Shown here: positions 1 to 24,825 of the stretch, in pieces | Numbering within the stretch: the stretch's first letter is position 1 | Layout: every line of letters begins with the position of its first letter | Virus record (IMG/VR): IMGVR_UViG_3300049009_000175 | Location: 1-24,825 of that record | DNA: 24,825 nucleotides | From: a virus | Lineage: Duplodnaviria > Caudoviricetes | Reading direction: 5' to 3' (one strand) | Notes under the pieces: model-generated | What the model saw: only the letters and a program-made list of their open reading frames with translations | Databases searched by the model: none | Told to the model about the DNA's origin: nothing | Translations under genes and position numbers: made by a program

Positions 1-1
1 G

Positions 2-94
2 CGTAAACGGGATTATGAGAAACGCATCACAAGTCGTCCCGAGAACGTGGCAGGGGTTAACTTATGGAACGCATGGAACGGGATAGCAAAATGA
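2..94 (+). CDS. 3' end of an upstream hypothetical gene (partial)
   Basis: Open frame from the window edge reads RKRDYEKRITSRPENVAGVNLWNAWNGIAK*. Its TGA (92-94) overlaps the ATG at 91 (ATGA coupling). Confidence 0.6.
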   Translation, partial: RKRDYEKRITSRPENVAGVNLWNAWNGIAK

Positions 95-411
95 CTCCAA
101 AAATGAAAGACTACCTGATAAAAAACATATCAGCAACGGCTTTGCAAATAGCCAAAGACCTTGGCATTACTAGGCAATCAGTCTATGAGCAGCTAAAAAA
201 CAAAGTGAGGATTGCAGGATGGGTTCCAGGGGGCCGTGGGCAAGCAACAGCGCTTTATGCGTTTGGTAAGGGGTACAACGCACGTAAGCCAGCGCCGATG
301 TCTCAGGTAGAGCGTAGTAAGGCGTATCACGCACGACACAGCGCCATCATTCGGGCACGTCGCCCATCGAAAACAAGCACGGCCCTTGGGCCTTGGAAAG
401 GATTGATATGA
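91..411 (+). CDS. Small basic helix-turn-helix DNA-binding protein
   Basis: Contains the HTH-like segment ATALQIAKDLGITRQSVYEQLK. Start moved from 64 to ATG 91 because of the ATGA overlap. Confidence 0.7.
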   Translation: MTPKMKDYLIKNISATALQIAKDLGITRQSVYEQLKNKVRIAGWVPGGRGQATALYAFGKGYNARKPAPMSQVERSKAYHARHSAIIRARRPSKTSTALGPWKGLI

Positions 412-689
412 TATTGATTAGACAGGCCCGACGAGTCGAGCAGCGGCTGCGTGAAACAACATTCAGCAGTGACCCTCGCACATTCATGGAGGGCGCAATA
501 ATCATCGCCGCCCTGATCACAGAGCTTGAGGCGGAGCAGCTTGATGCTGCACGGTATCGGTGGTTACGTGTCAGCTTCAGAGATGACTTAGTAATGCACG
601 GCGACATTAGCAACACGTCACTAATGATGGGATCAGAGCTTGATGAAGCAATCGACGGTGCAATCGCAGCAGGAGGAGAAACGAAATGA
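408..689 (+). CDS. Hypothetical phage accessory protein
   Basis: ATGA-coupled start at 408. Contains DAARYRWLR...ELDEAIDGAIAA, a motif common in proteobacterial phage accessory proteins. Confidence 0.8.
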   Translation: MILIRQARRVEQRLRETTFSSDPRTFMEGAIIIAALITELEAEQLDAARYRWLRVSFRDDLVMHGDISNTSLMMGSELDEAIDGAIAAGGETK

Positions 690-994
690 CCGATGAATAC
701 GAAATGATTGATAGCTACCTACGAAACAATCTTCATGACGATGACTACGCGGAGTATTCCGCAGCCCTTGATGAAGTAGCACACGGCGCAGAGCAAGCCA
801 AGGCCGCGCTGGCAGCACTGAAGCAGTACGCTGATCTTGCAGTTCAAAGAGAGGAAGAAATGAAACAGAAGTGCTGGCTTGTGTGCGACGGAATTGTGCG
901 GTTCTTTGAAGACTCGAAAGACCTCAATCCTCTACACAGGCGCGAAATGGAAACAGCAATTGCAATTGCAAAACAAATTAAGGACTTGAAATGA
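686..994 (+). CDS. Hypothetical phage accessory protein
   Basis: GGAGG RBS at about 672-676; ATGA overlaps at both ends. Confidence 0.85.
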   Translation: MTDEYEMIDSYLRNNLHDDDYAEYSAALDEVAHGAEQAKAALAALKQYADLAVQREEEMKQKCWLVCDGIVRFFEDSKDLNPLHRREMETAIAIAKQIKDLK

Positions 995-1581
995 CCCGCG
1001 CATTAGTACAGCAGATGCTTGAGGCTTTGAATACATGTGGCTATGAAGATCACGGCGCACATTACCCCGAGTTTGATGATGATGCTGTGGAAGCAGCAAT
1101 CACCGCCTCCCGAGAGTATCTGGCAGCACCGGAGCAGTTGGAGTATGTGGCGAAGGTATTTATTTGCTCTGATTGCCAGCATCCATACGTAGATGCTCCT
1201 CCCAGCCAGTGCGATTGTCTTGGCAAAGAGCAATACACAGAGGGGTATATCTACACCAATCCTGCGCCACAGCCCACCACACCGGAGCCGGTGAATCAGG
1301 CGCTGCTTGCGGCGTTGAAAGAGTATGCCAAAGCAGGCGTCGGCAACAGCACAGATTGGAGAGTCCAGTTATCCGCATTGCGTATGGCTACCGCCGCCAT
1401 CGCTTCCGCAGAGCAAGCCCCACAGCCCACCGAACTGTCGGACAGCGACATTGAGGAGCTAACTGGGCACCTTATAGCAGAGAAAGAATATGAAAACTGG
1501 ACAGGTCGTGAGCAACTTGTAGTCACTGGTTGCATCGACTTCGCCCGAGCAGTCCTCGCAGCAAGAGGAGGAGCGAAGTGA
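991..1581 (+). CDS. Hypothetical mosaic accessory protein with a CxxC...CxC putative zinc-binding segment
   Basis: ATGA-coupled start; CSDC...QCDC motif; two APQPT linkers. Confidence 0.85.
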   Translation: MTRALVQQMLEALNTCGYEDHGAHYPEFDDDAVEAAITASREYLAAPEQLEYVAKVFICSDCQHPYVDAPPSQCDCLGKEQYTEGYIYTNPAPQPTTPEPVNQALLAALKEYAKAGVGNSTDWRVQLSALRMATAAIASAEQAPQPTELSDSDIEELTGHLIAEKEYENWTGREQLVVTGCIDFARAVLAARGGAK

Positions 1582-2024
1582 ACCCAGCAGTACACCAAAG
1601 AATCTGTGCAGAAATCCAAGATAGGCATGAGAAAAAGCTGGAAAGGCTTCGTGCTGAACGCCTTGAACTGCTTGAGAAATCATTGAAACAAGCTGCCGAG
1701 GTTGAGAGGCTCAAGGAAGAGAACCAGAAGCTTATAGACGCAGCACACGGAGCAGAGCAGGCCAAGGACGCGATGCTGGATGTGAAGCTGCCAAAGCCGC
1801 ATACCGTGATGGTGACTAATGCCGATGTCGGTTGCGTCGAGCTTCTTGACGTCTACACCGCCGACCAGTTGCAGCAAGTCGTGGCTGCGGAACGGGCCAC
1901 CGAACTGACGGACGAGCAGTGGCAAGAGATTGCAGACATAACCGGAAGCATCATTACAAGACGCGGCAAGGATGCAATTGAAAAATGCCTAGGCATCACG
2001 GCAGCACAACGGAGTAAGACATGA
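1578..2024 (+). CDS. Hypothetical accessory protein with N-terminal coiled coil
   Basis: GTG start at 1578 (GTGA overlap) preceded by AGGAGG. The track's 1530 start is probably too long. Confidence 0.8.
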   Translation: MNPAVHQRICAEIQDRHEKKLERLRAERLELLEKSLKQAAEVERLKEENQKLIDAAHGAEQAKDAMLDVKLPKPHTVMVTNADVGCVELLDVYTADQLQQVVAAERATELTDEQWQEIADITGSIITRRGKDAIEKCLGITAAQRSKT

Positions 2025-2305
2025 CCACCACACAAACCGCTGAGTCGCTGGCAGACGCATATGCCGCAGCAGCTTTCGCAGAGGGTAAAGCTGGAACACA
2101 CCTATTCCCATTTGAAGTCGAGAACAAAGTAGATGTACGCATGAAGGCTAGAGATGCCCTAGCAGCAATGCTCAGGTCGCAGGCAGCGGAGATTGGACGC
2201 TTGCGTACTGCATTGGAAATGGCAATACGTCAAAACGAACACGACATGATTATGACAGGTGAGGAACTTCGCAAGGGCCGTGCAGCATTGAGAGAGTACA
2301 AATGA
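2021..2305 (+). CDS. Hypothetical phage accessory protein
   Basis: GGAG RBS at 2011; ATGA overlaps at both ends. Confidence 0.85.
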   Translation: MTTTQTAESLADAYAAAAFAEGKAGTHLFPFEVENKVDVRMKARDALAAMLRSQAAEIGRLRTALEMAIRQNEHDMIMTGEELRKGRAALREYK

Positions 2306-2481
2306 TCATCAACTATTGGGACTGCGAGTTCAACAATTACGACGAACTATGGGATGGCGAGGAGGAGATCCGCATATACGGATGCTCTCATCCCGATAAC
2401 AAAGAACGTCATTGCTCCATAAACAACAAGTGGTGTGGTGACAAGGATGAGTGTCCTATTGCAGCATTGGAGAAAGCATGA
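2302..2481 (+). CDS. Small Cys-rich acidic protein (59 aa), absent from the ORF track
   Basis: MIINYWDCEFNNYDELWDGEEEIRIYGCSHPDNKERHCSINNKWCGDKDECPIAALEKA* fills the gap exactly, with ATGA overlaps at both ends. Confidence 0.85.
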   Translation: MIINYWDCEFNNYDELWDGEEEIRIYGCSHPDNKERHCSINNKWCGDKDECPIAALEKA

Positions 2482-2837
2482 CTAACAAAATCATGGAACT
2501 GGCTCATGCGTATGCCACGCAAATGATGCACAGCCACTATCACCCTTTGATGGAAGCCAGAGCCGCACTCGCCACCGAAGTCCAAGCCCACATCGACTAC
2601 ACGAAAGCAGTGGTCAGTGAGCGTGATGAAATGCGGGAGAAGGTGAGCGATCTAAAAGTATGTGTGCAGAAGCTCTACACAGCTGCCCCACAGCCCATCG
2701 AACTGCGAGAGATTTACTCTGGGTTCTTCCATGTAGCTAAGTTGTCAGCCGACACCAACGCCACACTGATCACAGAGCTTGAAGCCGATGGCGATACCGA
2801 TCCGGTAATCACAACACTACGCGAGGGCTTGAAATGA
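2478..2837 (+). CDS. Hypothetical phage accessory protein
   Basis: GGAG RBS and ATGA-coupled start at 2478 (MTNKIMELAHAY...). Confidence 0.8.
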   Translation: MTNKIMELAHAYATQMMHSHYHPLMEARAALATEVQAHIDYTKAVVSERDEMREKVSDLKVCVQKLYTAAPQPIELREIYSGFFHVAKLSADTNATLITELEADGDTDPVITTLREGLK

Positions 2838-3037
2838 CACATACATTGAACACTGACAAAACCGTAGCGGTATCCCCAGATCAGTACTGGCTACGCATCG
2901 ACAAAGACACACCCCGAGGTGTCAAGATCCTGCTTCTGGGTATCGGTGGGGTAGCATCCATCGGGCAATGGGACGGGAAGAACAAGTTTTGGACAGGTTG
3001 GGTTCCCCTGCCCAAGAAACCCGACTGGATGATTTAA
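2834..3037 (+). CDS. DUF551-like small phage protein
   Basis: The pattern W..I...P....ILL...G.W......W.PLP..P is typical of DUF551-type domains. Confidence 0.65.
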   Translation: MTHTLNTDKTVAVSPDQYWLRIDKDTPRGVKILLLGIGGVASIGQWDGKNKFWTGWVPLPKKPDWMI

Positions 3038-3603
3038 CGGGCTGCTACACCGTTGATCTTCTCGGCTGTACGCAACCCACCTAAGCTGTGAACGCGCAAA
3101 ACACCCTCTGCAAACCTTACAAGCTCAACTTCTGAGGCATGAGACTTCATTAGGTTTGCAAGATAGGAAATGATTTGTATGTTGTTAGTCGTGTACCCAT
3201 TGCTACTATCAATTCTGTCAACAGATGCCAATGCGTTATTTTTCATGCCTTGATCAAAAGTAAGGAAGCAACCAAAATATGGGCAAAAAATTGACTTACG
3301 CATTAAATCCAATACAAATTTCGGTGTTAGGTCGAATTCCATTCCGTTTACGATAGCTCTTTTACGGCAATCGCTATACGCAGAACTGGCTCTAGCTTTA
3401 ACAGGATCGTTATTCCTTAATTTATCCTTGCACCTCTTTGTTGCCTCAGAGGATTTGCCGGGATTATTTTTATTCCATTCTTTGTTGTACAACCGCTTTT
3501 CAACCTTTATGCACTCTTTGCATTTGTTGACGTAATTTGCCTTTTGGTCTGCCGACCATGTTGAGTCAGTTAGTTCACACTGGCAGTTAATACAATTTTT
3601 CAT
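3034..3603 (-). CDS. HNH-like (His-Me finger) endonuclease, probable free-standing homing endonuclease
   Basis: N-terminal CxxC...CxxC, then CPY...SVDRIDSSNGYTTNNIQIISYLANLMK. Visibly AT-richer than its neighbours; ATGA-coupled to the holin. Confidence 0.75.
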   Translation of the reverse strand: MKNCINCQCELTDSTWSADQKANYVNKCKECIKVEKRLYNKEWNKNNPGKSSEATKRCKDKLRNNDPVKARASSAYSDCRKRAIVNGMEFDLTPKFVLDLMRKSIFCPYFGCFLTFDQGMKNNALASVDRIDSSNGYTTNNIQIISYLANLMKSHASEVELVRFAEGVLRVHSLGGLRTAEKINGVAAR

Positions 3604-3659
3604 TTGTGCGTAATGGCTGCAACACCATTCAGTTTTTCAATTGTACGGAAACCACCAAG
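3040..3659 (-). repeat. Diverged 45-bp direct repeat (3040-3084 and 3615-3659) encoding the holin C-terminus
   Basis: LGGLRTAEKINGVAA vs LGGFRTIEKLNGVAA: 12/15 aa and 32/45 nt identical by manual alignment. Confidence 0.85.
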
Positions 3660-3998
3660 TCCAAGCATCCCCATGAGCAATGGCATCATCTCAGCCAGAT
3701 CAGCCGGGGTAATCGTCACGGTAATGCCTAACAAAATAAGAATGAACTTTGCAACTGGAAGGCCGATCCAGTTCCATGCGCAACCCATTCCACACACCCA
3801 CATGATGAAAGGTCTAGCGCCTGATACGAACACCGAAGGGGACTTGGCTTCTTCCTTGTTGATGTCAATCTGACCCTGGACAACCATCACCGCAGCGGCA
3901 ATGGCCTGCTTCTCTTGCTCAGACTTATCAGGCCATATCCGATTGATGGCAGTGTTTACCAGATCCGCAATTGCACCGACACCAATGAGATCAGCCAT
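3600..3998 (-). CDS. Holin, GTA-type 3-TM holin family
   Basis: SGARPFIMWVCG...PLLMGMLGLGGFRTIEK signature; hydrophobic segments; adjacent to the endolysin. Confidence 0.85.
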   Translation of the reverse strand: MADLIGVGAIADLVNTAINRIWPDKSEQEKQAIAAAVMVVQGQIDINKEEAKSPSVFVSGARPFIMWVCGMGCAWNWIGLPVAKFILILLGITVTITPADLAEMMPLLMGMLGLGGFRTIEKLNGVAAITHK

Positions 3999-4468
3999 TA
4001 CATTCCTTTGAGTTGGTCAGCGATACGCCGACTCCAGCCTTTACCGAACACGTCCCACGTGGACAGTCGGGTCATGAAGTCCAGACGCTGACCAAGGAAC
4101 CTGGCACACAACGATTCAGCATCTAGTCGATTGATGGCCGAGATAGTCAATGAACCCAAGACACCATCATCTGCTGTGCCCACAGCACGCTGGAGGAACC
4201 GGATAGCCTGACCAATGCCCGAATTGACTGCTGCATCAAAGAGCAGGAAGGCAAGGGATGGAGGGAGATTGTCGCACTGAGCACGATCCCAATAGTCCCG
4301 CTTGTAGATTTCCTTGGCACCATCACGAGTGAGGTTCTTGATGTCTACGACAGGGTAAGCCCGTTTGCTGATACCCCAGTTGGTTTCACCCCCTGGGTCT
4401 CTGGCATCCAGTGAATAACCACCTTCAAACTTGAGCAGATTGTCAAAGCACTGATCGAACCAGGTCAT
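3998..4468 (-). CDS. Endolysin, glycoside hydrolase family 108
   Basis: FEGGYS...DPGGETNWGIS catalytic motif, LFDAAVNSG, DGVLG..T and FGKGWSRRI. Confidence 0.93.
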   Translation of the reverse strand: MTWFDQCFDNLLKFEGGYSLDARDPGGETNWGISKRAYPVVDIKNLTRDGAKEIYKRDYWDRAQCDNLPPSLAFLLFDAAVNSGIGQAIRFLQRAVGTADDGVLGSLTISAINRLDAESLCARFLGQRLDFMTRLSTWDVFGKGWSRRIADQLKGM

Positions 4469-4716
4469 TTGTCGGCCTTGCTGTGAAGTAGTGATTCTAT
4501 CTTTTCCAATTTGCCAAACAGTGCCAGTGTCAGTTCACGCAAATCTTCTCGGGTGACATATTTACCAGCTACTAGAACCTCGATGTCTGATATCTTGGCA
4601 ATCAGTTCTTTGTCTGTGGTCTGCAAATCTTTAACCACTTCCCACATAACTTTCAGAAGAAACCCCATCAATCCCCCGAAGCACGTCAGAATCCAGTTAA
4701 TAATAGTCTGATCCAT
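4465..4716 (-). CDS. Small single-TM lysis-associated membrane protein (holin/antiholin-like)
   Basis: N-terminal hydrophobic helix followed by coiled coil; first gene of the lysis cassette; AAGGGA RBS; ATGA-coupled to the endolysin. Confidence 0.65.
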   Translation of the reverse strand: MDQTIINWILTCFGGLMGFLLKVMWEVVKDLQTTDKELIAKISDIEVLVAGKYVTREDLRELTLALFGKLEKIESLLHSKADK

Positions 4717-4740
4717 TGTTAATCCCTTAGTGAACTTTAC

Positions 4741-7404
4741 TTATTGTGCCAGAGCATTGACGGATGCTGGAGCAAGTATTCTGGATACATTGCTTGTAGT
4801 CGCAAGTGCATTGGCTGCACGAGTTTTTGCCAATTGTTTGACTTGCGCACCACCTACAAGTTTAGCAGCACTGGTGGAATTAGAAAGCTCTGTGGCAATT
4901 TCAACGGCCAACTTTTTGTCAATGCGTCCTTCCAATCGACCCATTATCATATTAACGATTGACATGACCTTATTCAGTGGAAATATGTGAGGTTTGGTTT
5001 CGTCACTAAATAACCTCAATGGTGAATCAAGAGCCTTGGCACCTTCCACTGCAAGTTCTTCAAATTTCTCACCTTGTGCTATTCGGGTTTGAATATCTTT
5101 GACCGCTGCTTTAACTTCAGGCAAACCTTGAGTTAATTTGTCAAGATTCTGCTGTGACGCAAGTGCATTCTTTGGGGCAGTTACTCCCAATTTATTACCA
5201 GTTTGCTCGACAAGTTTAGTCAGTTCGGCTAATTCTTTGGCTTTGTCAAATGTAGCTTGTGCCGTTTTAGGGTCATGTGCTTTGAGAACCCGCAGGATGC
5301 CTTGCTCGTTATCGACCAAGTGCTTTAAAGGCTCGGATGCTTTACCTGCATCTTGCATGACACCCCGAGCCAGTGCTGACTTAGCAGGTGCATCCATTCG
5401 AGTCAGTGCTTGGCCTGCCACTTCCGGGTTACTGACAATCGCAGAACGCAACTTATCAGTTTGCTTGAACCCCAGTGTGGTCGATGCTAGGTTAAGTGCT
5501 TCCTCTTCAGCCTTGAACGTCTCTGCAACTTTGCCTGGGATTGCTTTACCTTGAGCAAGCAATGCTTCTTCTGCTGCTGTGATACCCTTGATCTGACCAC
5601 CGATTTGCTCAAGTCGACCGCTCATTTCCATACCCGCATCGTCCAACGCTCCAAGTTGGCGAGCGTAGTCGGACATAAACTTGGCATGTGCTTCAGGTGT
5701 TGCTGCTTTGGCACCACTCAAAACTTGTTGTCGATACAAATCTTCAACACCTGTTTTAAGCGTCTGCATTGCAGCAGGGTCTTGCTTGAACACTTTCAAG
5801 AATTGAACCGTATTACCCTCATCAGCCATTACTTTGTTGACAACATCAGTAGGTCGCAGCATGGGTTCGTTTAACGTACTGACGCGACGTAAGTTTGCTA
5901 CCTGACCAGTTCGATGAGTGCCAAGAATTTGTTCTTTGAAGATGTCATCCGCTTTCCCGTACAGCTTAAACGCTTCTTCAGGGACACCCTTTTTGATAGC
6001 ATCATTCAATGCTAAGTCAAGCTCTTGGAGATTGGCACGAGCGTAGTTTGCTTCGCCAGTGTTCAATCCTTTGAGCCTGTTTATGTCAATGCTGATGGCT
6101 TTACTGATATCGGATGCTTCTTGGAACGTAACAGGTTTTGCGGATTGCAGGGTTTTAACTGGTACGCCTTGCACCATTGTTTCTACTTGTCGAGGAGCAT
6201 ATCGTTCCAACAATGCCGACGCATTGGGAGCCATTTCGGTTCCTTTAATCTTAGTCAGCACCTCTGCAAGTTGTCCTTTAGCAGTGGATGCCAATCCATT
6301 CAGATTGATGGTGGCGTCTGGTGCAGCCTTGAATGCAGCGTTGTACGCTGGTGTGACTACTTTTTTCTGAGTTGCTTCTTGAATAGCCTTGTTTGCAGCG
6401 GTTAGCGCTTGACCAGTTTCGAGTTGGCTTACGTTTGCAATTCCACCTTCAACACCTTGACGTTGTGCGGCAAGTGCTGCTTCAGCGGCTTGCTGTTCTG
6501 CTGTCAATTGACCAGTCAGTGCGGTTCTCTGTCCTTGCAGATTTGCTGCTTCACCCGCCAGTGCTTGTTTTACTGCACGACGTGGTGCAGTTGGTGACGC
6601 TGTAGCGATAGGCAGGTTTTGCTGTGTCAAAGCATTGACGTTTTGCGATGCTGCTGCAAGTTGATTGGCTTGGGTAGCCTTCAGGGTCTCATCTAACTCC
6701 CGATACAGTGTCTGAGTAGCGGTAGACGAAAGTGATGCTTTTTTGACAAGTGCCGCCAATCCTTGTGCATCGGTAAGAGCAGCAGCTTCTTGGATAGTCT
6801 TACCTTGATCGAGTAAGTCTTTAATCTTATTCATCAAAACAGGATCATTGTTTAACGATTCCGCTATGCTTGATGACTTTAGTCGTGACGGTGTTAATAC
6901 ATCAGCCACGCCGCTTCCCATACCTTTTACAACTTTACTGACATATGGTGCCGCAAGTCCAATTCCTTTTCCAATTACTTGACCACCCATTTCCATAGTG
7001 GCACCTTCGGCAACATCACCACCTACGCGCCGCGCAGTTTGTGATAAGCTCTCAGGTTTGTTTGTTCCACCTACTAATCGCATCAACCCCTTAGCACCAG
7101 CATAACCTGCCGCAGAACCAGCAACTGTTCCCAATGGGCCTACACCTGAACCCAACGCGCCACCACCTGCCATACCAATCGCTTCGACTGCTGGTGCGAT
7201 GAACGCTGCCTGCTCGGCACGAGGTTTTTGAGATAACGTCATTCCCATTTCAAATGGTGTAGACAATAGGTCAAACATTCCTCTTTTCGGTTGTGTGCTT
7301 CCAGTAGTAGCCGAAAGCATTTTTAAACCAGCATCGCTCATGCCGCTTAAGTTACCCCCATGCAATGCTTTTAGGTCGGAATCGCTCAGTTGACTCAAGT
7401 CCAT
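4741..7404 (-). CDS. Large DNA ejection (internal virion) protein, P22 gp16-position
   Basis: 887 aa, Ala/Gln/Lys-rich and helical, with a Gly-rich hydrophobic stretch (GMAGGGALGSGVGPLGTVAGSAAGYAG). Third gene of the ejection trio by synteny. Confidence 0.7.
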   Translation of the reverse strand: MDLSQLSDSDLKALHGGNLSGMSDAGLKMLSATTGSTQPKRGMFDLLSTPFEMGMTLSQKPRAEQAAFIAPAVEAIGMAGGGALGSGVGPLGTVAGSAAGYAGAKGLMRLVGGTNKPESLSQTARRVGGDVAEGATMEMGGQVIGKGIGLAAPYVSKVVKGMGSGVADVLTPSRLKSSSIAESLNNDPVLMNKIKDLLDQGKTIQEAAALTDAQGLAALVKKASLSSTATQTLYRELDETLKATQANQLAAASQNVNALTQQNLPIATASPTAPRRAVKQALAGEAANLQGQRTALTGQLTAEQQAAEAALAAQRQGVEGGIANVSQLETGQALTAANKAIQEATQKKVVTPAYNAAFKAAPDATINLNGLASTAKGQLAEVLTKIKGTEMAPNASALLERYAPRQVETMVQGVPVKTLQSAKPVTFQEASDISKAISIDINRLKGLNTGEANYARANLQELDLALNDAIKKGVPEEAFKLYGKADDIFKEQILGTHRTGQVANLRRVSTLNEPMLRPTDVVNKVMADEGNTVQFLKVFKQDPAAMQTLKTGVEDLYRQQVLSGAKAATPEAHAKFMSDYARQLGALDDAGMEMSGRLEQIGGQIKGITAAEEALLAQGKAIPGKVAETFKAEEEALNLASTTLGFKQTDKLRSAIVSNPEVAGQALTRMDAPAKSALARGVMQDAGKASEPLKHLVDNEQGILRVLKAHDPKTAQATFDKAKELAELTKLVEQTGNKLGVTAPKNALASQQNLDKLTQGLPEVKAAVKDIQTRIAQGEKFEELAVEGAKALDSPLRLFSDETKPHIFPLNKVMSIVNMIMGRLEGRIDKKLAVEIATELSNSTSAAKLVGGAQVKQLAKTRAANALATTSNVSRILAPASVNALAQ

Positions 7405-7406
7405 AA

Positions 7407-8759
7407 TTAAAGACCTCGTTTTTTCATTTCGGCAGCGATTGCATCTAAGCTTGGCATTACTCCACCAGCGGCGGGCGCTGCACTTGCAGGAGGTGGGACT
7501 AACCCAACTCTTACCATGCGATCCTTAGCAGCAGTCCAACCGGCTAACCGTTCTGCTGCTGTTCGTCTTGGGTTTGCAACGTCGCCCAATGCACTGACAA
7601 TAAATTCACGGTCGGTATTAGAGATACCTGCACCCAACTTACCACCAGCGAGATCTGTAGCGATTTGGTTAGCGGTTCCTTCAAGAGCAGCAATAGCGGC
7701 TTTACCTGGTGTGGTATACCCAATGAAACCCAACAAACCAGTGGTTCCTGCTTGCAATCCACCACTGGTGGATTTTTCAATTAACGTCGATATGTCATCT
7801 TTACCTGTAACGGGATCATATCCAGCCGATTTCAATGCTTTAACCGTAGCCTGTTGATCTTTCTGGGTTTGTATTTCAGGCAATGGTGTAAATTTACCAG
7901 TGGGTGTTGCTGCTGTTGGGCGACTAATGAACCCTCCAGAAATAGGATCAAACACTGGACGATTTGCCAATTCAAGCGCTTGCTGTTGCCCAGTTTGAGC
8001 GACATTTAAGTTACCTTGGGATACTTTAAGTTGTCCCTGAGAAATCTTGTTTTGCTCAACTTGGTAAGGTGTCATGCCAGCAGCTTGACTCGGCATCACT
8101 TCTTGCTTAAACGTGGGGCTATTTGGGTTCTTATCGATAAATTTAATGCTACCGTCCCCCAGCTTCACTTCAATAGGATCGGGTGCTACGAGCTTCATAG
8201 CAGCAATACCTTCAGGGTGAGATGACACATAGCTTTGAATTAAATCGATTCGTTGCTTAGGGTCAATTACTTGGGAAAACTGTGTACGTAATGCTTTCGT
8301 ATCAATCCCTTGAGCATCAAGCATGGAGAATGCCGTATTCAGTCCAGTATCACTAGGGTCTTTTAAAGCAGTGATCAACCCACTACCCAGTGCCTTCATT
8401 TGCTGTGCTTGCACTTCACCTTTGACCTTAGCAAGAGCAGCAGGTTGTGCTTCAATTTCACCTTGTAGCTTTTTACCAGTAAGTCCAGCATTCTGTGCCT
8501 CATTGATTGCCTTAAGTGCCGCAACACCAGGTGTCCCAAATTGGGTCAATCCTTCAGGCTTGTACTCCGGACTACGCATGTAGTTCAGCATACCCTCGTT
8601 AAGCGTATCCGCCCGTTGAGCAGAAGATAACTGATACTTAGCCAAAGCATTTTGAGTTGCACCAGCATTTAATTGCTGCATCTTGGCATAGCTAGCGAAC
8701 GGGTCAACTGGTGCCTGAAACTGGGCACCTTGCGCGATAAGGGAATTTAGATCAGCCAT
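7407..8759 (-). CDS. DNA ejection protein, P22 gp20-position
   Basis: 450 aa, Ala/Gln-rich; middle gene of the ejection trio; AGGT RBS. Confidence 0.65.
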   Translation of the reverse strand: MADLNSLIAQGAQFQAPVDPFASYAKMQQLNAGATQNALAKYQLSSAQRADTLNEGMLNYMRSPEYKPEGLTQFGTPGVAALKAINEAQNAGLTGKKLQGEIEAQPAALAKVKGEVQAQQMKALGSGLITALKDPSDTGLNTAFSMLDAQGIDTKALRTQFSQVIDPKQRIDLIQSYVSSHPEGIAAMKLVAPDPIEVKLGDGSIKFIDKNPNSPTFKQEVMPSQAAGMTPYQVEQNKISQGQLKVSQGNLNVAQTGQQQALELANRPVFDPISGGFISRPTAATPTGKFTPLPEIQTQKDQQATVKALKSAGYDPVTGKDDISTLIEKSTSGGLQAGTTGLLGFIGYTTPGKAAIAALEGTANQIATDLAGGKLGAGISNTDREFIVSALGDVANPRRTAAERLAGWTAAKDRMVRVGLVPPPASAAPAAGGVMPSLDAIAAEMKKRGL

Positions 8760-8767
8760 GATTTACC

Positions 8768-9532
8768 TTATGGGTACATTGTCGATGTGGGTGGCCCCAT
8801 CGGGTTAGATGATTGTTGGTTGTAGTAATTGTTCAGGTTCTGCTGACCCATATACTGATTAAAGTTCTGCTGGTTCTGATAACTACTAGCCATTGTACCG
8901 AGAGCATTGTTTATGGTGTTACCTTGACCCATCGCGCCAGCGGCCATTGATTGACCAGCAGCATTGATCGCATTGGCACCGGCATTACCGTAGTTGCCAG
9001 CAGCAGCAGCCTGATTGTTTACCGCTGCCTGACCCGACTGCATCAGGCTACCCAATGGGTTTAACTGGTTAGCACGATTGGTTTGATAACGGTTGAATGC
9101 GTTGCTGTACTCTTGCGACCCCATGTCTTGACCATATCGAGTTGCAGCCTTGAGAGCACCACCGGAGATTAGTCCACCACGAGCAGCAGCTTGTCGATCA
9201 AGAGCTTTCTGACCCTCCGACACACGGAATGCGTAGCCTGGGTCTTGCTGGAAGTCTTGCATGGAGAAGTCTTGAGCATACTTGCCGTAGCCAGCAGCAC
9301 CTGCGTTTCCACCAAGACCCATCAGTTCCATCAGTCGATTCTGACCTGTTAGACCTGCTTGTGCGTATGGTTGGTTCCGAGCAACCTGCTCGTCGTACAT
9401 CTGCTTCTGAAGGTCTTGACCACGAGCAGCGGCATCCGCTTGCATACTGGCGGCAGATCGTTGACTAGATGAACTCATTAGTCCACCGACAAGTCCCGCA
9501 CCCGCTATCGTTCCCGTTACTGGATCAGGCAT
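8768..9532 (-). CDS. DNA ejection protein, P22 gp7-like
   Basis: Gly/Ala hydrophobic N-terminus (MPDPVTGTIAGAGLVGGLMS), then A/Q/N/G-rich body with DPGYAFR...AAARGGLISGGALKA. Start reassigned to ATG 9532, with GGGAG RBS. Confidence 0.8.
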   Translation of the reverse strand: MPDPVTGTIAGAGLVGGLMSSSSQRSAASMQADAAARGQDLQKQMYDEQVARNQPYAQAGLTGQNRLMELMGLGGNAGAAGYGKYAQDFSMQDFQQDPGYAFRVSEGQKALDRQAAARGGLISGGALKAATRYGQDMGSQEYSNAFNRYQTNRANQLNPLGSLMQSGQAAVNNQAAAAGNYGNAGANAINAAGQSMAAGAMGQGNTINNALGTMASSYQNQQNFNQYMGQQNLNNYYNQQSSNPMGPPTSTMYP

Positions 9533-9995
9533 GTTCATTCTCCCACTCATCAAAAGTTTCAAAAGCGTAAAACTCGCGGATTTCGCGGGACACTTTACGC
9601 ATATGTTCAAATCCGCCAATCAAGAAGGCAGTGGCGATGTGAAGTTCAATTCCCATGTTGCGAATATGAAAAGCAAGATTTCTCAAATGCTTCTTGTCGC
9701 TCTTGCACATTTCATTTGCATCATGGAACCCATTTATTGATGCCATGATCAATGGTTGGTAATAGGCATAGTTTGCCACAAACCAAGGGTTAGCAGGAAG
9801 AACAAACATCAGTGATGTGAACACCCGATTTACATGGGTGTCACTGATAGGATTGTCTTTGTCGATCAAGTCATCCCAAAGCTCAACGGCATCAAAGAAG
9901 CAATTCAGAAAGTCAATGGCGTTTTGATTACCAAGGCACCAGTCACGCTTATTAATCTGGTTTTGCTCTTGCCAGTCTTGGGACATTACGGGCAT
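9525..9995 (-). CDS. Small protein with DDxxD motif (isoprenoid synthase/prenyltransferase-like), in the P22 gp14 position
   Basis: ELWDDLIDKD motif at 9855-9884. Start reassigned to ATG 9995 (GGGGTG RBS). Overlaps the gp7-like start by 8 nt. CDS is well supported; function is inferred. Confidence 0.6.
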   Translation of the reverse strand: MPVMSQDWQEQNQINKRDWCLGNQNAIDFLNCFFDAVELWDDLIDKDNPISDTHVNRVFTSLMFVLPANPWFVANYAYYQPLIMASINGFHDANEMCKSDKKHLRNLAFHIRNMGIELHIATAFLIGGFEHMRKVSREIREFYAFETFDEWENEHA

Positions 9996-10006
9996 CAGAT
10001 CACCCC

Positions 10007-10276
10007 TTAACGAAGTTTCGTAATCTGAGCATCCACGCCAGCCAACCATCCATTGTCGATCCCCAGTACCGCTTCACGAATCCTGCGAGGGGTGATGCTG
10101 GCTTCAAGGTTGCCAATCCGTAGAGCAATCGTTTCCTTTAGGCTTGGCACAGGGTTCTGGATAGCTTGCACTTGTGCATCGGTAGCAAGTACAAAATCAG
10201 CAGGGATAAGGTCGTCTTGCGAACCGTCAAGCTCGTAGGCAAACAAGGAACCGGCAGGAGAGATGTAATGTTTCAT
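10007..10276 (-). CDS. Tail fibre assembly/chaperone-like protein
   Basis: MKHYISPAGSLFAYELDGSQDDLIP pattern; lies directly after the fibre gene. Start reassigned to ATG 10276 (AAGGA RBS). Confidence 0.65.
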   Translation of the reverse strand: MKHYISPAGSLFAYELDGSQDDLIPADFVLATDAQVQAIQNPVPSLKETIALRIGNLEASITPRRIREAVLGIDNGWLAGVDAQITKLR

Positions 10277-10284
10277 TTTGATCC

Positions 10285-11358
10285 TTAGCGCAGTTCTGTC
10301 CAAAGACTCAAGGTTGCACCAACTACAACCAGCGAGTATGTTGCACCAATCGGCACCACACCTGACACATTCCCAAGCCATGCGACGTTACTGGTTCCGA
10401 TACCTGTTTGCATCACATTTACACCCCCGATAACCAATGTTCCGTTCTGTGACTGTGATCCCGTGCAAGTGATTGCCACTTGAATCGGTTTACCTGTACT
10501 GTTGGTGTAGGTTGTACCAGCAACTCGACCAGGGGTTGTCTTTACATCTTGCCAAGTTTGATCAACACCCAGATCAATTGACCGAGCATATGCAGTTGAT
10601 GCGGCCTTGGTGCTGTTATCGGTTGATGTGGGAGTCGGTACAATCGGTGAGCTACTGAATGTCTTCACCCCTGCAACAGTCTCAGCACCTGTGAGATGCA
10701 CCACGGCAGTATCGTTTGCCGGTGTGTAGCCGATGTTTGATACAGCAGCACCGCTTGCCAACTTAGCAGCAATCACAGAACCATCAGCAAGAATAGCCTT
10801 GGTTATCTGGAACCGTGTGCCATCGTACTGAACGTTCGCAATCTGACCAACCACCAGTTCACCGCCCGACAAAACACTGCTGGCACCAACGGTGATCTCC
10901 TTGGCACCTAGTCCATCAACGGAGATGGTCACGGCACCCGTGTTGGCGTTGACCGGCACAAAGCTCAAGGTCATACCTGCCACGTATGCTGTGTACGGGG
11001 GAACTGATGTACCGAGCAACGTATTCGTACCAGTGACCGTAATCAGGTTGTTGAAGACACCTGGATCATCAATAGCTGGTAGATTGTCGTATGTGCCAAT
11101 GGTTACACCCGTCGAGGTCTTCAGTACAAACTTGTAGTTCACACCACCACTTACCCAAATCTCGTTAGGTGTACGACCACCAGCATCCAAGACGATAGGG
11201 TTCGTATTGGCCACAGCAGCGGAGTTGGTAGTCCAAGTGGTGGCGGGAGTTGTGGTGCCTGCGGTATAGACGTACAACAGACCACCCACCAAAGGGACAC
11301 CGTTATCGTCAAAGAACTGAGCACCTGCTCCTGCGAATGATGAAATGTTGTATGCCAT
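10285..11358 (-). CDS. Tail fibre protein with N-terminal virion-binding domain
   Basis: N-terminal QFFDDNGVPLVGGLLYVYTAGTTTP...NTNPIVLDAGGR; fibre-type segment VVHLTGAETVAGVKTFSSSP; C-terminal QTWQDV...GTTYTNSTGKPI domain. Confidence 0.8.
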   Translation of the reverse strand: MAYNISSFAGAGAQFFDDNGVPLVGGLLYVYTAGTTTPATTWTTNSAAVANTNPIVLDAGGRTPNEIWVSGGVNYKFVLKTSTGVTIGTYDNLPAIDDPGVFNNLITVTGTNTLLGTSVPPYTAYVAGMTLSFVPVNANTGAVTISVDGLGAKEITVGASSVLSGGELVVGQIANVQYDGTRFQITKAILADGSVIAAKLASGAAVSNIGYTPANDTAVVHLTGAETVAGVKTFSSSPIVPTPTSTDNSTKAASTAYARSIDLGVDQTWQDVKTTPGRVAGTTYTNSTGKPIQVAITCTGSQSQNGTLVIGGVNVMQTGIGTSNVAWLGNVSGVVPIGATYSLVVVGATLSLWTELR

Positions 11359-11365
11359 ATTTGCC

Positions 11366-12118
11366 TTAGATGATCTGATTCATCGTGATGATAACGCCGG
11401 GTGATTGCGGCACCAATGGGGTAGTGGTTGCAGGAATCGTAAAAATCTGGGTTGTACCAGTTCGAGACAACCAGTACAACTCGATGTACTGCCCTGCTGT
11501 CACCGCCTGATAGATGTTCATGGCAATAATGATACTGCCCGATAGTCCACCGTGCTTCTTGGGAATCGTGACAGTACTCGCACTGTTTCCGACGTTCGTG
11601 CCCACGAGTTTGAACCAGATGGTTACGTCGTCATCACTGGTAGTATCAGCATTCTGCAACTGCACACTGATTTGGACGTTGTACACACCGGCATTGGTGA
11701 AATAAATACGGGAAGCCGGTGATCCAAGATCAACAAGATTATGGTAGTCGGATGTATCAAAAGTAACAGCAATTGGTGTATTAGCTACACCCGTCTGGGT
11801 TGTCCGAGCATCAAATGATCCGTACGCCACATCAATCCACTGAGGCATGTTGGTGCCATCCGTACCCAAGTATGACGGTGATGCGATACCAGGTGCGTGC
11901 AGCTTGGCAAGCGTGTTGGCAGTAGGAGCGTACAGCAGATCACCGGCAGCGTATGTTGTGATACCTGTTCCACCACTCGACACTGGTACAACACCATCAG
12001 CCAACCCGATATACTCGTACAGGTTGCTGAAAAACCTGAACCAAGGGCGCGAGAACAATGATGTGTTCGGCTCAGTGATCGCAACCCGATTGGCAGGGAT
12101 TTGGGTATCGTTAAGCAT
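11366..12118 (-). CDS. Tail needle-position (gp26-like) protein with C-terminal beta-rich knob
   Basis: Follows the gp10-like gene; contains VPVSSGGTG fibre motif and a C1q/BclA-like pattern (IYFTNAGVYNVQISVQL...GQYIELYW). Start is either ATG 12118 or GTG 12127. Confidence 0.6.
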   Translation of the reverse strand: MLNDTQIPANRVAITEPNTSLFSRPWFRFFSNLYEYIGLADGVVPVSSGGTGITTYAAGDLLYAPTANTLAKLHAPGIASPSYLGTDGTNMPQWIDVAYGSFDARTTQTGVANTPIAVTFDTSDYHNLVDLGSPASRIYFTNAGVYNVQISVQLQNADTTSDDDVTIWFKLVGTNVGNSASTVTIPKKHGGLSGSIIIAMNIYQAVTAGQYIELYWLSRTGTTQIFTIPATTTPLVPQSPGVIITMNQII

Positions 12119-13628
12119 TGGTGCCACTGATTAAGAGTTCGGCACCCACGATGGTGATCTTCACGGGATCGGTGCCTGATATCTCATACACCCGATCACG
12201 CAGCTTCTGGGTCATACCAAGCCTACGCCAGATCATCCGTTTGAAATACTCACCTGTGGCACCCATAGACAACCAGTGTTCATTACTCCACGTGTGACCA
12301 CCATCATCAGACCATCGCAGCATGACCTGAGCTTGGTTCAGTGCGCTTATGTCAGTCTCTTGGATAAGTGCATCACCCGACTCAGTAATGATCAACTCAC
12401 CTGATTGAGTCAATAGACCTGTACCAAGATCAATGTTGATCACAGCACCCGTCTCACAGTCGAGTTGGAGACTGTGGTGCGCAGTACGCTTCAGGTTGTT
12501 CTGTCCCGTGGGCAGAGCACGCCATGACCGCAGCCACTTTTGGATACGGTCGTGGTCGGAATACTTGTCCATATCAAAAGCGTACAAGTTACCGTTCTGG
12601 TAATCCCCTACGACATTAGCATTGCTGAAGTATGTCTGGCAGTTGCTGCGATGGCGGGTGAACTGACCGTTAGACCAGCCTGCACGCTCATGCCATGCTT
12701 GAGTGGACACATCGTAGACCCATGTGGCGTTAGCCGATGGGAAGGACAGCACATAGAACGAGTGGCCGTCTTGCTGGTACGTGTAGGCCACAGCATCTGA
12801 GATGTCAGCGTATTGCTGGATCTGCCACTCAATTGCGTGGGTACTGATACGCACGCCAGAATAACCATTGGATCGGTACACGATGCCTTTACCACGACGG
12901 TCAGCACCCAGCCAAAACAGGCCGTTATCCAGCTTGGCTACAGAGAACGTAGCAGCACAGCCAATCTCGTTAAAAGCGCCCTGAATGCGTTGTAGAGGGA
13001 AGTCAACATTACCCGAGTCGTACCAGACCTCAATCGAATTGGTTCCAAACAGCCACACCTCAGAGTGATCCACGATTGACGATACCAAGCCATCGGGGTC
13101 ACCCTCGGCACTGGCGAAATCCAACGGATCAACGGACAGCGGGTCATTGAGTGCTGTAACCCAGACCAACTGACTATTGGGTTCAATATAAACAAAGTAC
13201 CCATCCAGATAGGACACGGTTAGCGCACCTGTGAAGTCAGGGTCAGTAACCTGAGCAAACGCATTCGTGAGCGTGTTGTAGACGTACATCGGGCCATTGC
13301 AAGCAATGACGACTTGTGTCCCGTTGTCTGACATAGACACATGTGTAGCAGCGTCAGTGACAAGCCCCAATTGAGTCACCACATACGATGGGTCAACCTT
13401 GTACAAGTACCGACCTGACACCACGAACAAATTGACCCCTACTGTGCGTATGCCACGAATGGGGCCGGTGCCCACAGTCTGAAGCAGACGAAGCCCTGGG
13501 GCACGGTTCAAGAAGCCAGGCTCCTTACCCCCCTCGGGCACGGCTTCTGGGAACAAGTTGATCATGCGGTTATCCGCAGCATTGACGCTACGGGCTACAT
13601 ATGATGAACCCAGAATTGGTGACTTCAT
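12111..13628 (-). CDS. Tail hub / packaged DNA stabilization protein, P22 gp10-like
   Basis: 505 aa beta-propeller-like sequence (MSDNGTQ, YLDGYFV, FASAEGDPD, WSDDGGHTWS, WRRLG); synteny. Confidence 0.88.
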   Translation of the reverse strand: MKSPILGSSYVARSVNAADNRMINLFPEAVPEGGKEPGFLNRAPGLRLLQTVGTGPIRGIRTVGVNLFVVSGRYLYKVDPSYVVTQLGLVTDAATHVSMSDNGTQVVIACNGPMYVYNTLTNAFAQVTDPDFTGALTVSYLDGYFVYIEPNSQLVWVTALNDPLSVDPLDFASAEGDPDGLVSSIVDHSEVWLFGTNSIEVWYDSGNVDFPLQRIQGAFNEIGCAATFSVAKLDNGLFWLGADRRGKGIVYRSNGYSGVRISTHAIEWQIQQYADISDAVAYTYQQDGHSFYVLSFPSANATWVYDVSTQAWHERAGWSNGQFTRHRSNCQTYFSNANVVGDYQNGNLYAFDMDKYSDHDRIQKWLRSWRALPTGQNNLKRTAHHSLQLDCETGAVINIDLGTGLLTQSGELIITESGDALIQETDISALNQAQVMLRWSDDGGHTWSNEHWLSMGATGEYFKRMIWRRLGMTQKLRDRVYEISGTDPVKITIVGAELLISGTNA

Positions 13629-14341
13629 TAGTAGTTACCGGCATAGACGTTGAACCGCTGACGAGAGGCAACCAACGAGTAAGGCATCGACATCAGATCC
13701 ATGCCGTTGTTAGTACGCTTCAGGTTACGCTTCGAAGTCATGGCGATCCGTGCCACGGTGGGCGAGGGTTCAACACCAAACTCAGCCGCTATTTCACAGG
13801 CCAGTCCGTACTTGAACGCACGCATATAACCAGGGGGGAACGCCAACTCAGTTGCCAAAGTAGCAGGTTGTGCCAACACCTGTGCTGAAATGATGTGCCA
13901 CTCCAAGTCCCGAGTGGGCTTGGGGTAGACAGTCATTGTGATGTTTGGGTGTTCCATGTTGATCCACAAGACCTGTGGATAAGTGGAAGTAACCGTCTTC
14001 ACTGCAATACCATCGTATTGCTGCTGATTGATGATCTTGATACCAAACGATACGTTGGTGCCTGGGTCACGGTAGTAGGTGGAATCCTCCACCGCAATCG
14101 GGCGAAGCCCAATGAAACTACCAGTAGGGCCGACAGTCTGAGTCAGAACACCAGCAGGCCAAGTGAACACTTGGTCAATCGTGTTGTAGATCATCAGATG
14201 CTCAGTTGACCATGAGTCAAGCATCTGGTTCATGGCAGACAGAGCATCCTGAGATGTCGAGGCTGACGGGGTTTCACCTTCAGCCAGTACACCTAGCAAC
14301 CGCAAGGCGGCGTTGATTTGATCACCAGCGGTTACAGACAT
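13628..14341 (-). CDS. Head-to-tail adaptor, P22 gp4-like
   Basis: TAGDQINAALRLLGVL...ALSAMNQMLDSW...LACEIAAEFGVEP pattern; directly precedes the gp10-like gene. Confidence 0.8.
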   Translation of the reverse strand: MSVTAGDQINAALRLLGVLAEGETPSASTSQDALSAMNQMLDSWSTEHLMIYNTIDQVFTWPAGVLTQTVGPTGSFIGLRPIAVEDSTYYRDPGTNVSFGIKIINQQQYDGIAVKTVTSTYPQVLWINMEHPNITMTVYPKPTRDLEWHIISAQVLAQPATLATELAFPPGYMRAFKYGLACEIAAEFGVEPSPTVARIAMTSKRNLKRTNNGMDLMSMPYSLVASRQRFNVYAGNY

Positions 14342-14343
14342 AC

Positions 14344-14541
14344 TCAGACTCCTTCAGTTGCCAATTCAGCTTTTCGGTATTTTCGCTTCAACCGCAAAGT
14401 ATTCTCGGATGGCAATTCTTCGAGAAACGAGGGGATGTCAGGATTGTAACGCAACCAGCCATTTGACTCATCAAATACTGCCTCCATCTCCATCGTTGCT
14501 ACTTTGGATCCATGTATGGGATGTTTGAGATAAATGTTCAT
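14344..14541 (-). CDS. Hypothetical protein (65 aa)
   Basis: Fills the operon gap on the coding strand; its 3' end carries the GGAG RBS for the gp4-like gene. Confidence 0.7.
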   Translation of the reverse strand: MNIYLKHPIHGSKVATMEMEAVFDESNGWLRYNPDIPSFLEELPSENTLRLKRKYRKAELATEGV

Positions 14542-14544
14542 TTG

Positions 14545-14566
14545 AAAACGGGGGCCGAAGCCCCCG
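14545..14566 (-). terminator. Intrinsic terminator-like hairpin with cUUCGg tetraloop
   Basis: Minus strand reads CGGGGGC-TTCG-GCCCCCG-TTTT. Confidence 0.8.
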
Positions 14567-14571
14567 ATACA

Positions 14572-14790
14572 TTAGGCAGTGATGCCGATGTTTTTCAGTG
14601 CAGTGCGAATTGCATTGATTGCAGTTGCCAACTCAGTACCTGTAGCGGTATTGGTGACAGCAGTGATGGCAGCAGCTTGGGCAACAGGGGTATTACCGTA
14701 AAACGATACAGTTCCTCCCAATTTACTCAAGACAGCGCCATCAAGTTGCGGGTCTTCATAGGCAACGCCGATTGCTTTGGTATTTGGCAT
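14572..14790 (-). CDS. Small putative capsid decoration/head fibre protein
   Basis: AAGGA RBS; A/T-rich protein ending AINAIRTALKNIGITA; downstream of the coat gene. Confidence 0.6.
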   Translation of the reverse strand: MPNTKAIGVAYEDPQLDGAVLSKLGGTVSFYGNTPVAQAAAITAVTNTATGTELATAINAIRTALKNIGITA

Positions 14791-14801
14791 GATGTGTCCT
14801 T

Positions 14802-14824
14802 AAAGAAAGGGGCCGAAGCCCCCG
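14802..14824 (-). terminator. Intrinsic terminator-like hairpin with cUUCGg tetraloop
   Basis: Minus strand reads GGGGC-TTCG-GCCCC-TTTCTTT. Confidence 0.8.
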
Positions 14825-14829
14825 TCAGA

Positions 14830-15222
14830 TTACGAGATGCGGTATAGAGTCCAAGTACCAGCAGCCGTCTTACGAGCACTGAAGCGACCCGAGGTGCCAT
14901 TCGCAACAGCCATCGAACCAACCAGTGTCCAGCCAGTGTTGGTCGTCAGAGTGGCCGTACCGGCACCCGTGGCGATGACACTGAACAGGAAAGCAATGTT
15001 GGGTTTTGCGATTGTGACGAACAGTTCGAGGTCAGACACCAGAGGCAACTGCAAGTTAGCAGAAGAGCCGCTGTAGGTCAGGATGCCGGCAGTGATGTCA
15101 GCTACGAGCATCGGGGATGCAGCAGCGGCATAGGTTGCCGGAGTACCCTGGTCGTAAATCTCGACTTCGTTGAGATTGCCGTCACCGAGTTGATAACCAC
15201 CTGCGCCATTTGGAAGAGCCAT
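14830..15222 (-). CDS. Putative capsid decoration/minor head protein
   Basis: Immediately after the coat gene; AAAGGA RBS; beta-rich sequence. Confidence 0.65.
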   Translation of the reverse strand: MALPNGAGGYQLGDGNLNEVEIYDQGTPATYAAAASPMLVADITAGILTYSGSSANLQLPLVSDLELFVTIAKPNIAFLFSVIATGAGTATLTTNTGWTLVGSMAVANGTSGRFSARKTAAGTWTLYRIS

Positions 15223-15245
15223 GATAAATTCCTTTGAAAATTTTG

Positions 15246-15267
15246 AAGAAATGGGCCGAAGCCCCCG
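15246..15267 (-). terminator. Intrinsic terminator-like hairpin after the coat gene
   Basis: Minus strand reads GGGC-TTCG-GCCC-ATTTCTT (weaker stem than the other two copies). Confidence 0.7.
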
Positions 15268-15273
15268 TCAGGA

Positions 15274-16482
15274 TTAACCCCAGATACGGGCAGCCATTTG
15301 AGGACGGATCGCACTGTAGCCGTACAATACATCAATCCGACAAGGCATGCGATCGTTATTGATATCATATTGACGTACAACACGCAGGCTGATACCGTTG
15401 TGAACGGCACGGCTGGCCATATCAACACCTTGGGGCAGCAACAGATCGGCGGTAGCAAAGGTGATGGCATCCTTGTGGTACACCAGATTCTGAGCGTACT
15501 GGCTGGAAGCTGCACCGATGAACGTAACGGTCTTGCCAGAAACAGGCAAAGCGTTCACAGTAGCCAGAGCGTGATTGGCCGAATACATGGCGTACACGGT
15601 CACAGTCCAAGTACCAGACACTGCGGTGGCATCGGCCAGAGCAACAAACTGATACAGCGAACCAGTAGACTCACGGGTCTGAGGATTCACGGCGTAGCAA
15701 TCAGCAACGGTGAACACGTCACCGGCCTTGATGGTCGTGGTGACAGAACCTTGAGCCAGGGTGATCGTTGCCGAGCCTTCAGCCGTGATCGTAGCGCCAA
15801 CGGTGGTGGCGGCAGAAGCATCACGCGAACCAGTGGTGTGCTGCTTGATCGACTGAGACATGTTGACTTCATCAAAGCCCAACACGCCGGTACCCATCAT
15901 GCCGTTGCGGAACTGCTTGGAGATGGTGTCGGTCGGATTGAACAGACCCTTCATACCTTCGACCAAGCCAGCGTTGGCAGCAGGGTTGACGGTAGCGTAA
16001 CGCGGCGACATACCAGCGGCTTGTTCATTCAGCTTTTGTTGAGCTTGCAGCAGAACCAGCGAGGTAGAGGGCGTGGTGCCTGGGGTGCCAACGGACGAAC
16101 CGATGTACTTGTAGGCATTGGCAACGTCAGCATCGATGCTGGATGCAAGTTGGCTGATACGGGGCTTGAGCACACGGTCTGCGAAGTCGTCCAATTGCAT
16201 CGTCAGTTCGGCAGATGTGAAGTTGATGCCGATATGCTTTTGGTTTGCCACAGACAAAGTGGTGTACTGTTCGTTGTCGTCCTGAACTTGCAGGGCGGCA
16301 CCGTCAGTAACCAGAGCACGGTCGGGCAGACGAATACGCAGGGTAGAACCGATCTTGGCACCTTCAACAGCGAAACTGTCATCGTACTGGCGGTTCACGT
16401 TGCGGGTCAAAACAAGGTTATTTTCAAGAATCTCAAGACTCTTGCGGGTGATCATGTCGATCGTTAGGATTGAATTAGCCAT
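15274..16482 (-). CDS. Major capsid protein, P22 coat (gp5) family
   Basis: MANSILTIDMITRKSLEILENNL...KIGSTLRIRLP...CRIDVLYG pattern; 402 aa; GAGG RBS; follows the scaffold gene. Confidence 0.95.
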   Translation of the reverse strand: MANSILTIDMITRKSLEILENNLVLTRNVNRQYDDSFAVEGAKIGSTLRIRLPDRALVTDGAALQVQDDNEQYTTLSVANQKHIGINFTSAELTMQLDDFADRVLKPRISQLASSIDADVANAYKYIGSSVGTPGTTPSTSLVLLQAQQKLNEQAAGMSPRYATVNPAANAGLVEGMKGLFNPTDTISKQFRNGMMGTGVLGFDEVNMSQSIKQHTTGSRDASAATTVGATITAEGSATITLAQGSVTTTIKAGDVFTVADCYAVNPQTRESTGSLYQFVALADATAVSGTWTVTVYAMYSANHALATVNALPVSGKTVTFIGAASSQYAQNLVYHKDAITFATADLLLPQGVDMASRAVHNGISLRVVRQYDINNDRMPCRIDVLYGYSAIRPQMAARIWG

Positions 16483-16502
16483 ATGAATGTCCTCTTAAAA
16501 AA

Positions 16503-17279
16503 TTAGCGGCGCTGCGCTTCGTACTTACGGGTCTGGCGTTGACGCTCTGCTTCAATCCAATCTGACGTACTCATAGTCTTGGTAGACCGTGGATCTGTCG
16601 TGTCGTAAGACGGATTACCTGAAGCTCGTGCGGTCACCGGACTAATAGGTGCTGGTGCAGAAGTTGTTTTCTTTATCGTTGGGGTATTGACCAAATTGGC
16701 CTCAATCCGTCCGATTTCTTTTGCCTGCATGTAGGGCGACAAACGGGAGATTCGATCTGCTTCCTTAGCATTTGCACCGAGGTAGTAAGCTACATCAGGG
16801 CCAACATCTGAGGATTGAATCGTCTCAGCCATCACATCAGTGATTCGGATGTTCGGGTTATATGCGACTTGCTCGAAGTCATCATACTTTGACCGTGCTT
16901 CCTCTTCACGTTCATGGTAGCTCTCAAGAACCGTAGCTTTTTGTCGGGCAACATCACGCTTGGCAATCAGTTCTTCAGCCTTCTTGTATGCCAGTGCATC
17001 TGCATAGGCTTCAGGAGACTCGAATTGATCGACTGGCGGTACATTAACCGGCGTTCGCAGTACTTGCTGTTCGGCAAGTCGTTGTGCTTGGTCTCGTTCC
17101 CACTTACGTTGCTCTCTTGCGAGGCGTTTGCCAATTGCTGCATCTAGTTCCTCTTGCGAGAAAGTCTTAGAAACCGCATCTGACGTTTCCGGCGTTGTAA
17201 CTTCAGTTTCAGGCGTGGCCGTCAATACCTGCTCTGGCGCGGGTGCTTCCGCTAAGTCTTGTTGGACTTCATCTGTCAT
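16503..17279 (-). CDS. Scaffolding protein
   Basis: Acidic N-terminus, FSQEELDAAIGKRLAREQRKW coiled coil, Pro-rich C-terminal linker; directly upstream of the coat gene. Confidence 0.85.
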   Translation of the reverse strand: MTDEVQQDLAEAPAPEQVLTATPETEVTTPETSDAVSKTFSQEELDAAIGKRLAREQRKWERDQAQRLAEQQVLRTPVNVPPVDQFESPEAYADALAYKKAEELIAKRDVARQKATVLESYHEREEEARSKYDDFEQVAYNPNIRITDVMAETIQSSDVGPDVAYYLGANAKEADRISRLSPYMQAKEIGRIEANLVNTPTIKKTTSAPAPISPVTARASGNPSYDTTDPRSTKTMSTSDWIEAERQRQTRKYEAQRR

Positions 17280-17324
17280 TGTGAACCTTACAGTTCCCTG
17301 GTCAATCGGGCCAGTACGATTGGG

Positions 17325-17358
17325 ATTATGCTACAAAAATCACATCATGTGAATTTTG
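17325..17358 (-). promoter_or_regulatory. Sigma70-like promoter (TTCACA-N17-CATAAT) overlapped by a 25-bp imperfect palindrome
   Basis: -35 at 17348-17353, -10 at 17325-17330, 17-bp spacer. Palindrome CAAAAATCACA-TCA-TGTGAATTTTG (17334-17358) has one mismatch. Confidence 0.6.
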
Positions 17359-17452
17359 CATAACGTTACTTCTCAGTAATGGGTGCGGGTGTTACTTTGC
17401 TGATATGGGCTGCGTGGTCGCTAGGCGCAGCGAAGTAACCACTGTGGATGCT

Positions 17453-18919
17453 TTAAAAGACTTCATAAAACCCGCTTACATTTATGGTGTAGCCATTGGC
17501 ACCTGGGTAAGTGCCATCATAAAACTGGAGGCTGCAAACAGATGAGGCTGTATCAAGAAACCCAAGTACGCCCTTCCCTGTTAACGCACGTTCTTTTCCA
17601 TAAAAGTTTTGACCAATTGTTCCTACCGACGTTACTGGAACTGAAAACTGAAGTGCTGCTGATGCCGTGCCGTTTGTTGTTATTACAATTTGAACTTTTA
17701 CATAAATAATCTTTCCACGGCGCAAGTAATAGCCCGTAGAAGATGCTGATGTAAGTGTTCCAGAAACCGCCGAAAGTGTTGGTGTATATGGCACCCAAGG
17801 ATCACCAGCAAATTGGTCTACCCCGCGCTGAACGTGAATAGACCCGCCAATTTCTACAGTTGGAACTGGCGTTGAGTTTCCACTGTCAAGATAATAAATA
17901 GCATGGTCAATAGAAGCAAATGCAAATGCGGGGGAACCTGACGTGCCAAAGACGTGTATTGGTACGTTTCCGGTGTAAAACCAGAAGTGTTCATTACGAC
18001 AAGATACCGCCGCTGAAGCCCCACCCAAGCAAGTAACGCCTTCTGTTGCAGAGCCTCCACTAACCATGAATGCGCGTATAAATCGCCAATCATTATTGTC
18101 AGTGTTTATCAAATAGATGGATTGACTGTTTTTTAATTGGCAATCGACCCAGAATTCATTCATTGAGACGTTTGCAATGCCATCACCAGTGCAGTTTAAC
18201 GATACAGCCGAGGTTTCAACCTGGCGCCCCTTAAGATAAATTTTGTTTCGTTGAACATCCTTAGCTTCACCAAGCGACGCAACAACTGTTAAATCAAGAC
18301 CGGTTGTTGCGGCATTTGCAATGGCAACATCAATAAAACAATCCCGACAACTGACAAGTCTCATCCCGACATTTATGGTTCCACTATTGCAGTTAATACC
18401 AATGCCGGAAAACACCACATTGCTAACACGCTGATTGCTAACACCAGAGACGGCAGAGATAAGCACAAGGGGGCCAACAGTGCCATTTGCGCCAATCCAC
18501 TTCAGCACCGTTCCGGTCATTAGGGTTCCGGTATCGTGGATGTCACTACCTTCCCCAAAAATTTGTACATTGCTGACATTGATTGTCGGGAGCACTGCGC
18601 TCACGGCATATGTTTTTGCATCCATTCGGTGGGGGGTGCCAGGATTAGCAATTGCGGAATTAAAAAAGTTTGTAACAGCCGCAGTGTCATCCGTGACCCC
18701 ATCGCCGACCGCCCCAAAGTCCTTGACACTCACGGACTCGCGCAACTTTGCCTGCACCGTAGTCGCCACAGCACCAGTACCTGCTGGCAGGTAGCCCACA
18801 GCAGCATTAATATTACTCAACGTCGTCTGGGCTGTGACACCAGCCTGGACGATAGGTACAAGCTCCTCACCCGTAAGAGCAGATGAGTTGGGAAGTTGCG
18901 AAATCTTTTTGTCAGCCAT
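17453..18919 (-). CDS. Tailspike/fibre with pectate-lyase-3-type beta-helix (putative depolymerase/receptor-binding protein)
   Basis: MADKKISQLP N-terminus, GTGAVATTVQAKLRE linker, VSVKDFGAVGDGVTDDTAA motif, C-terminal WVPYTPTL...GYYLRRGKIIYV domain. Confidence 0.85.
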   Translation of the reverse strand: MADKKISQLPNSSALTGEELVPIVQAGVTAQTTLSNINAAVGYLPAGTGAVATTVQAKLRESVSVKDFGAVGDGVTDDTAAVTNFFNSAIANPGTPHRMDAKTYAVSAVLPTINVSNVQIFGEGSDIHDTGTLMTGTVLKWIGANGTVGPLVLISAVSGVSNQRVSNVVFSGIGINCNSGTINVGMRLVSCRDCFIDVAIANAATTGLDLTVVASLGEAKDVQRNKIYLKGRQVETSAVSLNCTGDGIANVSMNEFWVDCQLKNSQSIYLINTDNNDWRFIRAFMVSGGSATEGVTCLGGASAAVSCRNEHFWFYTGNVPIHVFGTSGSPAFAFASIDHAIYYLDSGNSTPVPTVEIGGSIHVQRGVDQFAGDPWVPYTPTLSAVSGTLTSASSTGYYLRRGKIIYVKVQIVITTNGTASAALQFSVPVTSVGTIGQNFYGKERALTGKGVLGFLDTASSVCSLQFYDGTYPGANGYTINVSGFYEVF

Positions 18920-19015
18920 GATCTACCTTAAGTTATACAAGTGGTTCAGCAACCATCACCAGCCCCATACGCGCCATAGCCACAAAAGGCTCCTGTGTAC
19001 TCACGTCCATTATTT

Positions 19016-19222
19016 TTAGACAGCCACGTCGGGTACAGCGGGGAACTGCGCATTGAACGCTTCACGGGCAGCAGTCATGCCGTCTTCAGGTGTAGCTGTA
19101 CCGTACTGAGACTGATACGACTTTGCGGCCATATTCGCAACCATGTTGGCATAACCTTCATTGGTATCAATAACGGTAGTCGGTTGCACGTAGTCGGAGA
19201 CAATAGTTACGGTGTAGATCAT
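19016..19222 (-). CDS. Hypothetical protein (68 aa)
   Basis: GAGGA RBS; ATGA-coupled to the upstream small ORF. Confidence 0.7.
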   Translation of the reverse strand: MIYTVTIVSDYVQPTTVIDTNEGYANMVANMAAKSYQSQYGTATPEDGMTAAREAFNAQFPAVPDVAV

Positions 19223-19368
19223 TTGGATTCCTCTTGATTGATTGATTCTTGGACAACGGTGGCAATGTCGTATGCCGGTTTGGCGACTTGCAGACCACCT
19301 GCTTTGACCGCAATGTCAAGCAGTTGCAGGAGGGTTTGGGCTTGTTCTTTGGTGAGTTCGATTTGCAT
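19219..19368 (-). CDS. Small helical protein (49 aa), possible fibre chaperone; absent from the ORF track
   Basis: MQIELTKEQAQTLLQLLDIAVKAGGLQVAKPAYDIATVVQESINQEESK*; AGGA RBS; starts 1 nt after the fibre stop; ATGA overlap downstream. Confidence 0.8.
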   Translation of the reverse strand: MQIELTKEQAQTLLQLLDIAVKAGGLQVAKPAYDIATVVQESINQEESK

Positions 19369-19369
19369 G

Positions 19370-20017
19370 TTAGGTTCCTACGTTGACCACGCCAGCGTTA
19401 TTCCAGAGAATACCGGGCCCTGGGTTTGATGTAGGCAAACCAGAAATAAGCAAATTAGCGGCAGAACCCGTGCCAGCATTTTCAGGCTTGATTGAGCAGT
19501 TACCTGCTGCAAAACCAATGCTTAGTCGGGTGTAGTTACTTGCGTCCGTGTACGTGTTGTACAACCGGAACGTCTGCGCTGCGGTGCTATTGCGCTGGGC
19601 TAGGGTGTTGGCTGCATCTGCATATAAACTAAACCCATTTGCCTGTGGGTTTGATACATTACTGGTTACGCAAATAGGTCGCCCAAAACTATTTAACCCA
19701 GCTTTTCCGAGATAAAAAGATGCTCCGCCAACTGATATTCCAACTTCTGGATTGCTACCAGCATTTCCAAGTGATACGCCAGTGTTAGTTGAAACGGCTT
19801 GATAAATAGCAAGTGGTGACCCATTGGATGCATCTACCGCACTGGATAATGCTCCTGCTTTGGTAATATTAAACTTACTAACCCCACCCACTTGAAAGTC
19901 AGCCAGCAGCGAAGCAGCCGCACTAGCGGTATCGGTGACGTTGAGCTTGAGGCCGGTGAAGGTAGTGCCTGCTGCGTTCCACGTAGTGGTAAGGTTTGAA
20001 ATAGGTACGTTTGCCAT
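19370..20017 (-). CDS. Short fibre-like virion protein
   Basis: MANVPISNL N-terminus; G/A/S/T/N-rich; C-terminal GLPTSNPGPGILWNNAGVVNV motif typical of fibre modules. Confidence 0.65.
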   Translation of the reverse strand: MANVPISNLTTTWNAAGTTFTGLKLNVTDTASAAASLLADFQVGGVSKFNITKAGALSSAVDASNGSPLAIYQAVSTNTGVSLGNAGSNPEVGISVGGASFYLGKAGLNSFGRPICVTSNVSNPQANGFSLYADAANTLAQRNSTAAQTFRLYNTYTDASNYTRLSIGFAAGNCSIKPENAGTGSAANLLISGLPTSNPGPGILWNNAGVVNVGT

Positions 20018-20032
20018 GATGTTCTTTCAGAC

Positions 20033-20206
20033 TTATAGAGTATCGGTGATGACAATATCACCAGCATCGGTTACGACCTGATCGCCTGCATCTGTTACAA
20101 CAAATTTATACGTTGCAGGAGGACTAGATTTTGATGTCGCAAGGGCAGTCAGGCTTCCCAGTCCAATTGGGAGACCGTTTCGGATTGGGATGCCAAAGTA
20201 ACTCAT
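20033..20206 (-). CDS. Small putative adaptor protein (57 aa) with VVTDAGD repeats
   Basis: Start reassigned to ATG 20206 (ATGA overlap with the upstream gene); C-terminus VVTDAGDQ-VVTDAGDI-VITDTL. Confidence 0.75.
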   Translation of the reverse strand: MSYFGIPIRNGLPIGLGSLTALATSKSSPPATYKFVVTDAGDQVVTDAGDIVITDTL

Positions 20207-20508
20207 TGGATATTGATTGGTTTGCAGTAGAGGTTGCCACCAGCAGAGATCTGGATAGCACTGACACGCCAAGGAGCACCAGTACCAGCAGGCACCTTGA
20301 ATGGGATCGGGGTATTAGCAGGGATCGGGGCACCGTTGCTCGTGGTCGCAGTGACACCTTCGCCAACAATGACGTAGCAAGCAGAGTCTGCCCACACTAC
20401 GACACCCTGGGCACCAGCAGGCCAACCCGTAACAGAACCAGCAGTGCCTGTGAAAGCAACCGTCTGGGCAGCAAATTGGCTACCAGCCAAAGGATTCAGA
20501 AGTTCCAA
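20203..20508 (-). CDS. Hypothetical beta-rich virion-associated protein (101 aa)
   Basis: TTG start with AGGAGAG RBS at 20514-20520; first gene of the fibre cluster. Confidence 0.75.
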   Translation of the reverse strand: MELLNPLAGSQFAAQTVAFTGTAGSVTGWPAGAQGVVVWADSACYVIVGEGVTATTSNGAPIPANTPIPFKVPAGTGAPWRVSAIQISAGGNLYCKPINIQ

Positions 20509-20519
20509 AAATACTCTCC

Positions 20520-20882
20520 TTATGCCAAAAATTTCAGCTTGTACAGGGTGGAAAGATACAGTGCCACGACTTCATCAATCAGATTGTGCAGTGCTGTATC
20601 TTTATGGTCAACTATCTCATATCGAGCATCTTCGATCTCTTTTAACTGATCGGTCAGAAACTCAATAATGTTGGTTGTCTTCTTAGCCGACATGAGACTG
20701 ATAGGCCCAATTAAACCATGACGGCCCTGATAAGCCTCAGAAAAACTATCAGCCAGACCCACGATCTCATCGTAGAACGTGTTCAGAGCACTGTGTTTAG
20801 CAAAGCTCCTAGTGTTCAAGTGCACGGAATGGGCCACATCCCGTGCCAAAAAGAGCATCCCTACAAAGTCATTCACTTTCAT
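20520..20882 (-). CDS. Dps/ferritin-like four-helix protein (DUF5856-like)
   Basis: AHSVHLNTRSFAKHSALNTFYDEIVGLADSFSEAYQG resembles the Dps pattern H-W-N...H......Y.......D...E; ATGA-coupled to the portal. Confidence 0.7.
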   Translation of the reverse strand: MKVNDFVGMLFLARDVAHSVHLNTRSFAKHSALNTFYDEIVGLADSFSEAYQGRHGLIGPISLMSAKKTTNIIEFLTDQLKEIEDARYEIVDHKDTALHNLIDEVVALYLSTLYKLKFLA

Positions 20883-23113
20883 TGTGGTACTCCTTGGGGC
20901 ATCTGCTGCATGGGTTGTTGGGGCATACCCTGAGACATGTCTTGTGGCATACCTTGGGACATCTCGGTCTGATCCTCTTGTGGAGACTCACGACCGGGCA
21001 TCTCACCCACCAAGTCACCCGATGTGATCATGCCGTGCAGAGTACCCATGACAATGTCTTGGATCTGCTCAGGAGACATCGATGCTTGAACAGCAGCGAT
21101 TCGTTTGGTCTCAGCATCAAATGCTTTGATCGTTGATTCAAACTCCTTGATCTCAAGATCACGGGTTTCAACGGACTTACCGAAGTTCTGGATCATCTGG
21201 TGCATCTGCTCCATTTCCTGACCCATTGCTTGCATCTGTTGCTGTGCAGCAGCCAGAGCAGGGTTGTCTTCAGCATCACCCATGAGCTTAGGATCAATGG
21301 TCTTGGCAAAGCGCTTCGCCATCTCCTGAGCACCAGGCCAGTCCATGTTCTTGACAAACAGGTCACCCGCCACTTGCCACAACTGAGGGTTACCCTGCAA
21401 GAGTTGAGCCATCGCTTCAAGAGCTTCCTGACGTTTGGTGGCATAACCTGGGCCGGTGGTCACGCAGACATCGTACTTACCCACAGACGGGTTGTAGATT
21501 TTCTCAATGACAACACCTTCTGGGTTCATGATCTTTTTGACTGGCTCTTGCTGGTCAGGGTTGATCTTCACCATGCTGGATTCGCCATCTTCACCGATGA
21601 TGCGTGCGATACGCTCGGTGTCGTAAATCTTGGGGATCAGTTCTACAAGTTGACGAGTAACGTTACGAACAGCACGAGCCAGATTATCGACATAGTGGTA
21701 AGTCCCAGTGTCGCCCTCTTTTTGACGGGCAAGAATTGCTTTACCAGATCGCTCGTTACCCTGCATCCCCAGCGAGGCGTCAAACTGGCCCGTGGTGGCC
21801 TTGATGTCCTCAGATGCACCCATCTTAGCCTGCAACAGACCAGACGATGCCATAGGAGGCTGTGCGCGTTGGGGCAGTGGCAGCATGTTGCCAGCACCAT
21901 CGGTCACATCAGGGTTTACTTCCAAATACGGCCAGTTCTGGGTATTGGCAGTCTTCCAGTTGTTCTCGTAGCCTTCAAACTGACCACCGTAACCAATAAA
22001 CGGTGCCTTGGGGGCCAGAGCCAGCATTTCGGCTTCTTGGGACACCCAGTAGTTGTACATACGCTGGGCATCTTTGGCATTACGCACCAGACCGGACACA
22101 TGGATGCGACCGTCAACCTCGTACTCGTTACCAACCACACGCACCACGGGGATGTACTTACCGGCCCACTCTTGCTCTTCCAGAACCTCGAAGCCGTTAA
22201 TCTTGCACCACTTCACCTTACGGCGATCAGCCGTGCGGGATTTGACGGGTTTGTCGTACAGAGCACGCAGCGACTTGTCTTCAGGTGTGCCGTCAAACGC
22301 AGTAGCTGCACCAGGGTACAGGTTCAAGGTGGCACGGTCGTAGTCGATGTAGAAGTACTCGGCAATCCGGATGGTCTTCTCGTTCATCCACTGAGCCAGC
22401 GACTGATCGCCTACACCTAGCGACTGGAGGGTATTGGCAGGAGAAGCATCGGGGTACAGACGGTGATACTCGTCCTTGGTGATGTCTTCAGTGATGAAGC
22501 ACCACTTGGCATCAGCACCACACGGGTCTTGGATCAATGGATCCATGTACACGCTGAAACTGTTCCGAATGCGACCAATCTTAATGTCTTGGTCAAAGCT
22601 ATCGTCAGAGCAGTACTCAGTCAGGATACGAATGTAGCCCTCACCGTATGCCACTTGGTTCTCACAGGCGGTGTCATAGGCGACATCGGCATCACTGATG
22701 TACTCGATGTGACGCACCATACCATCGAAAATCTCAGCCACTTCCACATCAGCATTGTCATCCACAGGGATCACTTTGCCACTGGGACGGTTCTGCCGTT
22801 GGTCATTGGTGACTTGGCGCACATGCTGTGGCAGCTTGTTAATGGTCAGGCAGGGGCGTGCGTTGATGGATTGACCTTGGACAGCGCCACGGGTCGCCAG
22901 AACGTCAGCAGGCCATTGCCAGTGGTTATCCGGTGACCCAGCATAGAACCGGAGGTCATCCAACTCATCTTCACGGGACTCAGAATAGGCCGAGATGGCG
23001 ATATTCATTCGGTCGCGTGCAATTGACAGAATTTCTGCCTTTTTGTCCGTACCCTTGGCACCACTGACGGTCAGGGACTGAACAGCATTTACGCCAGAGT
23101 AATCTTGGGGCAT
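20879..23113 (-). CDS. Portal protein, P22-like
   Basis: 744 aa; DDLRFYAG..QWP, RPCLTINKL, GLVRNAKDAQRMYNYW, GKYDVCVTTGPGYATKRQE; C-terminal coiled-coil barrel. Confidence 0.95.
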   Translation of the reverse strand: MPQDYSGVNAVQSLTVSGAKGTDKKAEILSIARDRMNIAISAYSESREDELDDLRFYAGSPDNHWQWPADVLATRGAVQGQSINARPCLTINKLPQHVRQVTNDQRQNRPSGKVIPVDDNADVEVAEIFDGMVRHIEYISDADVAYDTACENQVAYGEGYIRILTEYCSDDSFDQDIKIGRIRNSFSVYMDPLIQDPCGADAKWCFITEDITKDEYHRLYPDASPANTLQSLGVGDQSLAQWMNEKTIRIAEYFYIDYDRATLNLYPGAATAFDGTPEDKSLRALYDKPVKSRTADRRKVKWCKINGFEVLEEQEWAGKYIPVVRVVGNEYEVDGRIHVSGLVRNAKDAQRMYNYWVSQEAEMLALAPKAPFIGYGGQFEGYENNWKTANTQNWPYLEVNPDVTDGAGNMLPLPQRAQPPMASSGLLQAKMGASEDIKATTGQFDASLGMQGNERSGKAILARQKEGDTGTYHYVDNLARAVRNVTRQLVELIPKIYDTERIARIIGEDGESSMVKINPDQQEPVKKIMNPEGVVIEKIYNPSVGKYDVCVTTGPGYATKRQEALEAMAQLLQGNPQLWQVAGDLFVKNMDWPGAQEMAKRFAKTIDPKLMGDAEDNPALAAAQQQMQAMGQEMEQMHQMIQNFGKSVETRDLEIKEFESTIKAFDAETKRIAAVQASMSPEQIQDIVMGTLHGMITSGDLVGEMPGRESPQEDQTEMSQGMPQDMSQGMPQQPMQQMPQGVPQ
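20918..20962 (-). repeat. Imperfect 24-bp-period tandem repeat in the portal C-terminal tail (MSQGMPQ x2)
   Basis: Copies at 20918-20938 and 20942-20962. Confidence 0.7.
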
Positions 23114-23262
23114 TATTTCTTACCTTTTAGAGCTGGTTTAGCAGCTTCTCGCTTCACAGAGTATGCAATTGCAACGGCTTGCTTTACTGGCTTCCCAGCC
23201 TTCACTTCCGCCTTCACATTAGCGCGAAATGCTGCTGGTTTGGTGGATTTGGCAAGAGGCAT
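23113..23262 (-). CDS. Small Lys/Ala-rich protein (49 aa, KQAVAIAYS motif); absent from the ORF track
   Basis: MPLAKSTKPAAFRANVKAEVKAGKPVKQAVAIAYSVKREAAKPALKGKK*; TAATG overlap with the portal start. Confidence 0.85.
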   Translation of the reverse strand: MPLAKSTKPAAFRANVKAEVKAGKPVKQAVAIAYSVKREAAKPALKGKK

Positions 23263-23264
23263 GG

Positions 23265-23396
23265 TTATTTCCGCTTTGGTGCGACCTTGGTTTGGCGCTT
23301 GTCGGCGGCTTCTTCGCGTTTACTGCCCTCTTTACCCAAAGATTTCTTTTCCACGTCTTTGGTGGACTTCTCAAACGGTTTTGCTTTTGTGACCAT
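23265..23396 (-). CDS. Small Lys-rich protein (43 aa); absent from the ORF track
   Basis: MVTKAKPFEKSTKDVEKKSLGKEGSKREEAADKRQTKVAPKRK*; starts 2 nt after the terminase stop and ends 2 nt before the next ATG. Confidence 0.75.
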   Translation of the reverse strand: MVTKAKPFEKSTKDVEKKSLGKEGSKREEAADKRQTKVAPKRK

Positions 23397-23398
23397 GA

Positions 23399-24823
23399 CT
23401 AACTTCCCATCCAACTTGATGAAACGGCTGCGCCAATCTGTCTAGGACGGCGCTCTTGGCGGTCATTGTACTGTTTATGAGCTACAGGGAAAGCAAAAGT
23501 TACACATAGTGCGTCTGCGGCATCAGGAGACGCCAGTCCACGGGCCTTCATCTCCTTTTTACCCTCTAAAAAGATTGTCCCTTTGGAATCTGGCTTCTTT
23601 GTGGGTCCAATCAGGTCGTTTTTAAGCCCCCGATCGGTAGTAATGGCAGCAGTCTTGAGCCATTCCCGCATGGCACCCCACATCTCGGCACGTTTATTGC
23701 CATACATCATGGGTGTTTTGGACTTAGAGCCGAAGTTAATCCCTTTGACCTTGAACCGCTGCTCTGTGAGCCTGTCCAGGATCCCGTAGCCCAGTCCACC
23801 CTCATCAATAACGGTCAGAACGGGCTTGTACTCGTCGATGGCATCGATGACGTGCCCGACTACGGCCATAGTATCCTCACCCTTGTACCGTTTGATCGCA
23901 AGCAGGTCACGACCCTGGCGCACAACGATCACTGTGCTGTCCATGCCACCACGAGCAGGGTCAACGCCAATAACGATGGGAGCAGTTGGATCCTTGTACT
24001 TAGGCCGTTTGAACGCATCTTCTACCAGCACGGGCGAGATAAACTGGTCTTCACCGGCAGCGGGAAACTCGCCATACACTTCGACACGGGCTTGGATACT
24101 GTCTTCACCATACTCAGCGATGATTTGGTCATAGATCGCCTTGTCCGTGCCTTCTACGGTACGCGCATCAATGATCCGACTCTTCCAGAAGTCCCGTTTG
24201 GCATGGAACGTCTCAAAAAAGTACCCTGTGTTGCGCCGTGGGTTACTAAACGACAGCCAGTACCTGTCTAATATCTTCTCGGTAAAGAAGCCTGCTGCCA
24301 CGCTCCAGATCGCATCTGGTATACCCGACGCCTCGTCGAAGATAACCATGATCCCGTCCATATTGTGAACACCTGCGTAGCTGTCAGGGTTCTCCTCGCT
24401 CCAGAGCTTCCCCTCAGCACCCCAATAACGGGTGCCCTTCTTAAGGTCACGCTCAACCAGGTCGGTTATCCACGCAGCCGGTACGAGCTTGGTCGCACTC
24501 ACCTCCCACCAGTGTGCGTTGATGGCCATCGTAGCCCACTTAGTCAACTCACCCCACGTGACCGTACGCAACTGGTTCTCACTGTTAGCCGAGACGATCA
24601 CTGACGACCCTATGCGCGTGGTCAGCATCCACAGGATCAACCACGAGACCAGTGCGCTCTTCCCGATACCCCGACCACTTGAGACCGCCAACCTGAGCGC
24701 GTCCATGTCAAGTTGTCCACGGTTCCCCTTAATGTGTACCGTGATCTCCCGCAGCACCTCCCGCTGCCACCGACGTGGCCCCTTGTGCTTCTCCAGTGGG
24801 GTGTTCTTCTGCCCCCACGGAAA
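23399..24823 (-). CDS. terL: Terminase large subunit (5'-partial)
   Basis: Walker A SSGRGIGKS, Walker B VIFDEASG, coupling motif SNP, nuclease GVDPARGGMD and SPDAADAL. The frame stays open to the window edge (FPWGQKNTPL...PRRWQREVL). Confidence 0.96.
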   Translation of the reverse strand, partial: FPWGQKNTPLEKHKGPRRWQREVLREITVHIKGNRGQLDMDALRLAVSSGRGIGKSALVSWLILWMLTTRIGSSVIVSANSENQLRTVTWGELTKWATMAINAHWWEVSATKLVPAAWITDLVERDLKKGTRYWGAEGKLWSEENPDSYAGVHNMDGIMVIFDEASGIPDAIWSVAAGFFTEKILDRYWLSFSNPRRNTGYFFETFHAKRDFWKSRIIDARTVEGTDKAIYDQIIAEYGEDSIQARVEVYGEFPAAGEDQFISPVLVEDAFKRPKYKDPTAPIVIGVDPARGGMDSTVIVVRQGRDLLAIKRYKGEDTMAVVGHVIDAIDEYKPVLTVIDEGGLGYGILDRLTEQRFKVKGINFGSKSKTPMMYGNKRAEMWGAMREWLKTAAITTDRGLKNDLIGPTKKPDSKGTIFLEGKKEMKARGLASPDAADALCVTFAFPVAHKQYNDRQERRPRQIGAAVSSSWMGS

Positions 24824-24825
24824 CG

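Follow-up and report, generated by a model that had tools for sequence, protein, structure and literature searches.

What is the function of the small gene that lies directly before the first ejection-protein gene of short-tailed phages? To our knowledge, this gene (gp13 in T7, gp14 in P22) has long been without a mechanism. In the window, the 24,825-nucleotide stretch of viral DNA analysed here, the position is occupied by a gene with a DDxxD motif. An earlier note on this DNA had proposed that its product is a half-size prenyltransferase which replaces an acyltransferase and lipidates the ejection protein.

The DDxxD gene and its surroundings

The window is a fragment of a P22-type podovirus containing terminase, portal, scaffold, coat, head-closure, tail-fibre, lysis and three ejection genes, and the completeness of the virus record is estimated at 67%. 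The gene for a P22 gp10-like head-closure protein (12111..13628, minus strand) marks the P22-type module. Tailspike-like genes (17453-20017, minus strand) are located between portal and scaffold, an order unusual for such a module. Between the portal and the tailspike lies a gene (20520-20882, minus strand) resembling DUF5856/phrog_858, annotated as 'starvation-inducible regulator', and an Endonuclease VII/HNH-like gene (3034-3603, minus strand) follows the holin gene and converges on opposite-strand genes with a 4-nt overlap.

The DDxxD gene (9525..9995, minus strand) encodes 156 amino acids, including the motif WDDLIDKD (residues 40-47; 9855..9878, minus strand), and overlaps the next gene by 8 nt (9525..9532, minus strand), all as originally described. 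The same frame is open from 10049; ATG 9995 was chosen as the start because homologs are mostly 150-159 residues long with the N-terminus MP[VI]M and because a Shine-Dalgarno-like GGGGTGAT is present just 5' of this codon. Substitutions relative to six close loci fall mostly at third codon positions (for example 15/8/63), so the frame is under purifying selection.

The overlapping gene (8768..9532, minus strand) starts at ATG 9532, with GGGAG 7 nt upstream. Its product of 254 residues begins with MPDPV and matches phrog_598 'DNA ejection' (E 2e-36), which identifies it as the P22 gp7-like first ejection protein and the candidate substrate. It contains 0 Trp and 0 Cys, in agreement with the earlier reading. 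The second (7407..8759, minus strand; 450 residues, one non-conserved Trp) and third (4741..7404, minus strand; 887 residues, no Trp or Cys) ejection proteins are assigned these roles from synteny, and the second has no family match in the libraries scanned.

Conservation and distribution of the family

The DDxxD protein matches phrog_21390, a family of unknown function (E 2e-26), and no family is assigned to it by Pfam or NCBIfam. A profile search (E<=1e-3) collected 1,543 clusters at 50% identity. Conservation was analysed in 146 aligned sequences, taken mostly from the best 150 of these clusters together with close homologs and leaving out long fusions and fragments. In this alignment, with a mean column identity of about 29%, D41 and D45 are invariant and D42 and D47 are kept in 99% and 97% of the sequences, respectively; the aspartates on which the earlier note had made its reading depend are thus retained, far above chance expectation. 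Position 112 is Arg in 92% and Lys in 7%, and the four aspartates together with R/K112 are kept in 139/146. Position 146 is E, D or Q in 138/146.

The family is widespread, mainly in uncultured short-tailed phages. Two queries of 50,697 isolate phage records returned a single carrier, Achromobacter phage CF418P1. Bacterial samples yielded the gene in 3/401, 10/151 and 4/201 genomes, and the 16 different bacterial genomes carry it either in prophage ejection modules (12) or beside adhesin genes (4).

Predicted fold

The AF2 model of the DDxxD protein is confident (pLDDT 96.9, pTM 0.89) and all-helical. The Asp motif closes helix 24-45 and a break is present at 112-113, so that the helical pattern with DDxxD at a helix end, noticed earlier from the letters, is reproduced in the model. 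Comparison of the model with 48,161 chains using VIA placed chains with a trans-isoprenyl-diphosphate-synthase fold at all ranks from 1 to 26 (132-154 residues aligned, rmsd 3.5-4.6 A), with Z-scores of 6.0-9.2, a range (6-9) that, by the tool's own warning, helical bundles in general may reach. The best match is 5H9D_D, a chain of 188 residues (Z 9.2, rmsd 3.5, 137 aligned). The first unrelated chain appears at rank 27 with 91 residues aligned. The alignments cover about residues 30-250 of full synthases and end approximately where the second Asp motif begins (~200-250). The fold is therefore predicted to lack the last synthase helices and to stop about where that motif would start; it exceeds half a domain, and the description of a half-size enzyme does not hold.

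This structural agreement was not matched by the other comparisons. Foldseek gave no match in the PDB at E<=1e-3 and listed no synthase. Profile comparison with 32 synthases by hhalign was not significant (probability 1%, E 0.053, score 18.5 against a shuffled maximum of 17.7), and its alignment was placed on the second Asp motif (SARM). None of the 146 members matches PF00348, and PDB sequence searches returned nothing significant (PbSS E 0.35; MoeN5 E 2.2). The ESM Atlas offers a lead only: of its four named neighbours, with scores no higher than 0.76-0.78, two are clusters of polyprenyl/heptaprenyl synthases. Overall, we regard an isoprenoid-synthase-like fold as probable.

Putative catalytic site

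Canonical chain-elongating synthases were considered and rejected as relatives in function. A second [DN]DxxD motif (SARM) is not conserved, any such motif being found in only 11/146 sequences, and the motifs which we take to bind IPP are nearly absent: RR after the first Asp motif (FARM) is found in 1/146 and GKxxR in 0/146. Since the IPP-binding motifs are missing, chain elongation is unlikely.

A closer parallel is offered by StheQ, a ComQ homolog whose pyrophosphate site, according to the accessible part of the report, consists of D85/D89/D91, K174 and Q212 and contains one Mg, bound by the FARM only (10.64898/2026.08.29.745113). D41/D45/D47 share the +0/+4/+6 spacing of D85/D89/D91. R112 (codon 9660..9662, minus strand) lies at the 111/114 helix break and is a putative diphosphate-binding residue equivalent to K174, and E146 (codon 9558..9560, minus strand) would lie near the SARM start of full synthases; both residues fit by spacing, not by superposition. 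As a residue set, D41/D45/D47, R112 and E146 plausibly resemble the one-metal site of StheQ. The pseudo-SARM NDxxx is not conserved near the C-terminus of the family.

Linkage to the first ejection gene

The earlier note had expected homologs to be linked to ejection genes, and this is what the loci display. A gp7-like gene lies directly downstream in 78/80 close viral loci, the other two ending too soon. Where enough DNA is present, a co-oriented gene begins -20..+60 nt from the DDxxD gene in 142/145 loci (two of the 142 are adhesin loci), and the 8-nt overlap is found in 86 loci. The slot is kept across 23-90% identity while the gene upstream differs freely between loci. A scan of 47 partners assigned 31 to four families (phrog_4287, 20; phrog_598, 5; phrog_8003, 5; phrog_611, a family of unknown function, 1), and 16 gave no match.

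The N-termini of 128 partners are diverse, comprising 53 P-type, 17 SG, 6 Cys and 52 leader or other starts. Leaders of about 20 residues followed by Gly runs are seen on ejection proteins of loci L108, L110, L118, L119, L132 and L150, and a similar leader is present on two different ejection-like proteins, encoded upstream in L118 and downstream in L119. These leaders resemble a RiPP leader or the cleaved leader of P22 gp7.

Characterised trans-IDS-like peptide prenyltransferases all target Trp, as far as the accessible text of PMC13290415 covers them. The possibility that ejection proteins 1-3 offer a conserved Trp as acceptor was rejected here: 39/54 close gp7 partners are free of Trp, no Trp is conserved in either later ejection protein, and the Trp columns of the second protein reach <=26%. 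An acceptor in these proteins would therefore be new.

An exchangeable slot before gp7

Searching from the gp7 side recovered 84 loci, of which 12 have a DDxxD gene in the slot, 59 have another gene or none, and 13 include too little DNA. Among 42 slot proteins scanned, five matched SET, five Cupin_2 and four GNAT; one had a weak cNMP match only and 27 had no match. Three of the five SET matches are long enough, judged by eye, for a cupin-SET fusion. Most of the unmatched slot proteins carry a cupin-like motif by regular expression (28/59 tree rows), a pattern which, like the start assignments, makes a few visible errors. In loci L267-L350, the gene directly upstream of the gp7-like gene is variously a cupin, SET, cupin-SET-length or GNAT gene, most often a cupin, and each type is accompanied by its own characteristic N-terminus of the ejection protein.

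The accessible part of Hardies et al. (PMC4819975) describes the occupant of this slot, T7 gp13 (IVP-A) or P22 gp14, as an acetyltransferase-like non-virion protein and notes one alternative, phiRIO-1 gp39. The latter was considered as a DDxxD homolog and rejected, comparison revealing no relation. The proposal that the DDxxD gene replaces an acyltransferase is right in that DDxxD and GNAT genes alternate in the same slot, but cupin and SET occupants together outnumber GNAT, and the DDxxD gene is therefore better regarded as one of several interchangeable enzymes. Mutual exclusivity with GNAT, for which the earlier note had suggested a survey, does not hold strictly: in 8/209 loci the gene immediately upstream of the DDxxD gene is a GNAT or resembles one (one confirmed by PHROG, two homologs of it and five our own reading without a library match). 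The proteins of the window that were scanned gave no GNAT match.

A tree of the gp7 core was built without the N-terminus, after 21/84 loci had been dropped for short context or want of the anchor motif, and four more before the tree. On this tree the DDxxD state changes 10 times for 11 rows (shuffled mean 10.2), and at least seven of the changes are forced by strongly supported branches. The gp7 start M-[PAS]-[DEN]-x occurs in 10/11 DDxxD loci against 0/52 others, an association resting on seven independent pairs (sign test p 0.016-0.031). Judged by eye, an aromatic residue at position 3-4 is typical of cupin loci and the start MSGWVAG of SET loci. The slot enzyme and the gp7 N-terminus are thus exchanged repeatedly, as a cassette.

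The predicted covariation with the gp7 N-terminus is thus present, but its meaning is less certain. Residue 3 of gp7 is fixed by the stop codon of the upstream gene in 41/41 of the 8-nt overlaps, and the Asp of M-P-D-P was accordingly rejected as covariation evidence. P4 lies beyond the overlap and is retained in 43/44, encoded by CCA in 40/43. With residue 3 forced and P4 written by a single codon in nearly all cases, the correlation may reflect hitchhiking. An MPEP start persists in three loci with a different overlap.

Genes for further enzymes were seen inside ejection modules: a PP-loop/PAPS-reductase-like gene (L211:7226-8080, by eye), a sulfotransferase-like gene (L122:5140-5655, Pfam E 6e-4) and a possible B12/radical-SAM gene of 349 residues (L349, upstream of 2459, by eye).

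Fusions, duplications and adhesin-linked copies

A SAM methyltransferase is joined to the DDxxD protein in two members (P0086 and P0123), once at the N- and once at the C-terminus, and the same rare methyltransferase is encoded directly upstream in at least two loci (L101:4244-4918 and L265:4001-4663). The top PDB match to its sequence is BezA (37.9 bits), tied with unrelated methyltransferases (37.6 bits). BezA is a GPP C6-methyltransferase, according to the accessible part of PMC10881772. The DDxxD domain is tandemly duplicated in two members, and the duplications seen in P0100, P0180 and L130:4452-5361 hint at function as a dimer.

Four bacterial, non-prophage copies (L212:1322-1852; L246; L251:1483-2034; L261:1483-1992) directly follow genes of giant, type-I-secreted RTX-repeat adhesins, with no ejection gene; the adhesin in genome G081 is 3381 residues long. 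The flanking genes are presumably LapG/LapD-like. On unstarred branches, these copies cluster with those of phages in which the partner begins with MC or MGC.

Proposed function and alternatives

We propose that, during assembly, the DDxxD protein uses Mg2+ and a host prenyl diphosphate to prenylate the first ejection protein in its N-terminal region, and we assign this reading a probability of roughly 40%. D41/D45/D47, R112 and E146 would form one Mg-diphosphate site where ionisation of the prenyl donor takes place as in ComQ and StheQ. The open side of the truncated fold may admit a protein substrate. The acceptor would not be Trp but the amine of the N-terminus, or a hydroxyl or aromatic group close to it, and the prenyl group would be placed on the gp7-like N-terminal region.

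Acetyl, methyl and, in the case of the cupins, probably oxygenase chemistries occupy the same slot, which makes a membrane anchor doubtful as the shared purpose. Capping or tagging of the N-terminus, for packaging or for protection from proteases or host sensing, is more likely than a lipid anchor. The N-terminus of mature P22 gp7 is free and can be sequenced, as stated in the accessible part of PMC8402733; the slot enzyme of P22 therefore need not block it. It is conceivable, and we put this forward tentatively, that podoviruses possess an interchangeable writer cassette (acetyl, methyl, cupin or prenyl) which is swapped together with its peptide. The DDxxD protein would then be a minimal, open-sided prenyl writer acting at a non-Trp site, sometimes with a methylated donor, and co-opted beside bacterial adhesins.

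A prenyl-diphosphate enzyme with another product, which acts on a small isoprenoid by synthesis, cyclisation or hydrolysis, or else modifies a different virion or host molecule, would account equally for the fold and the motif. The lack of a conserved Trp or Cys acceptor, the resemblance of the methyltransferase partner to prenyl-diphosphate methyltransferases and the adhesin-linked copies without an ejection gene all fit such an enzyme. We nevertheless think it unlikely, because the gene hardly ever changes its place and overlap in front of first-ejection genes, which belong to four families, and because the alternative occupants of the slot have typical protein-modifying folds. The same enzyme folds speak against a non-catalytic assembly chaperone, in which a synthase-derived cavity would hold the hydrophobic N-terminal helix of the ejection protein and the aspartates would bind a metal or ligand structurally. 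Moreover, conservation is highest at four Asp and one Arg, a pattern typical of a catalytic site and not of a hydrophobic surface. In favour of a chaperone are the best structural match, a small heptaprenyl-synthase chain, and T7 IVP-A, which is needed for morphogenesis yet absent from the virion and is substituted in phiRIO-1 by an unrelated alternative of 96 residues (PMC4819975, accessible part); on balance we judge this role improbable to a similar degree.

The synthase resemblance itself could be remote or convergent, the protein being a modifier that uses a different diphosphate-activated donor. The insignificant Foldseek and profile comparisons and the rmsd values (3.5-4.6 A) are consistent with this. 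VIA ranks 1-26, near full-length and from one superfamily before the drop to unrelated chains, are difficult to reconcile with it, and we consider such a donor distinctly unlikely. Least probable, in our opinion very much so, is that the slot is a hot spot where accessory genes recombine, the DDxxD gene being functionally unlinked to the ejection protein. Many unrelated genes do pass through the slot, they move frequently, and hitchhiking could explain the N-terminal correlation. Against this, the DDxxD gene has kept the slot at 23-90% identity and beside four partner families while its upstream neighbour changes.

Exact-word searches of the open-access literature found no description of the DDxxD family, of phage virion prenylation or of cupin or SET genes in this slot, and the accessible parts of two ejection-protein papers (PMC8954989; 10.64898/2026.05.18.726046) make no mention of acylation. 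The alternation of GNAT, SET, cupin and synthase-fold genes, with an N-terminus that travels along, suggests that the ejection protein is chemically modified, which mass spectrometry can test directly. Should the prenyl step be real, gp7-like proteins would be the first prenylated phage structural proteins found in the open-access literature searched. Trans-IDS-like enzymes would then gain a new class of acceptor, and peptide lipidation a 156-residue scaffold.

Comparison with known systems

The DDxxD protein shares with ComQ, StheQ and PalQ a predicted all-alpha fold, a FARM with DxxxDxD spacing, a basic residue that would correspond to the one on helix G, the absence of a true SARM and a gene that adjoins the presumed substrate gene. 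It differs in that it has only 156 residues, stops approximately at the pseudo-SARM, lacks NDxxx and has no detected sequence similarity to them. The partner of a ComQ-type enzyme is a short peptide with an acceptor Trp, whereas the DDxxD partner is a virion protein of 200-1300 residues which, in the gp7 clade, is usually Trp-free. The protein thus belongs to neither the chain-elongating nor the ComQ family, and plausibly works like ComQ.

MoeN5 is similar in structure (VIA Z 7.0, 150 aligned) and weakly similar in sequence at the DD motifs (E 2.2), but has two Asp motifs where the DDxxD protein has one. We take MoeN5 to be the moenomycin prenyltransferase, acting on a glycolipid and not on a protein. 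The best structural match, 5H9D_D, is comparably small; it is presumably the non-catalytic small subunit of heptaprenyl diphosphate synthase, which has no DDxxD and requires a large subunit. The aspartates of the DDxxD protein are, in contrast, invariant, and no gene for a large subunit is adjacent.

The gene corresponds in position to T7 gp13 and P22 gp14, each likewise small and immediately followed by the first ejection gene. The DDxxD model is all-helical without strands, unlike the GNAT fold predicted for those two proteins, and among the relatives analysed here cupin and SET proteins are further occupants of the same slot. The DDxxD family is real and widespread; it is probably a novel form within the isoprenoid-synthase superfamily, with putative catalytic activity, and resides in a swappable modifier slot.
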